Source: an uncultured Candidatus Saccharibacteria bacterium | GTDB taxonomy: Bacteria > Patescibacteriota > Minisyncoccia > Minisyncoccales > PEYH01 | DNA: 64,000 nt | NCBI GenBank assembly: GCA_964616145.1 | Contig: CAZTRD010000001.1 | Span: forward strand, 68,024-132,023 | Direction: 5' to 3' | Shown: positions 1-64,000 of the stretch, one piece after another | Layout: every line of letters begins with the position of its first letter | Numbering within the stretch: position 1 is the first letter of the stretch | Made by a program: the position numbers and the translations under genes | The notes under the pieces: model-generated | The model's database searches: none | What the model saw: the letters and a program-made list of their open reading frames with translations, nothing else | Told to the model about the DNA's origin: nothing

Positions 1-867
1 GATGATTTGCATAAATCGGATAAAGTTAAAAAGATTATTAATCTTTTAACTGATAAAGGATATACATATTTAAAGGATAAGGCGTTTTGGTTCAGAAGCA
101 CTTCTTTTGGAGATGAAAGAGACAGGGTTTTAATTAAAAAAGACGGGCAATCTACATATCTGGCTGCAGATATTGCCTATCATTTTAATAAATTCAAAGA
201 AAGGAAATTTGATAAAGTAATTAATATCTGGGGAGCAGACCACTATGGAGATGTGGCTGGATTAAAAGCAGGAGTCAGTGCTATCGGATTTGCCAATCAA
301 TTGGAAATTATCCTTTTGCAATTTGTGACAATATACAAGGGAAATGAAATTGTAAAAATGTCTAAGAGGACTGGTACATATATCACCATGGATGAACTAT
401 TAGATATAGTAGGCAAAGACGCAGCAAGATACTTCTTCCTTTCAAGAGGAGCAGATACTCACCTTAACTTTGATATAGATTTAGCCAAACAGAAATCTGA
501 AGCTAATCCGGTCTTTTACATTCAGTATGCCTATGCTAGGATTTGCAGTGTATTAAAAAAGGCAGGAATGGTTGGCAGAAGATATGATTCTGCTTTGTTG
601 AAGGAACAGCCAGAGATTGAGCTATTAAAAATATTACCTGTTTTCCCTGAAATAATAGAAGATGTGGCAAAAACTTATCAGGTTCAGAAATTATCTCAAT
701 ATACTTTAGAGTTAGCAGGTGTTTTCCACAAATTCTACCAGGACTGCAGATTGATAGGGCAAGACAAGAAATTAAATAGAGCTCGTTTGAATCTAGCCAA
801 GGCAACTCAGATTGTTTTAAAAGAAGCATTGGATTTAATGGGAATTACTGCTTTGAAGAAAATGTAA
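1..867 (+). CDS. argS: Arginyl-tRNA synthetase, C-terminal part (5' end lies outside the window)
   Basis: Frame 1 is open from base 1. Motifs GADHYGDV, IQYAYARICSVLKK and the C-terminal anticodon-binding region are typical of ArgRS. TAA stop at 865-867. Confidence 0.9.
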   Translation, partial: DDLHKSDKVKKIINLLTDKGYTYLKDKAFWFRSTSFGDERDRVLIKKDGQSTYLAADIAYHFNKFKERKFDKVINIWGADHYGDVAGLKAGVSAIGFANQLEIILLQFVTIYKGNEIVKMSKRTGTYITMDELLDIVGKDAARYFFLSRGADTHLNFDIDLAKQKSEANPVFYIQYAYARICSVLKKAGMVGRRYDSALLKEQPEIELLKILPVFPEIIEDVAKTYQVQKLSQYTLELAGVFHKFYQDCRLIGQDKKLNRARLNLAKATQIVLKEALDLMGITALKKM

Positions 868-871
868 TAAT

Positions 872-3800
872 ATGGCAATGAATTTCTTTGAATCGGAAAA
901 ACAGATAGCAGAGTATTGGAAAGAAAACAATACATTCCAAAAGTCTTTAGAAAAAAAGGGCAAGAATTTTGTTTTCTATGAAGGCCCACCCACTGCTAAC
1001 GGAAGGCCCGGGATTCATCATATTGTTGCCAGGGCCTTTAAGGATTTAATCTGCAGATACAAAACCATGCAGGGTTTTGTGGTTCAAAGAAAAGCTGGAT
1101 GGGACACCCATGGTTTGCCAGTTGAGATAGAAACGGAAAAGAAATTGGGGCTTCGCTCTAAAAAGGAGATAGAACAGTACGGAATAGATAAATTCAATAA
1201 GAAATGCAAAGAATCGGTCTGGCAATATGTTGATGATTGGAAAGATCTGACCCAAAAGATCGGATATTGGCTGGATATGGATAATCCGTACATTACATAC
1301 GATCCTTTATATATGGAAAGCGTATGGTGGATTATCAAACAAATAGCCGATAAGGGCTTACTATATCAGGGGCATAAGGTGGTGCCATATTGTCCTCGTT
1401 GCGGAACAGCTCTTTCTTCTCATGAAGTTGCCCAGGGATATCAGACGATAAAAGAACCCTCGATTTTTATCAAATTTAGATTAAAGAAAAACAACCATAA
1501 AATATTTTCAAAATATCCTGATTTGAATTTGCTTGTTTGGACGACAACTCCATGGACGCTTCCAGCTAATGTTGCCATAGCCATAAATGAGAAGATTAAA
1601 TATATATTGATTTCTTTAAATAATGAGAAATATATTCTGGCTGAGTCAAGAAAAGAATTCATCAAGGATAAATTTGAGATTTTAGAAACATTTTCAGGAA
1701 AGGAATTAAAGGGTTTAGAATACGAGCCGTTATTTGGGAATGATTTTGATTTCGGGAAACAAAAAAACATATATAAAATACTGTCTGCTGATTTTGTCAG
1801 CACGGAAGACGGAACAGGATTGGTTCATATTGCTCCGGCATTCGGAGAAGATGATATGAATTTGATACAGGAATGGAATTCAAAGAATGATGACAAATTC
1901 CCTATCATTTTAACCGTAGATTTGGAAGGAAAATTCAAGCCAGAGATTACTAATTGGGCCGGAATGTTTGTAAAAGAAGCAGATCCATTGATCACTAAAT
2001 ATCTGCAAGGGAAGAGTAAGATATTTTTAATTCAGGAATATGAGCATGAGTATCCATTCTGCTGGAGATGTAAAACTCCTTTGCTGTATTATGCAAAAGA
2101 GAGTTGGTTTATTAAAATGAGCGCTTTAAAAGAAAAACTCCAGAAGAATAACGAGAATATTAACTGGATTCCTGGCCATGTAAAAACAGGTCGTTTCGGG
2201 GAGTGGTTGGAAGATATAAAGGACTGGGCAATTTCCAGAGAAAGATATTGGGGAACACCATTACCAATATGGAAATGCGAATGCGGGCATAAAGAAATTA
2301 TTGGTTCAAGAGAAGATTTAGCTGAACAGAAATTCAGCGATAATAAATATTTTGTCGTAAGGCATGGGCATTCTCAAAATATTGTAGAAGATTTACACTC
2401 CTCTTTCCCAGAGATGAAGGAGCTCCCTTTGACTGAAAAAGGAATTAAAGAAGTAAAGGTTATTGCTAAAAATCTAAAAAGAGAAAAAATAGATATTATT
2501 GTTTCTTCTGATATTTTGAGAACAAAACAAACAGCAGAGATTATTGCCAAGGAATTAGGATTAGAAATACAATATGACGCTCGTTTGAGAGAAACCGACT
2601 CAGGAGAATTTAACGAAAAACTTCGCAAAGATGTGATTAATTTCTTCACCCAGGAGGAAATAAACTCCCCACCCAAAAGAGCCCTAAAGAGATTTAATAA
2701 ATCCTTTCCCGGGGGAGAAACATACAGGCAAGTTAGGATAAGGCTTCTAGAGTTTTTTCGGGAAGCAGAAAAAAAATATCAGGGAAAGAATATTTTACTC
2801 GTATCCCATATCGCTTGTATATATTTAATGGAATCATCATTTAAGGGCCTGGGAGTGAAAGAAAGTGCGGATTACAGGGAAGAGTTTGATCTTAAACCGT
2901 CTGAAATTAAAAAATATGAATTTAAGGATTTTCCGTATGATGAAAATGGAGAAATAGATTTGCACAGACCATATATTGATCAGATAGAATTTAATTGCCC
3001 AAAATGTGGCAAGAAGATGAAAAGGATATCCGAAGTTATTGATTGCTGGTTTGATTCCGGTTCTATGCCGTTTTCTCAATATCATTATCCTTTTGAGAAT
3101 AGAAAGTTGATAGATAAAAAGGAACAATTCCCAGCTGATTACATTTCAGAAGGAATAGATCAAACCAGAGGTTGGTTCTATACCCTTTTAGCTATTTCTA
3201 CACTGTTAGGGAATGAATCACCATATAGAAATGTGATTGCTTTGGGGCATGTTTTGGATCAAAAAGGGCAGAAGATGTCTAAGAGCTTAGGAAATATTGT
3301 GGATCCCTGGCAGATGATAGAAAAATATGGGGCAGATGCTCTGCGCTGGTATTGTTTTACGGTTAATCAGCCAGGAGATCCTAAGCTATTCAATGAGAAT
3401 GATTTAGATCAGGCATTAAAGCAATTCCTTATGACTTTTTGGAATTGTGCTGTATTCTTAAAAACATATTCATCAGAATCAATTTCTCCAAAACCAATTG
3501 TTTCCAATATCTTGGATAAATGGATATTATCCAGATTAAACAGCGTTATTCAACAAGCCATCCTTAATCTGGATACATACGATATATCTACTGCTGGGAG
3601 ATTGATTCAAGATTTTGTTATCAATGATTTGTCTTTATGGTATGTCAGAAGATCCAGGCAAAGATTCCAACAGCCAACAAGCGGAAAGGAATTAAAAGCA
3701 TCCTGTTCCATGTTATCTTTCGTATTAATCCAAACAGCTAAGATTTGCGCTCCATTTGTTCCATTTTTAAGTGAAAGAATATATCAGGAATTGGATATGA

Positions 3801-4399
3801 TAGACAGCGTGCATTTACAGGATTGGCCAAAGATTGAAAAGAAAATGATAAATGCTGATTTGGAAAAAGAAATGGCAATAATTAGAGAAATAGCCAGTCT
3901 TGGTCTAAATCTTAGAAATCAGGCCGGGATAAAGGTAAGACAACCTTTAGGAGAGATGAAGGTGTTTGTTAAAGACAGAAAGCTTGATAGGGAATGCTTA
4001 AACATATTATCTGAAGAATTGAATGTAAAAAACATTTCAGAAGTTAAAGAAATCGTTCAAGAAAATAATTGGATTATTGGAGAAGCTTTGGGGATTAGGA
4101 TATCTTTGAATACAATAATATCAGATGAATTGAAAGAAGAAGGAACATTAAGAGATATTGTAAGGTTTATCCAAGACAGCAGGAAGAAATCAAATTGTAC
4201 TCCAAAAGACAATGTAATTCTTAATGTTGTAGTTAGCGAAACTTTAAAATTAATCTTTATCAAAAACGAGACAGAAATCCTTGCCCAGACAAGAAGCAAA
4301 GAAATTAAGTATTTTAACCAGATATCTGCCAAAACATTTGCATTTCAGCAAGAAGGAAAGATTGGAGAGGATAATGTTTGGTTGGGAATAGAGAAATAG
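872..4399 (+). CDS. ileS: Isoleucyl-tRNA synthetase, type 2, carrying a ~200-aa internal domain insertion
   Basis: 1175 aa. Class I HIGH-type motif (PPTANGRPGIHH), KMSKS (KMSKSLGN), the WISRERYWG editing/CP1 context, and Zn-knuckle CPRCG / CPKCG. Confidence 0.95.
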   Translation: MAMNFFESEKQIAEYWKENNTFQKSLEKKGKNFVFYEGPPTANGRPGIHHIVARAFKDLICRYKTMQGFVVQRKAGWDTHGLPVEIETEKKLGLRSKKEIEQYGIDKFNKKCKESVWQYVDDWKDLTQKIGYWLDMDNPYITYDPLYMESVWWIIKQIADKGLLYQGHKVVPYCPRCGTALSSHEVAQGYQTIKEPSIFIKFRLKKNNHKIFSKYPDLNLLVWTTTPWTLPANVAIAINEKIKYILISLNNEKYILAESRKEFIKDKFEILETFSGKELKGLEYEPLFGNDFDFGKQKNIYKILSADFVSTEDGTGLVHIAPAFGEDDMNLIQEWNSKNDDKFPIILTVDLEGKFKPEITNWAGMFVKEADPLITKYLQGKSKIFLIQEYEHEYPFCWRCKTPLLYYAKESWFIKMSALKEKLQKNNENINWIPGHVKTGRFGEWLEDIKDWAISRERYWGTPLPIWKCECGHKEIIGSREDLAEQKFSDNKYFVVRHGHSQNIVEDLHSSFPEMKELPLTEKGIKEVKVIAKNLKREKIDIIVSSDILRTKQTAEIIAKELGLEIQYDARLRETDSGEFNEKLRKDVINFFTQEEINSPPKRALKRFNKSFPGGETYRQVRIRLLEFFREAEKKYQGKNILLVSHIACIYLMESSFKGLGVKESADYREEFDLKPSEIKKYEFKDFPYDENGEIDLHRPYIDQIEFNCPKCGKKMKRISEVIDCWFDSGSMPFSQYHYPFENRKLIDKKEQFPADYISEGIDQTRGWFYTLLAISTLLGNESPYRNVIALGHVLDQKGQKMSKSLGNIVDPWQMIEKYGADALRWYCFTVNQPGDPKLFNENDLDQALKQFLMTFWNCAVFLKTYSSESISPKPIVSNILDKWILSRLNSVIQQAILNLDTYDISTAGRLIQDFVINDLSLWYVRRSRQRFQQPTSGKELKASCSMLSFVLIQTAKICAPFVPFLSERIYQELDMIDSVHLQDWPKIEKKMINADLEKEMAIIREIASLGLNLRNQAGIKVRQPLGEMKVFVKDRKLDRECLNILSEELNVKNISEVKEIVQENNWIIGEALGIRISLNTIISDELKEEGTLRDIVRFIQDSRKKSNCTPKDNVILNVVVSETLKLIFIKNETEILAQTRSKEIKYFNQISAKTFAFQQEGKIGEDNVWLGIEK
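2345..2950 (+). other. In-frame histidine-phosphatase (PGAM/CobC/SixA-like) domain inserted in IleRS
   Basis: YFVVRHGHSQN (RHG catalytic motif at 2360-2368), LTEKG, VSSDILRTKQTAEII, RETDSGEF, GGETY and LLVSH. The domain lies between IIGSREDLAEQ and DLHRPYIDQ, which are separated by only a short linker in type-2 IleRS as I recall it. Confidence 0.75.
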
Positions 4400-4433
4400 A
4401 TAAATACGCCTTTTTAGATTAAAATATAATATT

Positions 4434-4961
4434 ATGGAAAACAAAGGAGTTCTTAGACAAATTATCTTTGGGGCCAGACCCAAAAGAGCAGAACAGTCGC
4501 AACCGGCTAGACATGCTGTTAAAAATGTCTGGGGAGACACAAAAACATATATTCGCCAGGAAGATGCGTTAAGACAATATGTAAAAGGGAGAAATTATAT
4601 TATCGGTCCGGATGGAAGAATAACAAGGGTAGATGACGAAAAGATAAAAGAAGCTATTGGGGCAGTTTTTGGTGGCAGAGATAGACTAACTAGGGAAGAA
4701 GCCAATAGGAATATTAGACTAGGGCATAAAGATGCAAAATCTGAAAGGGCCAGAGGAATCTTGCCTAGTATGGCAGAAGAATTAAGGAAAAAAGAGAAAG
4801 TAATGGATATCTTAAAGCCCGGGCCCAGGGTAGTTAAACCAGGCATGGGAAGAGCTATTTGGAATACAGTTAGAATGGTAGCTGGCAAAGAACCAATAAT
4901 AGACAAACCAGAGCCATTAGATTCATCAGTTATCAATCAAAATACTCCTAAAATTAAATAA
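4434..4961 (+). CDS. Hypothetical basic soluble protein (175 aa)
   Basis: ORF fills the gap between ileS and the next gene. No motif recognised. Confidence 0.6.
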   Translation: MENKGVLRQIIFGARPKRAEQSQPARHAVKNVWGDTKTYIRQEDALRQYVKGRNYIIGPDGRITRVDDEKIKEAIGAVFGGRDRLTREEANRNIRLGHKDAKSERARGILPSMAEELRKKEKVMDILKPGPRVVKPGMGRAIWNTVRMVAGKEPIIDKPEPLDSSVINQNTPKIK

Positions 4962-4965
4962 TAAA

Positions 4966-6612
4966 ATGAGAAAATCAAAAAATAGAATATATCTGATTAT
5001 TGCTATTCTGTGCGTTATCCTAATAATCTTGGGAATTTGGTTTTGGAACAGAAATTCATATTCCAAGGAAACTCTTAAATTGGAGATTTTAGCTCTTGAT
5101 TCAGTAGCAGTGGGGCAGGATATGGAATATATAGTTAAATTAAAGAACAACGGAGATATCAGACTAGATAGTCCTGTTTTGACTTTTGAATTCCCCCAAT
5201 ATTCCATTCCTGAAGACGGAGGGATATTGAGAAAAACCATTGAGGGAGAAGAATTAGGCCTGGCTATTTATCCAGGGGCGGAAAAAACCTTTAAATTCAA
5301 AGGGAAACTTTTTGGACAGACAGGAGAGGGAAAAGAGGCCACTGCAATGCTTACTTACCAACCAAAGAATCTCACTGCCAAATATGTTTCTAAAACAACT
5401 CATTTAACCACAATTTCTAATGTTCCTATTACTTTTGATTTTGATATTTCTTCAGAAGTGGAATCGTCTAAACCATTAGATTTCTCTTTAAACTATTTTT
5501 CCAGCTTAAGTTTTGCTTTAAATGATATTACGATAAAAGCGGCATATCCTTCAGGATTTGTTTTTACTTCCAGCACTCCCAAAGGACTATCTCAGAATGA
5601 ATGGAGAATAAAGACATTAAATAGTGCTCAAGGAGGGAGGATAAAGATAAGCGGGGCTCTTTCCGGAGAAGTGGGAGATTCAAAAACCTTTTTAGCGGAG
5701 TTTGGCATATGGGTTAATGGAGAATATGTGATATTAAAAAAGGCCACAAAAGATATTTCTTTAACAGAACCCTCTATATATCTGGATCAGATGATAAACG
5801 GAGTTCAGGAATATTCCGCTAATCAGGGAGACAATCTGCATTATCAGATTATCTTCAGAAACATCGGAGATAAAGCAATGCAAGATTTATTCTTGACCGT
5901 AAGACTTAAAAGCGATCTGCTTGATTATACTTCTTTGAAAGCTCCTGACGGACAATTTACAGTAGGCGATAATTCTATCATGTGGGATTCAAGAAAAATA
6001 TCTTCTTTGAAATACTTGGATGCCGGAGAAGAGGGGCAAGTGGAGTTTTGGATTAATCTGAGCTCGGATAAAATCAGTTCTTCCAAAGAACCTCAAATTG
6101 AAAATGAGGTACGGCTTGGCCAAACCAAAAAGACCTTCTATACCAAGATCAATTCTAAATTAGATCTTGTTCAGGAATTGCATATTGATGATGAATTATT
6201 CGGCAGCGAAGGGCCGTTGCCTCTAAAGGTTAATCAAGAATCAACTCTTACTGCTTTCTGGAGATTGAAGAACTATTACAGTGCTTTAAAAGACATTAAG
6301 ATCAAGGCAGTTTTACCATCGTATGTTTCTTTAACTGGCCAAGTGAATCCTCAAGAGATTACCTTTGATTCGCAGACAAGGGAATTAATGTGGAATATTT
6401 CTTCCTTGGCCCAAGGAGAAGGAGTTGCTTCTCCAAAGATGGCAGGATTCCAAATTAAATTTACGCCAACAATAAACCAGAAAGGAACATCTGTCCCTAT
6501 CTTGACCAATGTGACTATTACGGCGCAAGATGACGTTACCGGAGATACAATTAATCTGACTATTCCTAATTTGGAAACCAACTATTTAGGCCAGAATGGA
6601 ACTATTCAATAA
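4966..6612 (+). CDS. Membrane-anchored hypothetical protein with repeated beta-sandwich (DUF11/CARDB-like) modules
   Basis: N-terminal TM segment (IYLIIAILCVILIILGIWFW). Recurring pattern of the type 'G..L.Y.I...N.G' (GQDMEYIVKLKNNGD, GDNLHYQIIFRNIGD). Confidence 0.7.
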   Translation: MRKSKNRIYLIIAILCVILIILGIWFWNRNSYSKETLKLEILALDSVAVGQDMEYIVKLKNNGDIRLDSPVLTFEFPQYSIPEDGGILRKTIEGEELGLAIYPGAEKTFKFKGKLFGQTGEGKEATAMLTYQPKNLTAKYVSKTTHLTTISNVPITFDFDISSEVESSKPLDFSLNYFSSLSFALNDITIKAAYPSGFVFTSSTPKGLSQNEWRIKTLNSAQGGRIKISGALSGEVGDSKTFLAEFGIWVNGEYVILKKATKDISLTEPSIYLDQMINGVQEYSANQGDNLHYQIIFRNIGDKAMQDLFLTVRLKSDLLDYTSLKAPDGQFTVGDNSIMWDSRKISSLKYLDAGEEGQVEFWINLSSDKISSSKEPQIENEVRLGQTKKTFYTKINSKLDLVQELHIDDELFGSEGPLPLKVNQESTLTAFWRLKNYYSALKDIKIKAVLPSYVSLTGQVNPQEITFDSQTRELMWNISSLAQGEGVASPKMAGFQIKFTPTINQKGTSVPILTNVTITAQDDVTGDTINLTIPNLETNYLGQNGTIQ

Positions 6613-6616
6613 ACAT

Positions 6617-7942
6617 ATGGATTTAATGGAGAAAATAATATCATTAAGCAAAAGAAGAGGTTTTATCTTTCCATCCTCTGATATATACGGAGGTTTCGGT
6701 TCCAGCTATGATTTCGGACCCTTAGGTGTTGAATTGAAAAGAAATATTAAAGAGGCCTGGTGGAAAGATATGGCTCAATTGCATTCTTCTGTTGTCGGAT
6801 TGGATGCGGCAATACTCATGTCTCCTAAGGTTTGGGAGGCCTCAGGCCATTTAAGCGTAGGATTTGCAGATGAATTGGTGGAATGCAAAGAATGCCATAG
6901 AAGGTTCAGATTAAGTGAATTAAAAGAGAAAAAATGCCCGGAATGCAAAGGAGAGCTGACAGATCCGAAACAATTTAATCTGATGATGAAAACATTTATT
7001 GGTTCTGTTGAAGATGAAAGCGCTGTCTCATACCTTAGAGCTGAGACATGCCAGGGAATATACGTTAATTTTAAAAATGTTTTGGATTCAATGAGAATGA
7101 AACTTCCTTTTGGCATTGCTCAGATTGGAAAATCATTTAGAAATGAAATAACTACGAAGAATTTCATTTTCAGAATGAGAGAATTTGAACAAATGGAAAT
7201 GCAATATTTCTGCAATCCAAAGGACGCGGACAAATGGTTTGAGTATTGGAAAGAAGAAAGATTGAAATGGTATAAGGGATTAGGACTGAATATGAAGAAC
7301 CTTAAGATACATGAAGTGCCGGAAGAAGATAGGGCCCATTATGCCAAAAGACAAATAGACATATTATATAATTTTCCTTTTGGCTGGCAGGAAATTGAAG
7401 GAATTCATAACAGGGGGGATTGGGATTTATCCCGTCATTCCAAATACAGCGGAGCTGATCTGTCATATACTGATCCGGAAACAAAAGAAAAATACATTCC
7501 ATATATTGTTGAGACATCTGTTGGTGTAGAAAGAAGCTTGCTGGCTTTTCTATGCGATGCTTACCAAGAGGTAGAAGGAGGGAGAACCACAACTACCGAA
7601 TCAACCAAAGAGATAGAAACAGTTTTGAAATTCCATCCCGGGTTGTCTCCTGTTAAGATTGCAGTTCTGCCATTGCTGAAGAATAAGCCAGAATTAATTA
7701 AGAAATCAGAAGAAATATTTGAAATATTATCCAAAGAATTTATCTGCCAATATGATGAGGCAGGAGCTATAGGAAGAAGATACAGAAGGCAAGATGAAAT
7801 AGGAACGCCATTTTGTGTAACAATAGATTTCGATTCTTCGGAGAAAAACGATGTTACTGTGAGAGACAGGGATACAATGGGGCAAGAAAGAATCCAAATT
7901 TCTGAATTAGTTAATTATTTCAAAGAAAAAATTAAAATATAG
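6617..7942 (+). CDS. glyQS: Glycyl-tRNA synthetase (dimeric class II type)
   Basis: MDLMEKIISLSKRRGFIFPSSDIYGG..YDFGPLG and class II motifs (FRNEI, GVERS). Start moved to ATG 6617, just after the upstream stop at 6612. Confidence 0.93.
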   Translation: MDLMEKIISLSKRRGFIFPSSDIYGGFGSSYDFGPLGVELKRNIKEAWWKDMAQLHSSVVGLDAAILMSPKVWEASGHLSVGFADELVECKECHRRFRLSELKEKKCPECKGELTDPKQFNLMMKTFIGSVEDESAVSYLRAETCQGIYVNFKNVLDSMRMKLPFGIAQIGKSFRNEITTKNFIFRMREFEQMEMQYFCNPKDADKWFEYWKEERLKWYKGLGLNMKNLKIHEVPEEDRAHYAKRQIDILYNFPFGWQEIEGIHNRGDWDLSRHSKYSGADLSYTDPETKEKYIPYIVETSVGVERSLLAFLCDAYQEVEGGRTTTTESTKEIETVLKFHPGLSPVKIAVLPLLKNKPELIKKSEEIFEILSKEFICQYDEAGAIGRRYRRQDEIGTPFCVTIDFDSSEKNDVTVRDRDTMGQERIQISELVNYFKEKIKI

Positions 7943-7945
7943 TAT

Positions 7946-8695
7946 ATGAAAATACTCAGAGGAATATTTTTCCTTCTTTTTATCGTAGTAGTAATAGCCA
8001 TTGTTATCCTTGGTTATCTTGGCTTTATCCCCATCCTTTCAGATTTGATGGGTTCAACCAAGCCAAGAGATCTTGGAATTAAATACACTCAAGCTGACTA
8101 TGATTCTGCAGGGGTTAAAAATAAAGTAAAGATAATAGTTGTTGATTCTGCTCCAGATATTCAATCAAGCATAATTTGTTTTGGATCTCAGGCGATAGAA
8201 GCATCTTTCACCCAGGAAGAGCTTACAGCTAGAATCAATATGAATAGCCAGAATTGGAAATATTTTCCTGTTAAAAACGTTCAAGTGAAAATCAATCAAG
8301 ATGGAACAGCAGAAAGCTCTGGATTATTGATGATTGATAATCTGGAAGGATTTGCCCAAGCAATAGGATTTGGAGATATTGATATACAAAAGGTATTATC
8401 TAAGCTTAAATTCGTTAGAAAAGAAATTCCTTTCTATGTTAATTTCACTCCAACTGTATCAGAAGGGCAGGCTAATATTATCGTTAAGAAAGCAGAGATT
8501 GGAAGATTAGCAATGCCCCAGGATTTTTCAGAACAATACAAGCAAGAAATCAATTACTATATCAGCAGGATAATCAGTTCTTCTGCTTTCCCCGGGCTAT
8601 ACGTAACCTCTATGAATCTTGATGGGGGACAGATGAATTTTAAGGGGAGGTTGCCGGAAAACATCACTACGGCTAAAGAGATTGTTGAGTTGTAA
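7946..8695 (+). CDS. Hypothetical membrane-anchored protein (249 aa)
   Basis: N-terminal TM helix. The ORF is tightly packed after glyQS. Confidence 0.6.
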   Translation: MKILRGIFFLLFIVVVIAIVILGYLGFIPILSDLMGSTKPRDLGIKYTQADYDSAGVKNKVKIIVVDSAPDIQSSIICFGSQAIEASFTQEELTARINMNSQNWKYFPVKNVQVKINQDGTAESSGLLMIDNLEGFAQAIGFGDIDIQKVLSKLKFVRKEIPFYVNFTPTVSEGQANIIVKKAEIGRLAMPQDFSEQYKQEINYYISRIISSSAFPGLYVTSMNLDGGQMNFKGRLPENITTAKEIVEL

Positions 8696-8697
8696 AA

Positions 8698-9078
8698 GTG
8701 GAAACCCCGACGGAGCCTATCAACGTCGGGGTACTGCTATTCGCTGGGAAGTATAGCTACCAGCGCGTGAACTCTAGATCTGGCATCAGGTTTCCCTGCT
8801 ATCCCGAACGGTCCCTGTCACCCGCACAGGTTGCACTTCACGCGGACCCGTCTAGGCGTTCCAGATCTATAGGGATGGTATCCTGTACTTTCCTTTGGGG
8901 GTTACCTCCGTCGAGTTCTCGACGGGTTTTTGAGTGAATCATCCCAGGTCCTTTCGGGTCGAGGGACTATCCTCGCATATACCCATCGGTTACAGAATGA
9001 TAGGGCCATCTGTTAAATCTCAATATAAGATCTAACAACTAGCCCTATCGCCATCCTTGAATTCGTATATCAATGTGC
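8698..9078 (-). ncRNA. ~380-nt GC-rich structured RNA, unclassified. It may be a divergent RNase P RNA.
   Basis: Own minus-strand promoter and terminator hairpin (8705-8712/8724-8731, then UUUCCACUUUU on the minus strand). Many GC helices. RNase P-like strings on the minus strand: AAAGGAAAGUAC (8896-8885), CUGGAACGCCUAG, AAGUGCAAC (8838-8830) and GGGUGACAGGG. I could not trace a P4/CR-V pairing. Confidence 0.55.
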
Positions 9079-9086
9079 TGATTTGA

Positions 9087-9114
9087 AGTTTAATCATATT
9101 TAAAATCTTGTCAA
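9087..9114 (-). promoter_or_regulatory. Promoter of the GC-rich ncRNA (TTGACA-16 nt-TAAACT)
   Basis: Minus strand reads TATTGACAAGATT...TAAACT. The same TATTGACAAGATT string precedes the tRNA-like operon at 14630. Confidence 0.5.
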
Positions 9115-9171
9115 TAGCCATTTTAATTTTCTTTAATTTGAGCTATAACAAAGTATTAATTTAATGTATTT

Positions 9172-10440
9172 ATGCACAAACTATATAAGTTACAGAATGG
9201 ATTGAAGATTTTGTTAGTTCCATATACAGGCACTCAGGCAGTAGCTGTTTTTGTTTCCGCAAAAACAGGAAGTAAAAATGAAAAAAAAGAATTGAACGGT
9301 ATTTCTCATTTTCTTGAACACATGGTTTTTAAAGGAACAGAGAAAATGAAAGATCAGACAGAATTATCTGAAGCAATAGATAAATTGGGGGGAGCATTCA
9401 ATGGTTTTACCAGCGAGGAGAATACCAGCTATTACGCTAAAGTAGCTAATCAGCATCTAGAATTAGCCATTGATTGGGTTTCTCAGCTGTATTTAAAACC
9501 GATTATTCCTTCTCATGAAGTAAAAAAAGAAAAAGGCATAATAATAGAAGAGATTAATATGTATAGGGACAACCCCATGAGTTTTGTAGCCAATCTCTGG
9601 CAAGAATTGCTCTATCCTGGCCAGCCTGCTGGCTGGCCCATAGCTGGGGATAAAAAATCAGTGAATGATATTGAACATAAAGATTTGGTTAGTTATTGGA
9701 AGAATAACTATGTTGCTAATAATACTTTGATTTGTCTGGCCGGGAATTTTGATTCAAAAAAGGGATTGTCCTTGATTAAGAAATATTTTGGAAAGATAAA
9801 TACTGGAAAACCAAATATTAAGCCCAAGCTGATAGAAAAACAAAAATCCCCGGCCTTAAAGATTCATTCCAAAAAAACAGATCAAACTCATCTATTATTA
9901 GGAGTAAAAACATTTAATGTGCATGATGAGAGAAAATATCCTCTAGCCCTGTTATCAGAAACCTTAGGAGGGATGATGAGCTCAAGGTTATTCATTGAAA
10001 TCAGGGAAAAGAGAGGTTTGGCCTACTATGTAGGTACATCTACGGAAGAGAACACTGATTCCGGGTTTCTGGTAACCAGAGCTGGGGTGGAGAATAAAAA
10101 CTCATATGAGGCAGTAAAGGCGATATTAAATGAATATAAAAAAGTCAGAAAGGAAGGTATTACTTCCGAGGAATTGAAGAAAGCCAAGGACTACATCAAA
10201 GGGCAAACTGTATTAGGATTGGAATCTTCTGAGAGCTTGGCAGCTTTTTACAGCAGTCAGGAATTATCAGGAGAAAAGATTAAAACTCCCAACGAAATCT
10301 TTAAAGAGATTGATAAGATTGAAAAATCTGATATTCTTAAAGTAGCGAAAGATATTTTCCGTCCTGATAGATTGAATCTGGCAATGGTTGGCCCGATTTC
10401 CAATCAAGTTAAATTCAAACAATTATTAAAAGATTTTTAG
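9172..10440 (+). CDS. M16 family (insulinase/pitrilysin-like) zinc peptidase
   Basis: Inverted zinc motif HFLEH within GISHFLEHMVFKGT. 422 aa, typical two-domain length. Confidence 0.85.
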   Translation: MHKLYKLQNGLKILLVPYTGTQAVAVFVSAKTGSKNEKKELNGISHFLEHMVFKGTEKMKDQTELSEAIDKLGGAFNGFTSEENTSYYAKVANQHLELAIDWVSQLYLKPIIPSHEVKKEKGIIIEEINMYRDNPMSFVANLWQELLYPGQPAGWPIAGDKKSVNDIEHKDLVSYWKNNYVANNTLICLAGNFDSKKGLSLIKKYFGKINTGKPNIKPKLIEKQKSPALKIHSKKTDQTHLLLGVKTFNVHDERKYPLALLSETLGGMMSSRLFIEIREKRGLAYYVGTSTEENTDSGFLVTRAGVENKNSYEAVKAILNEYKKVRKEGITSEELKKAKDYIKGQTVLGLESSESLAAFYSSQELSGEKIKTPNEIFKEIDKIEKSDILKVAKDIFRPDRLNLAMVGPISNQVKFKQLLKDF

Positions 10441-10441
10441 A

Positions 10442-11503
10442 ATGGACAATCAACAAAAAATTCTGGATATATCATGGTCAACAATAGTTAGATTTATTAT
10501 TGCTGCCGTTATTATATATTTTCTTTTTATAATAAAGGATCTTGTTGTTTATTTTATCTTTGCAGTAATAATATCCATTCTATTCAACCCTGCAATTAAT
10601 TTTCTGGAAAAGAAAAAGCTTCCCAGAGCATTATCAACCTTTATCGTATACTTCGGGATATTCTTCTTATTGGGATTATTTGTATATCTGACTACCCCCA
10701 TGCTATTTTCAGAACTTAGGGATTTTGCCATGAAGTTCCCGGAATATTTTGAAACCGCTTCTCCGTACCTGAAAGGACTGCAGTTGAGCGCTTTGGCTAA
10801 TTTCCAGAGCTTTACCCAGGCCCTAGAAAATATGTTAGCCAAAACATCCTCAAGCTTCTTTTCAGCTTTAGGCTCTATCTTTGGAGGGATAATCACCACA
10901 ATAGCTATCTTTTCCATCTCTTTCTTTTTGTCTTTAGAAGAAAGAGCAATAGTGAAATTTTTGGCAGTGATGATTCCGGATAAATATAGACAAAAAGCCC
11001 TAGATGTATGGTCAGTTAGCCAAAGAAAGGTTTCTGTTTGGTTTGGAACCAGAGTCTTGGGAATGGTTTTTGTAGGAGTTATTACTACAATTACCTGCTA
11101 TTGCTTGGGGATAAAATACGCATTCTTTTTCGGACTGATTGCTGGATTATCTGATTTGATACCAACAATAGGTCCATTGGTTGCCGGGGCTGCCATAGCT
11201 ATGTTTGTCCTTATCCTGTCTGTGCCAAAAGCATTGCTATTCATATTAATCTTTGTTTTAGTTCAGCAGATAGAAAATCATATATTGATACCTATCTTAA
11301 GCAAGAAGTTTTTAAAGCTTTCCCCAGCCCTTGTTTTAATGGCGGTCTTAATTGGTTCAAGAGTATGGGGAATCTTGGGATCAATATTGGCCATTCCTCT
11401 CATGGCTATGCTATTTGAAGTAATCAAGGGAATTTGGACCAGGAATACATCAATAGTTCAGAATATTCCGGTTGTAGACGATACTACTCAAGCTGATGGT
11501 TAA
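10442..11503 (+). CDS. AI-2E family transporter (PerM/UPF0118-like permease)
   Basis: Multi-TM protein with the characteristic C-terminal QQIENHILIPIL motif. Confidence 0.8.
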   Translation: MDNQQKILDISWSTIVRFIIAAVIIYFLFIIKDLVVYFIFAVIISILFNPAINFLEKKKLPRALSTFIVYFGIFFLLGLFVYLTTPMLFSELRDFAMKFPEYFETASPYLKGLQLSALANFQSFTQALENMLAKTSSSFFSALGSIFGGIITTIAIFSISFFLSLEERAIVKFLAVMIPDKYRQKALDVWSVSQRKVSVWFGTRVLGMVFVGVITTITCYCLGIKYAFFFGLIAGLSDLIPTIGPLVAGAAIAMFVLILSVPKALLFILIFVLVQQIENHILIPILSKKFLKLSPALVLMAVLIGSRVWGILGSILAIPLMAMLFEVIKGIWTRNTSIVQNIPVVDDTTQADG

Positions 11504-12170
11504 ACTATATATAATTGCCACCCCAATAGGCAATTTGGAAGATATAACTTTTAGAGCTGTAAGGATATTAAAAGAGGTTGATTTGGTTTTGGCAGAGAAT
11601 GTAATGAAAGCCAGAAATCTTTTAAAGAAATATCAGATAGATACAAAGATAATCAAATACGAACAGCATTCATTATCCAGGGTTTTGGATAGATTAGTTT
11701 TTACCCTAAAAGAAGGGAAAAACATTGCTTTGATAAGCGAAGCTGGAACTCCCGGAATTTCAGATCCTGGCAATGAATTGATAGAGGCGTTGTATAAAAA
11801 ATTGGAGAACATTTCCATTATTCCTATCCCCGGACCATCCTCAGTAAGCGCAGCTGCTTCCATTGCTGGTATTTCAATGCAAAGGTTTTTGTTTCTGGGT
11901 TTTGTTCCGAAGAAAGGGCAGAAATTCTTCAATGAACTATTAGAACAAAAACTTCCTGTCATATTTTTTGAAACACCATACAGAATCGTAAAAACATTGG
12001 AAAAAATCAATGGGCTTGCGCCAAATGCATATTTGGTGGTAATGAGGGAATTAACAAAACAATTTGAAACCGTTTACAGAGGGAAAGCCAAAGAAATAAT
12101 TGAACAATTATTGAAAACATCGACAAAAGGAGAATTTGTTATAGTATTTAAAAAGGAATATGAAAGATAA
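11496..12170 (+). CDS. rsmI: 16S rRNA (cytidine1402-2'-O)-methyltransferase
   Basis: LYIIATPIGNLEDITFRAVRILKEVDLVLAE and SEAGTPGISDPG are tetrapyrrole-methylase-fold RsmI motifs. Confidence 0.88.
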   Translation: MVKLYIIATPIGNLEDITFRAVRILKEVDLVLAENVMKARNLLKKYQIDTKIIKYEQHSLSRVLDRLVFTLKEGKNIALISEAGTPGISDPGNELIEALYKKLENISIIPIPGPSSVSAAASIAGISMQRFLFLGFVPKKGQKFFNELLEQKLPVIFFETPYRIVKTLEKINGLAPNAYLVVMRELTKQFETVYRGKAKEIIEQLLKTSTKGEFVIVFKKEYER

Positions 12171-13596
12171 ATTTTACATTACAACTAGTATCGCCTATAC
12201 CAATGCGCCTCCGCACATTGGTTTTGCGCTTGAATTGGCTCAGGCAGATGTTTTGGCTAGATATTACAGATTGCTAGGCAGAGAAGTATTTTTTCTGACA
12301 GGAACAGATGAACACGGGATCAAGGTGCAAAAGGAGGCGGAAAAGAATCAAATATCTCCGGAAATTTTCAGTTCTCAAATATCTGAAAAGTTCTTATCTC
12401 TAACTAAAATCTTAAATATTTCCAATGATGATTTTATCAGAACAACTGATAAAAAAAGGCATATTCCTGTAGTAGAAAGAATCTGGCAGAAGCTGGTAGA
12501 TAACGGGGATATATATAAGAGGGAGTATGAAGGATATTATTGTGTTGGCTGCGAAGCCTTTATCACTTCTAAGGACCTGGAAGGCGGGAAATGTATAATC
12601 CATAAAACAGAACCGCAATTGGTTAAGGAAGAGAATTATTTCTTCAGATTATCTAAATATCAGAAGCAATTAGAAGATATTATTGAGAGGGAGAAAATTA
12701 AGATTTATCCAGAAGAAAGAAAAAATGAAGTTTTAAGTTTCATCAAACAAGGATTGGAAGATATCAGTTTTTCCAGATCAATAAAGAATCTTTCATGGGG
12801 TATACCTGTTCCCAATGATGAAACTCAAATTATGTATGTTTGGGCAGATGCTTTAAGCAACTATATTTCTGCTATCGGCTATTCTTCTGATGTAAAAACA
12901 TTTGGAAAGTTTTGGCCTGCAGATATTCAGTGCATTGGAAAAGATATATTAAGATTTCATGCTATACACTGGCCAGCAATGCTTTTGGCCCTAGGGCTTT
13001 CAATGCCAAAAGCAATTCTTGTCCATGGCTTTATCACTTCAGATGGGCAGAAAATGTCTAAAAGCTTGGGAAATGTAGTTGATCCTTTTGAATTGGTCAA
13101 GAACTATGGAGTTGATGCAGTCAGATACTATATCTTAAGGGAGATTCCAACTACCAAGGATGGAGATTTTTCCATTGATAAGTTTTTGAAGAGATATAAT
13201 GGAGATTTAGCTTCAGGATTAGGCAATTTTTCTGCCAGAGTCAGCATAATAGCTTTGAAAAATAATATTAAAGTTGATTTAAAGGAAAAAATATCTGATA
13301 AAGAACTAGCGGATGTTTTAAAAGAAACAAAAGAGAAATATGATTCCTTTGTCCAAGAAATAAAATTAAGCGAAGCTTTATCCTGTTTATGGGATTTGAT
13401 AGGATTTTGCGATAAATTCATTGAAAAAGAAAAGATTTGGGAAAATCCAAAAGAAAAAGAAAAAACGATAAAAAACTTAATATTGATTCTTTCTAACCTT
13501 TCAGAACTATTAAAGCCATTTTTGCCAGAAACTGCAGAAAAGATAGTAGAGCAGATAAGAGGATCCAGGAAAGAACCAATATTTCCTAGAATATGA
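12160..13596 (+). CDS. metG: Methionyl-tRNA synthetase (short form)
   Basis: Class I HIGH-type motif PPHIGF, Zn-knuckle CVGCEAF, KMSKSLGN. Confidence 0.93.
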   Translation: MKDKFYITTSIAYTNAPPHIGFALELAQADVLARYYRLLGREVFFLTGTDEHGIKVQKEAEKNQISPEIFSSQISEKFLSLTKILNISNDDFIRTTDKKRHIPVVERIWQKLVDNGDIYKREYEGYYCVGCEAFITSKDLEGGKCIIHKTEPQLVKEENYFFRLSKYQKQLEDIIEREKIKIYPEERKNEVLSFIKQGLEDISFSRSIKNLSWGIPVPNDETQIMYVWADALSNYISAIGYSSDVKTFGKFWPADIQCIGKDILRFHAIHWPAMLLALGLSMPKAILVHGFITSDGQKMSKSLGNVVDPFELVKNYGVDAVRYYILREIPTTKDGDFSIDKFLKRYNGDLASGLGNFSARVSIIALKNNIKVDLKEKISDKELADVLKETKEKYDSFVQEIKLSEALSCLWDLIGFCDKFIEKEKIWENPKEKEKTIKNLILILSNLSELLKPFLPETAEKIVEQIRGSRKEPIFPRI

Positions 13597-14411
13597 TATT
13601 TGATACTCATGCCCATGTTAATTTCAGGGTTTTTGACAATGATAGGGACGAAGTAATCAAGAAATGCCTGGATAGAGGTATTTCTATCATTAATGTTGGA
13701 AGCAATTTTAATACGTCTGAAATAGCTGTTGATCTGGCTAATCAATATCAAGAAGTATATGCTTCTGTTGGTTTGCATCCGATTCACGTAGATAAGAGCA
13801 TTTTAAGAGTGAAAGATGAAGAAGAGGGTATTAATGAAGAATCCAGTTTTGATTATAACAAATACAAAGAATTAGCTAGGGATAGAAAAGTGGTGGCAAT
13901 TGGAGAAACAGGACTTGATTACTATTACCGTCCCAAAACTAAAACCAAATTAGCAGAATTCAAGGCAAAACAAAAAGAAGTTTTGATAAAACAAGTTGAA
14001 TTAGCAGAAGAATTAAATCTTCCTATCATTTTTCATTGCCGAATGGCTCATGATGATTTGATAGAGTTCTTAAAGGATAAAAAGCTGAGAGGAGTAATAC
14101 ATTGCTTTACCGGGGATTTAAATCAAGCTAAAGAATATATACGAATGGGATACTATTTAGGATTTAATGGAATTATCTTTAAATTGAATCTAGATGAAAT
14201 TATCAAAGAAATCCCGATAGATAGAATTCTTTTAGAAACAGATTGTCCGTATCTTACTCCGTCCGGATATGCTACAGATAGAAATGATCCGATAGGGGTG
14301 GAGTATGTGGCAAAAAGGGTAGCAGAGATTAAAAAGGTAGATCTGACAGAACTTATTAACAAGACGAATGATAATGCGATAAACCTATTCGGATTGGACA
14401 AAATACTATAA
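13593..14411 (+). CDS. tatD: TatD family metal-dependent hydrolase/DNase
   Basis: MIFDTHAHVNF, GETGLDYY, HCR/HCFTG and ETDCPYL motifs. ATGA overlap with metG. Confidence 0.88.
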   Translation: MIFDTHAHVNFRVFDNDRDEVIKKCLDRGISIINVGSNFNTSEIAVDLANQYQEVYASVGLHPIHVDKSILRVKDEEEGINEESSFDYNKYKELARDRKVVAIGETGLDYYYRPKTKTKLAEFKAKQKEVLIKQVELAEELNLPIIFHCRMAHDDLIEFLKDKKLRGVIHCFTGDLNQAKEYIRMGYYLGFNGIIFKLNLDEIIKEIPIDRILLETDCPYLTPSGYATDRNDPIGVEYVAKRVAEIKKVDLTELINKTNDNAINLFGLDKIL

Positions 14412-14456
14412 TTGTGATATCATATAATTACCTGACACCATAAGGAGGTGATTCTA

Positions 14457-14561
14457 ATGAAATGGTGTCCTGAGAAAAGGAAAGCGTTCCCGATCCTTGA
14501 GAGAGTCGGGAATGCGCTCGTTCGTCAGTTCGCCCCTCTCGCTGGCCGGCCTTTGGGCTAG
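14457..14561 (+). CDS. Candidate 34-aa small ORF inside a GC-rich structured island (MKWCPEKRKAFPILERVGNALVRQFAPLAGRPLG)
   Basis: Perfect RBS AAGGAGGTGA 6 nt upstream of the ATG, presented in the loop of hairpin GACACCAT/ATGGTGTC. TATAAT at 14423-14428. The unit could instead be a non-coding RNA. Confidence 0.3.
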   Translation: MKWCPEKRKAFPILERVGNALVRQFAPLAGRPLG

Positions 14562-14592
14562 CCAGCGAGAGGGCATACAACCTAACTATTAT

Positions 14593-14618
14593 AAACAGGT
14601 CTTCCCTGTTTTTGTTTT
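14593..14618 (+). terminator. Intrinsic terminator of the 14.4-kb GC-rich unit
   Basis: AAACAGG-TCTTC-CCTGTTT followed by TTGTTTT. Confidence 0.7.
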
Positions 14619-14629
14619 GGGATATACTA

Positions 14630-14657
14630 TTGACAAGATTATTTCTATAAGTAGGAT
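14630..14657 (+). promoter_or_regulatory. Promoter of the tRNA-like pair (TTGACA-16 nt-TAGGAT)
   Basis: TATTGACAAGATT is identical to the -35 context of the ncRNA promoter at 9114. The -10 fits TAnnnT and lies 11 nt before the tRNA 5' end. Confidence 0.5.
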
Positions 14658-14668
14658 TATAGATATCA

Positions 14669-14758
14669 GCCGGGGTGGTGGAAAAGGGCAGACACGCACA
14701 AGTCTTCACGATTGTGTGAGGATGATCCCTCGTGTAGGTTCAAATCCTACCCTCGGCA
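14669..14758 (+). tRNA. Type II (Leu-like) tRNA-like gene with a 10-nt anticodon loop GUCUUCACGA and no encoded CCA
   Basis: Acceptor GCCGGGG/CCTCGGC plus A73. D arm GTG-GAAAAGGGCAGA-CAC. Anticodon stem CACAA/TTGTG (14697-14701/14712-14716). Long variable arm GAGG-ATGATC-CCTC. T arm GTAGG-TTCAAAT-CCTAC. It aligns arm for arm with tRNA-Leu(CAA) at 25554-25640 except in the loop. Confidence 0.6.
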
Positions 14759-14777
14759 ATAGTACGCTTTGCACTCC

Positions 14778-14847
14778 GGTGACGTAGCTCAATTGGTAGA
14801 GCACTGGGATAAATCCCGGGGGTGGGGTTCGATTCCTCCCGTCACCT
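14778..14847 (+). tRNA. Class I tRNA-like gene (Phe-like body) with a shortened 6-nt (or 4-nt) anticodon loop AUAAAU and no encoded CCA
   Basis: Acceptor GGTGACG/CGTCACC. D arm GCTC-AATTGGTA-GAGC. Stem CTGGG/CCCGG (14804-14808/14815-14819) encloses only ATAAAT. T arm TGGGG-TTCGATT-CCTCC. Total body is 69 nt. Confidence 0.55.
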
Positions 14848-14860
14848 TTAGTGCGGTTCA

Positions 14861-14900
14861 GCGGTCCAGGGCAATGCTTCTGGACCGCTTGCCCTTTTTG
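14861..14900 (+). terminator. Intrinsic terminator between the tRNA-like pair and leuS
   Basis: GCGGTCCA-12 nt-TGGACCGC followed by TTGCCCTTTTTG. It ends 35 nt before the leuS ATG. Confidence 0.7.
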
Positions 14901-14934
14901 TAATAGAAAGGTAATTGATATAGAATTAAATATT

Positions 14935-17370
14935 ATGGCTTCTTACGATTTCAAGACAATTGAAAAGAAGTGGCAAGAAAACTGGGATAAAAAAGGGATT
15001 TTTTTGGTTGATGAGAAATCAAAAAAACCAAAAGCATATATTCTAGATATGTTTCCATATCCTTCCGGAGCCGGATTGCATGTTGGTCATCCAAGAGGAT
15101 ATATCGGAACAGATATCATCGCCAGATTCATGAAGATGAAAGGATATAATGTTTTGCATCCCATGGGATGGGATGCATTTGGTCTTCCGGCAGAAAACTA
15201 TGCCATCAAAACAGGCATTCATCCGGAAATATCTACTAAAGAAAACATCCATAAGTTTAAAAAACAAATGGATCTGATTGGTCTTTCATATGATTGGTCC
15301 AGGGAAGTAAATACATCAAATCCGAGTTATTACAAATGGACTCAATGGATATTCCTTTTGCTTTTTAAGAAGGGTTTAGCATATCAAGCGGTTTTGCCAA
15401 TCAATTGGTGTCCGTCTTGCAAGACAGGGTTAGCTAATGAAGAAGTAGTGAATGGAAAATGCGAGAGATGCGGGACAGAAGTTACCAAAAAGAATATCAG
15501 ACAATGGGTATTGAAGATTACTGCATATAGCCAGGAGCTATTAGATGGATTAGAGGGATTAGATTGGCCGGAGAAGATTAAAGAAATGCAGAGAAATTGG
15601 ATAGGGAAATCAGAAGGAGCTGATATTAATTTTCAGGTTAAAGATTCTGATGTGAAGATCAAAGTTTTTACAACTAGGCCCGACACTATTTTTGGAGCCA
15701 CATTCCTTGTTTTGGCTCCAGAGCATCCGATATTAGATAGTATTATTAGTAAAGAAAAGCTAGAAGTTAAAAAATATCAAGAAGAGACAAAAAAGAAATT
15801 AGATATAGATAGGCAATTGGAAGATAAAGAAAAAACAGGAGTATTTATCGGTTCCTATGCTGTTAATCCTGCAACAGGAAAAGAAATACCGATATATATA
15901 GCTGACTATGTCCTTCCATATTACGGCTACGGAGCAATAATAGCAGTTCCTGCTCACGATCAAAGGGACTGGGATTTTGCTAAAAAATATGGACTGGAGA
16001 TTATACAAGTAATTCAATCCCAAGAAAACCTTGAGAGGGTATATATCGGAGAAGGAGATTTGATGAATTCCGGAAAGTTTGATGGAATAAATTCTTCTAA
16101 AGCCCAGAAAGAAATAGTTTCTTGGTTGAAGAAAAAAGGTTTTGCCGATTTTACTGTTAACTATAAATTAAGGGATTGGGTATTCTCCCGCCAGAGATAT
16201 TGGGGAGAACCAATACCTTTGGTATTTTGTCCTCATTGCAAAGAAGAAATTGAATCAGGCAAATACAAGAAAAATGAATTCAGCAAAGGAGAAATATTAA
16301 ATCCTGGCTGGATTGCTTTGGAAGAAAAAGATTTACCTTTAACATTGCCAGAGGTTGATAAATTTGAACCTACTGGGACAGGGGAATCTCCCTTAATCAA
16401 TGTGGCATATTGGATAAAAACCAAATGTCCTAAATGCGGGGGAGAGGCAAAAAGAGAAACAAATACCATGCCTCAATGGGCAGGCTCTTGTTGGTATTTT
16501 ATCCGCTATGCTGATCCTGATAATGAAAAGGAAATTATTGATAGGAAAAAAGAAAAGAAATGGTTGCCTGTTGATTTCTACATTGGAGGAGCAGAGCATG
16601 CAGTTTTGCATCTCTTGTATTCCAGATTCTGGATCAAAGTATTAAAAGAAGAAAAGATCATTTCTTTTGACGAGCCATTTCTTAAATTAAGAACCATTGG
16701 TCTGATTCTAGCTCCAGATGGACAAAAGATGTCAAAATCAAGGGGTAATGTGATAAACCCAGATGATATTATTGAAGAATATGGGGCTGATGCTTTCAGA
16801 ATCCATGAAATGTTCATGGGCCCATTTGATCAGCCAATCAACTGGGATACAAAAAGCATTCTGGGAGCTAAAAGATTTTTAGAGAAGGTATATGCTGCAT
16901 CTAAAAACATTTCTGATAAATCGTCTTTTAAAACAGGAAAGTTGTTGCATAAGACGATAAAGAAAGTAACAGAAGATATACAAGAGCAGAAATTCAATAC
17001 TGCTATTGCTGCAATGATGGAATTCATTAATAATATTGATCAGATATCTTTTGAAGATTTCAGAAAATTCCTTAAGATATTATCAGTATTTGCCCCCCAT
17101 ATATCGGAAGAATTGTATAAGCCAGAGGTTTCCATATTCAATGAATCTTGGCCAGAATACAACAAGAATCTTATCATCGATGAAAAGATAGAAATAATAG
17201 TGCAAGTGAATGGAAAATTAAGAGATACAATTTCTGTTAATCTTGACTCTAATGAAGAAGAAGTCAAGAATCTTGCTTTACAATCAGAAAAGATCCAGAA
17301 ACATCTGGAAGAAAAAGAGATTGGAAAGACAATCTTTGTTAAAAACAAATTAATTAATCTAGTAACATGA
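14935..17370 (+). CDS. leuS: Leucyl-tRNA synthetase
   Basis: MASYDFKTIEKKWQENW, the MFPYPSG..LHVGH class I HIGH-type motif, KMSKSRGN. The tracked ORF start at 14851 overlaps the tRNA and terminator, so ATG 14935 is used. Confidence 0.94.
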   Translation: MASYDFKTIEKKWQENWDKKGIFLVDEKSKKPKAYILDMFPYPSGAGLHVGHPRGYIGTDIIARFMKMKGYNVLHPMGWDAFGLPAENYAIKTGIHPEISTKENIHKFKKQMDLIGLSYDWSREVNTSNPSYYKWTQWIFLLLFKKGLAYQAVLPINWCPSCKTGLANEEVVNGKCERCGTEVTKKNIRQWVLKITAYSQELLDGLEGLDWPEKIKEMQRNWIGKSEGADINFQVKDSDVKIKVFTTRPDTIFGATFLVLAPEHPILDSIISKEKLEVKKYQEETKKKLDIDRQLEDKEKTGVFIGSYAVNPATGKEIPIYIADYVLPYYGYGAIIAVPAHDQRDWDFAKKYGLEIIQVIQSQENLERVYIGEGDLMNSGKFDGINSSKAQKEIVSWLKKKGFADFTVNYKLRDWVFSRQRYWGEPIPLVFCPHCKEEIESGKYKKNEFSKGEILNPGWIALEEKDLPLTLPEVDKFEPTGTGESPLINVAYWIKTKCPKCGGEAKRETNTMPQWAGSCWYFIRYADPDNEKEIIDRKKEKKWLPVDFYIGGAEHAVLHLLYSRFWIKVLKEEKIISFDEPFLKLRTIGLILAPDGQKMSKSRGNVINPDDIIEEYGADAFRIHEMFMGPFDQPINWDTKSILGAKRFLEKVYAASKNISDKSSFKTGKLLHKTIKKVTEDIQEQKFNTAIAAMMEFINNIDQISFEDFRKFLKILSVFAPHISEELYKPEVSIFNESWPEYNKNLIIDEKIEIIVQVNGKLRDTISVNLDSNEEEVKNLALQSEKIQKHLEEKEIGKTIFVKNKLINLVT

Positions 17371-17798
17371 AATTAGATATTGGACAGAGAGATAAACGAA
17401 AATTAGCAAAAAATATTATTTTTATAATTAATATAATACTGTTTTTGATAACAATGTCTTTTCCAGAATTAATTTTTGAACCAAAATTTGAATCTAACAA
17501 CGGCTTTGTCATTTTACCATGCTTCCTTTTTACCCTTTACGTTGCCGTAGGGATGCCCTTATTGCTGGGAGGGCATATTATAGATCTATTAAAAAAGAAG
17601 GATAAAGGATTTACATTTCTCGGAGCGATTCTATACCCCGCCTTAACATATCTGGTTTTGTCGGCATGGGGATCTTTAACCGAAGAAATGGAAGGTCTGT
17701 CAATAATTTTCCTAATGGTTATATTCATACCCCTATATTTTATCGTTGGTTTAGTTTCCGCTATTGTAGAGTCTCGGAGAAATAAAATTAAACCTTAA
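17367..17798 (+). CDS. Hypothetical integral membrane protein (143 aa)
   Basis: Four predicted TM segments. ATGA overlap with leuS. Confidence 0.6.
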   Translation: MKLDIGQRDKRKLAKNIIFIINIILFLITMSFPELIFEPKFESNNGFVILPCFLFTLYVAVGMPLLLGGHIIDLLKKKDKGFTFLGAILYPALTYLVLSAWGSLTEEMEGLSIIFLMVIFIPLYFIVGLVSAIVESRRNKIKP

Positions 17799-17802
17799 CT
17801 TC

Positions 17803-20800
17803 ATGTGCGGAATTGTAGGATATATTGGTAAAAAAGAAGCATTGCCCATCATTATTGATGGGCTTAAGCGCCTTGAATACCGCGGATATGATTCTGCCGG
17901 TGTTGTTGTATTAGAGAAACAAGCATCCTTGGTTAAAGTAAAAGGAAGAGTAAAGGATTTAACTGATAAATTAGATGGTCAAAAGATTTTAGGAAGTTGT
18001 GGTATTGGGCATTGTTTGCCACCAAACGTTTTAATTCAGTTGGCTGATGGCAGAATTCTAGAGATTTCAAAAATTACAGATAAAGATAAAATTTTATGCT
18101 TAAATCCAAAGACATTAAAATTTGTGCCTGGGAAGGTCAAGGTTTTTAAGCACGAATCGCCAGATTATATTTATAATATCAAAACAAAGTCAGGCTTTTT
18201 AAATGCGACTGCTGCTCACAAGATGCTTATTTTCTCTGATGGAATTATTCAGAATAAAGTTGTTAAAGATATAAGGAAGGGAGATTTATTAATTTTTCCC
18301 AAACAAATAGAGATAACTGGTAAAAAGATAAATTTCCAAAAGTGTTTTGCCAAAAGATATTATGAGCTTAGCGATAGAGCTGTGGACATGATTAGGTCTG
18401 CCATAAAAGAGAAATCGTTAACCTTGTCCGAACTAGGCCGTAAGATAAAAATTAGCGATAAATATTTACGTCATATCATCAATAATGATCGAAATATCCG
18501 AGAAGATTACCTCAAAAAGATTTTATTTCACCTAAACGTCTTTTTTGATAAAAAAGAATTTGTTCCTGTAGACACGATCCATGGAAAGTTTATAAAACTT
18601 CCAGCTCAAAGCTCGGAGAAATTAATGCAGATTTTAGGATATCTTCTGGGAGATGGCACGGTTCAACCCAAGACAATAAGGTTTAAAGATTTAAATAAGC
18701 AATTATTACAACATTATCAAGGCCTTATAAATAAGGTATTCAATGTAAGGGGAAGGGTGGTATCTCAGAAAGATACTGCTGCATACCTATTAGAAGTTAA
18801 CAGTCAATATTTATCTCGTTGGCTTAAAGTTAATATTATCGACAGAAGTGATGATTTTTTTGGAGAAATCGGGAAACTACCCAACAAAGAAATAGCAGCA
18901 TTTCTAAGAGGATTATTCGATGCAGAGGGGTGCGTTAGTTTGCAATCTAAACAAATAACCCTCAGAATGACAAATCAACGATTAGTAAAAACTGTCCAGA
19001 TGCTATTGCCGCGTTTTAATATTTTATGCTCTTTCACGAAAACAACAAGAAAAAATAAAAATTGGTCAGATGTTTTTAATATCTCTATTAATAATTTCGA
19101 TGGTACTAAAAAATTCCTAGATATTGTGAGGGTTTCTTCACAAGAAAAGCTAAAAAGATGTAAGGCAATTGTAAAACAGATGGAGTTAGATCAATTAAAT
19201 TTTTCTTTTAAATATCTACCCTTTACCAAGAAAGAAATATACGAAAGATATATAAATCCTTTGAAAATTCCGCACGGGAAAATAAAAAAGTTGCTGGGAA
19301 ACGCAAACAATGATTTTCTCACTGGCAAAAAATTCAAAGAGTTGATAGATTATATTATAAAGAATTATCCCGATAAGAAGATAGAAAAAGAGCTCAAAAT
19401 GTTTTCTGAGGGAAATATTGTATTTCAGCCAGCGCAAGAGATCAAGAAAATCAAATCACAGAACAAATACTTGTTTGATATAGAAGTTTCTCCACATGCT
19501 AATTTTATTGCAGATGGTTTTCTAACTCATAATAGTAGATGGGCGACTCATGGAGAACCATCAGAGGTTAATGCTCATCCTCATTTCGATTGTAAAAAAG
19601 AGATATTTGTGGTTCATAATGGAATACTTGAAAACTACGTTTCTCTTAAAGAGAAATTAATAGAGAAAGGACATAAATTTGTATCTGAAACAGATACAGA
19701 AGTTATCGCCCATTTAATAGAGGAATTCTTTGATGGAAATTTAGAAGATGCTTTAAGACGAGCATTAAAAGAAATGGTTGGGGCCTATGCTATTGCGGTA
19801 GTTTCTATAAAAGATCCTGGGAAAATAGTTTTTGCTAAAAAATCCAGTCCATTATTGGTTGGTATCGGCGAAGGAGAAAACTTTATCGCTTCTGATGCGC
19901 CAGCCATATTAGGGAATACAAAAAAGGTAATATATTTAGAAGACAATGAATTGGGAGTAATTACTGCCAATGATTTTAAAATCATTGATTTAGAAAATAA
20001 TAGAATAGAAAAAAAGATTTCTCTTTTGGAATGGGACCTAGAGGAAGCAGAGAAAAAGGGATATCCTCATTTCATGTTTAAAGAAATAATAGAAGAAGGG
20101 GATGCAGTTAGGAATGCTTTAAGAGGAAGAATCCTTCCAGAAGAAGGAGCTATCAAATTTGGAGGATTAGAAGATATAGAAGAAAAATTAAGAAATGTTG
20201 AGAGGATTACAATTATTGCTATGGGGACAGCATATCTGGCAGGATTTGTTGGCAAGTACATGTTAGAAGAATATGCTCAAATGCCTGTTATGTTAGAGAA
20301 TGCATCTGAATTTAGATACAAAAAATCAATTATTGATAAGAATTCAGTAGTAATTGCAGTTTCTCAATCTGGAGAAACTGCAGATACTCTTTTTGCTGTG
20401 AAAGAGGCAAAAAGACAAGGAGCTTTAACCCTGGGCATTATTAACGTGGTAGGTTCCAGTATAGCTAGAGAAGTGGACGCCGGGATATATAACCATGCGG
20501 GACCAGAGATAGGAGTGGCCTCAACTAAGGCCTTTATCTCCGAGTTAGCCGTGTTTGCCCTACTATCTGTATTCTTGGGTAGACAAAGAGGCATGTCTCC
20601 TGTAATGGGCAAAAGAATCATCCAGGAGCTTAACGAGATCCCATCCTTGATAGGGGGCATATTTAAACAAGAAGATAGGATAAAAGAACTAGCTAAGAAG
20701 TACTATAAACATGAAGATTTCTTCTATTTAGGAAGGAAATACAATTATCCTATTGCCTTAGAGGGAGCATTAAAATTAAAGGAAATTTCATATATCCATG

Positions 20801-21147
20801 CAGAAGGATATCAGGCAGGAGAAATGAAGCATGGCCCAATTGCCATGATTGATGAGAATTTCCCTTCAGTTTGTATTGTCCCCAAGGATAGTGTCTATGA
20901 AAAGAATTTCTCTGGCATTCAAGAAATTAAAGCAAGAAAAGGATTAGTAATTGCTATTACTACAGAGGGGAATGATGAATTAGATAACATTGCAGATGAT
21001 GTTTTGTTTATCCCAAAAACTTTAGAAATGTTAACTCCTTTAGTTTCTGTAATTCCTTTACAGCTTTTTGCGTATCATGTGGCTGTGTTGAGGGGGAATG
21101 ATGTAGACAAGCCAAGAAATTTGGCTAAGTCGGTTACCGTGGAATAA
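17803..21147 (+). CDS. glmS: Glutamine--fructose-6-phosphate aminotransferase, intein-containing precursor
   Basis: N-terminal MCGIVGY (catalytic Cys2). Two SIS domains and a C-terminal KPRNLAKSVTVE. The exteins sum to 607 aa once the insert is removed. Confidence 0.93.
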   Translation: MCGIVGYIGKKEALPIIIDGLKRLEYRGYDSAGVVVLEKQASLVKVKGRVKDLTDKLDGQKILGSCGIGHCLPPNVLIQLADGRILEISKITDKDKILCLNPKTLKFVPGKVKVFKHESPDYIYNIKTKSGFLNATAAHKMLIFSDGIIQNKVVKDIRKGDLLIFPKQIEITGKKINFQKCFAKRYYELSDRAVDMIRSAIKEKSLTLSELGRKIKISDKYLRHIINNDRNIREDYLKKILFHLNVFFDKKEFVPVDTIHGKFIKLPAQSSEKLMQILGYLLGDGTVQPKTIRFKDLNKQLLQHYQGLINKVFNVRGRVVSQKDTAAYLLEVNSQYLSRWLKVNIIDRSDDFFGEIGKLPNKEIAAFLRGLFDAEGCVSLQSKQITLRMTNQRLVKTVQMLLPRFNILCSFTKTTRKNKNWSDVFNISINNFDGTKKFLDIVRVSSQEKLKRCKAIVKQMELDQLNFSFKYLPFTKKEIYERYINPLKIPHGKIKKLLGNANNDFLTGKKFKELIDYIIKNYPDKKIEKELKMFSEGNIVFQPAQEIKKIKSQNKYLFDIEVSPHANFIADGFLTHNSRWATHGEPSEVNAHPHFDCKKEIFVVHNGILENYVSLKEKLIEKGHKFVSETDTEVIAHLIEEFFDGNLEDALRRALKEMVGAYAIAVVSIKDPGKIVFAKKSSPLLVGIGEGENFIASDAPAILGNTKKVIYLEDNELGVITANDFKIIDLENNRIEKKISLLEWDLEEAEKKGYPHFMFKEIIEEGDAVRNALRGRILPEEGAIKFGGLEDIEEKLRNVERITIIAMGTAYLAGFVGKYMLEEYAQMPVMLENASEFRYKKSIIDKNSVVIAVSQSGETADTLFAVKEAKRQGALTLGIINVVGSSIAREVDAGIYNHAGPEIGVASTKAFISELAVFALLSVFLGRQRGMSPVMGKRIIQELNEIPSLIGGIFKQEDRIKELAKKYYKHEDFFYLGRKYNYPIALEGALKLKEISYIHAEGYQAGEMKHGPIAMIDENFPSVCIVPKDSVYEKNFSGIQEIKARKGLVIAITTEGNDELDNIADDVLFIPKTLEMLTPLVSVIPLQLFAYHVAVLRGNDVDKPRNLAKSVTVE
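18013..19533 (+). mobile_element. Intein (507 aa) with a LAGLIDADG homing-endonuclease domain, inside GlmS
   Basis: It interrupts the conserved GIGH|(S)RWATHG motif. It starts with Cys (CLPPNVLIQL) and ends ...LTHN followed by Ser+1. Block B-like TAAH. Two LAGLIDADG motifs (LGYLLGDGTV, LRGLFDAEGCV). Confidence 0.88.
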
Positions 21148-22360
21148 GAAACTTCTTACAAAGTTTGATTACTTCTTTTTTAACTTTTTCGGGGTTGTCT
21201 TTTGAGATTAATAATCTATAAAACCAATCTGCAATTATTTGCATTTCGTTTTCTTTCATTCTTCTAGTAGTAGCTGCAGGAGTTCCTAGTCTCAAGCCAG
21301 TTGGCTTGAAAGGAGATTCATCTCCTGGAATTGTATTCCTATTAGCTAAAATATTTGCTTGTTCTAAAAGATTTTCTGCTTCTGAAGCATCAATTACATT
21401 TCTTAAATTGATAAGCAAAAGATGATTATCTGTTCCATCAGTTAAAAGCTTAAAACCTTTCTTTTTTAATTCTTCTGCTAAGGCATTAGCATTTTTAATA
21501 ATCTGATTTTGATAATCTTTAAATTCTGGTTTTAATGCTTCCTCGAAAGCAACAGCTTTAGCGCAAATTATATGATGATGTCCTCCTCCTTGAATTCCAG
21601 GAAATACAGCTTTGTTTATCTGAGTAGCCAGCTCTTTTTTAAAAAATATTACAGCAGACCTAGGTCCTCTTAATGTTTTATGCGTTGTTGTCATAACAAC
21701 ATCGCTATATTCAAAAGGAGAGGGATGCAACCCTGCAGAAATTAATCCTGCAATATGGGATATATCTGCCAAATGATATGAGCCAACTTCTTTGGCAATT
21801 TCTCCAAATTTCTTAAAATCAATAATTCTTGGATAGGCAGTAGCTCCGGAAATTATCAGTTTAGGTCTTTCTCTTAAAGCAATTTCTCTTAAATTATCAT
21901 AGTCAATATATCCGTTATCATTTACGCCATAATGGACTATTTGGTATATCTTTGAGGATATGTTCACCTTATGCCCATGGCTTAAATGCCCTCCATGGGA
22001 TAATTGCATAGACAGTATCTTATCCTGCGGTTGCAATAGCCCAAAATATACCGTGAAATTAGCTGGTCCTCCCGATAATGGTTGAACATTAACATCCCAG
22101 TCATCTTTTAAAGAAAAAACCTCCTTTGCCTTTTTCTGGCAAAGAATTTCCAATTCATCAACTACTTTGCATCCAGGATAGTATCTTTGTCCTGGATATC
22201 CTTCTGCATATTTATTCGTAAATACGGTTGCAGCAGCTTCCAAAACTGCTTTTGAGGCATAGTTTTCTGAAGGGATTAAATCTAAGGTTTCTTCTTGGCG
22301 TTTAATTTCCTTTTGTATTATCTCATACACATCAGGAGCGGTTTTTCTTATTTTATCCAT
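21134..22360 (-). CDS. glyA: Serine hydroxymethyltransferase
   Basis: LIPSENY, the TTTHKTLRGPR PLP-lysine motif, 408 aa. Its 3' end overlaps glmS convergently by 14 nt. Confidence 0.94.
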   Translation of the reverse strand: MDKIRKTAPDVYEIIQKEIKRQEETLDLIPSENYASKAVLEAAATVFTNKYAEGYPGQRYYPGCKVVDELEILCQKKAKEVFSLKDDWDVNVQPLSGGPANFTVYFGLLQPQDKILSMQLSHGGHLSHGHKVNISSKIYQIVHYGVNDNGYIDYDNLREIALRERPKLIISGATAYPRIIDFKKFGEIAKEVGSYHLADISHIAGLISAGLHPSPFEYSDVVMTTTHKTLRGPRSAVIFFKKELATQINKAVFPGIQGGGHHHIICAKAVAFEEALKPEFKDYQNQIIKNANALAEELKKKGFKLLTDGTDNHLLLINLRNVIDASEAENLLEQANILANRNTIPGDESPFKPTGLRLGTPAATTRRMKENEMQIIADWFYRLLISKDNPEKVKKEVIKLCKKFLIPR

Positions 22361-22447
22361 GGTTTCAGTTTAACAGGTAAAAATATATGGTCAATGGTTT
22401 CAAAACCATCATTTTTTTGTTATTATATCAACAGATAATAAATTAAT

Positions 22448-23620
22448 ATGCAAGCAGTAATAATAGCAGCGGGGAAAGGGATTAGAATTCATCCCATTTC
22501 TTTAACTAGGCCCAAACCATTTTTTCAATTAATGGGCCAAACAATGATTGAATATGCCCTGGATCAGCTTGAAGGTATAGCAAGCGAGGTAATTTTAGTT
22601 TTGGGATACAAAAGAGAAATGATTCAAAGAAGAGTGGGGTCTAGATATAAAGGGATGAAGATTAGATATGTATTGCAGAAAAAACAAACAGGAACTGGTA
22701 GCGCTGTCGCAGCTGCTTTAAAATATCTAGATGACAAGTTTCTTCTTTTAATGGGAGATGATTTGTATTCTAGAAAAGATATTAAAGTAATATTAAAGAA
22801 ATTTCCTGCGATAGGAGCTCAAATTGTAAAAAATCCTAAAAGTTTTGGAGTTATCACACAGAAAAATGGAATAATGATTAATCTTTCAGAAAAGCCAGAA
22901 AGACCGCAATCTAATTTAGCGAATATTGCAATGTATTATCTTCCTAAAGGTATTTTTAAATACGCGATTAGCAAATCTGCCAGGGGAGAATATGAGTTTA
23001 CCGACTATATTAAACAATTTGCCAATGATCAGAAATTAAATGTTTCTATTGCCAAAGAATGGATGCCAATTCCATATATTTGGGATTTTTTACCTCTTGC
23101 GGATAAAAAACTAGAAAAGATTAAGAAAGAGAATAGAGGGAAGATAGAGAAAGGAGCTAAATTGGATGGAACAGTGTCGATACAAGAGAAAACAATTATC
23201 AATTCAAATACAATTATCAATGGTCCAGCATATATTGGAGAAAATTGCATTTTAGATAGCTGTATTATTCATCCAGGAACTGTAATAGAAAATAATTGTA
23301 AGATTGGTCCTAACTCTGAAATTTCCCATTCTATCATTAGTCCAGGGACAATAATAAAGGGAAATACAACCATTAAAGATTCAATTCTTGGCTGCAATTG
23401 CAGAATAGGGAATAATGTAAAATTCCTTAATCGTGCGAAATCTGGAACTGTCAAAGTAATGATGCAGGATAAACTGATTGATACTAATAAGAAGATTTTA
23501 GGGTCATTTCTGGGAGATAATGTCGTGATAGGAGACAATACAACTATTTGCGCTGGAGTGAAAATCAATCCCAATAGAAGAATAAAAACTAATTCCCAAA
23601 TATTAAAAGATATTGTATGA
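22448..23620 (+). CDS. Sugar-phosphate nucleotidyltransferase with a C-terminal left-handed beta-helix (GlmU-like, archaeal type)
   Basis: N-terminal AVIIAAGKGIRIHP nucleotidyltransferase motif. C-terminal hexapeptide-repeat region (IG.N..I...). Confidence 0.8.
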   Translation: MQAVIIAAGKGIRIHPISLTRPKPFFQLMGQTMIEYALDQLEGIASEVILVLGYKREMIQRRVGSRYKGMKIRYVLQKKQTGTGSAVAAALKYLDDKFLLLMGDDLYSRKDIKVILKKFPAIGAQIVKNPKSFGVITQKNGIMINLSEKPERPQSNLANIAMYYLPKGIFKYAISKSARGEYEFTDYIKQFANDQKLNVSIAKEWMPIPYIWDFLPLADKKLEKIKKENRGKIEKGAKLDGTVSIQEKTIINSNTIINGPAYIGENCILDSCIIHPGTVIENNCKIGPNSEISHSIISPGTIIKGNTTIKDSILGCNCRIGNNVKFLNRAKSGTVKVMMQDKLIDTNKKILGSFLGDNVVIGDNTTICAGVKINPNRRIKTNSQILKDIV

Positions 23621-24147
23621 ATCCGGATTTAATAATTTTTAGGGCATTTAATAATTTGTCAGGCAAATCAAACATCCTAGATAAATTTGTAATTTTTTGT
23701 TCGGAATATTCAGGATATGTATATCTTTTAATAGTCGCGTTGATCCTTTTAAGGAATTTTAAAAAGAATATACATACAATTATTGAAATTTGTATTTCCG
23801 GATTTTTGGCAAGGATAGTGATAGCGGAAGCGATAAGATTTTTCTTTTATCCAGACAGGCCGTTTGTTAATTTTAACGTAAATCAATTATTACATCATTC
23901 TGCCAGTGGATCTTTTCCTTCAGGTCATGCAATATTCTTTTTTGCGGTTTCAATGTCTATTTTCCTGTGGGACAAAAAGATTGGGGTAGTCGGGTTATCT
24001 ATTAGTCTTTTAATCGGCCTATCAAGGGTTTTGGGGGGAATTCATTGGCCGTCTGACATTCTAGTTGGTGCGGGGTTAGGGATGATAACAGCAGTGATAG
24101 TAAATAAGATAATAAAATGTTATTTGAAACAAAAAAACGTCCAGTAG
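23617..24147 (+). CDS. PAP2 family phosphatase (undecaprenyl-diphosphatase-like)
   Basis: PSGHA and SRV..G.H...D (SRVLGGIHWPSDIL) acid-phosphatase motifs in a multi-TM protein. Confidence 0.82.
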   Translation: MNPDLIIFRAFNNLSGKSNILDKFVIFCSEYSGYVYLLIVALILLRNFKKNIHTIIEICISGFLARIVIAEAIRFFFYPDRPFVNFNVNQLLHHSASGSFPSGHAIFFFAVSMSIFLWDKKIGVVGLSISLLIGLSRVLGGIHWPSDILVGAGLGMITAVIVNKIIKCYLKQKNVQ

Positions 24148-24157
24148 GACGTTTTCC
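24131..24157. terminator. Bidirectional intrinsic terminator between convergent genes
   Basis: AAAAAAACGTCC-AGTA-GGACGTTTT, with A-run and T-run flanks. It overlaps the PAP2 stop codon. Confidence 0.6.
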
Positions 24158-24167
24158 TCAATTCTAT

Positions 24168-24434
24168 CTATTTCTTCTTTGATATTACCCTGGAAAGATT
24201 TATTGAAAGAAGTACAAAGATAACAGTAATTAATAAAGCGTAAAGGATTTTTCCTAATATTGCATCCCCTGGCTGTATAAATTTATCAAAAATCATTTTT
24301 ATCGTATCATTCCAGGCGAGAGCGGCAATAAAACCAACAGCTCCTAATATTAAAGTGATTGTTTTTTCTGAGATTTCCTTCCTAGTTGCATTAAATTTAA
24401 CTGCAGTTTTCTTTTGAGATTTCTTCTTTTTCAT
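24168..24434 (-). CDS. Small membrane protein (88 aa, DUF5654-like)
   Basis: Lys-rich N-terminus and two TM helices. The family name is from memory only. Confidence 0.55.
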   Translation of the reverse strand: MKKKKSQKKTAVKFNATRKEISEKTITLILGAVGFIAALAWNDTIKMIFDKFIQPGDAILGKILYALLITVIFVLLSINLSRVISKKK

Positions 24435-24515
24435 TTGAAAAAATAAATTAATTATTTAATCATTATATTACGCTTTTGATTTTATACAAACTGTGGATTA
24501 TTATTAAGTAATAAT

Positions 24516-25157
24516 ATGAATAAAAAAATATACCTAATTTTATCTTTATTAATAATTTTGGCCAGTTTTCTGGTCGGATACTTCTTGTATCCGCAGATGC
24601 CAGATAGAATGGCATCTCATTGGAATGGCTTAGGGCAAGTTGATGGATATATGTCAAAAGCCTTAGCTTTGTTTATCATGCCAGTATTATCCTTGATTAT
24701 GCTTTTTGGGATGGTATTCATTCCGAAACTAGATCCGTTAAAAAAGAACGTTAAGAAATTTGAGGAATACTACCATGGTTTTATGCTCGGAATGGTAGCA
24801 TTTCTTTTCTATATCTACCTTTTAAGCATATTCTGGAATCTTGGAATCAAATTTAGCATGATTAGGAGCTTAGTCCCCGCATTTGCGATATTATTCTTCT
24901 ATTGCGGCGTTCTCATGGAAAAGGCCAAACAGAATTGGTTTATCGGTATCAAAACCGCCTGGACTCTGAGCAATGAAGAAGTTTGGGATAAAACTCACAA
25001 ATTGGGAGGAAAGCTATTTAAATTATCTGCTGTAATCTCTTTAATCGGACTATTCTTTGACAGAATTGCCATATGGCTAACAATAGGGCCGATTACCTTA
25101 AGCAGCATATTCATCATCATCTACTCATATTTTGTTTATAGGAAAATTAAGAAATAA
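24516..25157 (+). CDS. SdpI/YhfL-family membrane protein (DUF1648 + SdpI-like)
   Basis: YPQMPDRMASHWNGLGQVDGY N-terminal motif, then NW.IGI.T.WTLSN.EVW, in a multi-TM protein. Confidence 0.7.
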   Translation: MNKKIYLILSLLIILASFLVGYFLYPQMPDRMASHWNGLGQVDGYMSKALALFIMPVLSLIMLFGMVFIPKLDPLKKNVKKFEEYYHGFMLGMVAFLFYIYLLSIFWNLGIKFSMIRSLVPAFAILFFYCGVLMEKAKQNWFIGIKTAWTLSNEEVWDKTHKLGGKLFKLSAVISLIGLFFDRIAIWLTIGPITLSSIFIIIYSYFVYRKIKK

Positions 25158-25161
25158 ATAA

Positions 25162-25533
25162 ATGGAAAGAAACCAAATATATAAATGTGGTATTTGCGGA
25201 AATATAGTGGAGGTATTATTTGTTGGGGGAGGAACATTGGTTTGTTGCGGGCAGCCAATGGAACTACAAGCGGAAAAAATAAATGATACGGGAGCAGAAA
25301 AACACGTTCCTATTATAGAAAAGACAGACAAAGGTATTTTAGTTAAAATTGGCTCAGTTCCTCATCCGATGGAAGAATCCCATTATATCCAATGGGTAGA
25401 ATTGATTATTGATGAGAAGAGATATAAAGAATTTTTAAAACCCAACAATCAACCAAAAACATTATTCTGTGTTGCTGGAGAAAAAATACAAGCCAGAATA
25501 TATTGTAATATTCATGGCCTATGGAAGGGTTGA
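25162..25533 (+). CDS. dfx: Desulfoferrodoxin (superoxide reductase)
   Basis: N-terminal desulforedoxin CxxC...CC ([16 protein letters not shown]). C-terminal neelaredoxin ligands (KHVP, HPME..HYI, CNIHGLW). Confidence 0.88.
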
Positions 25534-25553
25534 ATATAATCTTTTTTCCTACG

Positions 25554-25640
25554 TGGTGCCCGGGGAGGGAGTCGAACCCTCATGAGATAAATCTCACACG
25601 ATTTTGAGTCGTGCGCGTCTGCCAGTTCCGCCACCTGGGC
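25554..25640 (-). tRNA. tRNA-Leu (anticodon CAA), CCA encoded
   Basis: Minus strand reads GCCCAGG-TG-GCG-GAACTGGCAGA-CGC-G-CACGA-CTCAAAA-TCGTG-(variable arm GAGATTTATCTC)-GAGGG-TTCGACT-CCCTC-CCCGGGC-A-CCA. Confidence 0.92.
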
Positions 25641-25674
25641 TTCTTTTAAACATTAACAAATTAGCAGTACATTT

Positions 25675-27720
25675 TCAATCCTTTTTGACAGTTGAGCAAT
25701 TTGGATTACTGCAATACTTTTGTTTTCTTTTTGTTTCTGCCATTGGCCAGCCGCATTCTTTACAAGCTTCTTTTATCGGCTTATCCCAGCTGGCAAAATC
25801 GCAATTAGGATAATTGCTGCAACCATAGAAGATTTTTCTCCTTTTAGTTCTTTTTTCTACAATATCTCCTGTCTTGCACTTAGGGCATTTGATATCCAAA
25901 TCCCTTTTTTCATCTTTAATATTCCTGGTGTATTTACATTTAGGGAAATTAGAACAGGCGATGAATTTCCCATATCTTCCCATTTTCAAAACCAAATCAG
26001 ATCCGCAATCAGGACATTTCTCATCAAGTTTTTCATGTAGAGTTTCTTTTTTAGCAATTTCTTCGTTTTTTTTCTCAAGATTTTTGGAAAAAGGATCATA
26101 GAATTCACGGATTACTTTAGTCCATTCTTTTTGTCCTTCTGCTATTTCATCTAATTCTTTTTCCATTCCTGCTGTGAATTTGAGATCCACTATTTCTGGG
26201 AAATGTTTTACTAAAAGATCGTCTACCATTATTCCTATCTCAGTTGGCATCAGCTTTTTGGCCTCATCTTTTTCTACATAGTTGCGATCCTGGATTGTAG
26301 AAATAATGGGAGCATAGGTTGAAGGTCTGCCTATGCCATTTTCCTCCAGGGCCTTGATTAAAGTAGCTTCAGTATACCTGCTTGGCGGCTCTGTGAAATG
26401 TTGCTTTGGCAACAATTCTATCAGATTAAGAATTTGGTTTTCTTTTAAATTCGGCAATGATTTTTCTTCAAATTTCATCGGATAGATTTTTAAGAACCCA
26501 TCAAATTTCAAGGTCTGGCCGTTAGCTACAAATCCATAATTGTTGGCCTTGATATTTACAGCGATAGAATCAAAAACAGCTGGTTTCATTTGAGTAGCCA
26601 GGAATCTTTTCCAGATCAAATCATATAGTCTTAATTGATCTCTCTGGAGTTTTTCTTTCAATGATTCGGGAACAGCGAAAACATCAGTTGGCCTGATTGA
26701 TTCATGGGCCTCCTGGGCTAATTTTGATTTTGTTTTGTATTGGCGGAAGTTGTGGTATTTCTCCCCGAACTCCTTTTCTATCAGTTCCTTTGCCTGATTT
26801 AATGCAAAGCCTGAAATATTCAAGGAATCGGTTCTGTGATAGGTAATCAGACCTGTTTCATACAGTCCTTGGGCAAGAAACATTGTTTTCTTTGCAGGGA
26901 ATCTGAATAAGGCAAATGCTGTTTGTTGAAGAGAGCTAGTAGTAAATGGATACAGAGGATTTCTGACAGTTTCTTTTCTTTGGATATCTGAGACGATAAA
27001 CTGAGAATTTTTTAATTCTTTTGTTATATTATCTGCCTCTATTTTGGTTTTTATGGCAAACTTGTCTAAAACCTTTTCATCTTTTTTATTCAGACTAGCT
27101 AAAAATTCTGATTTCTCCGCTTCCAAGTTTGCTTGTATTGTCCAATATTCCTGTGATTTAAAATCTTTAATATCTTTCTCTCTCTGGACTATTAATCTGA
27201 CTGCAGCTGACTGAACTCTTCCGGCAGATAGTCCTCTGGCTATTTTTTTCCATAACAAGGGAGATAGTTTATATCCTACCAACCTGTCTAGAATTCTTCT
27301 TCCAAATTGAGAATATACCAAATTCATGTCTATCTTTCTTGGATTTTTCAAAGCATTCTTAATAGCTTCATTTGTAATCTCATGAAATACTATTCTTTGG
27401 TAATCCTTTAAATCCAAAGCTTCTTTTAAATGGAATGCTATAGCTTCTCCTTCTCTATCCTCGTCGGTTGCTAGAATTACTTCGGTTGATTTTTTCAATT
27501 CATCCTTTAAAGCCTTTAAAGGCTTTCTTGCTTTGGGAGGAATTACGTACTGAGCCTCAAAGTTTTTTTCTGTATCTATCCCTAATTTTGATTTGGGCAA
27601 ATCCCTAATATGTCCGAAAGAAGAAAGAACAGAAAATCCGCTTCCAATAAATTTCTGGATAGTTTTAGACTTGGTAGGGGATTCTACTATTACTAATGTT
27701 TTATTTTTCTTTGTCGGCAT
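25675..27720 (-). CDS. topA: DNA topoisomerase I
   Basis: TOPRIM N-terminus (LVIVESPTKSKTI, ATDEDREGE), ITYHRTDS active-site Tyr region, three C-terminal Cys4 zinc ribbons. Confidence 0.94.
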   Translation of the reverse strand: MPTKKNKTLVIVESPTKSKTIQKFIGSGFSVLSSFGHIRDLPKSKLGIDTEKNFEAQYVIPPKARKPLKALKDELKKSTEVILATDEDREGEAIAFHLKEALDLKDYQRIVFHEITNEAIKNALKNPRKIDMNLVYSQFGRRILDRLVGYKLSPLLWKKIARGLSAGRVQSAAVRLIVQREKDIKDFKSQEYWTIQANLEAEKSEFLASLNKKDEKVLDKFAIKTKIEADNITKELKNSQFIVSDIQRKETVRNPLYPFTTSSLQQTAFALFRFPAKKTMFLAQGLYETGLITYHRTDSLNISGFALNQAKELIEKEFGEKYHNFRQYKTKSKLAQEAHESIRPTDVFAVPESLKEKLQRDQLRLYDLIWKRFLATQMKPAVFDSIAVNIKANNYGFVANGQTLKFDGFLKIYPMKFEEKSLPNLKENQILNLIELLPKQHFTEPPSRYTEATLIKALEENGIGRPSTYAPIISTIQDRNYVEKDEAKKLMPTEIGIMVDDLLVKHFPEIVDLKFTAGMEKELDEIAEGQKEWTKVIREFYDPFSKNLEKKNEEIAKKETLHEKLDEKCPDCGSDLVLKMGRYGKFIACSNFPKCKYTRNIKDEKRDLDIKCPKCKTGDIVEKRTKRRKIFYGCSNYPNCDFASWDKPIKEACKECGWPMAETKRKQKYCSNPNCSTVKKD

Positions 27721-27728
27721 GTCGGGAT

Positions 27729-28370
27729 TTAATTTACACTTTTAAGATCTTTGGTCAATAGATTAATAATATCACTATTATTTTTTATATCTATCGCCCC
27801 GTTATCTAACAGCTGTTTATTCCTGGCGCTTGAAGACAAAAATACAGGTCTTTTGTATTTTAATCCTAATCTGGCAGTCATCATCGTTCCAGACCTATCT
27901 TTCACATCAGTTACGATTATTGCCTTTGATAACGCCACGATAATTCTGTTTCTTTTTAAAAAGTGTTGCCTGTCAGGTTTTGTTTTTGGAGCATATTCAG
28001 AAAGAATTAAGCCATTGTTATCAATAATCCTTTTTACTAATTGAAGATTTTTCTTTGGATAGAAACTATTATCATCAATTCCTGATCCCAAAACAGCAAT
28101 TGTCTTTCCCTCATTATCTATTGTTGTCTGATGGGCTATGGTATCTATGCCCAGAGCCAGCCCGCTTACTATTACATATCCTGTTTCCGCTAATATTTTA
28201 GTTAATTCTATTGTTGCCGCTTTTCCAGCGGCAGTGCAATCTCTTGACCCTATTATTGCAACAATATTATCCGAATTGATTAAAGATAAATCGCCTCTAA
28301 AATAGAGGCAATTAGGAGGATTCGGGATATTTTTTAATGAGTTGGGTAGATTAGGATAGAGGATGTGCAT
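27729..28370 (-). CDS. dprA: DNA processing protein DprA/Smf (short form, Rossmann core only)
   Basis: IIGSRDCT..G......L...G..IVSGLALGIDTIAHQ motif. Confidence 0.82.
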   Translation of the reverse strand: MHILYPNLPNSLKNIPNPPNCLYFRGDLSLINSDNIVAIIGSRDCTAAGKAATIELTKILAETGYVIVSGLALGIDTIAHQTTIDNEGKTIAVLGSGIDDNSFYPKKNLQLVKRIIDNNGLILSEYAPKTKPDRQHFLKRNRIIVALSKAIIVTDVKDRSGTMMTARLGLKYKRPVFLSSSARNKQLLDNGAIDIKNNSDIINLLTKDLKSVN

Positions 28371-28946
28371 TTAATTAAAGTCATTCATAGCTTTTTGAAT
28401 GCCGTCTCTTAAAATAGTTTCTATAATTGAAAGAAATTCTTCTTTTATCTTTTCTATTTTTCTTTTTTCAATTAAATTAAATTTATCCAAGACGAATTTT
28501 TCAGGATTGCTTACTTTTCTTTTTGGCTTGATGCCAATTCTTAATCTCAGAAAATCTTTTGTTTTAAGATTTTGAATAATTGATTCTACTCCTTTGTGAC
28601 CGGCAGAACCCTTATCCTGAGCTATCTTTAAAGAAGAAAAAACAAGATCCAAATCGTCATTTATCACAAAGAAATTCTTTAGCGGTATTTGATAGAAAGA
28701 AATGGTCTTTTTAACCGATTGGCCGGAATTATTCATGAAGGTCTGAGGTTTCAATAGGATTATCTTTTTATCAAACATAATTCCTTCGGATATTTCTCCC
28801 TGGAGTTTTTCTTTTTTACTCCAATTAGAAAAACCAAATTCTTTCTGCAGATGATCAACAAGCAAGAATCCTATATTATGCCTGGACCAGGCATATGTCT
28901 TGCCTGGATTGCCCAGGCCAACGATTAAAAAGGTGTTTTGATTCAT
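28371..28946 (-). CDS. pth: Peptidyl-tRNA hydrolase
   Basis: FLIVGLGNPG..Y..SRHNIGF motif. Start set at MNQNTF (ATG 28946-28944). The tracked N-terminal extension runs into the GC-rich element. Confidence 0.9.
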   Translation of the reverse strand: MNQNTFLIVGLGNPGKTYAWSRHNIGFLLVDHLQKEFGFSNWSKKEKLQGEISEGIMFDKKIILLKPQTFMNNSGQSVKKTISFYQIPLKNFFVINDDLDLVFSSLKIAQDKGSAGHKGVESIIQNLKTKDFLRLRIGIKPKRKVSNPEKFVLDKFNLIEKRKIEKIKEEFLSIIETILRDGIQKAMNDFN

Positions 28947-28984
28947 ATTATTGACTAAATTCCATAATCTGCTATATTGTAATT

Positions 28985-29070
28985 GGCGCTTGGAGGGCCT
29001 TGGCCCTGTCACGGCTATATCCAAGCTGTACCCAAGTGCCATTAAAGAATACCGCGAAACGGTATTTTTT
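28985..29070 (+). ncRNA. ~86-nt GC-rich structured element, either a + strand sRNA or the structured leader of pth on the - strand
   Basis: + strand: TTGACT(28951-28956)-16 nt-TATATT, then GGCGCTTGG...CCAAGTGCC closing helix, inner hairpin AGGGC-CTTG-GCCCT, and terminator ATACCG-CGAAA-CGGTAT-TTTTT. - strand: an extended -10 TGaTATAAT at about 29083-29095 would transcribe the same element as the pth 5' UTR. Confidence 0.45.
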
Positions 29071-29200
29071 AATTTCTTTATGTTTCTATTATATCAAAAC
29101 ATGGATTGACTACAAAATGCAATTGTTATAACATTTCTTTTAGTAGGCAAGAATGGTTCTTGCCAATTCGCAAACTTGCGAGAAAGGGTGGGTGAAAGTT

Positions 29201-29605
29201 ATGGAAGAAAAGAGCGTTCTTCAGTTGTATTCGATTCTCCTGCTCCATCCTGAAGTTCTGGATCCGCTGAAGCACTTGGGGCTGCCTCGGGATATCAAGC
29301 CCGAAGATCTGATCAGCTGCCTTGAGCTGTATCAGAGGATAGGGAAGTCCTATCAAGAACTTGTTCCTGAGGGAGATGACGGGGAGAGCGAAAGATTGAG
29401 GCTAGTTCACGATCTTCTCGAAGAGCTCTCAGGATGTTTCACCGAGCTGTCTGGCAACTTCGGGCCAAGGCCTATTCACAGGATCCGAAGAGCCATCCAG
29501 TGGTGGTGGCATCTTCATCTTCACGAGAATCTCCCCGGAGCGAAGATCGACGATCCCTACTTCATGGGGCCCAAGCATCTCAAACTGGATCCGGAGCGGG
29601 GATAG
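29201..29605 (+). CDS. GC-rich hypothetical protein (134 aa, acidic, helical-looking), island gene
   Basis: Preceded by TTGACT (29106-29111) with a TAACAT/TATAAC -10, two leader hairpins, and an SD-like AAAGGGTGGGTGA 5 nt before the ATG. Followed by a strong terminator. Composition differs sharply from flanking genes. Confidence 0.5.
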   Translation: MEEKSVLQLYSILLLHPEVLDPLKHLGLPRDIKPEDLISCLELYQRIGKSYQELVPEGDDGESERLRLVHDLLEELSGCFTELSGNFGPRPIHRIRRAIQWWWHLHLHENLPGAKIDDPYFMGPKHLKLDPERG

Positions 29606-29626
29606 GAGCAGTTCGCGAGTTTGGAC

Positions 29627-29668
29627 GGGCTGCTGTTCGACGGACCAGCAGCCCACTTCTTTTGTTTG
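29627..29668 (+). terminator. Intrinsic terminator of the 29-kb island gene
   Basis: GGGCTGCTG-10 nt-CAGCAGCCC followed by ACTTCTTTTGTTTG. Confidence 0.7.
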
Positions 29669-29684
29669 CTAAATATCCAAAAGG

Positions 29685-30254
29685 ATGTATAATAACAAAG
29701 ACAATATGAATAAATTTCTTCAGATAGTTTGGGAATTAGTAAAAATTGGAGCAATAGCCTTGCTGATTGTAATACCAATCAGGCAATTTGTTTTCCAACC
29801 CTTTATCGTCAGGGGAGCAAGCATGGAGCCCAACTTTGAAGACTTTGATTACTTGATTATCAATGAGATAAGTTACAGATTTGATGACCCAGACAGAGGA
29901 GACGTTGTCATATTTGATAGTCCGATGAATTCATCCCAGAGATTCATAAAAAGAATAATTGGTTTGCCTGGAGAAACAGTCACAATCCAGTCAGGAGAAA
30001 TTGCCATCAAAACAGAAAGCAAGACAATTACTTTGAATGAAGATATGTATTTGCCAACCAGTACCGTGACATCTAATTCCGGTCCTACTGTTCTTGGAGA
30101 AGATGAATATTTTGTCATGGGAGACAATAGACAATATTCATATGATTCTAGAATATTCGGAGCCGTTAAAAGAAATACAATAATAGGAAAAGTGGCTTTA
30201 AGATTTTCTATAGGTGGAGTTTTCGCCAGAAATCTTTTCCAAATAGCTCAATAA
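29685..30254 (+). CDS. lepB: Signal peptidase I
   Basis: N-terminal TM segment, catalytic Ser box GASMEPNF, Lys box KRIIGLPGE, GDNRQYSYDSR. Confidence 0.9.
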   Translation: MYNNKDNMNKFLQIVWELVKIGAIALLIVIPIRQFVFQPFIVRGASMEPNFEDFDYLIINEISYRFDDPDRGDVVIFDSPMNSSQRFIKRIIGLPGETVTIQSGEIAIKTESKTITLNEDMYLPTSTVTSNSGPTVLGEDEYFVMGDNRQYSYDSRIFGAVKRNTIIGKVALRFSIGGVFARNLFQIAQ

Positions 30255-30255
30255 T

Positions 30256-31551
30256 ATGAAGCAACCCAGTTTTAAATTCCAATCTCCTACAGGGATGAGA
30301 GATATTCTGCCAGAAGAACAGGTATATTTTGATGCCATAGAGGAAGTAGCCAGAAAATATGCCGGCTTCTATTCTTTCTTGAAAATAGAAACTCCGATTC
30401 TTGAAGATTATCAACTATTTGCAAAAGGGACAGGAGAAACAACAGATATAGTGGAAAAGCAGATGTATGTTTTAAAGACCAAAGGAGATGAAATACTGGT
30501 TTTAAGACCGGAATTTACTCCAAGTTTTGCTAGAGCATACTTTGAGAATGGGATGATTGCCTGGCCACATCCAGTGAAGTTATATACCCTAGGCCCGGTA
30601 TTCAGATACGAAAAACCCCAGGCAGGAAGATACAGGCAATTCCATCAATTGAATTTTGAGACCTTTGGTTCAAAAAGACCGATTACGGATATTGAGACAA
30701 TCTGGCTTTTCTATAATATCTTAAAGGACTTAAAGATTAAAGATTTAGCCGTGCAGATAAACAGCATAGGGGATTCCCAATGCCGGCCTTACTATAAAAA
30801 GGTATTGACCAGATATTTAAAATCCCAGGAAAGGAATCTTTGCCCTACTTGCAAGAAAAGATTGAAAATAAATCCCTTAAGGGTTCTAGATTGTAAAGAA
30901 GAGAGGTGCCAAAGGGTAATTACTGAGGCTCCACAGATTCTTGATCATCTCTGCGATGAATGCAAAGATCATTTCAAAAGAGTTTTGGAACATCTGGATG
31001 ATTTAGAAATTCCATACATTTTGAATCCGTATTTGGTAAGGGGACTGGATTACTACACAAAAACAGTGTTTGAAATAATCTCCCAGTCTGGCCCTGAGGG
31101 AAGGCAGAATGCTTTGGTTGGAGGCGGAAGATACGATGACCTATTAAAGCTGATAGGAAAAAAGGATATCCCGGCTTGCGGAGGAGCTATGGGGATAGAG
31201 AGAGTTGTTTCTTTGATGAAAGAATCGGGATTCAAAATCCAACAGCAAGTTCCGCAGATATTCATTGCTCAATTAGGGGATAAAGCAAAAACTCAGACAT
31301 TGAAGTTGATAGATGACTTAAGGAAAATGAATATTTTGGCCGAAGCTCAATTATCAAAAGATTCATTGACTAATCAGTTAAAAATTGCTAATAAGTTAAA
31401 TGTGAAATTCGCTGTTATCATTGGAGAAGAGGAAGTATTAAACAAATCGGTGATAATCAGAGATATGAGCAATGGAACGCAAACAAGCGTATCTTTTGAT
31501 AAAGCAGCAGAGAAGATAAAGCAGAAGATTAAAGGTCAGAAAAAGATTTAA
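30256..31551 (+). CDS. hisS: Histidyl-tRNA synthetase
   Basis: GMRDILPEE, LRPEFT, FRYE.PQ.GR.RQF and GGGRYD class II HisRS motifs. Confidence 0.93.
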   Translation: MKQPSFKFQSPTGMRDILPEEQVYFDAIEEVARKYAGFYSFLKIETPILEDYQLFAKGTGETTDIVEKQMYVLKTKGDEILVLRPEFTPSFARAYFENGMIAWPHPVKLYTLGPVFRYEKPQAGRYRQFHQLNFETFGSKRPITDIETIWLFYNILKDLKIKDLAVQINSIGDSQCRPYYKKVLTRYLKSQERNLCPTCKKRLKINPLRVLDCKEERCQRVITEAPQILDHLCDECKDHFKRVLEHLDDLEIPYILNPYLVRGLDYYTKTVFEIISQSGPEGRQNALVGGGRYDDLLKLIGKKDIPACGGAMGIERVVSLMKESGFKIQQQVPQIFIAQLGDKAKTQTLKLIDDLRKMNILAEAQLSKDSLTNQLKIANKLNVKFAVIIGEEEVLNKSVIIRDMSNGTQTSVSFDKAAEKIKQKIKGQKKI

Positions 31552-31559
31552 ACTATACT

Positions 31560-31802
31560 ATGGAAGGAAAAGAAAAAAACAAAACAGGTCTTTTAATAGA
31601 AAAAAAAGACAGAGAGAATTCCAAACAATTGGTTGGGAGATTCTTTAGACATTTAAGACAGAGCGGGATAATGAGACAAGCCAAGGGTTCTATCTACAGA
31701 AAAAGACCCTTGAGCAGAGCTTCTAAAATCAAACAGGCTTTAAGAAGAAATGAATTAAGAATTATTCACGAGAAAGAAGAAAAAATGGGGAGAATTTCAT
31801 AA
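31560..31802 (+). CDS. rpsU: Probable 30S ribosomal protein S21
   Basis: 80-aa, very basic protein with an S21-like core (ALRRF-type helix, YRKRPLSRASKIKQALRR). The assignment is by pattern only. Confidence 0.55.
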   Translation: MEGKEKNKTGLLIEKKDRENSKQLVGRFFRHLRQSGIMRQAKGSIYRKRPLSRASKIKQALRRNELRIIHEKEEKMGRIS

Positions 31803-31820
31803 TCTAAATACCAAAATATC

Positions 31821-31845
31821 AAAACCCCGAAGGGGGTTTTTGGTT
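31821..31845 (+). terminator. Intrinsic terminator
   Basis: AAAACCCC-GAAG-GGGGTTTTT. Confidence 0.75.
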
Positions 31846-31924
31846 TAGCAAAGCCATATGTTTGCTTTACATCTAAACTTTTGATAGGATAATATAATCT
31901 TGTTAAGTTTTGTATTCCTCAACA

Positions 31925-32314
31925 ATGCTTGAAATTGCCAATCTAACTAAAACCAGAATAGATAAAAAACTCTTTGAAAAAATATACAAGGTTGTTTTGA
32001 AAGGAGAAAAAGCAAAAGGGGATATTTCTTTGGTTTTTGTGGATTCAAGAAAGATGAAATCCTTAAATCTTTCTTGGAGAAAAAAGAATAGCTGTACCGA
32101 TGTTTTATCTTTTGCAGGTATTTCAGATAAAATTCTAGGAGAAATATTTATCTGCTCCGATTACATTAAAAAAATATCAGAGAATTACAAAGAAGAATTA
32201 GCCAGAACCTTTATCCATGGAATTCTTCATCTTTTAGGGAAGGATCATAAAACAAAAAAGCAAACAGAAGAGATAATCAAATTAGAAAACAAATATATTA
32301 AAAAACTTTTTTAA
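31925..32314 (+). CDS. ybeY: rRNA maturation endoribonuclease YbeY
   Basis: HGILHLLGKDH metal-binding motif. ATG 31925 is preferred over the TTG at 31910. Confidence 0.88.
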   Translation: MLEIANLTKTRIDKKLFEKIYKVVLKGEKAKGDISLVFVDSRKMKSLNLSWRKKNSCTDVLSFAGISDKILGEIFICSDYIKKISENYKEELARTFIHGILHLLGKDHKTKKQTEEIIKLENKYIKKLF

Positions 32315-32319
32315 AATAT

Positions 32320-33519
32320 ATGCCAAAAAATACTTTGATAAATGCTATTGACGTCGGCTCAAAAGAAATTAAAGGGATCGTAGTTTCTAAAAAATCAGAT
32401 TCAGAAGAACTAGATGTTTTGGCATATCAAAGTATTCCATCAAGCGGATTGAGAAAAGGAATGGTTATCAATCCGGAAAAGACAACAACAGAAATAGTTC
32501 AATTAAAGCATCTTTTGGAAAAACAGAGCAATACTCATATTAAAGATGTTTTCATTAATATCGGAGGATATCATATTGCTGTAAAATATTCCAAAGGAGC
32601 TGTAGCTATTTCCAGGGCCGATCAAAGGGTTTCTCAGGAAGATATAGGCAGGGTTTTAGAAGAGGCCAAGTCATTGGTTCCAATTACTTCTAATCAGGAA
32701 ATAATAGATGAGTTTCCTATTGAGTATTCCATAGACAATGAAGCTGGAATCAAAAATCCTTTAGATCTTAAAGGAATTAAATTGGAAGCAAAGATTTTAG
32801 CTATTTGCGCCTTTTCTCCGTATGTAAAAAATCTCGTACAATCATTTTTAGAAGCTGATTTGGAGATAAACGACACGGTACCGACTCCCTTAGCTTCAGC
32901 TGAAGCGGTATTAACTCCCCAGCAAAAAGAAGTAGGAGTTGTTTTAATTGATATCGGCTCAGAAAGCACGGGGATAGCTGTTTTTGAAGAAGAAATGCTT
33001 GCTCATTTAGCAATTCTCCCTATCGGTTCTTCTCATGTTTCTAATGATATAGCGATAGCATTGCAAACAGATATTGATGTGGCAGAGAAAATCAAAATTC
33101 AGTTCGGCTCATATATTTTCAAGAATTCCGCTAAAAAGGAAAAGATAGAAATTGCTCCTGGGGAAATATTCTCATTTCCTATCAATAAGATGTCAAAAGC
33201 GGGAAAAGCAAGGATTTCAGAGATATTTGATTTAATTAAAAAAGAAATTAAAATAGCTCCTAAAAAAGGAAATCTTCCTGCCGGAGTTGTAATTGTGGGA
33301 GGAGGAGCTAACTTGCCTGGGATCGTAGAATTTGCTAAAAAAGAACTTAATCTTCCGGCAAGAGTAGTTGTGCCGAGAGGATTTATCGGAATAGAGAAAA
33401 GTCCGTCCTTGGCAACTCTTTATGGATTAGTATTGAGGGGATTAAGATCAGATGAAACTGAGCCCCAAAAAGAAATTTTCCCTTCATTTAAAAAACTATT
33501 TAAAATATTTCTGCCATGA
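32320..33519 (+). CDS. ftsA: Cell division protein FtsA
   Basis: Actin-fold motifs (AIDVGS, VLIDIGSEST, VIVGGGANLPG) and a C-terminal amphipathic helix FKKLFKIFL. Confidence 0.9.
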   Translation: MPKNTLINAIDVGSKEIKGIVVSKKSDSEELDVLAYQSIPSSGLRKGMVINPEKTTTEIVQLKHLLEKQSNTHIKDVFINIGGYHIAVKYSKGAVAISRADQRVSQEDIGRVLEEAKSLVPITSNQEIIDEFPIEYSIDNEAGIKNPLDLKGIKLEAKILAICAFSPYVKNLVQSFLEADLEINDTVPTPLASAEAVLTPQQKEVGVVLIDIGSESTGIAVFEEEMLAHLAILPIGSSHVSNDIAIALQTDIDVAEKIKIQFGSYIFKNSAKKEKIEIAPGEIFSFPINKMSKAGKARISEIFDLIKKEIKIAPKKGNLPAGVVIVGGGANLPGIVEFAKKELNLPARVVVPRGFIGIEKSPSLATLYGLVLRGLRSDETEPQKEIFPSFKKLFKIFLP

Positions 33520-34457
33520 AAAACCAGGCTAGGATAAAAGTTGTAGGGATAGGGGGTTCTGGAGGAAATGCTGTTTCCAGAATGGCCAGATGTAATATCC
33601 AGGGGATAGAGTTGATTGCCATCAACTCTGATTTTCAAGATCTAAAAAAAATCAAAGCTGATAAAAAAGTCCATATTGGTCTTGGTTTGACTCAAGGATT
33701 TGGAGCTGGAATGGACCCTAGCATAGGAGAAAAAGCAGCCATAGATTCTTTAAATGAGATAAAAGAGGTTTTGCAGCAAGGAGACATAATATTCGTTACC
33801 TGCGGCTTAGGCGGAGGAACAGGATCTGGGGCGGTCCCCATTATCGCCAATCTAGCTAAAAGCTTGGGAGCTTTAACTATAGCAGTAGTCACCTTGCCGT
33901 TTACTTTTGAAGGAGAGCAAAGGAAAAAGATCGCCAAAGTTGCTTTAGAAAAACTACAAGATAAAGTGGATACTTTGTTTGTTATCTCCAATAACAAGCT
34001 GTTAAACAATATTGATGAAAAAACAAGCTTGAATGACGCTTTCTGGAAAGCAGATGAAATATTAAGACAAGCAGTCCAGGGGATTTCCGATTTAATTGTC
34101 AGGCCCGGCTTGATTAATGTTAATTTTGCTGATCTGAAATCAATCATGAAAAATTCCGGATTTGCTCTATTCGGCGTAGGAAAAGCAAAAGGAGAAAACA
34201 AAGTTAAAGAAGCGGCTCATAAAGCAATCAATTCTCCGTTGTTGGACCTTACAACTTCAAAAGGTGCTCATGGAATTCTTTTCAATATTACCGGAGGAAA
34301 GAATTTAACTTTAAATGATGTTGAAGAAGCAGGGAAAATTATCACTCAAAACGCAGCAAGCGGAGCGAAAATAATATTTGGAGCGATTCAAGACGAAAAA
34401 AGATTTTCAGATGATGAAGTGGAGATTACAGTAATCGCTACTGGCATCCAAAAGTAG
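33516..34457 (+). CDS. ftsZ: Cell division GTPase FtsZ, core only (313 aa, no C-terminal linker or peptide)
   Basis: GIGGSGGNA, the tubulin signature GGGTGSGA, NFADL. The protein ends at ...ITVIATGIQK. ATGA overlap with ftsA. Confidence 0.93.
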   Translation: MKNQARIKVVGIGGSGGNAVSRMARCNIQGIELIAINSDFQDLKKIKADKKVHIGLGLTQGFGAGMDPSIGEKAAIDSLNEIKEVLQQGDIIFVTCGLGGGTGSGAVPIIANLAKSLGALTIAVVTLPFTFEGEQRKKIAKVALEKLQDKVDTLFVISNNKLLNNIDEKTSLNDAFWKADEILRQAVQGISDLIVRPGLINVNFADLKSIMKNSGFALFGVGKAKGENKVKEAAHKAINSPLLDLTTSKGAHGILFNITGGKNLTLNDVEEAGKIITQNAASGAKIIFGAIQDEKRFSDDEVEITVIATGIQK

Positions 34458-34495
34458 TTCTATTTTAATCAATATATATCAGCGATTTCGGCCCA

Positions 34496-34526
34496 TTGAC
34501 GAGGGTGCTGGTATTTCAGGTATAAT
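34496..34526 (+). promoter_or_regulatory. Candidate nrdDG promoter (TTGACG-19 nt-TATAAT)
   Basis: A consensus -10 and a near-consensus -35 lie about 30 nt upstream of nrdD. The spacer is long. Confidence 0.4.
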
Positions 34527-34554
34527 AGAGGATTAAAATTAACCTGCTGGAAAA

Positions 34555-36702
34555 ATGATAAAAGAAAATATAGAAACCGTGAAAGCAAAGATCAGTCAAG
34601 TTCAAAAAAGAGATGGTACAATTATTGACTTCGACCAAGACAGAATAACTCAAGCAATATTCAAAGCAATAACAGCGACTAACCAGGGAGATGGAGAAAT
34701 TTCAAAGAGGGTTTCCAACAGAGTAGTAGATATTTTAAACAGAAGATTTAAAAACGGAGAGATTCCTAATGTAGAACAGATACAAGATGTGATAGAGGAG
34801 GTTTTAATCCTGGAAGAATTGGTGGAAACGGCTAAGGCCTACATCATTTACCGCGAACAAAGAAGAGCTATCAGAGAAGCAGTCCTCACAGCAGAAGAAG
34901 CAGTAGATAGGGTTGATCATTATCTTGAAAAACTTGATTGGGAAGTAAAGGAAAATGCCAACATGACATTTTCCTTGCAAGGGTTAAATCATTACGGAGT
35001 TTCATATATTGTAAAAAGGTATTGGTTGAAAAAAGTATACCCTAAAGAAATCCAGCAAGCGAATGAATCAGGAGATTTTCATTTGCATAATCTGGATACA
35101 TTAGCTTGTTATTGCATGGGCTGGGATTTATACGATCTTTTGGTCAAAGGGTTCGGCGGAGTAGCTGGTAAAGTAGAATCAAGGCCGGCAAAACATTTCA
35201 GGGCGATTCTTGGCCAAGTCGTGAATTTTTTATACACTCTTCAGGGAGAATGCGCAGGAGCTGTCGCTTTTTCTAATTTTGATACTCTTTTAGCTCCGTT
35301 TATCAGATACGATAATCTCAATTATCAGCAGGTGAAACAAGCATTTCAGGAATTCTTGTATAACATGGCTGTTCCCACAAGAGTAGGGTTTCAATGTCCG
35401 TTTTCAAATATTACTTTGGATTTAAAACCTGCTTCTATATATGCAGATCAGCCAGTAATCTGCGGAGGCAAGCCGCAAAAGGAAACATACAAAGAGTTTG
35501 CGGAAGAAGTGAAGATTTTTGATAAGGCCTTCTACGAAGTAATGCTTGAAGGGGATAAAAATGGGAGGCCATTTCATTTCCCGATACCGACAATTAACAT
35601 TACAAAGGACTTTCCTTGGGACGATCCAACTTTTGATGGATTGTTTGAGGCCTCTGCCAAATACGGCATTAACTATTTTGCCAATTATATCAATTCAGAA
35701 ATGAAACCGGATGATGTCAGGTCAATGTGCTGCCGCTTAAGATTAAATCTCAAGGAATTATATAACAGGGGAGGCGGAGGATTGTTCGGGGCAGGAGCTC
35801 TAACTGGTTCAATCGGGGTTGTGACAATTAATATGCCAAGAATCGGCTATACCTCTAAGACCAAAAAAGAGTTTTTGGATAAATTAGGCAAGGCAATGGA
35901 TTTAGCCAAAGAAAGTTTGGAAATTAAAAGAAAAACAATAGAGAAATTCATTGAAAAAGGGCTTTATCCATATTCCAGATTCTATCTTTCAGGAGTAAAG
36001 AAAGCCAAAGGAGAATATTTTGCCAATCATTTTGCCACAATAGGACTGATTGGCATGAATGAAGCAATGCTTAATTTTATTGGGGAAGATATTACTACTC
36101 AAAGGGGAAGAAAAACAGCTCTGGATATAATGAACTATATGAGGGGTAAATTGGTGGTATACCAAGAGGAAACCGAGCATATATATAATCTAGAAGCAAC
36201 GCCGGCAGAATCTACCGGATACAGATTAGCCCAGAAAGACAAAGAAGTATTTCCTGAAATAATCACAGCTGGAATTAAAAAAACCCCGTATTATACCAAT
36301 AGCACTCAATTGCCTGTTAATTTTACCGATGATGCATTTGAAGCGTTAAAGCTTCAAGATGATCTTCAATGCCAATATACGGGAGGAACAGTATTACATA
36401 TGTTTTTAGGAGAAAGAGTCGGAGATGCTAATTTAGTAAAGGCATTGGTAAAGAAAACATTTGAGAATTTTAAACTTCCATACATTACTATTACTCCGAC
36501 ATTCTCGATTTGTCCTATTCATGGATATTTAAGCGGAGAACATTTCCTCTGTCCTCAATGTACTGTTGAACAACCATGCGAAGTATATTCAAGAGTTGTT
36601 GGGTATTTAAGACCGGTAATGCAATGGAACGAAGGGAAACAACAGGAATTTAAGGATAGAAAAGAATTTAAAATAAAAGCCAGTGAGCTTAACAAGACAT
36701 GA
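34555..36702 (+). CDS. nrdD: Anaerobic ribonucleoside-triphosphate reductase (class III)
   Basis: N-terminal ATP-cone (VQKRDGTIIDFDQDRI), the C-terminal glycyl-radical motif YSRVVGYLRP, and a Cys4 zinc site. Confidence 0.92.
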   Translation: MIKENIETVKAKISQVQKRDGTIIDFDQDRITQAIFKAITATNQGDGEISKRVSNRVVDILNRRFKNGEIPNVEQIQDVIEEVLILEELVETAKAYIIYREQRRAIREAVLTAEEAVDRVDHYLEKLDWEVKENANMTFSLQGLNHYGVSYIVKRYWLKKVYPKEIQQANESGDFHLHNLDTLACYCMGWDLYDLLVKGFGGVAGKVESRPAKHFRAILGQVVNFLYTLQGECAGAVAFSNFDTLLAPFIRYDNLNYQQVKQAFQEFLYNMAVPTRVGFQCPFSNITLDLKPASIYADQPVICGGKPQKETYKEFAEEVKIFDKAFYEVMLEGDKNGRPFHFPIPTINITKDFPWDDPTFDGLFEASAKYGINYFANYINSEMKPDDVRSMCCRLRLNLKELYNRGGGGLFGAGALTGSIGVVTINMPRIGYTSKTKKEFLDKLGKAMDLAKESLEIKRKTIEKFIEKGLYPYSRFYLSGVKKAKGEYFANHFATIGLIGMNEAMLNFIGEDITTQRGRKTALDIMNYMRGKLVVYQEETEHIYNLEATPAESTGYRLAQKDKEVFPEIITAGIKKTPYYTNSTQLPVNFTDDAFEALKLQDDLQCQYTGGTVLHMFLGERVGDANLVKALVKKTFENFKLPYITITPTFSICPIHGYLSGEHFLCPQCTVEQPCEVYSRVVGYLRPVMQWNEGKQQEFKDRKEFKIKASELNKT

Positions 36703-37388
36703 TATATGGAGGATTGCAAAAATTAACATTGATAGATTTCCCGGGGAAATTAGCAGCTACAATATTTCTCAGCGGGTGCAATTTTCGTTGCCCATTCTGC
36801 TACAACCCGGATCTAGTTTTGCCAGAGAAAATTTCTTCTTTTAATGAGGAAGAGATATTTTCTTTCCTGAACAAAAGAAAAGGAATGCTTGATGGTGTTG
36901 TTATTTGCGGGGGAGAGCCAACGATACACAAAGATCTTATGCAGCTTGCCAAAAGAATCAAGGAAATGGGATTTGCTGTAAAACTAGATACAAATGGCTC
37001 TGATCCGGAGATTCTTGATAATCTGATTTCCAGGAATTTGATTGACTATATTGCCATGGATGTCAAAGCTCCAAGAGAAAAATATGAAGCCCTGGCAGGC
37101 AAAGGGATTGATTTACAAAGGATAGAGGAAAGTATAGGTATCTTAAAAGAAGAAAGAACAGATTATGAATTTAGGACTACTGTTATTCCTCTGCTTTTAG
37201 AAAAAGAGGATATTCTTTCCATTACTCAATGGATTAAACCGGCTAAAAGGTATTTCTTGCAGCAATTCAGAGCAGAGAATAATCTGGATCCGGAATTTCA
37301 GAAATTGAATCCGTATTCCATGGAATATTTGATAGATATAAAAGAAGCAATTGCCCCGTTTTTTGATGTATGCCAAGTCAGAAAATAA
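36699..37388 (+). CDS. nrdG: Anaerobic ribonucleotide reductase activating protein (radical SAM)
   Basis: CNFRCPFCYN radical-SAM cluster motif, VVICGGEPT. ATGA overlap with nrdD. Confidence 0.9.
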   Translation: MIYGGLQKLTLIDFPGKLAATIFLSGCNFRCPFCYNPDLVLPEKISSFNEEEIFSFLNKRKGMLDGVVICGGEPTIHKDLMQLAKRIKEMGFAVKLDTNGSDPEILDNLISRNLIDYIAMDVKAPREKYEALAGKGIDLQRIEESIGILKEERTDYEFRTTVIPLLLEKEDILSITQWIKPAKRYFLQQFRAENNLDPEFQKLNPYSMEYLIDIKEAIAPFFDVCQVRK

Positions 37389-37389
37389 T

Positions 37390-38790
37390 ATGAGGCCGGA
37401 ACAGATTTTTCTTTTTAGTTTAATTTCTGTATTTCTGGGAATAGTTTGCAGAATATTCATTCCCTTTCCTATTATTCTGGTAATAGGATTTTTGTTTTCT
37501 TTGGCCCATTTTTCCGTTAAAAAAGAAAAATGGATAATTCTCCTTTTCCTTTTACTTGTTTTGGGTTTTGTAAGATGTGGCATGGTTCTTCAAAAAAATA
37601 TCATATATTCCAACCAAGAAGTTAAAGTTACAGGGAAAATATTAGAAGATCCGATTGTTTTAGGAACATATGGGAGGGCAAAAATTAAAACAGAATATAT
37701 TGAAAACAGAAAAATCAAGAATGATATTATTGTATACTTTGATAACCCAAAAGATTATTCCAGATATGATTTGGTAGAATTCAAGGGAATCCTGGAAAAA
37801 CCAAATGATTACTATCAAAAGCAGGGGATAACGGCAACGATTGAAACAGATGATTTAAAGATAATTAAATCTTCTGTTTTTTCCTTTTTTACAAAACAGA
37901 AGAACAGAATGAGAGAGATAATAGATGAGAAAATGTCTATTCCTTTCAGTTCAATTCTATCTGCAATGATTTTAGGAGATAATTATAGCTTGCCTCAGGA
38001 TTTAAAAGAGAGCTTGAATAATAGCGGACTGCGTCACATTATTTCCATTTCCGGAACACATATAACAATAATCATGAATCTTTTGATGGGTTTTCTGATA
38101 TTTTCTGGGATTTCAAGAAAAAAATCAGGAATTATTACTCTTTTAATAATTTTTCTGTATATTTTCTTCATTGGGTTCTACGCTCCAGCAATCAGAGCAG
38201 CCATTATGGGGGCCAGTATAATTCTTGCTCAATTATTCGGCCGGCTTCCGGATTCTTTCAGATTTCTTTTGTTTGCCGGAGTATTAATGCTTTTGATAAA
38301 CCCGTTTTTGTTTTTTGATCCTGGATTTTGGTTATCATTCACAGCTACTTGCGGAATGATATTCTTTTCCAATTATTTTACAGAAAGGATAAAGAAAATA
38401 TTAAAGAATAAAGAAATCAGTCAGATATTAGGGATAACATTTGCTGCGCAAATATTTTCTTTACCTGTTTTGTTGTATTATTTCGGCTCAACCTCCTTTT
38501 TAGCTTTTCTTTCCAATTTGTTAATCTCTCCGATAATTCCTTTTGTTATCTCTTTTGGATTTATTGCCTTAATATTGAGTTTTATATTTTTCCCCTTAGG
38601 AACAATATTTTTTGTGATAATTCAGATTCTCTTGTCGTATCTTATATTTATCTCTAATATTTTCTCCAAAATATTCTTTTTATCAATAAATTTCTTTCCA
38701 AACATATTTATCGTTTTAAGCACCTATGTGCTTTTAATGATATGGGCTAGGCATATTAAGGAGGAAGAGAAGATTTCTTTCCTCCCCTGA
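37390..38790 (+). CDS. comEC: ComEC/Rec2-family competence channel protein (no beta-lactamase domain)
   Basis: Multi-TM protein with the SGLRHIISISGTHIT motif. Start at ATG 37390, just after the nrdG stop. Confidence 0.8.
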   Translation: MRPEQIFLFSLISVFLGIVCRIFIPFPIILVIGFLFSLAHFSVKKEKWIILLFLLLVLGFVRCGMVLQKNIIYSNQEVKVTGKILEDPIVLGTYGRAKIKTEYIENRKIKNDIIVYFDNPKDYSRYDLVEFKGILEKPNDYYQKQGITATIETDDLKIIKSSVFSFFTKQKNRMREIIDEKMSIPFSSILSAMILGDNYSLPQDLKESLNNSGLRHIISISGTHITIIMNLLMGFLIFSGISRKKSGIITLLIIFLYIFFIGFYAPAIRAAIMGASIILAQLFGRLPDSFRFLLFAGVLMLLINPFLFFDPGFWLSFTATCGMIFFSNYFTERIKKILKNKEISQILGITFAAQIFSLPVLLYYFGSTSFLAFLSNLLISPIIPFVISFGFIALILSFIFFPLGTIFFVIIQILLSYLIFISNIFSKIFFLSINFFPNIFIVLSTYVLLMIWARHIKEEEKISFLP

Positions 38791-38792
38791 GA

Positions 38793-38821
38793 TTGACGAA
38801 TACAATATAGTATGCTATGGT
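38793..38821 (+). promoter_or_regulatory. Promoter of the 38.8-kb GC-rich island (TTGACG-17 nt-TATGGT)
   Basis: Good -35/-10 spacing immediately after the comEC stop. Confidence 0.5.
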
Positions 38822-38852
38822 ATGGATACATGGGGGAGAGGAGGATGGTATC

Positions 38853-39056
38853 ATGCCCAGAGGACAAGGAAACAAATCCAAGCCGGGCCCCAAGAAGCCG
38901 CCCGACAAGCTATTGATCTACATCCCGCAGTCGAAGGTTGCGCGGCAACCTGTCGAGCGGCTGATGAAGATCGGCGCGAAAAAGGATCGGTCCGTCAGCT
39001 ACCTCGTCGTCGAGGCCATTCTGCAGTACCTCGACCGTGAGGAGAACAAGTCGTAG
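38853..39056 (+). CDS. Ribbon-helix-helix (CopG/Arc-like) DNA-binding protein, 67 aa, GC-rich island gene
   Basis: SD GAGGAGGA 7 nt before the ATG. Lys/Pro-rich tail, then a beta-strand (LLIYIP) and two helices (VERLMKIGAKK, SVSYLVVEAILQYLDRE). Confidence 0.65.
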   Translation: MPRGQGNKSKPGPKKPPDKLLIYIPQSKVARQPVERLMKIGAKKDRSVSYLVVEAILQYLDREENKS

Positions 39057-39088
39057 CTCGTGAGAGCTACAAGAAAGGAGGTGGTCTC

Positions 39089-39109
39089 ATGAAGACGGGG
39101 CCGCCGTAA
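39089..39109 (+). CDS. Candidate 6-codon mini-ORF MKTGPP-stop
   Basis: Perfect RBS AAAGGAGGTG 6 nt upstream. It ends in Pro-Pro-stop. It lies between two hairpins and the island terminator. Confidence 0.25.
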   Translation: MKTGPP

Positions 39110-39140
39110 CAAGCTGTACATTGGAGAGATCAGGCTCTCC

Positions 39141-39186
39141 GGGGGACCGGTGCCCGCATGCACTTCAGGTCCCCCTCATCTTTTTT
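39141..39186 (+). terminator. Intrinsic terminator of the 38.8-kb island
   Basis: GGGGGACC-19 nt-GGTCCCCC followed by TCATCTTTTTT. Confidence 0.7.
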
Positions 39187-39230
39187 AAATCAAGAAACTC
39201 TGATAGAATTCAATATATTAAACAATAACA

Positions 39231-39608
39231 ATGGAATCATTGTTTTCTTTTTCTAAATTAAGGCAAAGTATTAGAATTGCCCTTTTTGGGATCAAAAAGG
39301 CCTTTAAAAAAGAGCAGACATTTAGATTTGAAGCAATATATGGAATAGTTACCATTATTCTTGCTTTTATCTTTTCTTTGAATGCAATAGAATTTTCTAT
39401 TGTCATGGCTTGTATAGGAATGACTTTGGGTTTCGAATTATTGAATTCCCAGGTTGAAAAGGTTGTAGATGTAGTAAAACCGGAATTTAGTTCTCAAATT
39501 AGGACAATAAAAGATTTATCCGCTGGGGCGGTTTTAATAGTTGTGGTTGCTTCAATATTTGTCGGGATTTTAATATTTCTTCCGCACTTCCTAGATTTCT
39601 TAAAGTAA
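39231..39608 (+). CDS. dgkA: Diacylglycerol/undecaprenol kinase (DgkA family)
   Basis: Three TM segments, E..N...E..VD motif (GFELLNSQVEKVVDVV), KDLSAGAVL. Confidence 0.82.
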   Translation: MESLFSFSKLRQSIRIALFGIKKAFKKEQTFRFEAIYGIVTIILAFIFSLNAIEFSIVMACIGMTLGFELLNSQVEKVVDVVKPEFSSQIRTIKDLSAGAVLIVVVASIFVGILIFLPHFLDFLK

Positions 39609-39638
39609 TTATGATAATATCATTGCTAACCATATATT

Positions 39639-40202
39639 ATGCAAGATCAAGATGATAGACAATTGATAATCAGCTATCTTCAAGGAAATGAACAATCCTT
39701 GGAGATTCTAATTGCAAAATATCTAAAGATTATCTATGGATTTATATATGGGTATGTAAACGATCAGGCCATAGCCCAAGATATTACCCAAGAAACATTT
39801 ATCAAGGTTTGGAAAAATATTCAGAAATTTGATAAAGAAAAAAAATTCAAGTCCTGGATTTTTGCCATTGCTAAAAATACAGCCCTAGATTATCTTAAAA
39901 GGAAAAATGCTATTCCATTTTCCGTTTTTGAAAACGAAGAAGGAAAAAATGCTTTTCTGGAGAGTTTGGCAGACAATTCCTTGCTACAGAACAAAATGGC
40001 TGAACGACTTGATACTAAAGATGTTATCGCTTTAGCAATGAAGAGATTGTCTTTTAAATACCGCAGAGTTCTATCCCTATACTACAATAAACATTTTAAC
40101 TTCAGAGAAATATCTGAAATACTAGGCGAGTCGTTAAATACGATTAAAAGCCGTCATAGAAGAGGATTAGTAATGTTAAAAGATATCATCTCAGAACAAT
40201 AA
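39639..40202 (+). CDS. ECF-type RNA polymerase sigma-70 family factor
   Basis: Region 2 (DITQETFIKVWKNI, W...IA.N...D) and region 4 HTH (FREISEILGESLNTIKSRHRRG). Confidence 0.88.
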   Translation: MQDQDDRQLIISYLQGNEQSLEILIAKYLKIIYGFIYGYVNDQAIAQDITQETFIKVWKNIQKFDKEKKFKSWIFAIAKNTALDYLKRKNAIPFSVFENEEGKNAFLESLADNSLLQNKMAERLDTKDVIALAMKRLSFKYRRVLSLYYNKHFNFREISEILGESLNTIKSRHRRGLVMLKDIISEQ

Positions 40203-40245
40203 TGCACCAAAAAATAGGTCTTAATCGTAATGATTATATAGACCT

Positions 40246-40683
40246 ATGGAAAAAACTGGTGCAAATAAATCTGTTCAGAATCAATCAACAGAACCACCCG
40301 TTGGTCTTTTTGATAGGATAATCATAGCTATCAAAAAGGAACAAGAATCCGAGCATACAAAAAAGACCCTTATTATTTTTTTGGCCCTTTTGGTTATTTC
40401 TTGTTTTGCTGCGCCATTTTCTTCATTGATGTTTTTCAACCAAGTAAAGAATTCAGGAATAGTGAGTTTTCTTTCTATGATCCCGACAGATTTTTTCTTG
40501 GTTCTATCTTCTTGGAGAGAGTTCGGATCAGCCCTATTAGAATCTGTTCCGATTGTCGGAATAGCCATATTTACATTGAATATTATTTTAACGCTTTTCG
40601 CGATAAGACTGTTTTTGCACAAAAAACAATTCCTTTTGAAATATTTGATACATAGCTTGATCAATAAAAAATTAATAGTATAA
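40246..40683 (+). CDS. Putative anti-sigma factor / membrane protein
   Basis: Located directly downstream of the ECF sigma gene. Cytoplasmic N-terminus followed by TM helices. Confidence 0.5.
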   Translation: MEKTGANKSVQNQSTEPPVGLFDRIIIAIKKEQESEHTKKTLIIFLALLVISCFAAPFSSLMFFNQVKNSGIVSFLSMIPTDFFLVLSSWREFGSALLESVPIVGIAIFTLNIILTLFAIRLFLHKKQFLLKYLIHSLINKKLIV

Positions 40684-40687
40684 AAAT

Positions 40688-41203
40688 ATGGAAGAAGAAA
40701 CAAAAAAGGAAATGACAACCATCAAAATTAAAATCGATACTTTGAAATGGATTATCATCGGGCTTTTGATTTTCGTAATAATTCTTTTGATCCTCGGGGT
40801 TGGGATAAAGATTGGTTCGGAAAAAGCTAAATTTTCCTGCCGTTGGGCAGAAAACTACCAAATTAATTTTGGAGGTCCCAAAACAGGATTTATCGGTAAT
40901 TGGAGAGGATTGCCAGGAGATACTTTTATCGAAGGGCACGGGTCTGTTGGAGAAATCATCAAGATTAACGGAAATGATTTTGTCATCAAAGACAGGGGCA
41001 ATACTGAAAAAGTAATCTTGATAAAAGAAGATACAACCATTAATCGTTTAAGAGAAACAATTAAATTAAGCGATTTAAAGGTGGGAGAATTCGTAACAGT
41101 AATCGGAAACCCCAATGATTCAGGCCAGATTGAAGCAAAACTGATCAGAGCTATCTCTGTCCCAGAAGTTCTTCCATTAAAAAATATTAGGCAAAACATA
41201 TGA
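40688..41203 (+). CDS. Membrane-anchored small beta-rich protein (DUF5666-like), paralog of 44831-45244
   Basis: One TM segment. C-terminal ...DLKVGEFVTVIGNPNDSGQIEAKLIR matches ...DLEIGKTIGVSGTSNTDGSITAKNIS in the paralog. Confidence 0.6.
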   Translation: MEEETKKEMTTIKIKIDTLKWIIIGLLIFVIILLILGVGIKIGSEKAKFSCRWAENYQINFGGPKTGFIGNWRGLPGDTFIEGHGSVGEIIKINGNDFVIKDRGNTEKVILIKEDTTINRLRETIKLSDLKVGEFVTVIGNPNDSGQIEAKLIRAISVPEVLPLKNIRQNI

Positions 41204-42879
41204 TTAAAAATATATTCAAGAAAATTATCAAGCATAAGCTTATCGCAGGAACAATAATAGTTGCAATCGGATTAATAGTGTTTTGGGGAGTTAAGGTTTT
41301 ATCCGGAAAAGCTGTTACTACCAGCTACATCACGGCGACAGTTGAAAAGGGGACTGTTATCTCTTCTGTATCTGGGACCGGCCAGGTTGAATCTTTAAAT
41401 CAGACAGATATTAAATCAGAAGTTTCTGGAGAGATAATTTACCTTGGAATTTCCAATGGGCAATCGGTTGGAAAAGGTGCATTGGTAGTAAAGGTTGACG
41501 ATAGTGATGCTCGAGATACCATTGAAGCTGCTCAAGATATCCTAGAAGAAGAACTTTTTACTCTTGAAAAGATGGAGGGCCTGACTACTAGTAGCGGTTC
41601 ATTGAGGGGGGACAAAGAAAAAGCCATGAACAATCTAGATAAAGCATATGAAGACGGATTCAATACGGTATCAAATGCTTTTCTTCAGTTACCAGCGATC
41701 ATTACTGGTTTGTATGATATTATCTATTCCAAAACATTCAGCGTCTATCAAGATAATGTTGATTACTATGGAGATATAGTCGAATCATATGGAGCTCAAT
41801 ATGATGTCTACAGAACAGATGCTTTCAATGAATATAAAGAGGCCAAGGCATTATATGATATAAACTTCCAGGACTATAAAGCTGTTAGCAGATCCTCGGA
41901 TGATGAAGACATAGAAGCATTGATAGAGGAAACATATGAAACGGCCAGAGATATTTCAGATGCCATTAAAAACACCATTAATTTAATAACTATTTATCAG
42001 GAAAAATTAAAGGAAAATGGATTAACCCCTGTTTCTGGCTCTACTACTCATTTATCAAGTCTGAATACTTATACCAGTAATGCTAATAACCATGTTTCCA
42101 GTTTACTGTCTTCAAAAAATAGCATCCAATCATACAAAGAAGCAGTGATTGAAGTAGATTTTGATTTAGAAGACCAGAAAGAAAAAGTGGAAGAAGCAAG
42201 ACAAGATCTATCTGATGCACAAGATGACTTGTCTGAGTATAATATTTACGCCCCATTTTCTGGAACTATTTCCAGTATATCAGCAGAAAAAGGAGATTCT
42301 ATTAATTCAGGATCAACTATGGCTACGATCATTACTCATAACAAAGTAGCGGCCATTTCTTTAAATGAAGTAGACGCTGCTGATGTTAAAGTTGGCCAAA
42401 AAGCTGTCCTTACTTTTGATGCCATAGATGATTTAAGTATTACTGGTCAGGTGTTAGAAATTGATTCTGTAGGAACAGTTTCTCAAGGAGTTGTCAGCTA
42501 TAGCGCCACTATTAGTTTTGATACCGATAACGAGAGCGTAAAGCCGGGCATGACAGTATCGGCAACGATCATTCTGGAAGTTAAGCAGAATGTACTATTA
42601 GTATCCAACTCAGCTATTAAAAGTAACGACGATATCTCATATGTGGAAATTATGGATGCTAGCTCTACTACTTTTAAACAACAGCAGGTGGAAATCGGAT
42701 TATCTGATGATGATAATACGGAAATTGTGAGCGGTTTAAATGAGGGAGATATTGTTATTACAAAAACAACTAGTTCAAGCAAAACGAACAGCAACTCTTC
42801 GTCAGGGAATACCATTTTTTCCAACGGAGAAGGGCCTAGTGGAGTAATGCCAGGAGGAGCAACCATGATAATACGATAA
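41200..42879 (+). CDS. HlyD/MacA-like periplasmic adaptor (membrane fusion protein)
   Basis: N-terminal TM segment, lipoyl-like hairpin halves (IKSEVSGEI ... APFSGTISSI), a long coiled-coil insert, and a beta-barrel C-terminus. Confidence 0.8.
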   Translation: MIKNIFKKIIKHKLIAGTIIVAIGLIVFWGVKVLSGKAVTTSYITATVEKGTVISSVSGTGQVESLNQTDIKSEVSGEIIYLGISNGQSVGKGALVVKVDDSDARDTIEAAQDILEEELFTLEKMEGLTTSSGSLRGDKEKAMNNLDKAYEDGFNTVSNAFLQLPAIITGLYDIIYSKTFSVYQDNVDYYGDIVESYGAQYDVYRTDAFNEYKEAKALYDINFQDYKAVSRSSDDEDIEALIEETYETARDISDAIKNTINLITIYQEKLKENGLTPVSGSTTHLSSLNTYTSNANNHVSSLLSSKNSIQSYKEAVIEVDFDLEDQKEKVEEARQDLSDAQDDLSEYNIYAPFSGTISSISAEKGDSINSGSTMATIITHNKVAAISLNEVDAADVKVGQKAVLTFDAIDDLSITGQVLEIDSVGTVSQGVVSYSATISFDTDNESVKPGMTVSATIILEVKQNVLLVSNSAIKSNDDISYVEIMDASSTTFKQQQVEIGLSDDDNTEIVSGLNEGDIVITKTTSSSKTNSNSSSGNTIFSNGEGPSGVMPGGATMIIR

Positions 42880-42884
42880 ATACT

Positions 42885-43595
42885 ATGATTGAATGTAGGG
42901 ATATAACAAAAATATATGGAAATGGAGAGATGAAAACAATAGCTCTTAGGGGCGTTTCTTTTAAGATAAATGATGGAGATTTCGTAGCAATCATGGGTCC
43001 ATCCGGATCTGGCAAATCAACCCTGATGCATATTTTGGGAGCTCTTGATAGCCCAACCAAAGGAAAATATTACATTGATGATAAAGATGTTTCAGAATTA
43101 TCTGATGATGAATTAGCAGATATAAGGAGAAACAAAATTGGTTTTGTTTTCCAATCGTTTAATCTTTTGCCAAGAACCACCGTGTTAAGAAATGTTATTC
43201 TTCCATTAATGTATGCGGGCATTTCTCAGGAGAAAAGAGAACAACAAGCCAAAGCCTCTCTTAAAAACGCCGGATTAGAAGAAGAACATTTTTCTCATCT
43301 TTCCAATCAACTGTCAGGAGGACAGATGCAAAGAGTGGCGATAGCCAGGGCTCTAGTGAACAGCCCATCATTGATTTTAGCAGATGAGCCGACAGGGAAT
43401 CTTGATACTAAGACAGGAGAAATAGTATTAGACACATTTCAGTTATTAAATAGAGAGAAAAAATGCACTATAGTTTTAATTACTCATGAAAGATATGTTG
43501 CAGAGCATGCTGACAGAATCATTACCATTCGCGACGGGTCTATTATTTCAGACGAAAGGGTTCCGCAAAAAAGAGTTATCAATGATAAAACATGA
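42885..43595 (+). CDS. ABC transporter ATP-binding protein (MacB/LolD-like)
   Basis: Walker [10 protein letters not shown], signature [14 protein letters not shown], Walker [13 protein letters not shown]. Confidence 0.92.
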
Positions 43596-44815
43596 AAATA
43601 TATGATTTAATACAAGAAACCTGTTCAGCTCTCTTGAGAAATAAGGCCAGATCAGGATTAACGATTCTTGGCATTGTGATTGGGATTGGTTCAGTTATTG
43701 CCATGATATCTATAGGCCAAGGAGCTCAAAGTTCAATTCAATCAAATATTGAATCAATGGGATCTAATTTGCTTTTGGTGTACCCTGGAACTCAAAGATC
43801 CCTAGGGACACAAGTCAGATCAAGCTTTGGCTCTGCTAAATCACTCACGATGGAAGATGTAGAAGCTATTGCTCAACAAACTAACTATATTTCATATGTT
43901 GCACCTGACCAATCAGGGAGATACCAGGTAACGGCTAAGGGAACAAATACCAACACACAGGTTATGGGAGTAACATTCGCCTATTCAACCGTTAGAAATG
44001 TGGAAGTGGCTGAAGGCGATTTCATTTCTGATCAAAATGTAAACAACATATCTAAAGTTGCTGTTTTGGGGCCAAGCGTTGTAGAAGATCTTTTTGGAGA
44101 AGACGCCAATGCAGTAGGACAGACAATCAGGATTAACAAAATCACATTTAAAGTTATTGGAGTGACTGAAGAAAAGGGAAGTTCTGGTATGAGCAACCAA
44201 GACGATATGATATATATTCCATTAACTACGAATCAAAAATTTCTATCTGGCAACGAATATTTAAGTACAATCAGTATCCAAGTCTCTGATCAGAACTTAA
44301 TGACTATGGCTCAAGAGGAAGTTACAAGTCTTCTTTTGGATCAACACAACATTTCCGATTCTACTTTAGCCGATTTTAGGATCATGAATCAAAGTGATTT
44401 AGTTGAGAGCGCTTCTTCCATCGCTGACACCTTAACAATACTATTGGGGTCTATTGCCGGAATTTCTTTGATTGTCGGAGGCATTGGGATAATGAACATG
44501 ATGTTGACTACAGTTACAGAAAGAACCAGAGAGATTGGATTAAGGAAAGCAGTTGGGGCTAAAAGAAAAGACATCAATCTTCAATTCTTGGCTGAAGCAA
44601 CCATGCTTACTCTGATAGGGGGTATATGCGGGATAATCTTAGGTTGGGGGATAGCCGCAATTCTTACAAAACTTGATGTTACAACAACAAAAGTCTCTAT
44701 GGGATCAGTTTTTCTATCCTTTGGGGTTTCTGCGGCAATAGGGATAATATTCGGATATTATCCGGCCAGAAGAGCATCAAGGCTTAATCCGATAGAAGCA
44801 TTAAGGTACGAATAA
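43592..44815 (+). CDS. ABC transporter permease (MacB/FtsX family)
   Basis: MacB periplasmic domain followed by an FtsX C-terminal 3-TM domain (REIGLRKAVGAKRKDI, P..A.RL.P.EALR.E). Confidence 0.9.
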   Translation: MKIYDLIQETCSALLRNKARSGLTILGIVIGIGSVIAMISIGQGAQSSIQSNIESMGSNLLLVYPGTQRSLGTQVRSSFGSAKSLTMEDVEAIAQQTNYISYVAPDQSGRYQVTAKGTNTNTQVMGVTFAYSTVRNVEVAEGDFISDQNVNNISKVAVLGPSVVEDLFGEDANAVGQTIRINKITFKVIGVTEEKGSSGMSNQDDMIYIPLTTNQKFLSGNEYLSTISIQVSDQNLMTMAQEEVTSLLLDQHNISDSTLADFRIMNQSDLVESASSIADTLTILLGSIAGISLIVGGIGIMNMMLTTVTERTREIGLRKAVGAKRKDINLQFLAEATMLTLIGGICGIILGWGIAAILTKLDVTTTKVSMGSVFLSFGVSAAIGIIFGYYPARRASRLNPIEALRYE

Positions 44816-44830
44816 TTAAAATGTAAAAAT

Positions 44831-45244
44831 ATGAATAAAACTTTACTTATCGTTATACTTTCTGCAGCGGTTCTGATTATTGGTGCGTTTTTTGGAGGAA
44901 TGGTGTATGGCAAGAATCAGATAAGATCAAGATCCCTTGGAAATATATTTGATATAAAGCCGGGAGGATTTGGTACCAGTACAACCGAAAGGATGAATAA
45001 CAGAAATGGCGCAGGGATGACAATGGGAGAAATAATTTCTAAGGATTCGGAAAGTATCACTATTAAGACTCAAGATGGAGGATCTAAGATAATACTTTTT
45101 TCTGATTTAACTCAGATAGCAAAATCTACTAGCGGGAGTATAGATGACTTGGAAATTGGGAAAACAATTGGAGTTAGCGGAACTTCCAATACTGATGGAA
45201 GTATTACGGCTAAAAATATCAGCTTACAAAATCAGATAAAATAA
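44831..45244 (+). CDS. Membrane-anchored small beta-rich protein (DUF5666-like), paralog of 40688-41203
   Basis: See 40688-41203. The two paralogs bracket the MacAB-like genes. Confidence 0.6.
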   Translation: MNKTLLIVILSAAVLIIGAFFGGMVYGKNQIRSRSLGNIFDIKPGGFGTSTTERMNNRNGAGMTMGEIISKDSESITIKTQDGGSKIILFSDLTQIAKSTSGSIDDLEIGKTIGVSGTSNTDGSITAKNISLQNQIK

Positions 45245-45265
45245 AGATTGGTTGGATTGGATTAA

Positions 45266-45292
45266 ACCGCCTTTTTATGAAGGCGGATTTTT
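45266..45292 (+). terminator. Intrinsic terminator
   Basis: CCGCCTT-TTTATG-AAGGCGG followed by ATTTTT. Confidence 0.7.
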
Positions 45293-45362
45293 CCACCAAG
45301 CCCTCTTCTCAAAAACTATCAAACTGGTAAAATGTCTTATTTAGAGAATTAATTTTAAAAAT

Positions 45363-46637
45363 ATGGAAACACAAACAGAATTACTTCCAGTTCAAAATTC
45401 CGGAAAACCAAAAAACTCTTCCAGATTTATTGTTTTAATAGCAATAATTTCTATTGTTCTTGGTTCAGGCAGCGGGTTTTTGATTTCCAGCATTTACTGG
45501 ACCAGAAACATTAATAGTATTTTGGGCAAGGAGCCGGTTGTTGAAGAAAAAACGATAGTTCAGAACAACTACATTCCCCAAACAACAGAAGAACAAAAAA
45601 CTATTAATTTAGTAAAAGATAATTTTGATTCTGTTGTAAGCGTTATCATCACCAAAGATGTTCCGATATATGAAACCTACTATGTTGATCCTTTTGGTTC
45701 TGACTGGTTTAATTTTCAAGTGCCTCAATACAGGCAAAAAGGAACAGAGAAAAAAGAAGTAGGCGGAGGAACAGGGTTCATCATTAGCAGCGATGGAATG
45801 GTTTTAACCAACAAACATGTTGTTTCAGATGAAGACGCCGAATATACTGTTTTGACCAATGACGGAAAAAGGTATTCTGCTAAAATCCTAGCCGTAGATC
45901 AAATCTATGATCTAGCAGTGATTAAAATAGATCAGGCGAGCCAGGCAACTCAAACCAAATTTAATCCAGTAAAATTAGGAGATTCCGATTCTTTGCAAGT
46001 AGGCCAGATGGTTGTAGCGATAGGCAATGCTTTGGCAGAATTTCAGAATACAGTTTCTACCGGAGTAATTTCAGGACTTGGCAGAACTATTACCGCTACC
46101 AGCGGAACCGAAAGCGAGGTGTTAGAAGATGTTATCCAGACAGATGCAGCTATTAATTCCGGCAATTCTGGTGGTCCGCTTTTGAATCTTGCCGGAGAAG
46201 TAATCGGAATCAATGTTGCTAAATCTGATTACGCGGAAAATATCGGGTTTGCTATTCCGATAAATCAAGCCAAAAAAGCTATTGACCAAGTCAAAACAAC
46301 AGGAAAGATAGTATATCCGTATATTGGGGTATATTACACTCTGATTACTCCGGATCTTCAGACAGCAAACAAATTAAGTGTTGATTACGGGGCCTGGATA
46401 GGGAGAGATTCTTCCGGCCAAAAAGCAAAAACACCATTTGTTCCCGGAAGTCCGGCAGAAAAATCAGGATTAAAACAAGATGATATCATCCTTCAGATAA
46501 ACGGAGAAAAGATAACTTTGCAAAATACTTTGTCAAAAATTATACAGAAGTACAATCCAGGAGATGTAATTTCCTGTCTTGTCTTAAGAAACGGGGTCCA
46601 GCAGACGATTAAGATAACTCTTGCTGAAAGGACATAG
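45363..46637 (+). CDS. htrA: HtrA/DegP-family serine protease with PDZ domain
   Basis: TM anchor, catalytic TNKHV / D / GNSGGPL triad motifs, C-terminal PDZ (GSPAEKSGLKQDDIILQING). Confidence 0.9.
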   Translation: METQTELLPVQNSGKPKNSSRFIVLIAIISIVLGSGSGFLISSIYWTRNINSILGKEPVVEEKTIVQNNYIPQTTEEQKTINLVKDNFDSVVSVIITKDVPIYETYYVDPFGSDWFNFQVPQYRQKGTEKKEVGGGTGFIISSDGMVLTNKHVVSDEDAEYTVLTNDGKRYSAKILAVDQIYDLAVIKIDQASQATQTKFNPVKLGDSDSLQVGQMVVAIGNALAEFQNTVSTGVISGLGRTITATSGTESEVLEDVIQTDAAINSGNSGGPLLNLAGEVIGINVAKSDYAENIGFAIPINQAKKAIDQVKTTGKIVYPYIGVYYTLITPDLQTANKLSVDYGAWIGRDSSGQKAKTPFVPGSPAEKSGLKQDDIILQINGEKITLQNTLSKIIQKYNPGDVISCLVLRNGVQQTIKITLAERT

Positions 46638-46677
46638 GGCTTTACCAAAACAGGATAAAATGGTATAAATATTAACT

Positions 46678-49335
46678 ATGTTCTCAAATCCAGGAGGCGA
46701 ATTTACATATAAAGCGCAGGAAGCTGTGATGAAAGCTCAGGATTTTGCCAGGCGCTTAAACCAGCAGCAAGTTGATGCTTTGCATCTGGTATACATTCTT
46801 GTAAGCCAAGAAGGGACTTTGGTTGCAACTCTATTGCGCAAATTAGGTATTGATATTGAAGAAGTAAAAAGATTGGTTGCTTCTTCAATTAATCGCATTC
46901 CCCGCAACCAGGAATTTGCCAATCCGGCTCAATTCTACCTTACTCAAGATCTGGCAAGAGTGATAGAAAGAGCAAAACAGGAGGCGATGAAAATGGAAGA
47001 TGAATTCATTTCAACTGAGCATTTCTTGCTTGCTTTGCTTGATGTTCCATCAGAAGCAAGAAATATTTTAGATAAATATGTTTCCAAAGGACTGATATAT
47101 GAAAATGTTTTCAAGATGCTGGAAGAATTGAGAGGAGGAGAAAAAATTACCGATCCAAATCCAGAAACAAAATATCAGATAATAGAAAAATATACTAGGA
47201 ATCTAACCAAGGTTGCCAAATTGGGGAAATTGGATCCTGTGATTGGCAGAGAAAACGAAATCAGAAGAGTAATCCAGGTTCTTTCCAGAAGAACCAAAAA
47301 CAATCCGGTTTTGATAGGAGAGGCAGGAGTTGGGAAAACCGCTATTGTAGAAGGATTGGCCCAGAGAATAGTCAGGGGAGATATCCCTGAGAGCTTAAAA
47401 ACCAAAGAAATTATTTCTCTAGATTTAGGTTTGTTGATAGCCGGAACAAAATTCAGGGGAGAATTTGAACAAAGATTAAAATCTTTGGTGAAAGAAATTG
47501 AAAAAGCGCAGGGCCACTATATTCTTTTCATTGATGAATTGCATACTGTTATCGGAGCAGGAGCTGCAGAAGGAGCGATAGACGCTTCTAATCTTTTAAA
47601 GCCGGCTCTGTCTAGGGGACAATTAAAGGCAATAGGGGCCACTACTTTAAAAGAATATCAGAAGTATATAGAAAAAGATCCGGCTCTTGAAAGAAGATTT
47701 ATGCCTGTATATGTTTCAGAACCTTCCGTAGAAGACACCATTTCTATCCTTAGGGGTATTAAGGAAAAATATGAACTGCATCATGGAGTGAAAATCAAGG
47801 ACTCTGCCCTGATTGCCGCAGCAGAATTAGCAACAAGATATATTACAGACAGATTCCTGCCTGATAAAGCAATAGATCTCTTGGATGAAGCCGCTTCTTC
47901 TTTAAGATTGGAAATTGAATCAGAGCCTATCCAGATAGAAGATCTGAAAAAAGAAATTCAGAGGTATGAGATAGAAAAGGAAGCGCTGAAAAAAGAAAAT
48001 GACGCTAAAAGCAAACAGCGACTAACTGCTTGCCAGAGAAGTTTAGCAGACCTGAAAGAAAAATTAAAAGACCTTGATTTAAAATGGCAGACAGAAAAAA
48101 ATCTTTTAAAAACGATAGGGGAGGTAAGCAAACAATTAGAACAATTGAATTTTGAAGCAGAAATGGCTCAAAGAGAGGGAAATCTGGAAAAAGTAGCGGA
48201 GATAAAATACGCAAAGATTCCAGAGCTCTCAAAACAAAAAAATTCTTCAGAATCAGAGCTTACAAAATTCAGAAAGAAGCATCGGCTGTTAAAAGAAGAA
48301 GTTAATGAAGAAGATATAGCCAGAGTTGTTTCCAGATGGACCGGTATACCGATAATGCGCTTGATAGAAGATGAAGCCAAGAAGCTGTATAACATGGAAG
48401 AGGCGGTGCAGAAACGCGTGATAGGGCAAAATGAGGCGATAAAAGCCATTGCCAATGCTATCAGAAGAAGCAGGGCAGGAATATCAGAAGAAGACAAACC
48501 TACTGGTTCCTTCATGTTTTTAGGACCTACTGGAGTTGGGAAAACAGAAACCGCCAAGGCCTTGGCTGAATTTCTGTTCAATGATGAAAATGCTTTGGTC
48601 AGATTAGATATGTCTGAATATATGGAAAGGCACACGGTATCCAAGATGATTGGTTCTCCTCCAGGATATGTCGGATACGAGGAAGGGGGCCAGCTTACAG
48701 AACTCATCAGAAGAAGACCGTATAGTGTTGTTCTATTAGACGAGATAGAGAAAGCTCATCCGGATGTATTCAATATACTATTACAGATTCTTGATGATGG
48801 GAGATTAACAGATGCAAAAGGAAGGAAAGTATCTTTCAAAAATACCATCATTATTATGACTTCTAATGTTGGCTCTGACTATATTTCTAATATGGCTCCC
48901 TTGGGATTTGTTACCAAAGCCCAGGAGAAGAGAGAATCTTTGAAGGATAAGATAATGGAAACATTGAAAGAAAGATTCAGGCCGGAATTCATTAATAGAA
49001 TTGATGAGATTATCATCTTTAACTATCTTTCCCAAGAAGAGATTAGAAAGATTGTTGATTTGGAATTGAATAAAGTGACTAGTCGTTTGATGAAGAACGG
49101 AATAGGATTCAGAACAACAGAAAAAGCAAAATCGCTGTTGGTTAAAAAGGGATTTGATCAGAATCTTGGAGCCAGGCCCTTGAAGAGAACAATACAGAAA
49201 TTAATTCTTGATCCATTGGCTTTAAAGATTGTTTCCAGCGATATGAAGGACGGAGCGAATATTTTAATAGATGCTGATGATGGAAAAATGATATTTAAAT
49301 TCACTAAACAAGCTTCAAAAAAGAAAAAGAAATGA
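46678..49335 (+). CDS. clpB: ATP-dependent chaperone ClpB
   Basis: Clp N domain, two AAA+ modules ([18 protein letters not shown]), a long middle coiled-coil. 885 aa. Confidence 0.94.
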
Positions 49336-49337
49336 GG

Positions 49338-49360
49338 AAAAGGGGTGGTTGGCCCCTTTT
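49338..49360. terminator. Bidirectional intrinsic terminator (clpB on +, island unit 3 on -)
   Basis: AAAGGGG-TGGTTGG-CCCCTTTT with A/T runs on both sides. Confidence 0.7.
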
Positions 49361-49425
49361 CTGTTTGAGAGGTCGGTATGTACGAGCTTGTTAATCCCTG
49401 CACCTCCTTTAAAGGTACTGCTTGC

Positions 49426-49536
49426 CTAACGCCCAGAACGCTGACAAACGATAAGCCAGGAAGTTCGTGGTCTTGGTAAGATGTGCCACCAATTCCATCT
49501 TCTTGGCCGCCGCTGCCTGCTTCTGGTCCTTTTCAT
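49426..49536 (-). CDS. Candidate 36-aa Arg/Trp-rich small ORF (MKRTRSRQRRPRRWNWWHILPRPRTSWLIVCQRSGR), island unit 3
   Basis: Perfect RBS AAGGAGGG (49550-49543) 7 nt before ATG 49536-49534. TATAAT at 49570-49565. An overlapping frame also encodes MELVAHLTKTTNFLAYRLSAFWALGKQYL. The coding status of both is unproven. Confidence 0.25.
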   Translation of the reverse strand: MKRTRSRQRRPRRWNWWHILPRPRTSWLIVCQRSGR

Positions 49537-49586
49537 CTGTGTCCCTCCTTACGGGTAGGTGTTTATTATATATCATAGTTTCTAGT

Positions 49587-49795
49587 AAAAAACAAAGAAA
49601 CCGACCAGAGAATGGTCGGGAAAGAGCATGTGTCAAGGATGGAGACCGCGGTGGTATCGTTAGTTCTCCTCCGCGGCCTCACATCCTCTCCGCAAGGACA
49701 CAAGCAAACCTTGCGGTCTAACAACCCCTCGCCTCTTTCCCTCTCGCCCGTGAGAGGGTCATCTAGTGGAGGGGTAGGGTCTTACTTGTTGTTAT
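49587..49795 (-). ncRNA. GC-rich structured transcript, ~200 nt, unclassified (island unit 2)
   Basis: Minus-strand hairpins CCCTCTC-ACGGGC-GAGAGGG, CCGCAAGG-11 nt-CCTTGCGG and GGCCGCGG-19 nt-CCGCGGTC nested in AGGATG/CATCCT. It ends in terminator CCGACCA-TTCTC-TGGTCGG-TTTCTTTGTTTTTT (49620-49587). The 5' end is uncertain. Confidence 0.45.
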
Positions 49796-49825
49796 CTTCT
49801 ACCTACTTCTATGATTTGTCAATGT

Positions 49826-50006
49826 TTTAAAAGCAAAAGAGCCGACCACGAATGTGATCGGTTCTCGGTTGGCGCCCGTAAGGGCAAAGAACATGAGCGG
49901 ATAGGTCCGCCACCTGGAGGAGCTGCCGAAGCAGCCCCTCCTAAGTGGTTTAGTCGTGCGCCCCCGCACGGCCAACTCCCCTCTCTGCCATAGAGAAAGG
50001 AAGGTC
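49826..50006 (-). ncRNA. GC-rich structured transcript, ~180 nt, unclassified (island unit 1)
   Basis: Multi-stem junction closed by GTTGGC/GCCAAC. It contains GTGCG-GGGG-CGCAC, an 11-bp GGAGGGGCTGC-TTCG-GCAGCTCCTCC, CGGA-CCTA-TCCG and GCCC-TTAC-GGGC. Terminator CCGATCAC-ATTC-GTGGTCGG-CTCTTTTGCTTTT (49861-49826). Confidence 0.5.
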
Positions 50007-50012
50007 ATTATT

Positions 50013-50042
50013 ATTTTACTATCTTTGTTTACTTACAGTCAA
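50013..50042 (-). promoter_or_regulatory. Promoter of island unit 1 (TTGACT-18 nt-TAAAAT)
   Basis: Minus-strand -35 at 50042-50037 and -10 at 50018-50013. Confidence 0.5.
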
Positions 50043-50103
50043 CATTGTTTTCCACAGTTTTCTTCTTTGAAAAAAATAATATATTGGATATAATAAAAGA
50101 TTC

Positions 50104-50742
50104 ATGAGAAAAGAATTCGTATTAATAATTGGTTTAGCCCTTGTAGTCCTTGTAGGGCTTTTTAGTTATATCCTAAAAGACATTCCTCAGGATAAAGTGT
50201 CGCTTTTAAATGAGGTTTTCTATGAACCCCTAGAAAACTATATTTTAATAGAAACAGAAGAAGGGGATTTTGTTGAGAATAGTAATATCGGATTGAGAAT
50301 GGCTATTCCTCCAGAATGGCTGGTTAAAAAGATAGAAGGATTGGGAGTTGATAGCAAAGGTGTCAAAGAAGGAGCTATTGCTCTGTATTCCCCAGATTCA
50401 GAAGTTGATGAAATAACAAGCATTGCTTACAAGGGATGCGGAATATCTGCGAGATTTGAAAAGAGTTACAGGGAAAAGCAGTTTCATATAATAGCCAGCA
50501 CGATAGAAGATATAGAAACGGGAAATGAGATAGAGCATAGCGAGCTGATAACTATTTCCCAAAAGAATGCCCTATGGGAGATAGTATTAGATGAAGAGGA
50601 GATAGGGGAAGCAATTATGGTTTCTCTGCCAATAGATGATAGTGTATATATTTTTGAAACCATTTTGCCTCCAGCAGAAAAAGAAAGGTGCGAAACAGCG
50701 TTTAGAGATTTTTTAACAAAAGTAGAAATCACAAAAAAATAA
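50104..50742 (+). CDS. Hypothetical membrane-anchored/secreted protein (212 aa)
   Basis: N-terminal hydrophobic segment. The stop lies 1 nt before the start of the giant downstream gene. Confidence 0.6.
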   Translation: MRKEFVLIIGLALVVLVGLFSYILKDIPQDKVSLLNEVFYEPLENYILIETEEGDFVENSNIGLRMAIPPEWLVKKIEGLGVDSKGVKEGAIALYSPDSEVDEITSIAYKGCGISARFEKSYREKQFHIIASTIEDIETGNEIEHSELITISQKNALWEIVLDEEEIGEAIMVSLPIDDSVYIFETILPPAEKERCETAFRDFLTKVEITKK

Positions 50743-50743
50743 T

Positions 50744-53700
50744 ATGAAAAATACCCGGCGTTTAAAAAACGTCTTTTTAGTAGTTTTTTTGTTTTCAGTT
50801 TTCCCTGTTTTTAATGTTTTAGCAGAAGATGATCTATTGTTATCCAATTATGATGCTAATTTTATCCTTAATCGTCTTCCTGCTGTTATAACAGATCAGT
50901 GGATAGATTCAATTGTTCAAGCTAAATCTGGAAAGGAACAGGCCGCTATCGTAATTCTTAAACAGGCCTCTCAGCAAAGAACATTCAACTATCTTTTGGA
51001 ACAAGCGCCAAAAGAAGTTGTAAAAGAAGTAGCTAGGGTTGGTTGGCAGATATATAATATTGGATCTGGATCAGAGCTCCATGAGATTATTGGTAGTTTT
51101 GAAAAAGAAACAGCCAATGAAGCGGTAAATTATCTTTTAAAAGTGATAAAAGAACAGAAACTCAAAATCTCCTTTGGGGATTTTGAAGCGGAATATCAGA
51201 CAATAGATGAAGCGCTTTTAAAAACTAAATTCCAATACATCATTATCTACAAACCAGTTACTGAAACTCAGGGATTAGTAACTATTAGGATATATTCCCC
51301 GAATAATTTAACTCCGCCAAAATCAAAAGGAGATCCTTGGAGCGGAGCGATAAACTACACCTGGTTTTCTGATTCGGAGATAGAGAACAGTAAAATAGTT
51401 CCTCCTTTCATAGCTCAGATTAATGGATCTATGGAAAGAAAAAAATCCGGGTATTGGCAGAAAGATGTTATCCACGAATATAGTTTTTCTGGATCACCGA
51501 ATTTAACAATAACTTTTCCCGAAACCGTACCAAAACTTGAATTTCCAAAAGAGGGTTGGCTGGGAAAAATTCTTTCTGCTGCCAAAGACAAATTGCAGAC
51601 AATAGCTGAATTATTGGGAGCTAATTTAGTCAAAGAAGAGGAATTGAAACCTCAAAATGAATCAAGTACTTCAACTATGAGCTTTGAAGAGGAATTGGCA
51701 CAAAAGATTGCTGAGTTAGAGAAGAAATATAATGAAGCCAATGCTGATTCAAAAACAACAATTTCTGAGCTTAACAAATTGAAGAAAGACATGACTACTC
51801 TTTTAAAGCAATTTGCTAACTTGGCTGGTTCTAAAGAAAAAGAACAGCCAGAAGGGCAAGATGCAGAAGCAGGTGATAGCAAAGAAGCTGTTATAGAAAA
51901 ACCAGAAGCAGATACTAAAGAATTCAAGCTTGTGATCAGTGAAATATGTTCTGGAATGGATAACTCAAAAAGCGAATTTGTGGAAATATTCAATCCAAAT
52001 GATTTTGCTGTGAATATAAATGATGAAAATTTCTCTCTTTGGATAGTAGATTCAAAAGACAAACCAACTCAGAAAAGAATTACTTGGACTAGAAACAACA
52101 TTCCAGCAAAAGGATATTTTCTTTTTGCCGGATCAGAATTATTCTTTTCTGGGTTAAAATTTGACGCAGATGCATATTATTCTAATCAGATAACAAGCAC
52201 GGGAGGAGTGATTATTTCCCAAAAATCAGGAGAGGATTTTGATAAAGCGGGATGGGGAAAATTATCTAGCCCTGCTCCGGAAACAAGCATAGAAGGGGAA
52301 GGAAAAGTACTAGAGAATGGTCTAGAAAGCGGGATAAGTATAGTCAGAAAAATGTTCGGGCAGGGATACATAGATACAGATAATAACGAAAGAGATTTTG
52401 AAACATCCCATTTTCCAAGTCCGAAGAATTCTTTAAATCAGGAATCAGTATATTATCCAAAGAGCCAGTATAATTTTCCGAGCAGCCCTACTTTTTCAAA
52501 TCCGTCTTCCAATAGTCAAATAGTATCTCCTAAAATATTGATAAGCGAGATAAAAAATAAAGGAGAGAATTCCTCAGATGATTTTATCGAACTATTCAAT
52601 CCTAATGATCAAGATGCTAATTTGCAAGGGTGGCAATTAAAGAAAAAAACATCTTCTGGCACAGAATCGTCAATTATTCTTTTTGGGGAAAATCAGATAA
52701 TAAAGTCAAAACAATATCTTGTCTGGGCGAGTACAAAAGACGGATATAATCAGATAATACAAGCAGATGCTTCATCATCCGCCTATCTGGCAGATAATAA
52801 CAGTGTTGCGCTGCTAGATAAAGAAAAACAAATAATTGACGCTGTGGCTTGGCAAGAAAGCATAAATCCATTTGTTGAGGGTAATTACTTTGATTCCAGC
52901 CATGAAAAAGACCAAAGCATTGGGAGGAAAAAAGACGGTCAGTCATATACTGATAGTAACAACAATGCGACTGATTTTGAAATTCAGACCTCCACCCCAA
53001 AATTAATTAATCAAAAATATCCAATAGTAATACCCCCAGAGAACCAGGAACCTGACGAAGAGCCGGGCAATACAGAAACCCAATGCTTAGCTTCCGGCAT
53101 AATAATTTCTGAAGTTAAGCTAGGTAAAACAGAATATGTAGAGATTTTTAATCCAACTTTGCAAGCGGTTAATTTATCCAAATGTTTCTTATCATACTTC
53201 TCTGCATTAAATGATTGGAATGACCCTTCTCGCAATTGGGAATTTGCAGACAATTTAAGCATTAGCAGTAGGCAACATTTTTTAATAGGCATATATGCAG
53301 ATCCGATAAATATCCTTAATTTTGATTGGCAAGTCCAAAGTTCTTCAGGAAATAATTATGCCAGCCAGCAATTAAGCCAAAACGGGGCCATCGGTGTTTT
53401 CTCATGCGATCCTTCTAGCCAATTAGATTCTTCATCAGCTAAAAATTGTAAAGTTGATGCTGTCGGATGGGACAGTTCTTTAGTAAAAGAGGAAAACAAT
53501 ACAGAACCCAGCCCTGAAGAAAAATCTATGGCAAGGATAATAGATCCGGATGAAATAGGGCAATTGGCATACAAGGACACCAATGATAATAATCAGGATT
53601 TTGAGATACAAGATCCGACTCCAAGAACATTCAGTGATCATGACTTCACTGATTTAGATAATGACGGACTTTTGGATGTAAAAGATATCAATGTCACTAT

Positions 53701-55333
53701 CGGGTTCAGCACGTTTTTGGACCCAGGAGAATATATTTTCAAAAACCTTACAATAACCGACAATTCTACAATAACTCTTAAAGGGAATTGTAATGATGAT
53801 CTGGGAGTGAAATTAATTGTCAAAAATTTAACAATTGAAAGCGGTTCTTCAATTTCTGCCAATAGTCAAGGTTGTCCGAGCGGGTCAGGAGATGGAGCAG
53901 GATATTTTGGCAGTGGCGGTGGCTATGGAGGGAGAGGGGCTGGAGATAATAGCATAGAAGGACAAGATTCATATTATGGAGATGGTGGTTTAACTTATGG
54001 CGATATTATTCTGCCATCAAATCTTGGTTCTGGAGGAGGTGGATTGGGCGGACTTGCCGGAGGAACAGGCGGGGGAGTTATTGTTATAGAGGCAGAAGAA
54101 AAGATAATGATTGACGGATTAATATCTGCAGATGGGCAGAGTATTAATGGAAAAACCGGTGGTGGAAGCGGAGGAAGTATATACCTTACAGCTAATGAGA
54201 TAACCGGTTCTGGAATGATAACGGCTAATGGAGGAAGTACAACTGGAGGGGCTGGCGGCGGAGGAAGAATAGCTATCTATTACAATACGCTAGGTGTTTC
54301 TGATATTCAGACATATGGAGGAAATCAAACCATCGGTCAATTTGATGGAGCTGCCGGAACTATATTTTTAAAAAACAATACCCAAAACAGAGGAGAATTG
54401 ATTATTAAGAATAATAATCTGGATGGATTAACCCAGACAGTAATAGATAATAATTTAGTTTTGAAGAATTTTGAGATAGGAGCCAATAGTAGAATTTCCT
54501 TTTTGGGAAACAGCATAGATTCTAATGATATATCAATATCTTCCAAGGGAGTTTTACTGTTTGAAGACGATGTTTCAATCACGACTGATAATCTGGTTGT
54601 ATGGGGAGAAGGAAATATTATCAATCTTCTAGGAAAAACAACTGGAATCAAAGGAGGCGATATTACTATTAAAGATAAAGCAAAGATTCAGAGCAATGTT
54701 TTAATGCTGGCGGATAATTTAAATATCTATGCAGAGTCTTTTTTAAGCGCTGATAAAAAAGGGTATTTACCAAGCCAAGGGCCTGGAGCTGGGAAATTAG
54801 GTAGTGGTGGTGGTTACGGAGGAAGAGGCGGGGGAGATGAACCAGATCAGGATGCCAGTGTGTATGCCGAGAAAGGAGAATCGTACGGGGATTTTAGGTT
54901 ACCAAATGAATATGGCTCTGGCGGAGGAACCTATGCCGGATACGGAGGATATGGAGGAGGAATGCTGAAATTAGAAGTGAAGAATATTTCGCTTAACGGA
55001 ACTATTTCTTCAAATGGAGGAGAAGGGATAAAACTAAATTATGGATATGGAGGTGGCGGCGGATCCGGAGGTTCAATAGTTATTAAAACAGAAAATATTT
55101 CTGGAACAGGAGAAATTACTGCTAATGGAGCATCTCAGGAATTTTCTTGTACTGGCGGTGGGGGAAGAATAGCCATCTATTACAAGTCAAAAGATTCTTT
55201 TATGGGGAAATTGAAATCCCTCGGAGGCACAAAATTAAATATAGGCAATCCTCTTTTTATAGGAGAATCTGGCACAGTTTATCTGCAACAAATGGATGCT
55301 ACAGAGGGGGAACTGAAATTTGGAGAAGTGTAA
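50744..55333 (+). CDS. Giant secreted protein (1529 aa) with a signal peptide, coiled-coil, three lamin-tail-domain (LTD)-like modules and two glycine-rich beta-helix-like modules
   Basis: Signal peptide ...VFNVLAEDD. LTD-like starts are ISEICSG..SEFVEIFNP (about 51925), ISEIKNKG..DDFIELFNP (about 52531) and ISEVKLGKTEYVEIFNP (about 53095). Duplicated modules GSGGGYGGRG.GD...GGGGRIAIYY lie at about 53860-54390 and 54750-55300. Confidence 0.8.
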   Translation: MKNTRRLKNVFLVVFLFSVFPVFNVLAEDDLLLSNYDANFILNRLPAVITDQWIDSIVQAKSGKEQAAIVILKQASQQRTFNYLLEQAPKEVVKEVARVGWQIYNIGSGSELHEIIGSFEKETANEAVNYLLKVIKEQKLKISFGDFEAEYQTIDEALLKTKFQYIIIYKPVTETQGLVTIRIYSPNNLTPPKSKGDPWSGAINYTWFSDSEIENSKIVPPFIAQINGSMERKKSGYWQKDVIHEYSFSGSPNLTITFPETVPKLEFPKEGWLGKILSAAKDKLQTIAELLGANLVKEEELKPQNESSTSTMSFEEELAQKIAELEKKYNEANADSKTTISELNKLKKDMTTLLKQFANLAGSKEKEQPEGQDAEAGDSKEAVIEKPEADTKEFKLVISEICSGMDNSKSEFVEIFNPNDFAVNINDENFSLWIVDSKDKPTQKRITWTRNNIPAKGYFLFAGSELFFSGLKFDADAYYSNQITSTGGVIISQKSGEDFDKAGWGKLSSPAPETSIEGEGKVLENGLESGISIVRKMFGQGYIDTDNNERDFETSHFPSPKNSLNQESVYYPKSQYNFPSSPTFSNPSSNSQIVSPKILISEIKNKGENSSDDFIELFNPNDQDANLQGWQLKKKTSSGTESSIILFGENQIIKSKQYLVWASTKDGYNQIIQADASSSAYLADNNSVALLDKEKQIIDAVAWQESINPFVEGNYFDSSHEKDQSIGRKKDGQSYTDSNNNATDFEIQTSTPKLINQKYPIVIPPENQEPDEEPGNTETQCLASGIIISEVKLGKTEYVEIFNPTLQAVNLSKCFLSYFSALNDWNDPSRNWEFADNLSISSRQHFLIGIYADPINILNFDWQVQSSSGNNYASQQLSQNGAIGVFSCDPSSQLDSSSAKNCKVDAVGWDSSLVKEENNTEPSPEEKSMARIIDPDEIGQLAYKDTNDNNQDFEIQDPTPRTFSDHDFTDLDNDGLLDVKDINVTIGFSTFLDPGEYIFKNLTITDNSTITLKGNCNDDLGVKLIVKNLTIESGSSISANSQGCPSGSGDGAGYFGSGGGYGGRGAGDNSIEGQDSYYGDGGLTYGDIILPSNLGSGGGGLGGLAGGTGGGVIVIEAEEKIMIDGLISADGQSINGKTGGGSGGSIYLTANEITGSGMITANGGSTTGGAGGGGRIAIYYNTLGVSDIQTYGGNQTIGQFDGAAGTIFLKNNTQNRGELIIKNNNLDGLTQTVIDNNLVLKNFEIGANSRISFLGNSIDSNDISISSKGVLLFEDDVSITTDNLVVWGEGNIINLLGKTTGIKGGDITIKDKAKIQSNVLMLADNLNIYAESFLSADKKGYLPSQGPGAGKLGSGGGYGGRGGGDEPDQDASVYAEKGESYGDFRLPNEYGSGGGTYAGYGGYGGGMLKLEVKNISLNGTISSNGGEGIKLNYGYGGGGGSGGSIVIKTENISGTGEITANGASQEFSCTGGGGRIAIYYKSKDSFMGKLKSLGGTKLNIGNPLFIGESGTVYLQQMDATEGELKFGEV

Positions 55334-55351
55334 AATATATTTACATTGATA

Positions 55352-55380
55352 TTGACAATATATTTTACATGATATATATT
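55352..55380 (+). promoter_or_regulatory. Promoter of the TA pair (TTGACA-17 nt-TATATT), predicting a leaderless or near-leaderless mRNA
   Basis: The -10 ends 6 nt before ATG 55387. Confidence 0.5.
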
Positions 55381-55386
55381 AGAGGC

Positions 55387-56160
55387 ATGACCTCTGAATT
55401 TATACAAAAACTTAGGAAGGAGCAAGGATTGACACAAGAGTTTTTAGCATTAGAACTAGGTGTTTCTAGGCCAACCTATATCCAGATAGAGAAAGGAAAA
55501 AGAGAGTTAAATATATCTGAAGCCAAGAAACTCGCTTCGATTTTTAGCGTTTCTTTAAATGATTTTTTAGCCAATGAGTTACCTAAGCGCAATGTAATTC
55601 TAGAAAAAGAAAAAACGAAAGTACAAAATAGTTCCAAGATTGAAATACGTGTTACAAAAAAGAACTTGAATAAATTTAAGCAAGTTTTATTATATGTTTT
55701 AGAAAAAGTCGGCGGAAAGCTAAATTTTGGAGAAACAGTTCTGCACAAACTTCTCTATTTTATCGATTTTGACTACTACGAAAAATTTGAAGAAAATCTG
55801 ATGGGAGCAACATATATCAAAAATCATCATGGGCCTACATCTATCGAACTAGGAACAATATTAAAAGATATGCAGAAAAATGGAGAGATTGAAGCAGTAA
55901 ATAGTCGTTATTTTAAATATGATCAAAAAAAGTATTTACCCTTGAAACATCCAGATTTGCAACATCTCTCTGCTAGAGAGATAGGCCACATCGATGAAGT
56001 ATTATTTCGCTTGAGCGATAAGAATGCCAAGGAGATAGAGAATTATTCTCACGAAGATATTCCCTGGAAAACCGCCAAAGAGGGCCAGCCAATTTCTTAT
56101 GAAAGCGTATTTTACCGCGATGAGAGATATTCTGTAAGAAACTATAGCGATGAAATTTAG
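55387..56160 (+). CDS. Xre-type HTH fused to a Panacea (DUF4065/SocA-like) domain, a putative PanA-type antitoxin
   Basis: HTH: LRKEQGLTQEFLALELGVSRPTYIQIEKGKRE. Panacea-like: ETVLHKLLYFIDFDYY....G..Y....HGP and ...EIENYSHEDIPW. The tracked upstream extension overlaps the giant gene and is rejected. Confidence 0.75.
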   Translation: MTSEFIQKLRKEQGLTQEFLALELGVSRPTYIQIEKGKRELNISEAKKLASIFSVSLNDFLANELPKRNVILEKEKTKVQNSSKIEIRVTKKNLNKFKQVLLYVLEKVGGKLNFGETVLHKLLYFIDFDYYEKFEENLMGATYIKNHHGPTSIELGTILKDMQKNGEIEAVNSRYFKYDQKKYLPLKHPDLQHLSAREIGHIDEVLFRLSDKNAKEIENYSHEDIPWKTAKEGQPISYESVFYRDERYSVRNYSDEI

Positions 56161-56479
56161 CGAACTTCCACAATTCATTAAAGAATTCCAGCGTTTAGCA
56201 AAAAAATATAGATCTTTGCCAAACGACCTTAAAGAATTTAAGAAGGTTATTGAGGTTATCCCCCTAGGGAATAGTAAGCATTTCAATATTATAACTAAAA
56301 ACGATAAATGCGCCGTTATTAAGGCGCGTTTATTCTGTAAATATTTAAAGGGATCATCCTTAAGAGTTGTTTATGCCTACCATTATCAGAATGATACAAC
56401 TGATTTTATCGAAATATATTTCAAAGGAGAAAAAGTTAATGAAAATGCAGGAAGGATTAAAGAATATCTAGAAAAGTGA
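56150..56479 (+). CDS. Putative toxin, RelE/ParE-superfamily-like (109 aa)
   Basis: 11-nt overlap with the antitoxin gene. Pattern ...KARL......SLRVVYAY......DFIEIYFKGEKVNE resembles RelE/HigB-type toxins. Assigned by eye only. Confidence 0.5.
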   Translation: MKFSELPQFIKEFQRLAKKYRSLPNDLKEFKKVIEVIPLGNSKHFNIITKNDKCAVIKARLFCKYLKGSSLRVVYAYHYQNDTTDFIEIYFKGEKVNENAGRIKEYLEK

Positions 56480-56486
56480 AGGTCTA

Positions 56487-56515
56487 TTGACTAGAATAAA
56501 TAATGGTATTATACT
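56487..56515 (+). promoter_or_regulatory. Promoter (TTGACT-17 nt-TATACT) followed by a 7-bp inverted repeat TGGTCAA-12 nt-TTGACCA
   Basis: Consensus-like hexamers. The inverted repeat lies between the -10 and the ATPase start codon. Confidence 0.5.
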
Positions 56516-56565
56516 AACCGTACTGGTCAAGAATCAGCTATTTTGACCACTACAATATAAATAAT

Positions 56566-57831
56566 ATGCTTAAAGATGTAGTTTTGCGTCAGAAAAAGGA
56601 AAAAGAAGATTTTATAAAACCTCAATACATAGAAAGGACCCAAGATGTTTTGGGAAAGAAATGGCTAGATTCCAATCTTATCAAAGTTATTCTAGGCCCT
56701 CGTCGCGCAGGAAAATCAATCTTCTCTCTTATGCTCTTGAAAGATCGTTCTTTCGCCTATTTTAATTTTGATGATGAAATTCTTACAAGCTCAAAAGGAA
56801 TATCTACAGATGAATTAATGAAAGAATTGCACGCCGTCTATGGGGATACAAAAAATATTTTCTTTGATGAAATTCAAAACTTACCAAATTGGGAATTGTT
56901 TGTAAATAGATTACATAGAGAAGGATATAATCTAATTCTAACTGGTTCGAATGCAAAATTACTTTCTAAAGAATTAGCTACTACTTTAACCGGTAGATAT
57001 ATTCCCATAGAAATATTACCATTCAATTTTAAGGAATTCTTGCGTGCCAAGGGTTTTATAATAGAGAACAATCTTTTACCTCAGAAGCACGGGGAGCTTT
57101 TGAAACTGATGGAAGAATATCTCATAAACGGAGGATTTCCAGAGGTTATTGTAAAGAAACTAGACTCCAAGGAATATTTAGATGTTCTTTTTGACTCGGT
57201 TTTATTTAAAGACGTGGTTAAAAGATACAAGGTAAGGTTCTCAGTTCAGATAGGAAATCTTGGCTCCCATCTCGTTAACAGTTTTTCTTCTCTTTATAGC
57301 TTAAGAAAGCTACAAGATATTCTAGGGCTAAAGAGTGTTACCACGGTAGAGAAATACACTAAATACCTAGAAGAAGCTTATTTAATATTTTCATTATTAC
57401 GCTATTCTCCGAAATCGCTGCAACGAATCAGGTCTCCTAAAAAGGTTTATGTCGTAGATAATGGTTTTATCGGCGCAAAAGCCATTCAGCATTCACCAGA
57501 TAAAGGAAAGTTAATGGAAAACTTAGTTTTTTTGGAGTTAATAAAAAGAGGATTAGAGCCCAACCATGATATTTTCTATTTTAAGACTAAGACCGGCAAA
57601 GAAATAGATTTTGTTATCAAGAATGAGACAGTTGTCTCTCAGTTAATTCAATCTTCTTACGATATAGAAAATCAAGACACTGAAAAAAGAGAAATTAGTG
57701 CCCTGCAAGAAGCCAGCAGAGAATTAAAAACAAAAGATGTTTTAATTTTAACTTGGGACACGGAAAAAGAGATAAAGGAAAACAATTTAACTATAAAATT
57801 TCAACCGATATGGAAATGGATGATGGAATGA
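56566..57831 (+). CDS. AAA+ ATPase of the AAA_14/DUF4143 type
   Basis: Walker A GPRRAGKS, Walker B IFFDEIQ, C-terminal DUF4143-like region (KVYVVDNG). Confidence 0.8.
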   Translation: MLKDVVLRQKKEKEDFIKPQYIERTQDVLGKKWLDSNLIKVILGPRRAGKSIFSLMLLKDRSFAYFNFDDEILTSSKGISTDELMKELHAVYGDTKNIFFDEIQNLPNWELFVNRLHREGYNLILTGSNAKLLSKELATTLTGRYIPIEILPFNFKEFLRAKGFIIENNLLPQKHGELLKLMEEYLINGGFPEVIVKKLDSKEYLDVLFDSVLFKDVVKRYKVRFSVQIGNLGSHLVNSFSSLYSLRKLQDILGLKSVTTVEKYTKYLEEAYLIFSLLRYSPKSLQRIRSPKKVYVVDNGFIGAKAIQHSPDKGKLMENLVFLELIKRGLEPNHDIFYFKTKTGKEIDFVIKNETVVSQLIQSSYDIENQDTEKREISALQEASRELKTKDVLILTWDTEKEIKENNLTIKFQPIWKWMME

Positions 57832-58006
57832 ATTGATCGACCTATATAGAGGATCCCGGCATCATTTGTGCATAGTAACTAAATATGGCAAAAGGAAGGA
57901 TAGGGCCTGGAGATATAATGATATTTGTCATCCTTCAATAAAGTACCATTTCGTTGTACTATGATGGTGTTTTTTGCTTAGGTTGAAGTAAAGAGAAAGG
58001 AGAAGA

Positions 58007-58117
58007 ATGGACCTGGATCTCAATCTCGCGATGGATGGTTGGTGGGCTTTGATCAGGGTTTCCCTGTTCTTTGCCTCTGCCTGGCTGGGTTGGAAGGAGG
58101 TGAACTACCGCTCCTGA
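58007..58117 (+). CDS. Candidate 36-aa hydrophobic small protein (MDLDLNLAMDGWWALIRVSLFFASAWLGWKEVNYRS), GC-rich island
   Basis: RBS AAAGGAGA 5 nt upstream. One predicted TM helix flanked by Trp residues. A strong terminator follows directly. Confidence 0.35.
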   Translation: MDLDLNLAMDGWWALIRVSLFFASAWLGWKEVNYRS

Positions 58118-58133
58118 CATCTATTGCTTCACC

Positions 58134-58166
58134 GAGAAAGGCTACCGCTGGTAGCCCTTCTCTTTT
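58134..58166 (+). terminator. Intrinsic terminator of the 58-kb island
   Basis: GAGAAAGGCTACC-GCT-GGTAGCCCTTCTC followed by TTTT. Confidence 0.7.
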
Positions 58167-58193
58167 AATATAAAAAGGACATTCATTTGTCCT
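58166..58193 (-). terminator. Intrinsic terminator of the minus-strand gene 58274-58813
   Basis: Minus strand reads AGGACA-AATGAA-TGTCCT followed by TTTTTATATT. Confidence 0.6.
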
Positions 58194-58273
58194 AATTCTT
58201 TGTCCACAGTTTTATTCTATTAAAATCCTCTCGCAAATTATTTGCGATGCGGAACAAGTATTTTATCTTTCTA

Positions 58274-58813
58274 TTACTCTACGAGTAGAAGTAGAGAAGA
58301 AATATTATTTAACTGAGCATCTGTAAGCTGTAATGCGGAATCAATAGCTTTTTCAATTAAGTTTTTTGAGAAACTAATTTTTTCTCCGACTTGCAATCCA
58401 TAATCGCCAATAGTATTTTGCAAGTAATCCTCAATGTATGTTTTATGAGCGCGAGTTAACAAAGAAGCATTCTGCCCGTGTTCATTTAAATACTGATTCA
58501 TCGCTTTTCTGGCCAAATGAGTAATTCCATCTCCTGATTGTGCAGTTTCTGTAAAGATATTGGTTTCTACAAAATCTTCGTCTTCTATTTCTGTTTCTTC
58601 TTTAGTTACTTTATCCTCGCTTGAAGTGGTTATTTCTTCCTCATCTAACAAATCTATTATGCTTGCATTTTCCGCCTGAGGGAACACTTGTCCTATGGGT
58701 TCTCTGTAAATATATATTAATACTCCTACAGCGATCAGAGTAAACAAGAATACCCATGTCCAATATTCTTTTTTGAAAGTAATTTTAGGAATACGAATCT
58801 TCGGAAGTTTCAT
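58274..58813 (-). CDS. Hypothetical membrane-anchored protein (179 aa)
   Basis: N-terminal TM segment, an acidic linker, and a conserved-looking C-terminal domain. Confidence 0.6.
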   Translation of the reverse strand: MKLPKIRIPKITFKKEYWTWVFLFTLIAVGVLIYIYREPIGQVFPQAENASIIDLLDEEEITTSSEDKVTKEETEIEDEDFVETNIFTETAQSGDGITHLARKAMNQYLNEHGQNASLLTRAHKTYIEDYLQNTIGDYGLQVGEKISFSKNLIEKAIDSALQLTDAQLNNISSLLLLVE

Positions 58814-58900
58814 ATGATTATTATTAATTATTTCTTACATTCTCTAGCATTACGCCATTCTACACCTTCCCTGATTTTTTGTAAAGAGGGTGTCCACCCT

Positions 58901-58929
58901 TTGACCGAATTGCTTGGTTTTGCTATACT
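58901..58929 (+). promoter_or_regulatory. Promoter (TTGACC-17 nt-TATACT) with an overlapping inverted repeat AGGGTG..CACCCT
   Basis: Consensus spacing. The inverted repeat abuts the -35. Confidence 0.5.
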
Positions 58930-58953
58930 GTACAGACAAATTAATATTAAAAT

Positions 58954-59532
58954 ATGGAGCAAAATTATTTGCTGAAATTAACCATTGCAGGGTATAGGAT
59001 AGGGGATCTTTTCCCTGGAAAAGAGCCCCTTCGCTGGCAGATAAAAGAAAGCATGGGAAAGATACTGTTTGAAACGATAAAAAGCCAGTTTCTACCCGAT
59101 TCCAAAACCCTTGTTTTTGCAGAAATCCAGGCCTTAAAAACCATGCTGGATATAGCAGAAAACCAGAATTGGATTAATAGCAAGAATATACTGATTTTAA
59201 AGCAGGAATACGATAAATTAGCCCAGGAAATGAAGCAAGTATCTAGGTCCATAAATGCACCAAATATGCCTGAAAAACCAGTAGAAGTAGTAGTAAAACC
59301 AAAATCCCAGAAGCCAGTAATGCCCAAGCTTTCTCCGGAAAAGCGCCAGGAAAGGATAGTATCTATGCTGAATTTTAGGAAAAGAATCAACCTATCTGAT
59401 TTGAAGAAGATATTCCCGCAAGTAGGATCCAGGACTTTAAGGAGAGATATGGAAGCATTATTGGAGCAGGGATTGATTACTAGGAAGAGAAACGGCCAAA
59501 AAGATGTTACTTACCAGGTTTTGCAGGGATAG
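58954..59532 (+). CDS. Helical protein with a C-terminal DeoR-like winged HTH
   Basis: C-terminus INLSDLKKIFPQVGSRTLRRDMEALLEQGLITRKRNG. Confidence 0.6.
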   Translation: MEQNYLLKLTIAGYRIGDLFPGKEPLRWQIKESMGKILFETIKSQFLPDSKTLVFAEIQALKTMLDIAENQNWINSKNILILKQEYDKLAQEMKQVSRSINAPNMPEKPVEVVVKPKSQKPVMPKLSPEKRQERIVSMLNFRKRINLSDLKKIFPQVGSRTLRRDMEALLEQGLITRKRNGQKDVTYQVLQG

Positions 59533-59574
59533 CGGACAATCTTAAAGTGACCACATTTGAAAACGGACAAGACA

Positions 59575-60108
59575 ATGGACAAAAAATTAGCTTACCGCTT
59601 TAGTAAAATATATAATACCTATTCAGAGCAGATATATAGATTCATATATATCAAGGTAGATACGAAGGAAACGGCAGAGGACTTGACCTCTGAAGTTTTT
59701 GTACGTTTCTGGAAGACCTTTCAGAAGGATGGTTCTGACAGGATTGAAAACCCGAAGGCCTTTCTATACCGCATGGCTAAAAATTCAATAGTTGATTTCT
59801 ATAGAGGAAGGCCTGTTTTAAAGCCATTATCTGATCAGGATATTCCAGAAGTAGCTGATCAAACCCAGGAATTAGAGAAAAAGGAGATCATTCTATCTGA
59901 TCAGGAACAGATGATGGCAGCAATAAGGACCATGAAGGATGAATATCAGGATGTGATCTTTTGGTATTACATTGATCAAATGCCTGTAGGAGAAATAGCA
60001 GAAATTATGGATAAGTCAGAGAATGCGGTCAGGGTAACTATATTCAGGGCCATGGAGGAATTAAGGAAGCATTTCCCTAAGGACACCTTCACTAGCCAGG
60101 AAGTGTAA
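59575..60108 (+). CDS. ECF-type RNA polymerase sigma-70 family factor
   Basis: Region 2 (AEDLTSEVFVRFWKTF, AKNSIVDFYR) and region 4 HTH (VGEIAEIMDKSENAVRVTIFRA). ATG 59575 is preferred over TTG 59557. Confidence 0.85.
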   Translation: MDKKLAYRFSKIYNTYSEQIYRFIYIKVDTKETAEDLTSEVFVRFWKTFQKDGSDRIENPKAFLYRMAKNSIVDFYRGRPVLKPLSDQDIPEVADQTQELEKKEIILSDQEQMMAAIRTMKDEYQDVIFWYYIDQMPVGEIAEIMDKSENAVRVTIFRAMEELRKHFPKDTFTSQEV

Positions 60109-60153
60109 TAAACTCCTGGATTTTACGTCATCTATAATAGAGAGGCAAAAACT

Positions 60154-60897
60154 ATGGAAGATCAAGGATTAATAAATAAAATTCAATCTTTAAAAGCTAT
60201 TAAACCATCCAAGGAATGGCAAGTCCAGACAGAAATGGATATTTTAGGTTATAAACCAAAGGTATGGGATGGAATATCTTTTCCTTCTGTTAATTTCTTA
60301 CAGCCAAGATATGCTATAGCATTTGGCTTGATTTTTATTGCTGTAATGACTAGCTTAGCTTTTGGGCTTGTCCCGGGATTGAATCAGCAAGAAGAGATAT
60401 CAAAATATGGCTATGCCGGATTGATAAATAATCTGGATAAAAGCTCTTCTTTTTACCTTGATTATGCAGCTAAGAATCTGGAGCTGTTAAAGAATGGAAA
60501 GATAAAAGACACTGACTCTGTTGTTCAGGGAGTAAAATTGGCTCTTGAAAGAGCTCAGGCAAAACTGCCATCAAAAGTATCAAGCACAAAAGAATCAGCC
60601 AGGTTAGTTGAGAAGATCAATAATGTGGAAACGCAGTTAAACAGCGTAAGAGCGACATTAGGTGCTGAGGTTGAAGGAATAGATGCGGAAGTGAATAATG
60701 TAAAAACATCCACAAAAACAATGATTGAAAAAGAAATTTACAGATTGACCGCCCAGAATGAAATCCATGATTTAGAAAATTCTACATTGACCGAAGAGCA
60801 GAAGGTTCTTTTTGAGGAAGCAAAAGAATTATTCAATATAGGAAAATATCAAGAATCATTAGAAAAAATATTAGTGCTTTCAGGCAATGAAAGCTAA
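60154..60897 (+). CDS. Putative anti-sigma factor (single-pass membrane protein with a helical extracytoplasmic domain)
   Basis: Located downstream of the ECF sigma gene. One TM segment (YAIAFGLIFIAVMTSLAFGLV). Confidence 0.5.
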   Translation: MEDQGLINKIQSLKAIKPSKEWQVQTEMDILGYKPKVWDGISFPSVNFLQPRYAIAFGLIFIAVMTSLAFGLVPGLNQQEEISKYGYAGLINNLDKSSSFYLDYAAKNLELLKNGKIKDTDSVVQGVKLALERAQAKLPSKVSSTKESARLVEKINNVETQLNSVRATLGAEVEGIDAEVNNVKTSTKTMIEKEIYRLTAQNEIHDLENSTLTEEQKVLFEEAKELFNIGKYQESLEKILVLSGNES

Positions 60898-60954
60898 GAC
60901 AAGGGAAAGAAGAAAAAAATAATTAAATTCCTTTCCTTTTTATTCAATCATCTG

Positions 60955-61043
60955 GCTTTCCTTCAAAAAGTTGTTGAGCGCGATAGGTAGGGAACAAAGT
61001 TAATTTGTCTACCGATAGCGCTGAACAACTAGAGAGGGAAAGC
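60955..61043 (+). promoter_or_regulatory. Long imperfect hairpin (~89 nt) containing an ECF-type promoter motif GGAAC-17 nt-CGATA
   Basis: GCTTTCC...GGAAAGC (60955-60961/61037-61043) encloses GTTGTTGAGCGCGATAGGTAG / CTACCGATAGCGCTGAACAAC (60970-60990/61009-61029). GGAAC lies at 60991-60995 and CGATA at 61013-61017. Confidence 0.35.
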
Positions 61044-61122
61044 GATATATAAAATAAAGGTCGAACATAAATTAAAAATAAGTTATGAGCCAAAGACTCA
61101 TAACGAAAGAAAAAATATTAAA

Positions 61123-64000
61123 ATGAGTATATTAAGAAAATTATTTGCTGGTATCTCAGTTCTCGCAATGATTGCAATGGTCGCACCGGCCGGAGCTATC
61201 ACTGTTGAAGAATTGAATGCCCAGATTGCTGCCTTGACAGCTCAAATTGCTGCTTTACAAGGCACAACCACAACAACCGGCACTAGTGCTATCACTGGAG
61301 TTCCAGCCGGATTCACTTTCCAGACAAACCTTAAATTAGGATCTACAAATTCTGATGTGGTTTATCTCAAGAAAGTATTAGACGCGGAAGTCCCAACTCA
61401 CGCAGCTTGGACTGGATCATCATATTTTGGTGTTAACACCAAAGCCGCCGTGATTGCTTTCCAGGAGAAATATGCTGCTGACTGTTTGGCCTCATTTGGC
61501 TTAACAGCTGGCACAGGTTTCGTCGGATCTGCAACAAGAGCTAAATTGAATACAATTTTAGCTAGCGGATCAACTGGAACAGGCACTGGTACTGGAACCG
61601 GTACAGTTGTAACTGGTACTGGTTTAACCGTTACCCTAGCTTCCGATACTCCAGCTGCAGGTACCTTTATCAGGGACACTGGAGTACTCGTTGCTCAAGC
61701 AAATGCAAGCTTTACAAAGTTTGTGTTTACCAATGGAGACAGTGCAGAAGCTGTAGTTACTACCCTGAAATTAAAGAGAGGCGGAATTTCTTCTGATACT
61801 GATATCGCCGGCGTATATCTATATGATGGCGCTACTCAGTTGGCTGAATATTCTGCATTCTCAAGTCAGATTGTAACCTTCACCAATGCTTCAGGATTGT
61901 TCACAGTCCCAGCTGGAGGTTCAAAGACAATTACTGTAAAAGGAGATTTAGCTAATAGCGCTGCCACGGTTGCTTCAATCAACTTTGGTATTAACGCTTC
62001 TACAGATGTTCTCTCCAATGCCACTGCTGTTAATGGAACATTCCCATTAACTGGCAACAATATGGCTGTGGCCACAGTTGCTGATCTTGGCTATGTTAAC
62101 ATTACCAATACAGGAACATTCCCAGGCACTATTGACCCGGGAGTTACTGGATATGAACTTTGGAGAATGTCTGTACAGGCCAGCGATCAAGATATGCAGA
62201 TCGAAAAGATCATGATTACCTTGGTCGGGACCATCTCTGCAACAGATGTTCAGAATCTTAAATTAACAGTTGGAGGAGTTGCTATCACCGATGTTATCCA
62301 ACTAGCTTCTGACAAGACCTTAACATTTGATTTCTCCGCAAACCCATACAAGATTACCAAGGGTCAAACCAAGATAATCACTGTTACTGGTGATGTTCCA
62401 ACAGGAACCGGCAGAGCCTTCAAATTCACCATCAGAAAAGTATCTGACTTCATTGTCAAGGATACTATGTATGGTATCTATGTGAAGCCTTTAGTTAATG
62501 GCGCAGCTTTTGCAGTTATTGATGCTGATGCTGGCAATGACGGGACAAACATACAGAATGGTACATTAACTATCAGCGTTGCTACAGATTCTCCAAGCGG
62601 CAATGTTGCCAATAGTTCAACCAATGTGTCCTTGGCCAAGTGGAATTTCAAGGCCAATGGTGAAGCTATCAAGATTACCCAAGTTGGTGTTACTGTAACT
62701 TCAAGCGCTAATGAAGATATTGAAAATGGGAAATTGTATTACAATGGTTCACAAGTTGGCGCTACTGATGATGATGTAGACTCAGGAGTTGTTAATCCAT
62801 TTACTACCACTATTATCATCCCGGCCGGAGAAACAGGAGTATTCGAATACAAGGCTGACATGACAGATGCTGGTGGTACTGCTTTAACACCTGGTTCAAC
62901 AATAACCGCTGTTCATACCACAGCCAGCTTAACTGCTGTTGGTCAATCGTCTTTAGCCGCGGTTACTGGCTCTAATGCCAATGGAAGAACCCTGACTGTT
63001 GCTACTGGAGCAATGTCTATTGCTAAGAATAATTCAATGGCTGATTACACTTCAGCTCTCCCAACAGGAGTTAAAGGAGCTGCCAATGTAAAAGTTGGTT
63101 CCTTTGTAATGACTGCTGGAGCCGGAGAAGGAGTAACAATCACCCAGATTGTTGTTAGCGATGACTCTGCTAATGCAACCTCTAATTTTGGAGACAACTT
63201 CCAGAATCTTAAGTTAATGCACGGCACGACTCAGGTCGGCACAACTCAGGGAACTTTGAGTGTAGCAGCTAGTGCTGATTACACATTCAACGTTTCACCA
63301 TCTATCACATTAGCTGCTGGTCAGCAGTATGTGGTTGATGTCTATGCTGATATTTTAAGTGCAGCTGCTGGATTTGATACAGCTGCTACATTGGAAGTCG
63401 GTCTAGAAGTTGAAGGCGTTACTGCTACAGGAGTTGTTACCGGAGGAAGTGCAACTTTGACTGGTCAGAACAAGGATCTTCAGAAATTGTATATTGCTAC
63501 AACCGGAACCTTGACTGTTGCTAGCGTAGCAAGCCCAACCACCCCAGTTGCTGGACAATTAGTAAACGGAAGCACTGGCAATACATTCTTTGTAGCGTCA
63601 TTTGCTGCCGGAGCTGCGGAAGCAGTTCAGGTTAGTGAAATTATTATCACTGATACAACCAGCTTTGGAGGTTCATTGAATAACATTGAATTATGGAGTG
63701 CTGGAACTGGCGCTGCTACACCTGTTCAATTAGGTTCTGCTGTAGCTGCTTTAAGCGATGCTGATACCGCAACATTCAATTTAGCTACCCCATGGGTAAT
63801 TCCTGCTAATACAACCTACTATTTAGTGGTAAAGGCTGGAGTAAATACCTATGACAATGCTGTTTCTGGTGGAACCCATACATTAAATATAGTAGCAACC
63901 ACTGGCGTAACTGCCGCTGGCGTAAGCTCTGGTACTGCTATTGCTGAGTCTGGTAGCGCAACTGCTGCTGCTCAGGATGTATACAGAACCAAACTTACTG
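61123..64000 (+). CDS. Very large secreted surface/S-layer-like protein, N-terminal 959 aa (3' end outside the window)
   Basis: ATG 61123, with the frame open to the window end, so it is absent from the ORF track. Signal peptide MSILRKLFAGISVLAMIAMVAPAGA. Coiled LNAQIAALTAQIAALQ. PG_binding_1-like segment (GSTNSDVVYLKKVL...AVIAFQEKY). A (GT)n linker, then about 130-aa Thr/Ala/Gly-rich beta modules that recur (IKITQVGVTV, VTITQIVVSD, VQVSEIIITD). Confidence 0.85.
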   Translation, partial: MSILRKLFAGISVLAMIAMVAPAGAITVEELNAQIAALTAQIAALQGTTTTTGTSAITGVPAGFTFQTNLKLGSTNSDVVYLKKVLDAEVPTHAAWTGSSYFGVNTKAAVIAFQEKYAADCLASFGLTAGTGFVGSATRAKLNTILASGSTGTGTGTGTGTVVTGTGLTVTLASDTPAAGTFIRDTGVLVAQANASFTKFVFTNGDSAEAVVTTLKLKRGGISSDTDIAGVYLYDGATQLAEYSAFSSQIVTFTNASGLFTVPAGGSKTITVKGDLANSAATVASINFGINASTDVLSNATAVNGTFPLTGNNMAVATVADLGYVNITNTGTFPGTIDPGVTGYELWRMSVQASDQDMQIEKIMITLVGTISATDVQNLKLTVGGVAITDVIQLASDKTLTFDFSANPYKITKGQTKIITVTGDVPTGTGRAFKFTIRKVSDFIVKDTMYGIYVKPLVNGAAFAVIDADAGNDGTNIQNGTLTISVATDSPSGNVANSSTNVSLAKWNFKANGEAIKITQVGVTVTSSANEDIENGKLYYNGSQVGATDDDVDSGVVNPFTTTIIIPAGETGVFEYKADMTDAGGTALTPGSTITAVHTTASLTAVGQSSLAAVTGSNANGRTLTVATGAMSIAKNNSMADYTSALPTGVKGAANVKVGSFVMTAGAGEGVTITQIVVSDDSANATSNFGDNFQNLKLMHGTTQVGTTQGTLSVAASADYTFNVSPSITLAAGQQYVVDVYADILSAAAGFDTAATLEVGLEVEGVTATGVVTGGSATLTGQNKDLQKLYIATTGTLTVASVASPTTPVAGQLVNGSTGNTFFVASFAAGAAEAVQVSEIIITDTTSFGGSLNNIELWSAGTGAATPVQLGSAVAALSDADTATFNLATPWVIPANTTYYLVVKAGVNTYDNAVSGGTHTLNIVATTGVTAAGVSSGTAIAESGSATAAAQDVYRTKLT

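Follow-up and report, generated by a model that had tools for sequence, protein, structure and literature searches.

Open reading frames of only a few codons are known from the bar minigenes of phage lambda and from start-stop mini-ORFs, in which a strong Shine-Dalgarno sequence (SD) and a 2–6-codon ORF retain ribosomes or recycle them and favour the drop-off of peptidyl-tRNA; we know of none that forms a conserved 3'-terminal module of gene cassettes. Proline codons serve as sensors in the leaders mgtL and mgtP, and GAAAGGAGG is, as we take it, the STAB-SD sequence of cry3A. Small DNA-binding proteins of the ribbon-helix-helix (RHH) type include the CopG/Arc/MetJ repressors (pMV158 CopG, phage P22 Arc and ORF56 of pRN1). 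STAB-SD (Agaisse and Lereclus 1996, cited in PMC5737220; also B. subtilis hbs) is presented in the citing account as a 5' UTR site protecting the downstream coding region. In E. coli, a C-terminal Pro-Pro before the stop codon (YbeL-PP) arrests termination and triggers A-site mRNA cleavage (PMC3834316).

Here, we describe an islet at 38793–39186 of the window (the whole 64-kb stretch of DNA that was analysed), in which a gene for an RHH protein is followed by an SD-led mini-ORF ending in Pro-Pro-stop. To our knowledge, a conserved Pro-stop mini-ORF at the 3' ends of cassettes has no described counterpart. Taken as a whole, the islet is likely a self-contained, horizontally acquired and moron-like unit located at a comEC-dgkA recombination hot spot.

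A GC-rich islet between comEC and dgkA

The islet displays 55% GC when compared to 36.4% for the window, which confirms the GC-rich island of the first-pass annotation, and in 150-nt windows (standard deviation of 5.7%) the local maximum at the islet reaches 61%. The RHH gene has 57–58% GC and a GC3 of 0.81–0.85, and its flanks 32–35% GC and a GC3 of 0.26–0.32. On the left lies the native, AT-rich comEC (37351–38790, plus strand; Pfam Competence PF03772, E 4e-55), as first annotated, and its TGA stop (38788–38790) is found 2 nt 5' of the islet -35 element. On the right, the native dgkA (39231–39608, plus strand; Pfam DAGK_prokar PF01219, E 5e-29; GC3 0.28) starts 45 nt past the islet terminator, so that the earlier statement of nothing downstream to regulate does not hold.

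Indeed, the complete promoter-to-terminator unit that had been described between these genes is present, with its promoter, strong SD, 67-aa ORF, two hairpins, second SD, MKTGPP mini-ORF and GC-rich terminator. The islet promoter (38793–38821, plus strand; consensus scan) is composed of a -35 element TTGACG (38793–98), a 17-nt spacer and an extended -10 TGC-TATGGT, with TATGGT at 38816–21 and the TG of the extended -10 at 38813–14, and its TTGAC and TGnTAnnnT motifs are invariant across six related cassettes. Downstream of the terminator, the 44-nt AT-rich spacer to dgkA (39187–39230) is 84–96% identical among the window, L006, L049 and L090, and the extended -10 promoter of dgkA, TGATAGAAT, was read directly from the sequence at 39201–39209 (plus strand). 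As for an operator shared by the RHH and dgkA promoters, their similarity was borderline in the window, where 7/500 shuffles reached it, and not significant in three of five loci.

Related Paceibacterota carry an islet at the same comEC-dgkA junction, usually with RHH and rubredoxin genes, and the order comEC-RHH-rubredoxin-dgkA was found in L006/7/8, L049, L096 and L099. A DgkA-based search for further syntenic loci was informative only for L090, L096 and L099. The nrdD-nrdG-comEC synteny of the window is also conserved in L006, L049, L090 and L096, and the more distant L097 and L098 have no islet, no synteny and other neighbours. No empty comEC-dgkA site was found, the junction being occupied in every relative seen, so the insertion of the islet is deduced only from composition and phylogeny. 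The cassette search proposed at first pass recovered islets at this junction in related genomes and a single copy within the window. The sole border repeat is a 13/15 match between GAATACAATATAGTA at 38798 and GAATTCAATATATTA at 39206, whose significance is borderline, and no mobility genes were found at the islet borders. Note that the islet gave no Rfam match (E-value scan of 38000–40000 and gathering-threshold scan of the whole window), and no tRNA or tmRNA was found in it by ARAGORN. Sequence modules common to the GC islets of the window gave weak leads only, namely the second SD-like box of the islet (AAAGGAGGTG) with a post-stop box at 49.4 kb, and a 14-mer common to the 14.4-kb islet and L096a.

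The translation signals of the islet are also atypical, since a 5-nt SD precedes 0/50 native genes of the window, both SDs of the islet are strong, and every cassette gene of the relatives is preceded by an SD. As the anti-SD is missing from about half of Parcubacteria 16S rRNAs (PMC9297842) and no 16S rRNA of the organism lies within the window, the function of these SDs in the host is putative. Strong SDs on a handful of GC-rich islets, next to SD-less native genes, raise the testable question of how foreign genes get translated.

Conservation of the 3' tail and its mini-ORF

The 3' tail begins with hairpin 1, TAGCTC-GTGA-GAGCTA (39054–39069, plus strand; predicted fold), the stem of which includes the RHH stop codon; it reads TAGCC-GAAA-GGCTA in L090, with a compensatory fifth pair, and its counterpart in L099 is TAGCCGC-AAA-GCGGCTA, 3' of rubredoxin. 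A second strong SD-like box, AAAGGAGGTG (39074–39083, plus strand), follows and is kept before every mini-ORF in relatives. The mini-ORF itself, ATG AAG ACG GGG CCG CCG TAA (39089–39109, plus strand; pattern search), encodes MKTGPP* and is followed by the post-stop box AAGCTGTACATT (39111–39122, plus strand), semi-conserved in all tails as AGCAG(T/C)AC(A/C)TT. Hairpin 2, GGAGAG-ATCAGG-CTCTCC (39123–39140, plus strand; predicted fold), has analogues in L006 (GAGAA...TTCTC) and L096a (GGAGAGGCTAG...CTAGCCTCTCC). Finally, the predicted intrinsic terminator (39141–39186, plus strand), whose stem lies 31 nt from the mini-ORF end, consists of the stem GGGGGACC/GGTCCCCC, a large loop with the conserved TGCCCGCAYG and the T-run TCATCTTTTTT; terminator stems vary between relatives without loss of complementarity, and L006, L049 and L099 have conserved the loop. 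The fold of the tail (39050–39186) reaches -64.8 kcal/mol (z = -5.5), and 0/200 shuffles were as good.

Counterparts of the mini-ORF encode MATGPP* (L096a), MPP* (L090) and MGP* (L006, L049, L099 and L096b). The succession of SD, ATG, 0–3 codons and Gly/Pro-Pro-stop is kept in 7/7 cassette tails (five distinct forms), with Pro-Pro or Gly-Pro as the last sense codons directly before UAA/UAG in all seven. Changes among tails are synonymous (GGC/GGA, CCG/CCC and TAG/TAA), consist of an in-frame 9-nt indel or affect a free second codon, and tail identity is 52–63% in every comparison except that of the close relatives L006 and L049 (74%). Searched on both strands, the 64-kb window holds one match to the pattern SD+ATG+(0–5 codons)+(GP or PP)+stop; the GC-rich Bipolaricaulota loci, about 450 kb in all, hold none, and the other matches all lie in homologous Paceibacterota islets. 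Viral contigs yielded 0 matches to the strict type-B tail pattern, and their 72 matches to the type-A pattern are taken as uninformative because this pattern is loose and not frame-constrained. Judging from its conservation, the mini-ORF is not a chance relic, and it belongs to the locus (right flank) and not to the RHH gene. It may function as a translated arrest element or an RNA hairpin, or may be a recombination scar. The conservation of the mini-ORF in relatives, its tie to the right flank and SD signals foreign to the genome are points that go beyond the first-pass annotation.

It is quite possible that the mini-ORF is nonfunctional as an ORF and is instead either a structural RNA element, made of a GGUGGY/RCCGCC hairpin and the post-stop box, or a scar, namely a duplicated translation-initiation region left at cassette swaps, with Gly/Pro codons as a by-product of GC-rich pairing. 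Indeed, GGUGGUCUC (39080–88) is predicted to pair with GGGGCCGCC (39097–105), leaving the AUG in the loop, the Pro-Pro codons being complementary to the SD flank; L090 (GGUGGC/GCCGCC) and L096a could form this pairing too, and in type-B tails CCCA or GGUCCA could pair with UGGG(CC). Moreover, the type-A mini-ORF has 14 nt (ACGGGGCCGCCGTA) without a difference between the window and the distant L096a (dgkA dS >1). The initiation region of the mini-ORF resembles that of the RHH gene, both in the window (AGGAGGATGGTATCATG and AGGAGGTGGTCTCATG) and in L006 (AAAGGAGGGCGATCATG and AAAGGAGGACGATATAATG), and the right-hand swap breakpoint falls inside it. In addition, at 49.4 kb the minus strand has a stretch resembling the tail, with an SD-like box and a post-stop box but no mini-ORF: exact copies of AAAGGAGGTG in the window are two (39074–83 and 49401–49410, the latter on the minus strand), and the best window matches of the post-stop box are at 39111–39122 and 49412–49423 (minus strand). 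The anti-SD is also possibly absent in the lineage (PMC9297842). Against this reading, the ATG, the 6–11-nt SD spacing, the short open frame and the Pro-stop are kept in 7/7 tails despite their low overall identity, the synonymous Gly/Pro/stop changes and the in-frame indel are what coding constraint predicts, and the helices proposed for type A are not those of type B, L006 having none of them. A reading in which the nucleotides or the hairpin, and not the ORF, are what is conserved is equally good. Note that outside the clade, the closest rubredoxins (70% identity) have a terminator directly 3', a finding which neither favours nor opposes the idea that the mini-ORF may be the stump of a donor gene 3' of rubredoxin.

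The mini-ORF had also been seen as an attenuation leader, whose peptide would control terminator read-through into dgkA or, in L096, into the next cassette. Its location 13–60 nt upstream of a gene-preceding hairpin or terminator in the window and six related tails, as well as the sensor role of Pro codons in known leaders, are in agreement with such a role. However, the conserved spacer holds an extended -10 promoter for dgkA itself, none of the seven predicted folds contains a mutually exclusive antiterminator pairing, and three codons are too few for codon-supply sensing. A classical attenuator is consequently unlikely, because of the dgkA promoter and since no alternative antiterminator pairing was found.

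The RHH protein, its family and cassette exchange

The RHH gene (38853–39056, plus strand; GC3 0.81) is supported by homologues, dN/dS and fold, and its SD, GAGAGGAGGA (38836–38845, plus strand; direct sequence reading), lies 7 nt 5' of the ATG at 38853. With 49 homologues (down to E 5e-11) and a dN/dS of 0.14–0.27, the ORF encodes a real protein under purifying selection. A reading of the islet as structured RNA only was rejected because of these homologues and dN/dS values. The alternative-frame 72-aa ORF (38822–39040, plus strand), which is the gene call in public assemblies of the species (L092–L094), is probably spurious, as homology and dN/dS favour the RHH frame; in practice, public gene calls for the species annotate the wrong frame at the islet, and no database record was found for the exact 67-aa product.

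As proposed at first pass, this product is a ribbon-helix-helix protein, from concordant sequence and fold matches. The AF2 model, which is monomeric and in which the RHH beta-strand cannot pair, displays an extended segment (19–25) and two helices (32–44 and 48–66; helix pLDDT 76–84), and this predicted model contains the strand-helix-helix order within about 45 residues. All 15/15 leading Foldseek PDB matches are known RHH proteins, with TM-scores of 0.27–0.71 (target-length normalised) and weak E-values (0.6–5). The family profile matched CopA_SO (E 0.011) and ORF56 (E 0.054) in the PDB, and Pfam RHH_1 matched 25/50 family members (best E 4e-4) and the window protein with E 0.17 and 12.3 bits, below the 20.5 cut-off. 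The profile matches thus agree with one another but fall below threshold, and the family, under both Pfam and NCBIfam thresholds, is uncharacterised. The window protein corresponds to the 57-aa family plus a 10-aa Lys/Pro/Gly-rich insertion near the N-terminus (about 38859–38888), which is partly a 15-nt tandem repeat (38880–38894 and 38895–38909), and it differs from the family at three positions that are otherwise almost invariant, namely E15P, S21L (on the strand that reads DNA) and N49S; its specificity or activity may therefore be altered. No operator repeat for the RHH protein could be defined from the islet and related promoters.

RHH proteins being typical antitoxins or plasmid/phage repressors, as noted at first pass, the gene could be regarded as what is left of a degraded type II toxin-antitoxin pair, namely its orphan antitoxin. 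In this sense, the best named NCBIfam match is antitoxin_RelB_like (E 2e-4 to 2e-5), and the Foldseek and PDB matches include the DNA-binding domains of the CopA_SO, ParD and HicB antitoxins. However, the NCBIfam score (NF048017) is 21.6 bits, far under the 50-bit cut-off, and the window protein ends 1–3 residues after helix 2, so that it has no toxin-neutralising C-terminal tail. No toxin occurs in the window or in any of about 100 family loci, in agreement with the earlier note of a missing toxin partner, and the partner in Paceibacterota is rubredoxin. We hold this origin to be very improbable.

The RHH family is narrow and accounts for 369 clusters in a set of 1.84 billion representative proteins. 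When GTDB species representatives were scanned, 232 coding matches were obtained, and the best 80 of these 232 were almost all in Bipolaricaulota or in MAGs that bear the label 'Thermotogae', many of these genomes having several copies. As an example, a Bipolaricaulota protein shares 88% identity with the window protein over residues 18–67 (dS 0.52). In IMG/VR, a family member was found in 12 loci, and among the five listed loci with the RHH gene close to a long gene, this gene is of terminase type, three being confirmed with PHROGs. A tblastn search of PLSDB and INPHARED gave no match, leaving a plasmid or cultured-phage origin unsupported. The family has no recurrent neighbour in 96 loci; no conserved neighbour of the RHH gene was found in Bipolaricaulota, and no rubredoxin was found beside it in Bipolaricaulota among 89 loci, of which the Bipolaricaulota ones spanned up to 3–4 kb per side. 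With the insertion deduced from composition and phylogeny, these data suggest that the RHH gene of the islet was imported from Bipolaricaulota-type bacteria or their phages.

Rubredoxin is absent from the islet of the window and of L090, and no rubredoxin remnant was found in the window by tblastn; the window allele being without rubredoxin, its RHH gene would be an orphan regulator. Comparison of alleles revealed opposite patterns: between L006 and L049, the flanks are 94–97% identical (dgkA dS 0.18) when the RHH and rubredoxin genes are only 74–75% identical (RHH dS 1.11), whereas between the window and L090 the dgkA dS is 1.88 and the RHH dS 0.46. Cassette divergence therefore disagrees with flank divergence, which means that the cassette has been exchanged horizontally with its GC3 kept near 0.8, and that alleles beside comEC swap faster than flanks diverge. 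The swap breakpoints are located just 3' of the -10/TSS region and just 5' of the mini-ORF ATG. GC3 stays high across alleles at dS 0.5–1.5, which is hard to reconcile with a long residence of cassettes in AT-rich genomes.

It should be noticed that L009, a 579-nt contig, is a window/Bipolaricaulota hybrid, which matches the window to 39037 and then the Bipolaricaulota locus L032 at 94.7%, with its junction within a 14–24-nt stretch common to both; it may be a real recombinant or a chimeric assembly. Although this hybrid and the co-occurrence of both organisms in the same sample series could point to an assembly or binning artefact, with Bipolaricaulota reads joined into a CPR contig, such an origin is scarcely credible, as the identical islet with the same flanks is present in three independent assemblies (L092, L093 and L094), five other lineages have a homologous islet at the comEC-dgkA junction, and the promoter and tail are CPR-specific and absent from Bipolaricaulota loci.

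Proposed working of the islet and comparison with known systems

Altogether, the layout of the islet would correspond to a phage-moron-like unit at a recombination hot spot in one Paceibacterota clade (candidate phyla radiation). A sigma-70-type extended -10 promoter would drive the SD-led gene of a small RHH DNA-binding protein, whose family appears native to Bipolaricaulota and the phages of that group. This same promoter would, in sister lineages, drive RHH and rubredoxin, the latter having presumably been lost in the window and L090 alleles. The RHH dimer could insert its N-terminal beta-strand into an operator overlapping its own promoter, leading to autorepression. The transcript would then end with a 3' module made of the stop-codon hairpin, the strong SD, the 3–6-codon Gly/Pro-Pro-stop ORF, the box, the second hairpin and the terminator. 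In our preferred but least certain step, the mini-ORF would be translated, and ribosome pausing at the Pro-stop codon would influence the fate of the mRNA 3' end. The first-pass suggestion of a relic or miniature mobile regulatory module comes near the mark: the probable foreign origin, the horizontal exchange and the apparent loss of the rubredoxin gene, still present in relatives, agree with it.

The islet points to a clear cross-phylum transfer, into Paceibacterota from Bipolaricaulota or phages of Bipolaricaulota, which sits at a fixed junction next to comEC, a gene of DNA uptake, and it is useful for asking which partners and gene-acquisition routes unculturable episymbionts have. If translated, the Pro-stop mini-ORF would be a new kind of 3' cis-element. 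A more far-reaching and doubtful hypothesis would be that the mini-ORF is a dedicated, translated 3'-terminal marker of foreign GC-rich, SD-dependent cassettes, with an arrested ribosome deciding the fate of the transcript, and that the comEC junction is a repeat-capture hot spot for Bipolaricaulota or phage DNA. If so, Pro-stop arrest might act by A-site cleavage, with loss of the terminator, or might protect a stable 3' fragment, the mini-ORF would represent a new class of bacterial 3'-UTR cis-regulator, and the capture hot spot beside comEC would hint at a physical association of the CPR lineage with Bipolaricaulota.

When compared to known systems, the islet peptides resemble E. coli YbeL-PP and TnaC (Pro24-stop) in ending with Pro directly before the stop codon in all tails. 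In contrast to YbeL-PP, where arrest occurs at the end of a real protein, and to TnaC, whose leader of 24 aa depends on the exit tunnel and a ligand as well, the putative islet peptide has 3–6 residues and lies in a 3' UTR, and arrest may fail with so short a chain. As in the lambda bar minigenes, a strong SD precedes an ORF of a few codons, but bar-type elements lie in 5' regions or are incidental, and the islet mini-ORF lies 3'. By analogy with STAB-SD, a 30S subunit or ribosome bound at the islet box GAAAGGAGG would block 5'-to-3' decay; unlike STAB-SD, the box has only a short tail and the terminator downstream.

The RHH protein shares with the CopG/Arc/MetJ repressors the core of about 45 aa and the strand-helix-helix order, and its best matches agree; as with these repressors, the gene is a single one placed directly after a promoter of its own, and family members occur on phage contigs. 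Unlike them, the family falls below profile thresholds, is narrow and concentrated in Bipolaricaulota, and its operator and target are only putative. Finally, the islet shares with phage morons and small islets its own promoter and terminator, an atypical GC content, foreign translation signals and a phylogeny incongruent with its flanks. Unlike morons, it is located between housekeeping genes and not inside a prophage, at a junction occupied in every relative seen, and its promoter and 3' tail are conserved parts of the locus between which the interior is swapped.

The islet and its ribbon-helix-helix product

Between comEC, whose stop codon occupies 38788-90, and dgkA, the window (36.4% GC, sd 5.7% over 150-nt windows) contains an islet (38793-39186) of 55% GC with a peak of 61%, neighboured by ComEC (PF03772) on one side and by DgkA (PF01219), then an ECF-type sigma factor, on the other. 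The promoter, SDs, ORF, hairpins, mini-ORF and terminator that the first-pass annotation had read there were all found in place. Indeed, a -35 box TTGACG (38793-98) is followed, after a 17-nt spacer, by TG-C-TATGGT (38813-21), called as an extended -10 promoter by a promoter scan, and the SD GAGAGGAGGA stands 7 nt upstream of the ATG (38853) of a 67-codon ribbon-helix-helix (RHH) ORF ending with TAG at 39054-56. The 3′ module, hereafter the tail, comprises the hairpin TAGCTC-GTGA-GAGCTA (39054-69), a second SD AAAGGAGGTG (39074-83), the mini-ORF ATG AAG ACG GGG CCG CCG TAA (39089-109), a post-stop box, the hairpin GGAGAG/CTCTCC (39123-40) and a terminator GGGGGACC...GGTCCCCC with TCATCTTTTTT (39141-86). 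Its predicted fold (39050-39186) reaches -64.8 kcal/mol (z = -5.5), a value equalled by none of 200 shuffles, and the islet matches no Rfam family, tRNA or tmRNA.

The RHH ORF looks coding by its GC3 of 0.81 and GC2 of 0.35, and its codon usage is foreign. Several individually weak lines of evidence agree that its 67-aa product would adopt the RHH fold proposed at first pass: its E-value against Pfam RHH_1 is 0.17 (25 of 50 family members match this profile, best E 4e-4), phmmer against the PDB retrieves the RHH domain of PutA and pRN1 ORF56, the family profile retrieves the CopA_SO antitoxin DNA-binding domain (E 0.011), and for the AlphaFold model (extended N-terminal segment, helices 32-44 and 48-66) all 15 leading Foldseek PDB matches are RHH proteins (StnY, CopA_SO, CdbA, AmrZ, MatP, HicB, ParD, CopG and Arc among them). 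A database search with the protein returned 49 homologues, nearly all of exactly 57 aa, and a DRSxNYLVVEAILQYLDREE block is near-invariant in the family. The window protein departs from this norm by an extra 10-aa Lys/Pro/Gly-rich insertion after residue 2, made up in part of a 15-nt tandem repeat, and by E15P, S21L (beta-strand) and N49S at three near-invariant positions. Pairwise dN/dS values of 0.14-0.27 (0.005-0.1 among Bipolaricaulota copies) indicate purifying selection, somewhat relaxed. Public assemblies of the window's species call a 72-aa ORF (38822..39040) that overlaps the RHH gene in the wrong frame, which is why the exact product has no database record; it adds a new, as yet uncharacterised protein to the RHH superfamily. 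The idea that it might be an antitoxin was rejected, since the locus lacks a toxin, the protein lacks a C-terminal extension and the score is 21.6 bits against a 50-bit cut-off.

Origin and exchange of the cassette interior

The RHH family is narrow, since its profile recovered only 369 clusters from 1.84 billion representative proteins. A GTDB scan with one genome per species gave 232 coding matches, the best 80 of which are nearly all of Bipolaricaulota (Acetothermia) origin or belong to MAGs carrying the label 'Thermotogae', 2-5 copies in a genome being frequent; two of the 80 are from Paceibacterota. In Bipolaricaulota the genes are solitary and occur in many differing contexts, with no recurrent neighbour or toxin at the loci checked; the missing toxin partner pointed out at first pass extends to these loci. 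Twelve IMG/VR contigs carry a family member, and in the five listed with the member near a long gene (L174, L175, L177, L182 and L184, phage-like, 51-57% GC) that gene, ~0.2-1.4 kb away, is of terminase type, confirmed by PHROGs as terminase large subunit in three (L174, L177, L182) and assigned by N-terminal sequence similarity only in L175 and L184. One further contig pairs the member with a primase-polymerase, and PLSDB plasmids and deposited phage genomes gave no match. In Bipolaricaulota the GC of the gene (0.45-0.60) lies at or under the local background (0.5-0.7), whereas in Paceibacterota it is 0.53-0.58 against surroundings of 0.32-0.36, which indicates that transfer was directed into the candidate phyla radiation (CPR) lineage. 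One Bipolaricaulota allele (L010; 88% aa identity over residues 18-67, dS 0.52) is as near to the window gene as any CPR allele.

The window DgkA is 79%, 77% and 74% identical to Candidatus Paceibacterota MAG proteins, and the order nrdD-nrdG-comEC-[islet]-dgkA recurs in related Paceibacterota loci. The content of the islet varies among them: in L006/7/8 and L049 a 57-aa RHH protein is encoded together with a rubredoxin of 52 aa (NCBIfam RubredRD, E 2e-23), in L099 the tail and the 3′ end of the rubredoxin gene are visible, and L090 has the RHH gene only, as in the window. L096 carries two adjoining cassettes, a promoter with RHH and rubredoxin genes and, upstream (2010-2410), an extra one with its own promoter, a 31-codon ORF without family match, a MATGPP* mini-ORF, a 15-bp hairpin and a terminator; the tail module is thus not tied to the RHH gene. 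Rubredoxin is absent from the Bipolaricaulota RHH loci examined (up to 3-4 kb each side), so the RHH-rubredoxin pair was put together in the CPR locus or for it. No rubredoxin remnant was found in the window, where this cargo has most likely been lost, and the promoter most likely drives an RHH gene that, judging from its family, would be autoregulated. Two more distant DgkA relatives (L097, L098) have neither the synteny nor the islet, and no empty comEC-dgkA site was seen among the relatives examined. In one Paceibacterota genome (L038) the RHH gene lies elsewhere, has a GC of 0.42 and ends in a plain terminator without mini-ORF.

Our comparisons also demonstrate that the interior divergence of the islet is out of step with that of its flanks. 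Between L006 and L049, comEC and dgkA are 97% and 94% identical (dgkA dS 0.18), whereas RHH and rubredoxin genes are 74% and 75% identical (RHH dS 1.11); between the window and L090, the flanks are 74-78% identical (dgkA dS 1.88, saturated) and the RHH genes 84% (dS 0.46). For L006 and L090 the two agree, dS being 0.46 for RHH and dgkA alike. The L006/L049 divergent block begins just past TAATGTATG (-10/TSS region) and ends just ahead of ATATA-ATG-GGC-CCG-TAG; the promoter on the left and the mini-ORF, box, hairpin and terminator on the right are conserved locus sequence, and the interior is swapped. The GC3 of all RHH alleles (0.69-0.85, host 0.26-0.32) is unexplained by divergence inside AT-rich genomes, and recurrent import or synonymous-site selection is needed. 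Note that a 579-nt contig (L009, ERZ27248895) is identical over its first 366 nt to window 38672-39037, while the remainder matches the Bipolaricaulota RHH locus L032 (94.7% over 209 nt), and the junction falls within only 14-24 nt common to both. The contig is either a genuine recombinant between phyla or a chimeric assembly.

Conservation and possible roles of the mini-ORF

Seven tails at the locus, in five distinct forms, were compared, and in all seven a strong SD is followed, after 6-11 nt, by an ATG that opens a frame of just a few codons closing with Pro-stop. Type A comprises the window (AAAGGAGGTGGTCTC-ATG AAG ACG GGG CCG CCG TAA), the first L096 tail (GAGGAGGTGGTAGAGATC-ATG GCT ACG GGG CCG CCG TAG) and L090 (AAAGGAGGTGGCCT-ATG CCG CCC TAG), and type B L006 and L049 ((A/G)GGAGGA(C/T)(G/A)ATATA-ATG GGC CCG TAG), L099 (GGGGGGTGATATC-ATG GGC CCG TAG) and the second L096 tail (AAGGAGGGATAACC-ATG GGA CCG TAA). 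They differ at the second codon, which is free (K/A), by synonymous replacements among the Gly, Pro and stop codons, and by a single 9-nt indel that keeps the frame; outside the mini-ORF, identity is only 52-63% in all comparisons except the close relatives L006/L049 (74%). Neither the remaining window nor the Bipolaricaulota loci (~450 kb) contain the pattern, and this conservation and absence together indicate that the mini-ORF is neither chance nor decaying relic. To our knowledge no counterpart of a conserved 3′-terminal SD with a Pro-stop mini-ORF has been described, and our searches found none. Among the 50 native window ORFs of at least 100 aa, none is preceded by a 5-nt SD in the 25 nt ahead of its start, and GC-rich islets are the only places in the window with strong SD-ATG pairs between genes; roughly half of the 16S rRNAs of Parcubacteria reportedly lack the anti-SD (PMC9297842).

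Two readings, which together we rate somewhat below an even chance, treat the mini-ORF as an RNA element or as a scar. As an RNA element, it would pair in type-A tails through GGUGG(Y), past the SD, with (R)CCGCC, i.e., the Pro-Pro codons, with the AUG in a predicted loop, and in type-B tails through CCCA or GGUCCA with UGGG(CC); 14 identical nt common to the window and the first L096 tail, and a tail-like stretch at 49.4 kb (minus strand) that retains AAAGGAGGTG and the box TAACAAGCTCGTACAT without mini-ORF, favour it. A scar would be consistent with the similarity of the mini-ORF initiation region to that of the same locus's RHH gene, and with the swap breakpoint falling within it. It is possible, though we are doubtful, that the mini-ORF is translated and that the ribosome lingers when terminating after Pro-Pro or Gly-Pro, by analogy with E. 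coli, where C-terminal Pro-Pro stalls termination in all contexts tested, with cleavage of the mRNA in the A site and tagging by ssrA as consequences (PMC3834316). Arrest at the message 3′ end would then cut away the protective terminator or keep the ribosome as an exonuclease block, a comparable case being the obstacle that ribosomes starting translation at a strong SD pose to RNase J1 (PMC5737220). The attenuation leader suggested at first pass is, in its classical form, very unlikely: fold prediction gives no rival helix, and the spacer ahead of dgkA, 84-96% identical among the window, L006, L049 and L090, holds a conserved TGATAGAAT promoter belonging to that gene.

Other islets and known systems

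Further GC-rich islets were observed in the window. An intergenic one (8696-9030, up to 59% GC, many helices, no ORF) matched no Rfam family at the lenient cut-off of E<=1 and may be an unrecognised structured RNA. Immediately upstream of two tRNA genes, the islet at 14408-14645 has TAAGGAGGTG, 5 nt, then the ATG (14457) of a 34-codon ORF overlapping a perfect 13-bp hairpin CCCTCTCGCTGGC/GCCAGCGAGAGGG; a 14-mer of this islet, GGCTAGCCAGCGAG, recurs in the hairpin of the first L096 cassette. The tRNA genes (14669-14758, 14778-14847) have odd ARAGORN anticodons (4-base 'ttca', 2-base 'aa'), and Rfam recognises both as tRNA. At 29141-29709, an SD-like GGGTGGGTGA and a 134-aa ORF (29201-29605) without Pfam match, with its own terminator, form a candidate second foreign gene. 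Three tandem GC-rich mini-units (49336-50010, minus strand; no Rfam match), two of them with a TTGACA-type -35 box, each close with a terminator-like hairpin and T-run (read by eye); the first has a 36-aa Arg/Trp-rich ORF (49536-49429) downstream of AAGGAGGG, and its tail carries AAGCAGTACCTT, AAAGGAGGTG and TAACAAGCTCGTACAT, boxes also present in the tail at 39 kb, but without mini-ORF. The islet at 57990-58170 (SD, 36-aa hydrophobic ORF MDLDLNLAMDGWWALIRVSLFFASAWLGWKEVNYRS, terminator) is similar in layout to a small membrane peptide or type I toxin.

Altogether, the identity of the islet at 39 kb is well supported, and we consider it probable. The first-pass view of a relic or miniature mobile module stands in part: the unit is moron-like with a swapped interior, but its mini-ORF, with a conserved pattern, is no decaying relic. 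The unit behaves like morons and other small horizontally acquired islets, but, unusually when compared to them, its place in the chromosome is a fixed junction, and its promoter and 3′ module are conserved.

What the first reader, a model, noticed from the sequence alone, without database searches (positions are those of the whole stretch)
49338..50042. Three tandem minus-strand GC-rich transcription units between clpB and the next + strand gene
All three units are read on the minus strand. Unit 1 (50006 to 49826) has promoter TTGACT-18-TAAAAT, a five-helix junction closed by GUUGGC/GCCAAC that includes an 11-bp UUCG-capped hairpin, and then a terminator. Unit 2 (about 49795 to 49587) has nested GC helices and then terminator CCGACCA-UUCUC-UGGUCGG-U-run. 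Unit 3 (about 49560 to 49338) has a TATAAT box, a perfect AAGGAGGG RBS, a 36-codon Arg/Trp-rich ORF that overlaps a second frame encoding a hydrophobic 29-mer, and a second AAAGGAGGUG with no ATG after it. Unit 3 ends at the bidirectional clpB terminator. No unit precedes a conventional gene, so these are stand-alone RNAs or micro-proteins. I recognise none as SRP, 6S, tmRNA or a riboswitch. This is the densest unexplained structure in the window.
Basis: seen in the sequence. Interest (0 to 1): 0.65.

Follow-up and report, generated by a model that had tools for sequence, protein, structure and literature searches.

The report
Two small RNAs plus micro-gene
The gap after clpB in this candidate-phyla-radiation (Patescibacteria) genome holds two related, strongly folded small RNA genes and one tiny gene for a basic peptide; none matches a known family, and all keep their layout in related genomes while their sequences change unusually fast.

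Summary
Window 49317-50042 (minus strand) carries three GC-rich units (50-61% GC; window 36%). Each has its own promoter and intrinsic terminator. Rfam, ARAGORN and repeat finders give no known family.

The same clpB-to-212-aa-gene gap in four other distinct relatives (ClpB 81-94% identical) has the same layout. One relative has a single small RNA instead of two.

Units 1 and 2 are paralogous non-coding RNAs. They share variable 5' hairpins, one long near-perfect hairpin, an exposed G-Y-YCUUU stretch at a fixed distance from the 3' end, and a terminator. They fold far better than shuffles (z -2.1 to -5.9). Their sequences are unalignable between relatives. In one close relative the first unit is replaced from a sharp breakpoint at the -35 box.

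Unit 3 looks like an mRNA. It has an extended -10, a perfect Shine-Dalgarno plus AUG in all five loci, a 36-53-codon Arg/Trp-rich ORF, and a second conserved AAGGAGGUG-type motif.

Ordinary genes here lack Shine-Dalgarno sites; such sites occur only in GC-rich mini-genes.

Best guess (about 0.4): units 1 and 2 are base-pairing regulators of such sites. A type I toxin reading is not supported. These are new lineage-specific genes of a known general kind.

The parts
50013..50042 (-). Unit 1 promoter, TTGACT-18-TAAAAT
   Evidence: A TTGAC-type -35 box sits at the same place in L084, L086, L087 and L088; L090 has ATAGAC there, and in L091 the box is shifted 18 nt because unit 1 is absent.
49829..50008 (-). 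Unit 1 small RNA, about 180 nt (start inferred from the -10 box). Contains a 5' hairpin 50004-49976, a junction 49976-49868 and a long UUCG hairpin 49948-49910.
   Evidence: Fold z -7.35; body without terminator z -5.28. No conserved ORF: the ATG at the start is absent in L088, L090 and L086, and gives only 8-10 codons in L084 and L087 (read directly).
49885..49895 (-). Unit 1 exposed pyrimidine-rich stretch CAUGUUCUUUG, followed by the small hairpin GCCCUUACGGGC (49885-49874)
   Evidence: P(unpaired) 0.85 against 0.37 for the whole RNA. The equivalent G-Y-YCUUU stretch lies 61-75 nt from the 3' end in all four unit-1 orthologues.
49829..49861 (-). Unit 1 intrinsic terminator and U-run
   Evidence: The AACCGG...CCGGUU-type terminator is shared by the unit-1 orthologues.
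49794..49822 (-). Unit 2 putative promoter, TTGACA-17-GAAGAT (the -10 box is weak)
   Evidence: Read directly. The same TTGACA-17-GAAGAT occurs in L090. L087 has TTGACG-17-AACAAT.
49587..49781 (-). Unit 2 small RNA, about 195 nt. Contains a 5' bipartite hairpin 49775-49724, a middle hairpin 49716-49690 and a long hairpin 49687-49636.
   Evidence: Fold z -5.03. Orthologues fold with z -2.6 to -5.9.
49619..49630 (-). Unit 2 exposed pyrimidine-rich stretch CAUGCUCUUUCC
   Evidence: P(unpaired) 0.81. The motif lies 37-41 nt from the 3' end in all five unit-2 orthologues.
49587..49619 (-). Unit 2 intrinsic terminator CCGACCA-UUCUC-UGGUCGG and U-run
   Evidence: The CCGACCA...GGYCGG terminator is conserved in L087, L090 and L091.
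49565..49575 (-). Unit 3 extended -10 promoter element TGATATATAAT
   Evidence: A TGn-extended -10 box is present in all five loci: TGGTAATAT, TGATATAAG, TGATATAAA, TGGTATATA (read directly).
49543..49562 (-). Unit 3 leader ACACCUACCCGUAAGGAGGG with a perfect Shine-Dalgarno site
   Evidence: CCTACCCGTAAGGAGG is identical in L091. A Shine-Dalgarno site plus AUG is present in 5 of 5 loci.
49426..49536 (-). Unit 3 ORF, 36 codons: MKRTRSRQRRPRRWNWWHILPRPRTSWLIVCQRSGR
   Evidence: The L091 orthologue has 40 codons, with in-frame 3-nt and 12-nt indels, 7 synonymous against 11 non-synonymous codon changes, and TAG changed to TAA. No Pfam family and no homologue in the protein libraries.
49400..49418 (-). 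Second Shine-Dalgarno-like motif in a small hairpin, GUACCUUUAAAGGAGGUGC
   Evidence: A purine-rich RRGGRGGYR motif lies at the equivalent place in 5 of 5 loci. RNAalifold pairs ACCUU with GAGGU, with both-sided changes at two pairs. AAGGAGGTG occurs four times in the window, all in GC-rich islands, against 0.42 expected.
49317..49361 (-). Unit 3 terminator hairpin and U-run, abutting the clpB stop codon (49333-49335); probably bidirectional
   Evidence: Equivalent terminators occur in L087, L088, L090 and L091.

Best explanation
The gap between clpB and the next plus-strand gene holds three independent minus-strand genes.

**Units 1 and 2** are paralogous, highly structured, non-coding small RNAs of about 180-195 nt, built on one plan:
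- variable 5' hairpins;
- one long near-perfect hairpin whose sequence is free to change;
- a single-stranded pyrimidine-rich stretch (G-Y-YCUUU) at a fixed distance from the 3' end;
- an intrinsic terminator.

**Unit 3** is a short mRNA. It has a perfect Shine-Dalgarno site and AUG, a 36-codon Arg/Trp-rich ORF, and a second Shine-Dalgarno-like AAGGAGGUG held in a small 3' hairpin.

**Most likely mechanism.** Units 1 and 2 act in trans by base pairing. Their exposed CU-rich stretch resembles the anti-Shine-Dalgarno end of 16S rRNA, and it would cover purine-rich Shine-Dalgarno-type sites and block ribosome access. In this genome such sites are almost confined to GC-rich mini-genes such as unit 3, so those mini-genes are the natural targets.

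**Shown here:** the units, their promoters and terminators, their structure, their conserved position and layout, their fast sequence turnover, and the restriction of Shine-Dalgarno sites to mini-genes.

**Inferred:** that the three are transcribed separately, that the ORF is translated, and that units 1 and 2 pair with Shine-Dalgarno-type sites.
For: **Real, independent units**
- Promoter and terminators are found in the window.
- The same order (promoter, GC-rich body, terminator) recurs in the clpB-to-212-aa-gene gap of L087, L088, L090 and L091. These are Patescibacteria relatives with ClpB 81-94% identical.

**Units 1 and 2 are structured RNAs**
- With terminators removed, they fold better than dinucleotide shuffles in all nine copies, z -2.1 to -5.9. 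Unit 3 does not, z -0.6 to -1.4, with L087 at -3.2.
- Each copy has a 10-20-bp near-perfect hairpin of unrelated sequence at the same position.

**Paralogy and a shared exposed motif**
- G-Y-YCUUU lies 37-41 nt (unit 2) or 61-75 nt (unit 1) from the 3' end.
- Its P(unpaired) is 0.59-0.91 in 8 of 9 copies, against 0.35-0.46 for the whole RNAs.
- Copy number varies: L091 has one small RNA.
- A descriptor for this module finds it only at this locus in 1.13 Mb of sequence.

**Unit 3 is coding**
- Shine-Dalgarno plus AUG plus an open frame of 36-53 codons occurs in 5 of 5 loci.
- Window against L091 shows in-frame indels and a stop-to-stop change.

**Target logic**
- 45 of 47 ordinary genes have no Shine-Dalgarno-like sequence upstream.
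- Of 30 AGGAGG copies, 7 lie in the GC-rich islands, which make up 3.7% of the window.
- All four AAGGAGGTG copies lie in islands, against 0.42 expected.
- The unit 1 stretch GUUCUUUGCCCUUACGGG can pair with the unit 3 leader CCCGUAAGGAGGGAC at -22 kcal/mol.
Against: - There is no expression data of any kind.
- Pairing between units 1/2 and unit 3 is no stronger for units of the same genome than for units of different genomes, so co-evolution of a pairing site is not shown.
- L091 keeps the identical unit 3 leader but lacks unit 1.
- CUCUUU is one C short of a true anti-Shine-Dalgarno sequence. It pairs perfectly with AAAGAG, not with AAGGAG.
- Only five full loci were recovered. The small RNAs are too diverged for an unbiased alignment, so base-pair covariation could not be tested statistically.
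- The substitution pattern in the unit 3 ORF is only weakly protein-like (7 synonymous against 11 non-synonymous). The same region also shows an A-U to G-C compensatory change in an RNA stem.
- The peptide is not conserved between L087 and L088, although their flanking gene is about 81% identical.
- The 16S rRNA 3' end of this organism is not in the window, so the anti-Shine-Dalgarno sequence was assumed.
Confidence: 0.4

Rival explanations
1. Units 1 and 2 are genuine small RNAs, but they have nothing to do with unit 3 or with Shine-Dalgarno sites. They either regulate unlinked mRNAs through other regions, or they bind and titrate a protein. Unit 3 is simply a neighbouring micro-gene.
For: There is no cognate-specific complementarity to unit 3. 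L091 keeps unit 3 with only one small RNA. The long perfect hairpins are the most constant structural feature, and they could be protein or RNase III sites.
Against: The three units stay together in every locus recovered. The only primary-sequence feature shared by all small-RNA copies is the exposed CU-rich stretch. Unpaired GGA motifs, the hallmark of CsrA-titrating RNAs, are nearly absent at 0-1 per RNA.
Confidence: 0.27
2. The locus is a type I toxin-antitoxin-like module. Unit 3 encodes a toxic peptide, and units 1 and/or 2 are RNA antitoxins that block its translation.
For: The locus combines a small ORF behind a very strong ribosome-binding site, a structured mRNA whose ORF is enclosed by a long stem, adjacent abundant-looking small RNAs, fast evolution and replacement between strains, and an Arg/Trp-rich cationic peptide. 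In my own recollection, the RRWNWW/RRWNWR stretch resembles membrane-active peptides such as lactoferricin RRWQWR.
Against: The peptide has no hydrophobic transmembrane segment. The hydrophobic alternative frame is not conserved. There is no antisense overlap and no 18-nt or longer complementarity. All genes are co-directional. No PADLOC or other toxin-antitoxin library search was run.
Confidence: 0.1
3. Unit 3 is itself a non-coding or dual-function RNA. Its two perfect Shine-Dalgarno motifs serve to bind 30S subunits or another factor, as a sponge or stabiliser. The ORF is a by-product of GC-rich sequence.
For: Two AAGGAGG motifs with similar flanks occur in one short RNA (repeat D2). The second is conserved in 5 of 5 loci with no ORF behind it. 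The peptide is poorly conserved. A compensatory stem change lies inside the ORF. In 52% GC sequence a 36-codon open frame has a chance of about 0.2 per locus (my estimate from base composition).
Against: The AUG sits 4-7 nt after the Shine-Dalgarno site in all five loci. All five frames are open (about 0.2 to the fifth power by chance). Indels between the window and L091 are multiples of three, and the stop codon is kept by TAG to TAA. The unit 3 body is not more structured than shuffles.
Confidence: 0.13
4. The GC-rich block is foreign or selfish DNA, such as remnants of a mobile element or exchangeable cassettes, with no function for the cell.
For: Its composition is very different from the genome. 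It uses Shine-Dalgarno sites, which is foreign to the genome. It shows replacement with a sharp breakpoint in L084 and variable copy number.
Against: There is no transposase, integrase, repeat or target-site duplication. No match was found in viral contigs beyond chance 16-mers. Host-type promoters and terminators are kept in every lineage. GC-richness and strong folding persist in an AT-rich genome across lineages whose flanking gene is only 65-80% identical, which argues for selection.
Confidence: 0.1

Closest known systems
Tandem paralogous small RNAs such as OmrA/OmrB, PrrF1/PrrF2 and AbcR1/AbcR2 (my own knowledge)
   Same: Two adjacent, co-directional small RNA genes. Each has its own promoter and intrinsic terminator. 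They share conserved short single-stranded and 3' parts, with a variable remainder, and copy number differs between relatives.
   Different: There is no sequence or Rfam relationship. The shared motif sits near the 3' end rather than the 5' end. Turnover is far faster, reaching outright replacement between genomes whose neighbouring gene is 90% identical. No chaperone or targets are known.
Small RNAs of Gram-positive bacteria that use C/U-rich exposed motifs to cover Shine-Dalgarno sites, such as RsaE/RoxS and RNAIII (my own knowledge)
   Same: An exposed pyrimidine-rich stretch in an otherwise tightly folded, terminator-ended RNA. The proposed action is occlusion of the ribosome-binding site.
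   Different: The motif here is YCUUU, not UCCC. Pairing is not demonstrated. The host genome hardly uses Shine-Dalgarno sites, so the target set would be a small special class of mini-genes.
Type I toxin-antitoxin loci with neighbouring, not overlapping, RNA antitoxins, such as tisB/istR-1, dinQ/agrAB and zorO/orzO (my own knowledge)
   Same: A small ORF on a structured mRNA next to one or two small RNA genes, with rapid evolution.
   Different: The peptide is basic, not a hydrophobic helix. There is no extended complementarity. The genes are tandem rather than divergent.
Dual-function RNAs with a small ORF, such as SR1/SR1P, RNAIII/hld and SgrS/SgrT (my own knowledge)
   Same: Unit 3 combines a small ORF with conserved non-coding elements (leader, long stem, second Shine-Dalgarno-like hairpin).
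   Different: No base-pairing target is known and there is no homology.
GC-rich islands as markers of structured RNA genes in AT-rich genomes (Klein, Misulovin and Eddy 2002; my own knowledge)
   Same: Islands of 51-61% GC in a 36% GC genome coincide with strongly folding transcripts.
   Different: In that work the islands were mostly known RNA classes. Here none of six islands in the window matches any Rfam family, and several carry small ORFs behind Shine-Dalgarno sites.

Membership tests
Known RNA families (6S, SRP, tmRNA, RNase P, riboswitches, any Rfam family) | Match to the family covariance model at or above its gathering score | tested here: not met
   Only three tRNAs elsewhere in the window reach gathering. 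In 49200-50200 the best E-value is 1.3, with scores 15-25 bits against thresholds of 39-100. Nothing relevant is found in the orthologous loci. ARAGORN finds no tmRNA.
Trans-encoded bacterial small RNA | Own promoter and Rho-independent terminator, with no downstream gene | tested here: met
   and direct reading. Units end 240 nt apart, each with a hairpin plus U-run. The array runs into the 3' end of the convergent clpB.
Trans-encoded bacterial small RNA | Conserved, accessible seed that pairs with target mRNAs | tested here: inconclusive
   A G-Y-YCUUU stretch is present in 9 of 9 copies at a fixed distance from the 3' end, and is unpaired in 8 of 9. No target was established, and cognate pairing with unit 3 is no better than non-cognate pairing.
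Trans-encoded bacterial small RNA | Conserved secondary structure supported by covariation | tested here: inconclusive
   Equivalent long hairpins of unrelated sequence occur in every copy, with significant fold z-scores. With 4-5 sequences that MAFFT cannot align in register, no unbiased covariation statistic was possible.
Type I toxin-antitoxin system | Toxin is a small hydrophobic, membrane-spanning peptide | tested here: not met
   The Shine-Dalgarno-led frame has 13 Arg/Lys in 36 residues and no hydrophobic helix. The alternative 29-codon frame has no ribosome-binding site. It is not hydrophobic in L090 or L088 and is closed in L087.
Type I toxin-antitoxin system | Antitoxin RNA is antisense to, or has extended complementarity with, the toxin mRNA | tested here: not met
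   All units are co-directional and do not overlap. The longest perfect complement within a locus is 7-11 nt, which is the same range as between loci.
Type I toxin-antitoxin system | Peptide is toxic when expressed, and toxicity is relieved by the RNA | not testable with these tools
   This needs an expression experiment.
Small protein-coding gene | Ribosome-binding site, start codon and open frame conserved across relatives | tested here: met
   Shine-Dalgarno plus AUG at 4-7 nt spacing, with open frames of 36, 40, 38, 53 and 40 codons, in 5 of 5 loci.
Small protein-coding gene | Protein-like substitution pattern, or homologues in protein databases | tested here: inconclusive
   Window against L091 gives 7 synonymous and 11 non-synonymous codon changes with in-frame indels. 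There is no Pfam hit. Only the L087 copy is in the 5.8-billion-protein set. No hit appears among 1.84 billion representatives. The peptide is unalignable between L087 and L088.
CsrB/RsmZ-type protein-titrating RNA | Many GGA motifs exposed in hairpin loops | tested here: not met
   Each small RNA has 2-5 GGA motifs, of which 0-1 are predicted unpaired.
CRISPR or TIGR-type guide-RNA arrays | Tandem array of short conserved repeats separated by spacers | tested here: not met
   There is no tandem repeat beyond trivial A-rich runs, and no direct-repeat family other than the two terminators.

The most novel reading that the evidence does not exclude
The array may be a hotspot of exchangeable promoter-to-terminator RNA cassettes. 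Whole small-RNA genes would be swapped or lost between closely related strains, with a breakpoint exactly at the -35 box. They would sit beside a cationic Arg/Trp peptide gene, and together form an RNA-controlled toxin, defence or antagonism module of a kind not yet described.

This module would belong to a wider class of GC-rich mini-genes led by Shine-Dalgarno sites. Those mini-genes would use a specialised translation-initiation route in a genome whose ordinary genes do without Shine-Dalgarno sites.
Probability: 0.15. Interest if true: 0.8.

Novelty: new member of a known kind. Interest (0 to 1): 0.5.

Why it matters
Almost nothing is known about regulatory RNAs or micro-proteins in the candidate phyla radiation, a large group of mostly uncultured, small-genome bacteria.

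This locus gives two concrete, comparatively supported small RNA genes and one micro-gene that could be tested in metatranscriptomes.

It also exposes two wider patterns. In this genome, Shine-Dalgarno sites appear only in a handful of GC-rich mini-genes. The small-RNA genes turn over much faster than their surroundings, to the point of replacement between near relatives. If these patterns hold genome-wide, they point to a separate, tightly controlled class of genes in these organisms.

Tried and rejected
**Known RNA families and repeat arrays**
- Rfam was searched at gathering and permissive thresholds on the window, the region, another island and the orthologous loci. Nothing was found.
- ARAGORN found no tmRNA.
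- Tandem and direct repeat searches rule out CRISPR or TIGR arrays.

**Searches for homologues**
- BLAST of the units against 80 ClpB loci from reference genomes, including about 20 Patescibacteria, gave no homologues. GC profiles downstream of clpB in those loci show no comparable islands. The array is therefore limited to a narrow clade.
- A viral-contig scan with the unit 3 leader 16-mer gave 8 hits, all bare chance matches.
- The metagenome scan with the ClpB C-terminus was swamped by unspecific 7-mers and yielded one useful locus, L091.
- A protein search with the ClpB C-terminus returned only relatives 69% identical or less, which was not useful.
- Peptide searches (Pfam, the 5.8-billion-protein set, 1.84 billion representatives) gave nothing beyond the L087 copy.

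**Pairing and target prediction**
- RNAduplex on whole units was uninformative because it allows large loops. Short-segment duplexes and k-mer complementarity showed no cognate preference.
- Three 12-nt matches to the unit 1 5' hairpin elsewhere in the window are all in-frame ATA-GAG-AAA-GGA (IEKG) codons. I dismissed them as codon-usage coincidence.

**Other points**
- The MAFFT alignment of the small-RNA 3' modules was not in structural register. I therefore built no covariance model and used a hand-written descriptor search instead.
- The conserved TGTGGAAAA next to the unit 1 promoter belongs to the 212-aa gene's upstream region. It stays in place in L091, where unit 1 is missing, and it is not enriched in the window.
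- The unit 1 start ATG as a leaderless ORF was rejected because it is not conserved.
Full report
**What is there**

Read on the minus strand, window 50042-49317 contains three units in tandem between the stop codon of clpB (46678-49335, plus strand) and a 212-codon plus-strand gene with no Pfam match (50104-50742).
- The consensus scan finds the unit 1 promoter TTGACT-18-TAAAAT (50042-50013).
- It also finds three strong terminator hairpins with U-runs at 49861-49842, 49619-49601 and 49361-49337. In total there are six terminator-like sites in 1.4 kb, against 1.3 expected.
- GC content is 51-59% in 150-nt windows, against 36.4% for the whole window.
- Unit 2 folds with z -5.03. Unit 3 folds with z -1.8 with its terminator and -1.0 without it.
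- The 36-codon ORF (49536-49426), its AAGGAGGG ribosome-binding site, the overlapping 29-codon frame and the second AAAGGAGGUG are all present.

**No known family**

Rfam at gathering thresholds finds only three tRNAs elsewhere in the window. With permissive settings on 49200-50200, the best matches have E-values above 1 and scores far below threshold. The whole window at E up to 0.5 adds nothing. ARAGORN finds no tmRNA. There are no tandem or interspersed repeats that would indicate a CRISPR or TIGR-type array.

**Organism and relatives**

The best ClpB matches among reference genomes are Patescibacteria, for example Candidatus Staskawiczbacteria, at only 65% identity. None of those more distant loci has sequence similarity to the units or a comparable GC-rich block after clpB.

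The 212-aa neighbour protein has only six homologue clusters in 5.8 billion proteins. Fetching their contigs, together with one metagenome scan, gave these loci:

| Locus | Relation to the window | What it covers |
|---|---|---|
| L001-L003 | identical | same sequence from three metagenomes |
| L087 | ClpB 89% identical | complete gap |
| L088 | ClpB C-terminus 81-83% identical | complete gap (L089 is identical but shorter) |
| L090 | neighbour protein 55-56% identical | complete gap |
| L091 | ClpB C-terminus 94% identical | complete gap |
| L084 | neighbour gene 89.7% DNA identity | partial, ends in the first unit |
| L086 | neighbour gene 77.7% DNA identity | partial, ends in the first unit |

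**The layout is conserved but the sequence is not**

In every complete locus the clpB-to-neighbour gap, read on the same strand, again shows promoter, GC-rich body and terminator several times over. BLAST detects almost nothing except the unit 2 terminator and the start of unit 3.
- L087, L088 and L090 have three units.
- L091 has one small RNA of the unit 2 type plus unit 3.

**Units 1 and 2 are paralogous structured RNAs**

With the terminators removed, all nine copies fold better than dinucleotide shuffles, z -2.1 to -5.9. All follow one plan:
- variable 5' hairpins;
- a long near-perfect hairpin of 10-20 bp whose sequence is unrelated from locus to locus, for example GGAGGGGCUGC/GCAGCUCCUCC here, GUACCCCCGGGG/CCCCGGGGGUAC in L087 and GGAACAGGAGGAG/CUCCUCCUGUUCC in L091;
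- a single-stranded G-Y-YCUUU stretch;
- in unit 1 only, a small hairpin and GYCAAC;
- a terminator of a type specific to the unit (AACCGG...CCGGUU for unit 1; CCGACCA...GGYCGG for unit 2).

The YCUUU stretch lies 37-41 nt (unit 2) or 61-75 nt (unit 1) from the 3' end. It is predicted unpaired in 8 of 9 copies, with P 0.59-0.91 against 0.35-0.46 overall.

No ORF is conserved in these units. The ATG at the unit 1 start is missing in three loci and opens only 8-10 codons in two others. The five-helix junction of unit 1 is not conserved. A descriptor for hairpin + YCTTT + terminator finds the module nowhere else in the window or in 1.13 Mb of fetched loci, apart from two likely spurious hits in GC-rich genomes that are not Patescibacteria.

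**Unit 3 looks like a small mRNA**

All five loci have:
- a TGn-extended -10 box and a short leader (UACCUACC...);
- a strong Shine-Dalgarno site with an AUG 4-7 nt later;
- an open frame of 36-53 codons;
- a purine-rich second motif (AAAGGAGGUG, GAAAGGAGG, AAGGGGGUGG, AAGGGAGGUGG, GAGGGGGUGG) some 15-22 nt past the stop. RNAalifold places this motif in a small ACCUU/GAGGU hairpin with both-sided changes at two pairs.

Between the window and L091:
- the leader is identical over 16 nt;
- the peptides align (MKRTRSRQRR-PRRWNWWHI...WLIVCQRSGR against MQKRARMRRRGLRRWNWRHI...WPIACQRSGR);
- the indels are 3 and 12 nt, and the stop changes from TAG to TAA;
- codon changes are 7 synonymous against 11 non-synonymous.

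That pattern is compatible with a weakly constrained protein. However, one change inside the ORF is a compensatory A-U to G-C switch in a long stem that encloses the ORF.

The peptide has no Pfam family and no relatives in the protein libraries. It is barely recognisable in L088 and L087. The alternative 'hydrophobic' frame has no ribosome-binding site and is not conserved.

**Unexpected context 1: Shine-Dalgarno sites are confined to mini-genes**

Upstream of 45 of 47 ordinary genes in the window there is no Shine-Dalgarno-like sequence. This was scored as duplex energy with an assumed ACCUCCUUU weaker than -4 kcal/mol. Gene starts were taken as the longest ORFs, which is a caveat.
- Of 30 AGGAGG copies, 7 lie in six GC-rich islands that make up 3.7% of the window. 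Those at 14443, 38839, 39076 and 49544 sit just before the ATG of an island ORF.
- The 9-mer AAGGAGGTG occurs four times, all in islands, against 0.42 expected. None of 100 shuffles reached four.

Unit 3 therefore belongs to a small class of GC-rich mini-genes led by Shine-Dalgarno sites. An anti-Shine-Dalgarno-like small RNA would be selective for that class.

**Unexpected context 2: hypervariability**

- L084's neighbour gene is 89.7% identical in DNA, with 4-fold degenerate sites 47/60 identical. The 66 nt from that gene's ATG through the unit 1 -35 box are 62/66 identical. From the base after TTGAC onward, identity falls to random, although a -10 box and a GC-rich transcript containing GUUCUCCUUUCGG are still there. 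This is replacement, not gradual drift.
- L087 and L088 have a flanking gene about 81% identical, yet all three units are at the shuffled-sequence baseline. The more distant pair, window and L090, shares recognisable unit 3 sequence.
- Several short contigs end inside the array. That fits strain heterogeneity but could also reflect poor assembly of hairpins.

**Mechanism**

The best-supported reading is that units 1 and 2 are trans-acting base-pairing RNAs that present a CU-rich stretch, and that unit 3 is a micro-protein mRNA.

The proposed link is occlusion of Shine-Dalgarno-type sites. This link is an inference. Unit 1 here can pair with the unit 3 leader at -22 kcal/mol. Across loci, however, cognate pairs are no better than non-cognate pairs, and L091 manages without unit 1.

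A CsrB-like titrating role is unlikely, because few GGA motifs are unpaired. A classical type I toxin-antitoxin system fails two defining features that could be tested. A selfish-DNA explanation is weakened by the absence of mobility genes and repeats, and by GC-richness, folding and host-type signals persisting across lineages.

**Verdict**

This is a real, previously undescribed trio of small genes in a narrow Patescibacteria clade. Two are fast-evolving paralogous small RNAs, and one is a micro-gene led by a Shine-Dalgarno site. In kind they are ordinary bacterial small RNAs and a small ORF. The turnover by replacement and the restriction of Shine-Dalgarno sites to mini-genes are the parts worth following up.

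Noticed in passing
window, upstream regions of 47 genes (whole window): Ordinary genes have essentially no Shine-Dalgarno sequence: 45 of 47 upstream regions show none. Perfect AAGGAGG(UG) sites occur only in GC-rich mini-genes. All four AAGGAGGTG copies are in islands, against 0.42 expected.
   Followed up: partly
window 8697-9085: A GC-rich block of about 390 nt with no long ORF and no Rfam match. It folds strongly on either strand. It has a minus-strand promoter TTGACA-16-TAAACT at 9114-9087 and a plus-strand terminator at 8907-8926 preceded by GUACUUUCC. It may be one or two unidentified structured RNAs.
   Followed up: partly
window 14395-14628: A GC-rich mini-gene on the plus strand, just upstream of two tRNAs. 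It has a promoter, the leader UACCUGACACCAUAAGGAGGUG (similar to the unit 3 leader), a 34-codon ORF (MKWCPEKRKAFPILERVGNALVRQFAPLAGRPLG) and a terminator.
   Followed up: no
window 14669-14758 and 14778-14847: Two odd tRNA genes. The first is 90 nt, with a long variable arm and an enlarged anticodon loop that ARAGORN reads as 'ttca'. The second is 70 nt with a short anticodon loop read as 'aa'. ARAGORN cannot assign an amino acid to either.
   Followed up: no
window 38808-39190: A GC-rich island on the plus strand. A 67-codon ORF led by a Shine-Dalgarno site shows weak ribbon-helix-helix similarity (E 0.17). It is followed by AAAGGAGGUGGUCUC-AUG and a 6-codon ORF ending in UAACAAGCUGUACAU, then a terminator. 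This 3' part resembles the 3' part of unit 3, AAAGGAGGUGCAGGGAUUAACAAGCUCGUACAU.
   Followed up: partly
window 57991-58167 and 29153-29690: Two more GC-rich genes with terminators. One is a 36-codon hydrophobic ORF (MDLDLNLAMDGWWALIRVSLFFASAWLGWKEVNYRS) with an internal AAGGAGGUG. The other is a GC-rich ORF of about 135-150 codons.
   Followed up: no
window 50047-50103: The promoter region of the 212-aa gene (TTGAAA-16-TATAAT, start codon about 9 nt after the -10 box, so almost leaderless) is the best conserved non-coding DNA of the locus. TGTGGAAAA is invariant in all seven relatives at a fixed distance from that promoter, even where unit 1 is absent. It may be a regulator binding site.
   Followed up: partly
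L084, L085, L086, L003, L089 (contig ends): Five independent short metagenomic contigs end inside or at the edge of the unit array. This suggests strain-level heterogeneity or assembly trouble at this spot.
   Followed up: no

Follow-up and report, generated by a model that had tools for sequence, protein, structure and literature searches.

What is a short GC-rich island doing at the end of a defense cassette in an AT-rich genome? The stretch of DNA analyzed here ("the window"; 64,000 nucleotides) has a GC content of 0.364 (36%), and the island, at ~57976–58166, reaches 54–56% (0.54 over 58000–58150 versus 0.364 for the whole window). The original prediction read it as a small gene for a hydrophobic 36-residue peptide resembling a type I toxin. 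This raises two questions: whether the 36-codon frame is translated at all and, if it is, whether its product belongs with such toxins.

Layout of the island and of the cassette that carries it

The elements on which the prediction was built are all present, each where it had been placed: a GC-rich stretch, two AT-rich hairpins upstream of it, a Shine-Dalgarno (SD)-like box and an ATG-initiated ORF. Between the last protein gene of the cassette and the island lies an AT-rich spacer (57832–57975, plus strand) with two weak hairpins, one formed by GAAGGAT (57895–57901) and ATCCTTC (57930–57936) and the other by ACCAT (57945–57949) and ATGGT (57964–57968), the latter followed by a run of six T (57970–57975). 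Neither hairpin was called as a terminator in a terminator scan. The SD-like string AAAGGAGA (57996–58003, plus strand) leaves 4 nt between its GGAG and the ATG of the 36-codon ORF MDLDLNLAMDGWWALIRVSLFFASAWLGWKEVNYRS (58007–58117, plus strand; GC3 0.75), and the rise in GC begins at this ATG. The ORF contains tandem Trp codons (TGG TGG, 58040–58045) and two further Trp codons. The SD-like string that had been noticed in its 3′ part was recovered as GGAAGGAGGTGA (58092–58103, plus strand), and the last 10 nt of this string (58094–58103) can pair without a mismatch with the canonical 16S 3′ end. There is no start codon at a usable distance after them, and this second, much stronger SD, which leads into no ORF, looks like decay.

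The stop codon lies 17 nt 5′ of an intrinsic terminator, GAGAAAGGCTACC-GCT-GGTAGCCCTTCTC-TTTT (58134–58166, plus strand; −18.2 kcal/mol); the cassette has no other strong one. This terminator had been credited with a 13-bp stem; the terminator itself stands, and the 13 stem positions consist of 12 pairs and one A·C mismatch. The compact architecture described earlier (SD-like box, ATG, 36 codons and a stop just before a strong terminator) is borne out and is what one would expect of a small gene. A simple consensus scan of both strands from 57500 to 58500 returned no promoter-like site, in agreement with the earlier remark that no antisense promoter was obvious; by eye, the minus strand offers only a weak TTAGGA-17-TATATT.

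A 2.83-kb segment (about 55331–58163), of which the island forms the final 160 nt, is missing from the closest available relative, the Candidatus Paceibacterota genome STA_67 (locus L003), which has 10 nt (TATAATCTAG) in place of the whole segment. Homology to STA_67 ends at ...GGAGAAGT (55330) and restarts at TTTAATA (58164), the right-hand break falling at the 3′ end of the terminator hairpin, where the T tract begins. In STA_67, the stop codon of a giant 1529-aa-like gene is followed by the 10 nt and then by the hairpin AGGACAnTCATTTGTCCT, the equivalent of window positions 58176–58193. From this arrangement it follows that ~55331–58163 is either an insertion here or a deletion in the relative. 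In the window, the hairpin AGGACATTCATTTGTCCT (58176–58193, minus strand) is the terminator of a convergent 179-aa gene, and since it is conserved in STA_67, it lies outside the insertion.

At the left edge, a perfect 13-nt inverted repeat, TGTAAAATATATT / AATATATTTTACA (55329–55369), flanks a TTGACA box, and the two together are a probable operator/promoter. The segment has no terminal direct or inverted repeats. Its order is operator/promoter, XRE-Panacea antitoxin, 109-aa partner, ATPase, AT-rich spacer, GC island and terminator; it is a small mobile accessory defense cassette that runs from promoter to terminator. Contigs of a 99.8–100% identical strain in sample ERZ27248953 stop at 57849 and 58216 (loci L030 and L036), on either side of the island; a presence/absence polymorphism, a repeat or a drop in coverage may be the reason.

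The first gene of the cassette (55387–56160, plus strand) encodes a 257-aa antitoxin with an XRE-HTH and a SocA/Panacea (DUF4065) domain (Pfam HTH_3 and SocA_Panacea). We took the ATG at 55387 as its start, the gene caller having chosen 55369; relatives are 255–257 aa long. The second gene (56150–56479, plus strand) overlaps the antitoxin stop and encodes 109 aa with no family match in Pfam, NCBIfam or PADLOC. By its position it is the putative toxin of the Panacea pair, and a gene of 111–117 aa occupies the same position in five of five antitoxin relatives. Antitoxin and ~110-aa partner form a two-gene module that occurs at 70–80% identity in many phyla; in another Paceibacterota lineage, the module lies directly 3′ of a gene for a giant LTD-domain protein (loci L033–L035, 4001–5111). 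The five closest relatives of this pair are complete with the two genes alone; none includes the ATPase, and none has the island beside the antitoxin.

The third gene (56566–57831, plus strand) encodes an AAA_14 + DUF4143 ATPase (Pfam E values of 6e-32 and 2e-22) that matches PDC-S01, a candidate single-gene defense system of PADLOC, at E 4.9e-103. Relatives at 65–74% identity are found in many CPR lineages, and source names point to Bacteroidota and Deltaproteobacteria as well. The gene neighborhood differs each time, and the PDC-S01-type ATPase looks like an often-transferred single gene. We compared 23 metagenome loci (25–70% identity, with 16 full-length at 63–70%) and the two closest relatives (73–74%), and neither the island nor a similar peptide was found beside the ATPase at any of them; in all, the island is absent from 26 of 26 loci with ATPase relatives. 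The island was also considered as an accessory part of the PDC-S01 defense candidate, and this is not supported, for want of co-occurrence with the ATPase relatives.

Coding potential and origin of the 36-codon frame

Whether the SD-like box can work depends on how the host begins translation. Housekeeping genes are spread across the window (LeuRS, ClpB, HtrA, ComEC, Pth and an intein-bearing GlmS), and the host genome is Candidatus Paceibacterota-like; the convergent 179-aa neighbor has an 84% identical relative in STA_67. In the GlmS-like gene (GATase + SIS; 17803–21147), the coding sequence is split by an intein with a LAGLIDADG homing-endonuclease domain. Over the whole window, SD boxes precede only 2 of 48 native gene starts, and many of these 48 starts have a TATAAT-like (−10-like) box 3–10 nt ahead of the ATG. 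The scarcity of SDs and the position of these boxes just before the ATG suggest, from the sequence, widespread leaderless or SD-independent initiation in native genes. In a scan of the window, long perfect SDs were confined to GC-rich islets, and the only two exact copies of AAGGAGGTGA both lie inside such islets. Because native genes use essentially no SD (2/48), the AGGAG box of the island may be inert in this host.

The frame itself was judged against dinucleotide shuffles of the 200-nt island. An ATG-initiated ORF of at least 36 codons arose in 14.6% of shuffles and such an ORF with an upstream SD-like core in 2.2–3.6%; when any start codon was allowed, 34% contained an ORF of this length or longer. 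Three of the six reading frames of the stretch stay open (36, 44 and 53 aa); the 44-aa (plus strand) and 53-aa (minus strand) frames were set aside, as they have no family matches and an unnatural composition. None of the 15 A's in the 36-codon ORF falls at codon position 3, and a position-by-nucleotide chi-square against shuffles gave p ~0.03–0.04. Tests of GC and nucleotide periodicity gave p ~0.01–0.04, and since a control of 53 nt of non-coding DNA downstream was also positive (p = 0.01), the periodicity test is unreliable at such a length. The codon adaptation index of the ORF is 0.39 compared with 0.64–0.78 for host genes, and its composition and codon usage are alien both to the host and to the other three genes of the cassette. 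Codon log-odds did not single out the 36-codon frame, either under a "foreign" model built from two other GC-rich islets of the window (C and D; see below) or under a host model, and none of the gene callers ever predicted it. Taken together, the evidence for coding is modest.

The suggestion that homologs of the peptide be sought came to nothing. A phmmer search against 1.84 billion representatives returned no homolog and a single match, to a 241-aa lectin-like protein in which a SAWLGW motif is repeated five-fold, which we judged to be chance; a padded 41-aa query against 5.8 billion clusters, an exact look-up of the peptide and a tblastn search of plasmids and phages were all empty. Four of five degenerate back-translated patterns had no match in viral contigs, and none of the 16 viral-contig matches of the fifth extends past the seeded heptapeptide DGWWAL[I/F/M]. 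At the DNA level, blastn against phages, plasmids and E. coli genomes was empty, an exact 18-mer of the island was absent from viral contigs, and blastn and nhmmer found no homolog in any of the 36 related loci. The only copies elsewhere are in two other assemblies, both 100% identical. Integron attC core sites (RYYYAAC...GTTRRRY), sought by eye in the long hairpin, were discarded because neither the order nor the sequence of the candidates fits. Beyond these copies the island is an orphan: neither its DNA nor its peptide has a match in the collections searched, and no RNA family fits it.

On balance, we tentatively favor, at somewhat less than an even chance, a mini-cistron of foreign origin at the 3′ end of the accessory defense cassette that is read through from the cassette. 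With no promoter of its own, the island would be expressed through transcription that continues past the ATPase gene; ribosomes would be recruited by the AGGAG box to start at the ATG (58007), the product would be a single-helix, Trp-rich and weakly hydrophobic peptide of 36 residues, and transcription would end at 58166. The simplest guess for its role is a membrane-associated accessory peptide. The segment was probably acquired from a mobile element of higher GC content, an origin that at least one further islet of the window has.

A close rival, nearly as likely as the mini-cistron, is that the island is a non-coding relic: a decayed scrap of foreign DNA, such as the end of a gene or mini-operon that stems from a GC-richer phage or plasmid, which now serves only as a terminator and in which the ORF is there by chance. 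The orphan status of the island is consistent with such a relic, as are a perfect 10-nt SD that no ORF follows and a homology break placed where the terminator hairpin ends and its T tract starts. GC-rich DNA is poor in stop codons, and open frames are frequent in its shuffles under any start codon and three in number here; the missing promoter, a host that does without SDs and the uninformative codon models point the same way. Against it, a GC boundary, an SD-like box, an ATG, a stop and a terminator in succession on one strand come together in only ~2% of shuffles, SD-led ORFs are enriched in the islets as a class, and the wobble position of this frame is free of A.

Other GC-rich islets and the RNA alternatives

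At least seven other GC-rich islets (50–65% GC) occur in the window, all but one of them intergenic and none with an Rfam match. The eight share no sequence beyond 9–11-nt chance words. Four of the eight, the studied island included, contain an ATG ORF of 30 aa or more that is led by an SD (Poisson-binomial P = 0.004 versus shuffles). Very stable folds are predicted for islets B, D, E2 and E3 (z −4.2 to −7.3), and sigma-70-like promoters precede B, D and E3; the studied island has neither.

Two of the islets look, from their sequences, like genuine protein genes. Islet C (29153–29680; GC 52–62%) contains an orphan 150-aa ORF with a GC3 of 0.60 and its own terminator, lies 5′ of a signal peptidase gene and has no Pfam, NCBIfam, PHROG, plasmid or viral match. 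Islet D (38793–39190) comprises a promoter-like site, an Arc/RHH-like 67-aa gene (ATG 38853; GC3 0.81) and a terminator, together with a 6-codon micro-ORF after AAAGGAGGTG. An IMG/VR viral contig (locus L037, 3001–3171) that has 60–65% GC and encodes terminase subunits carries a gene that shares 77% identity with the islet D gene at the DNA level and 70% at the protein level. It follows from this likeness that at least one islet was imported from a GC-rich mobile element.

Further islets were seen along the way. After clpB there is ~700 nt of GC-rich intergenic DNA in all (49335–50042), which falls into three units. The first (49826–50042, minus strand; ~190 nt) has a sigma-70-like promoter, TTGACT-18-TAAAAT (50042–50013), a terminator (49861–49842) and a multi-branched fold with UUCG-type loops (z −7.3; no Rfam match); it is a candidate sRNA, far better supported as an RNA than the studied island. 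A second structured unit lies in tandem (49590–49800, minus strand; z −4.5; terminator 49619–49601), and the third islet (49335–49570) carries a minus-strand, SD-led ORF for 36 aa rich in Arg and Trp (ATG 49536, after TAAGGAGGG). The unit at 14395–14615 (z −6.2; no Rfam match) has a promoter-like TGGACA-17-TATCAT and the string TAAGGAGGTGAT, which is complementary to the canonical 16S 3′ end over 12 nt without a mismatch and is displayed in a hairpin loop together with the ATG of a 34-aa ORF; beyond it lie two very strong hairpins and a terminator. It lies just 5′ of two tRNA genes with abnormal anticodon loops in ARAGORN: a 90-nt gene (14669–14758) with the 4-base anticodon 'ttca', possibly a UCA-reading tRNA of the Sec-like or suppressor type, and an adjoining 70-nt gene (14778–14847) with the 2-base anticodon 'aa'. 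Both exceed the Rfam tRNA threshold. Finally, a 325-nt GC-rich intergenic stretch (8696–9020) has no convincing ORF, no Rfam match and little structure in excess of shuffles (z −1.0 and −1.6).

In AT-rich genomes, GC-rich islands between genes are as a rule RNA genes, and on that pattern the studied island would be a small RNA or a 3′-UTR-derived structured RNA that exposes AAGGAGGUGA as a pairing or ribosome-binding element. A GC-rich island that runs into a Rho-independent terminator would suit such an RNA, several other islets are strongly structured and equipped with promoters and terminators, and the 195-nt stretch including the terminator is more stable than its shuffles (z −2.7 to −3.0). 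Without the terminator, the 157-nt body (57978–58134) is no more stable than its shuffles (z −1.6, with 14 of 200 shuffles as stable), and its predicted closing helix varies with the assumed 5′ end. The AT-rich spacer (57832–57975) folds no better than shuffles (z −0.87). Rfam 15, both at the gathering threshold and at E values up to 10, returned terminator look-alikes only, the weak ctRNA and SraB matches being confined to the terminator hairpin (ctRNA_p42d, 23 bits versus a 50-bit cut-off), and ARAGORN found no tRNA or tmRNA in the island. As the island also has no promoter-like site, unlike islets B, D and E3, we consider the RNA reading unlikely.

A bolder proposal, to which we give a similarly low probability, is that the island is one of at least eight GC-rich mini-units, an undescribed layer of imported mini-genes and sRNAs, and encodes a defense-linked, membrane-active peptide. 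Several of these units would run from promoter to terminator and would carry either long canonical SDs with small ORFs or very stable RNAs, and the peptide of the island would serve, or be silenced by, the adjacent defense cassette.

The island alone matters little, as it is a single-copy, unconserved and only putatively translated 36-codon frame. It does mark the edge of a clean presence/absence polymorphism that involves a Panacea pair and a PDC-S01 ATPase in a CPR bacterium. More noteworthy as a lead is that a CPR genome whose native genes appear to start without SDs has a set of GC-rich islets that do bear them; if these islets are expressed, they would show how a reduced, SD-independent translation system handles imported, SD-dependent mini-genes.

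Comparison with type I toxins and other known systems

The type I proposal holds that the island encodes a membrane toxin silenced by pairing between the 5′ and 3′ parts of its mRNA and by an antisense RNA. The likeness to known type I toxins (Hok/Gef, Ldr, TisB, Fst, Ibs and ShoB) lies in a length below 60 aa with one predicted helix, in the compact SD-ORF-terminator unit, in a location among toxin-antitoxin and defense genes and in a possible SD-hiding fold. AlphaFold models the peptide as one helix (residues 3–35; pLDDT 89.7). The single transmembrane helix that had been predicted stands as a helix; its transmembrane character is marginal, with a best 19-residue Kyte-Doolittle mean of 1.21 (below the threshold of 1.6), Arg17 within that segment and a net charge of −1. 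The corresponding hydropathy values of six type I toxins are 1.67–2.5, which makes the island peptide less hydrophobic as well as net acidic.

The fold that would hide the SD pairs AGGAG (57998–58002) with CUCCU (58111–58115), across the stop codon. It is predicted with a probability of 0.95 for a transcript of 57976–58170, that is, if transcription starts near 57976, and collapses with longer 5′ ends, to 0.35 from 57926 and 0.03 from 57832; the hairpin has a z of −1.6, and in these predictions the silencing structure is not robust. The island also differs from these systems in having, by the consensus scan, neither an antisense RNA gene nor an antisense promoter, no match to any described toxin, or to any other family, in Pfam, NCBIfam, PADLOC or PHROGs, no homologs and no second copy in the window. 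Membership in a type I toxin family, the core of the original prediction, is not supported, and we regard a type I system here as very unlikely.

Least likely, and barely credible, is the relic of a ribosome-mediated attenuator, in which a Trp-codon leader peptide precedes a terminator. The tandem Trp codons and the closeness of the stop to the terminator fit, and a pairing between the Trp-codon region and the terminator's 5′ arm is possible (−13.9 kcal/mol compared with −18.2 for the terminator), but no same-strand gene follows (the next is the convergent 179-aa ORF), 36 codons are long for a leader, Rfam gives no leader match and there is no mutually exclusive antiterminator, the sole alternative pairing using the Trp codons themselves, so that a ribosome stalled on them would cover the putative antiterminator, the opposite of what attenuation requires.

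Three further systems bear comparison with the island. Klein, Misulovin and Eddy reportedly described, in 2002, GC-rich islands in AT-rich genomes as a mark of ncRNAs. The approach was reused in PMC2704228. The island departs from such ncRNA loci in the weak fold of its body (z −1.6) and in having no covariance-model match, promoter or homologs; it resembles them as a sharp intergenic GC peak in an AT-rich genome with a terminator at its end. Panacea (PanA) toxin-antitoxin modules have been described (PMC8832971). The island is not part of the Panacea system, being missing from the five close relatives, and is related to it only through a probable joint transcription unit with the XRE-Panacea antitoxin and its partner.

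The third comparison is with the phage "morons", which Juhala and Hendrix and their respective colleagues are said to have described in 2000 as add-on genes of deviating composition bounded by a promoter and a terminator. The island differs in that no promoter was found for it and in that its host DNA is a Paceibacterota chromosome rather than a prophage. Like a moron, it is a small unit of deviating GC content that ends in a terminator and is tacked onto a mobile gene block, and a GC-rich viral contig carries a close relative of its sister islet D.
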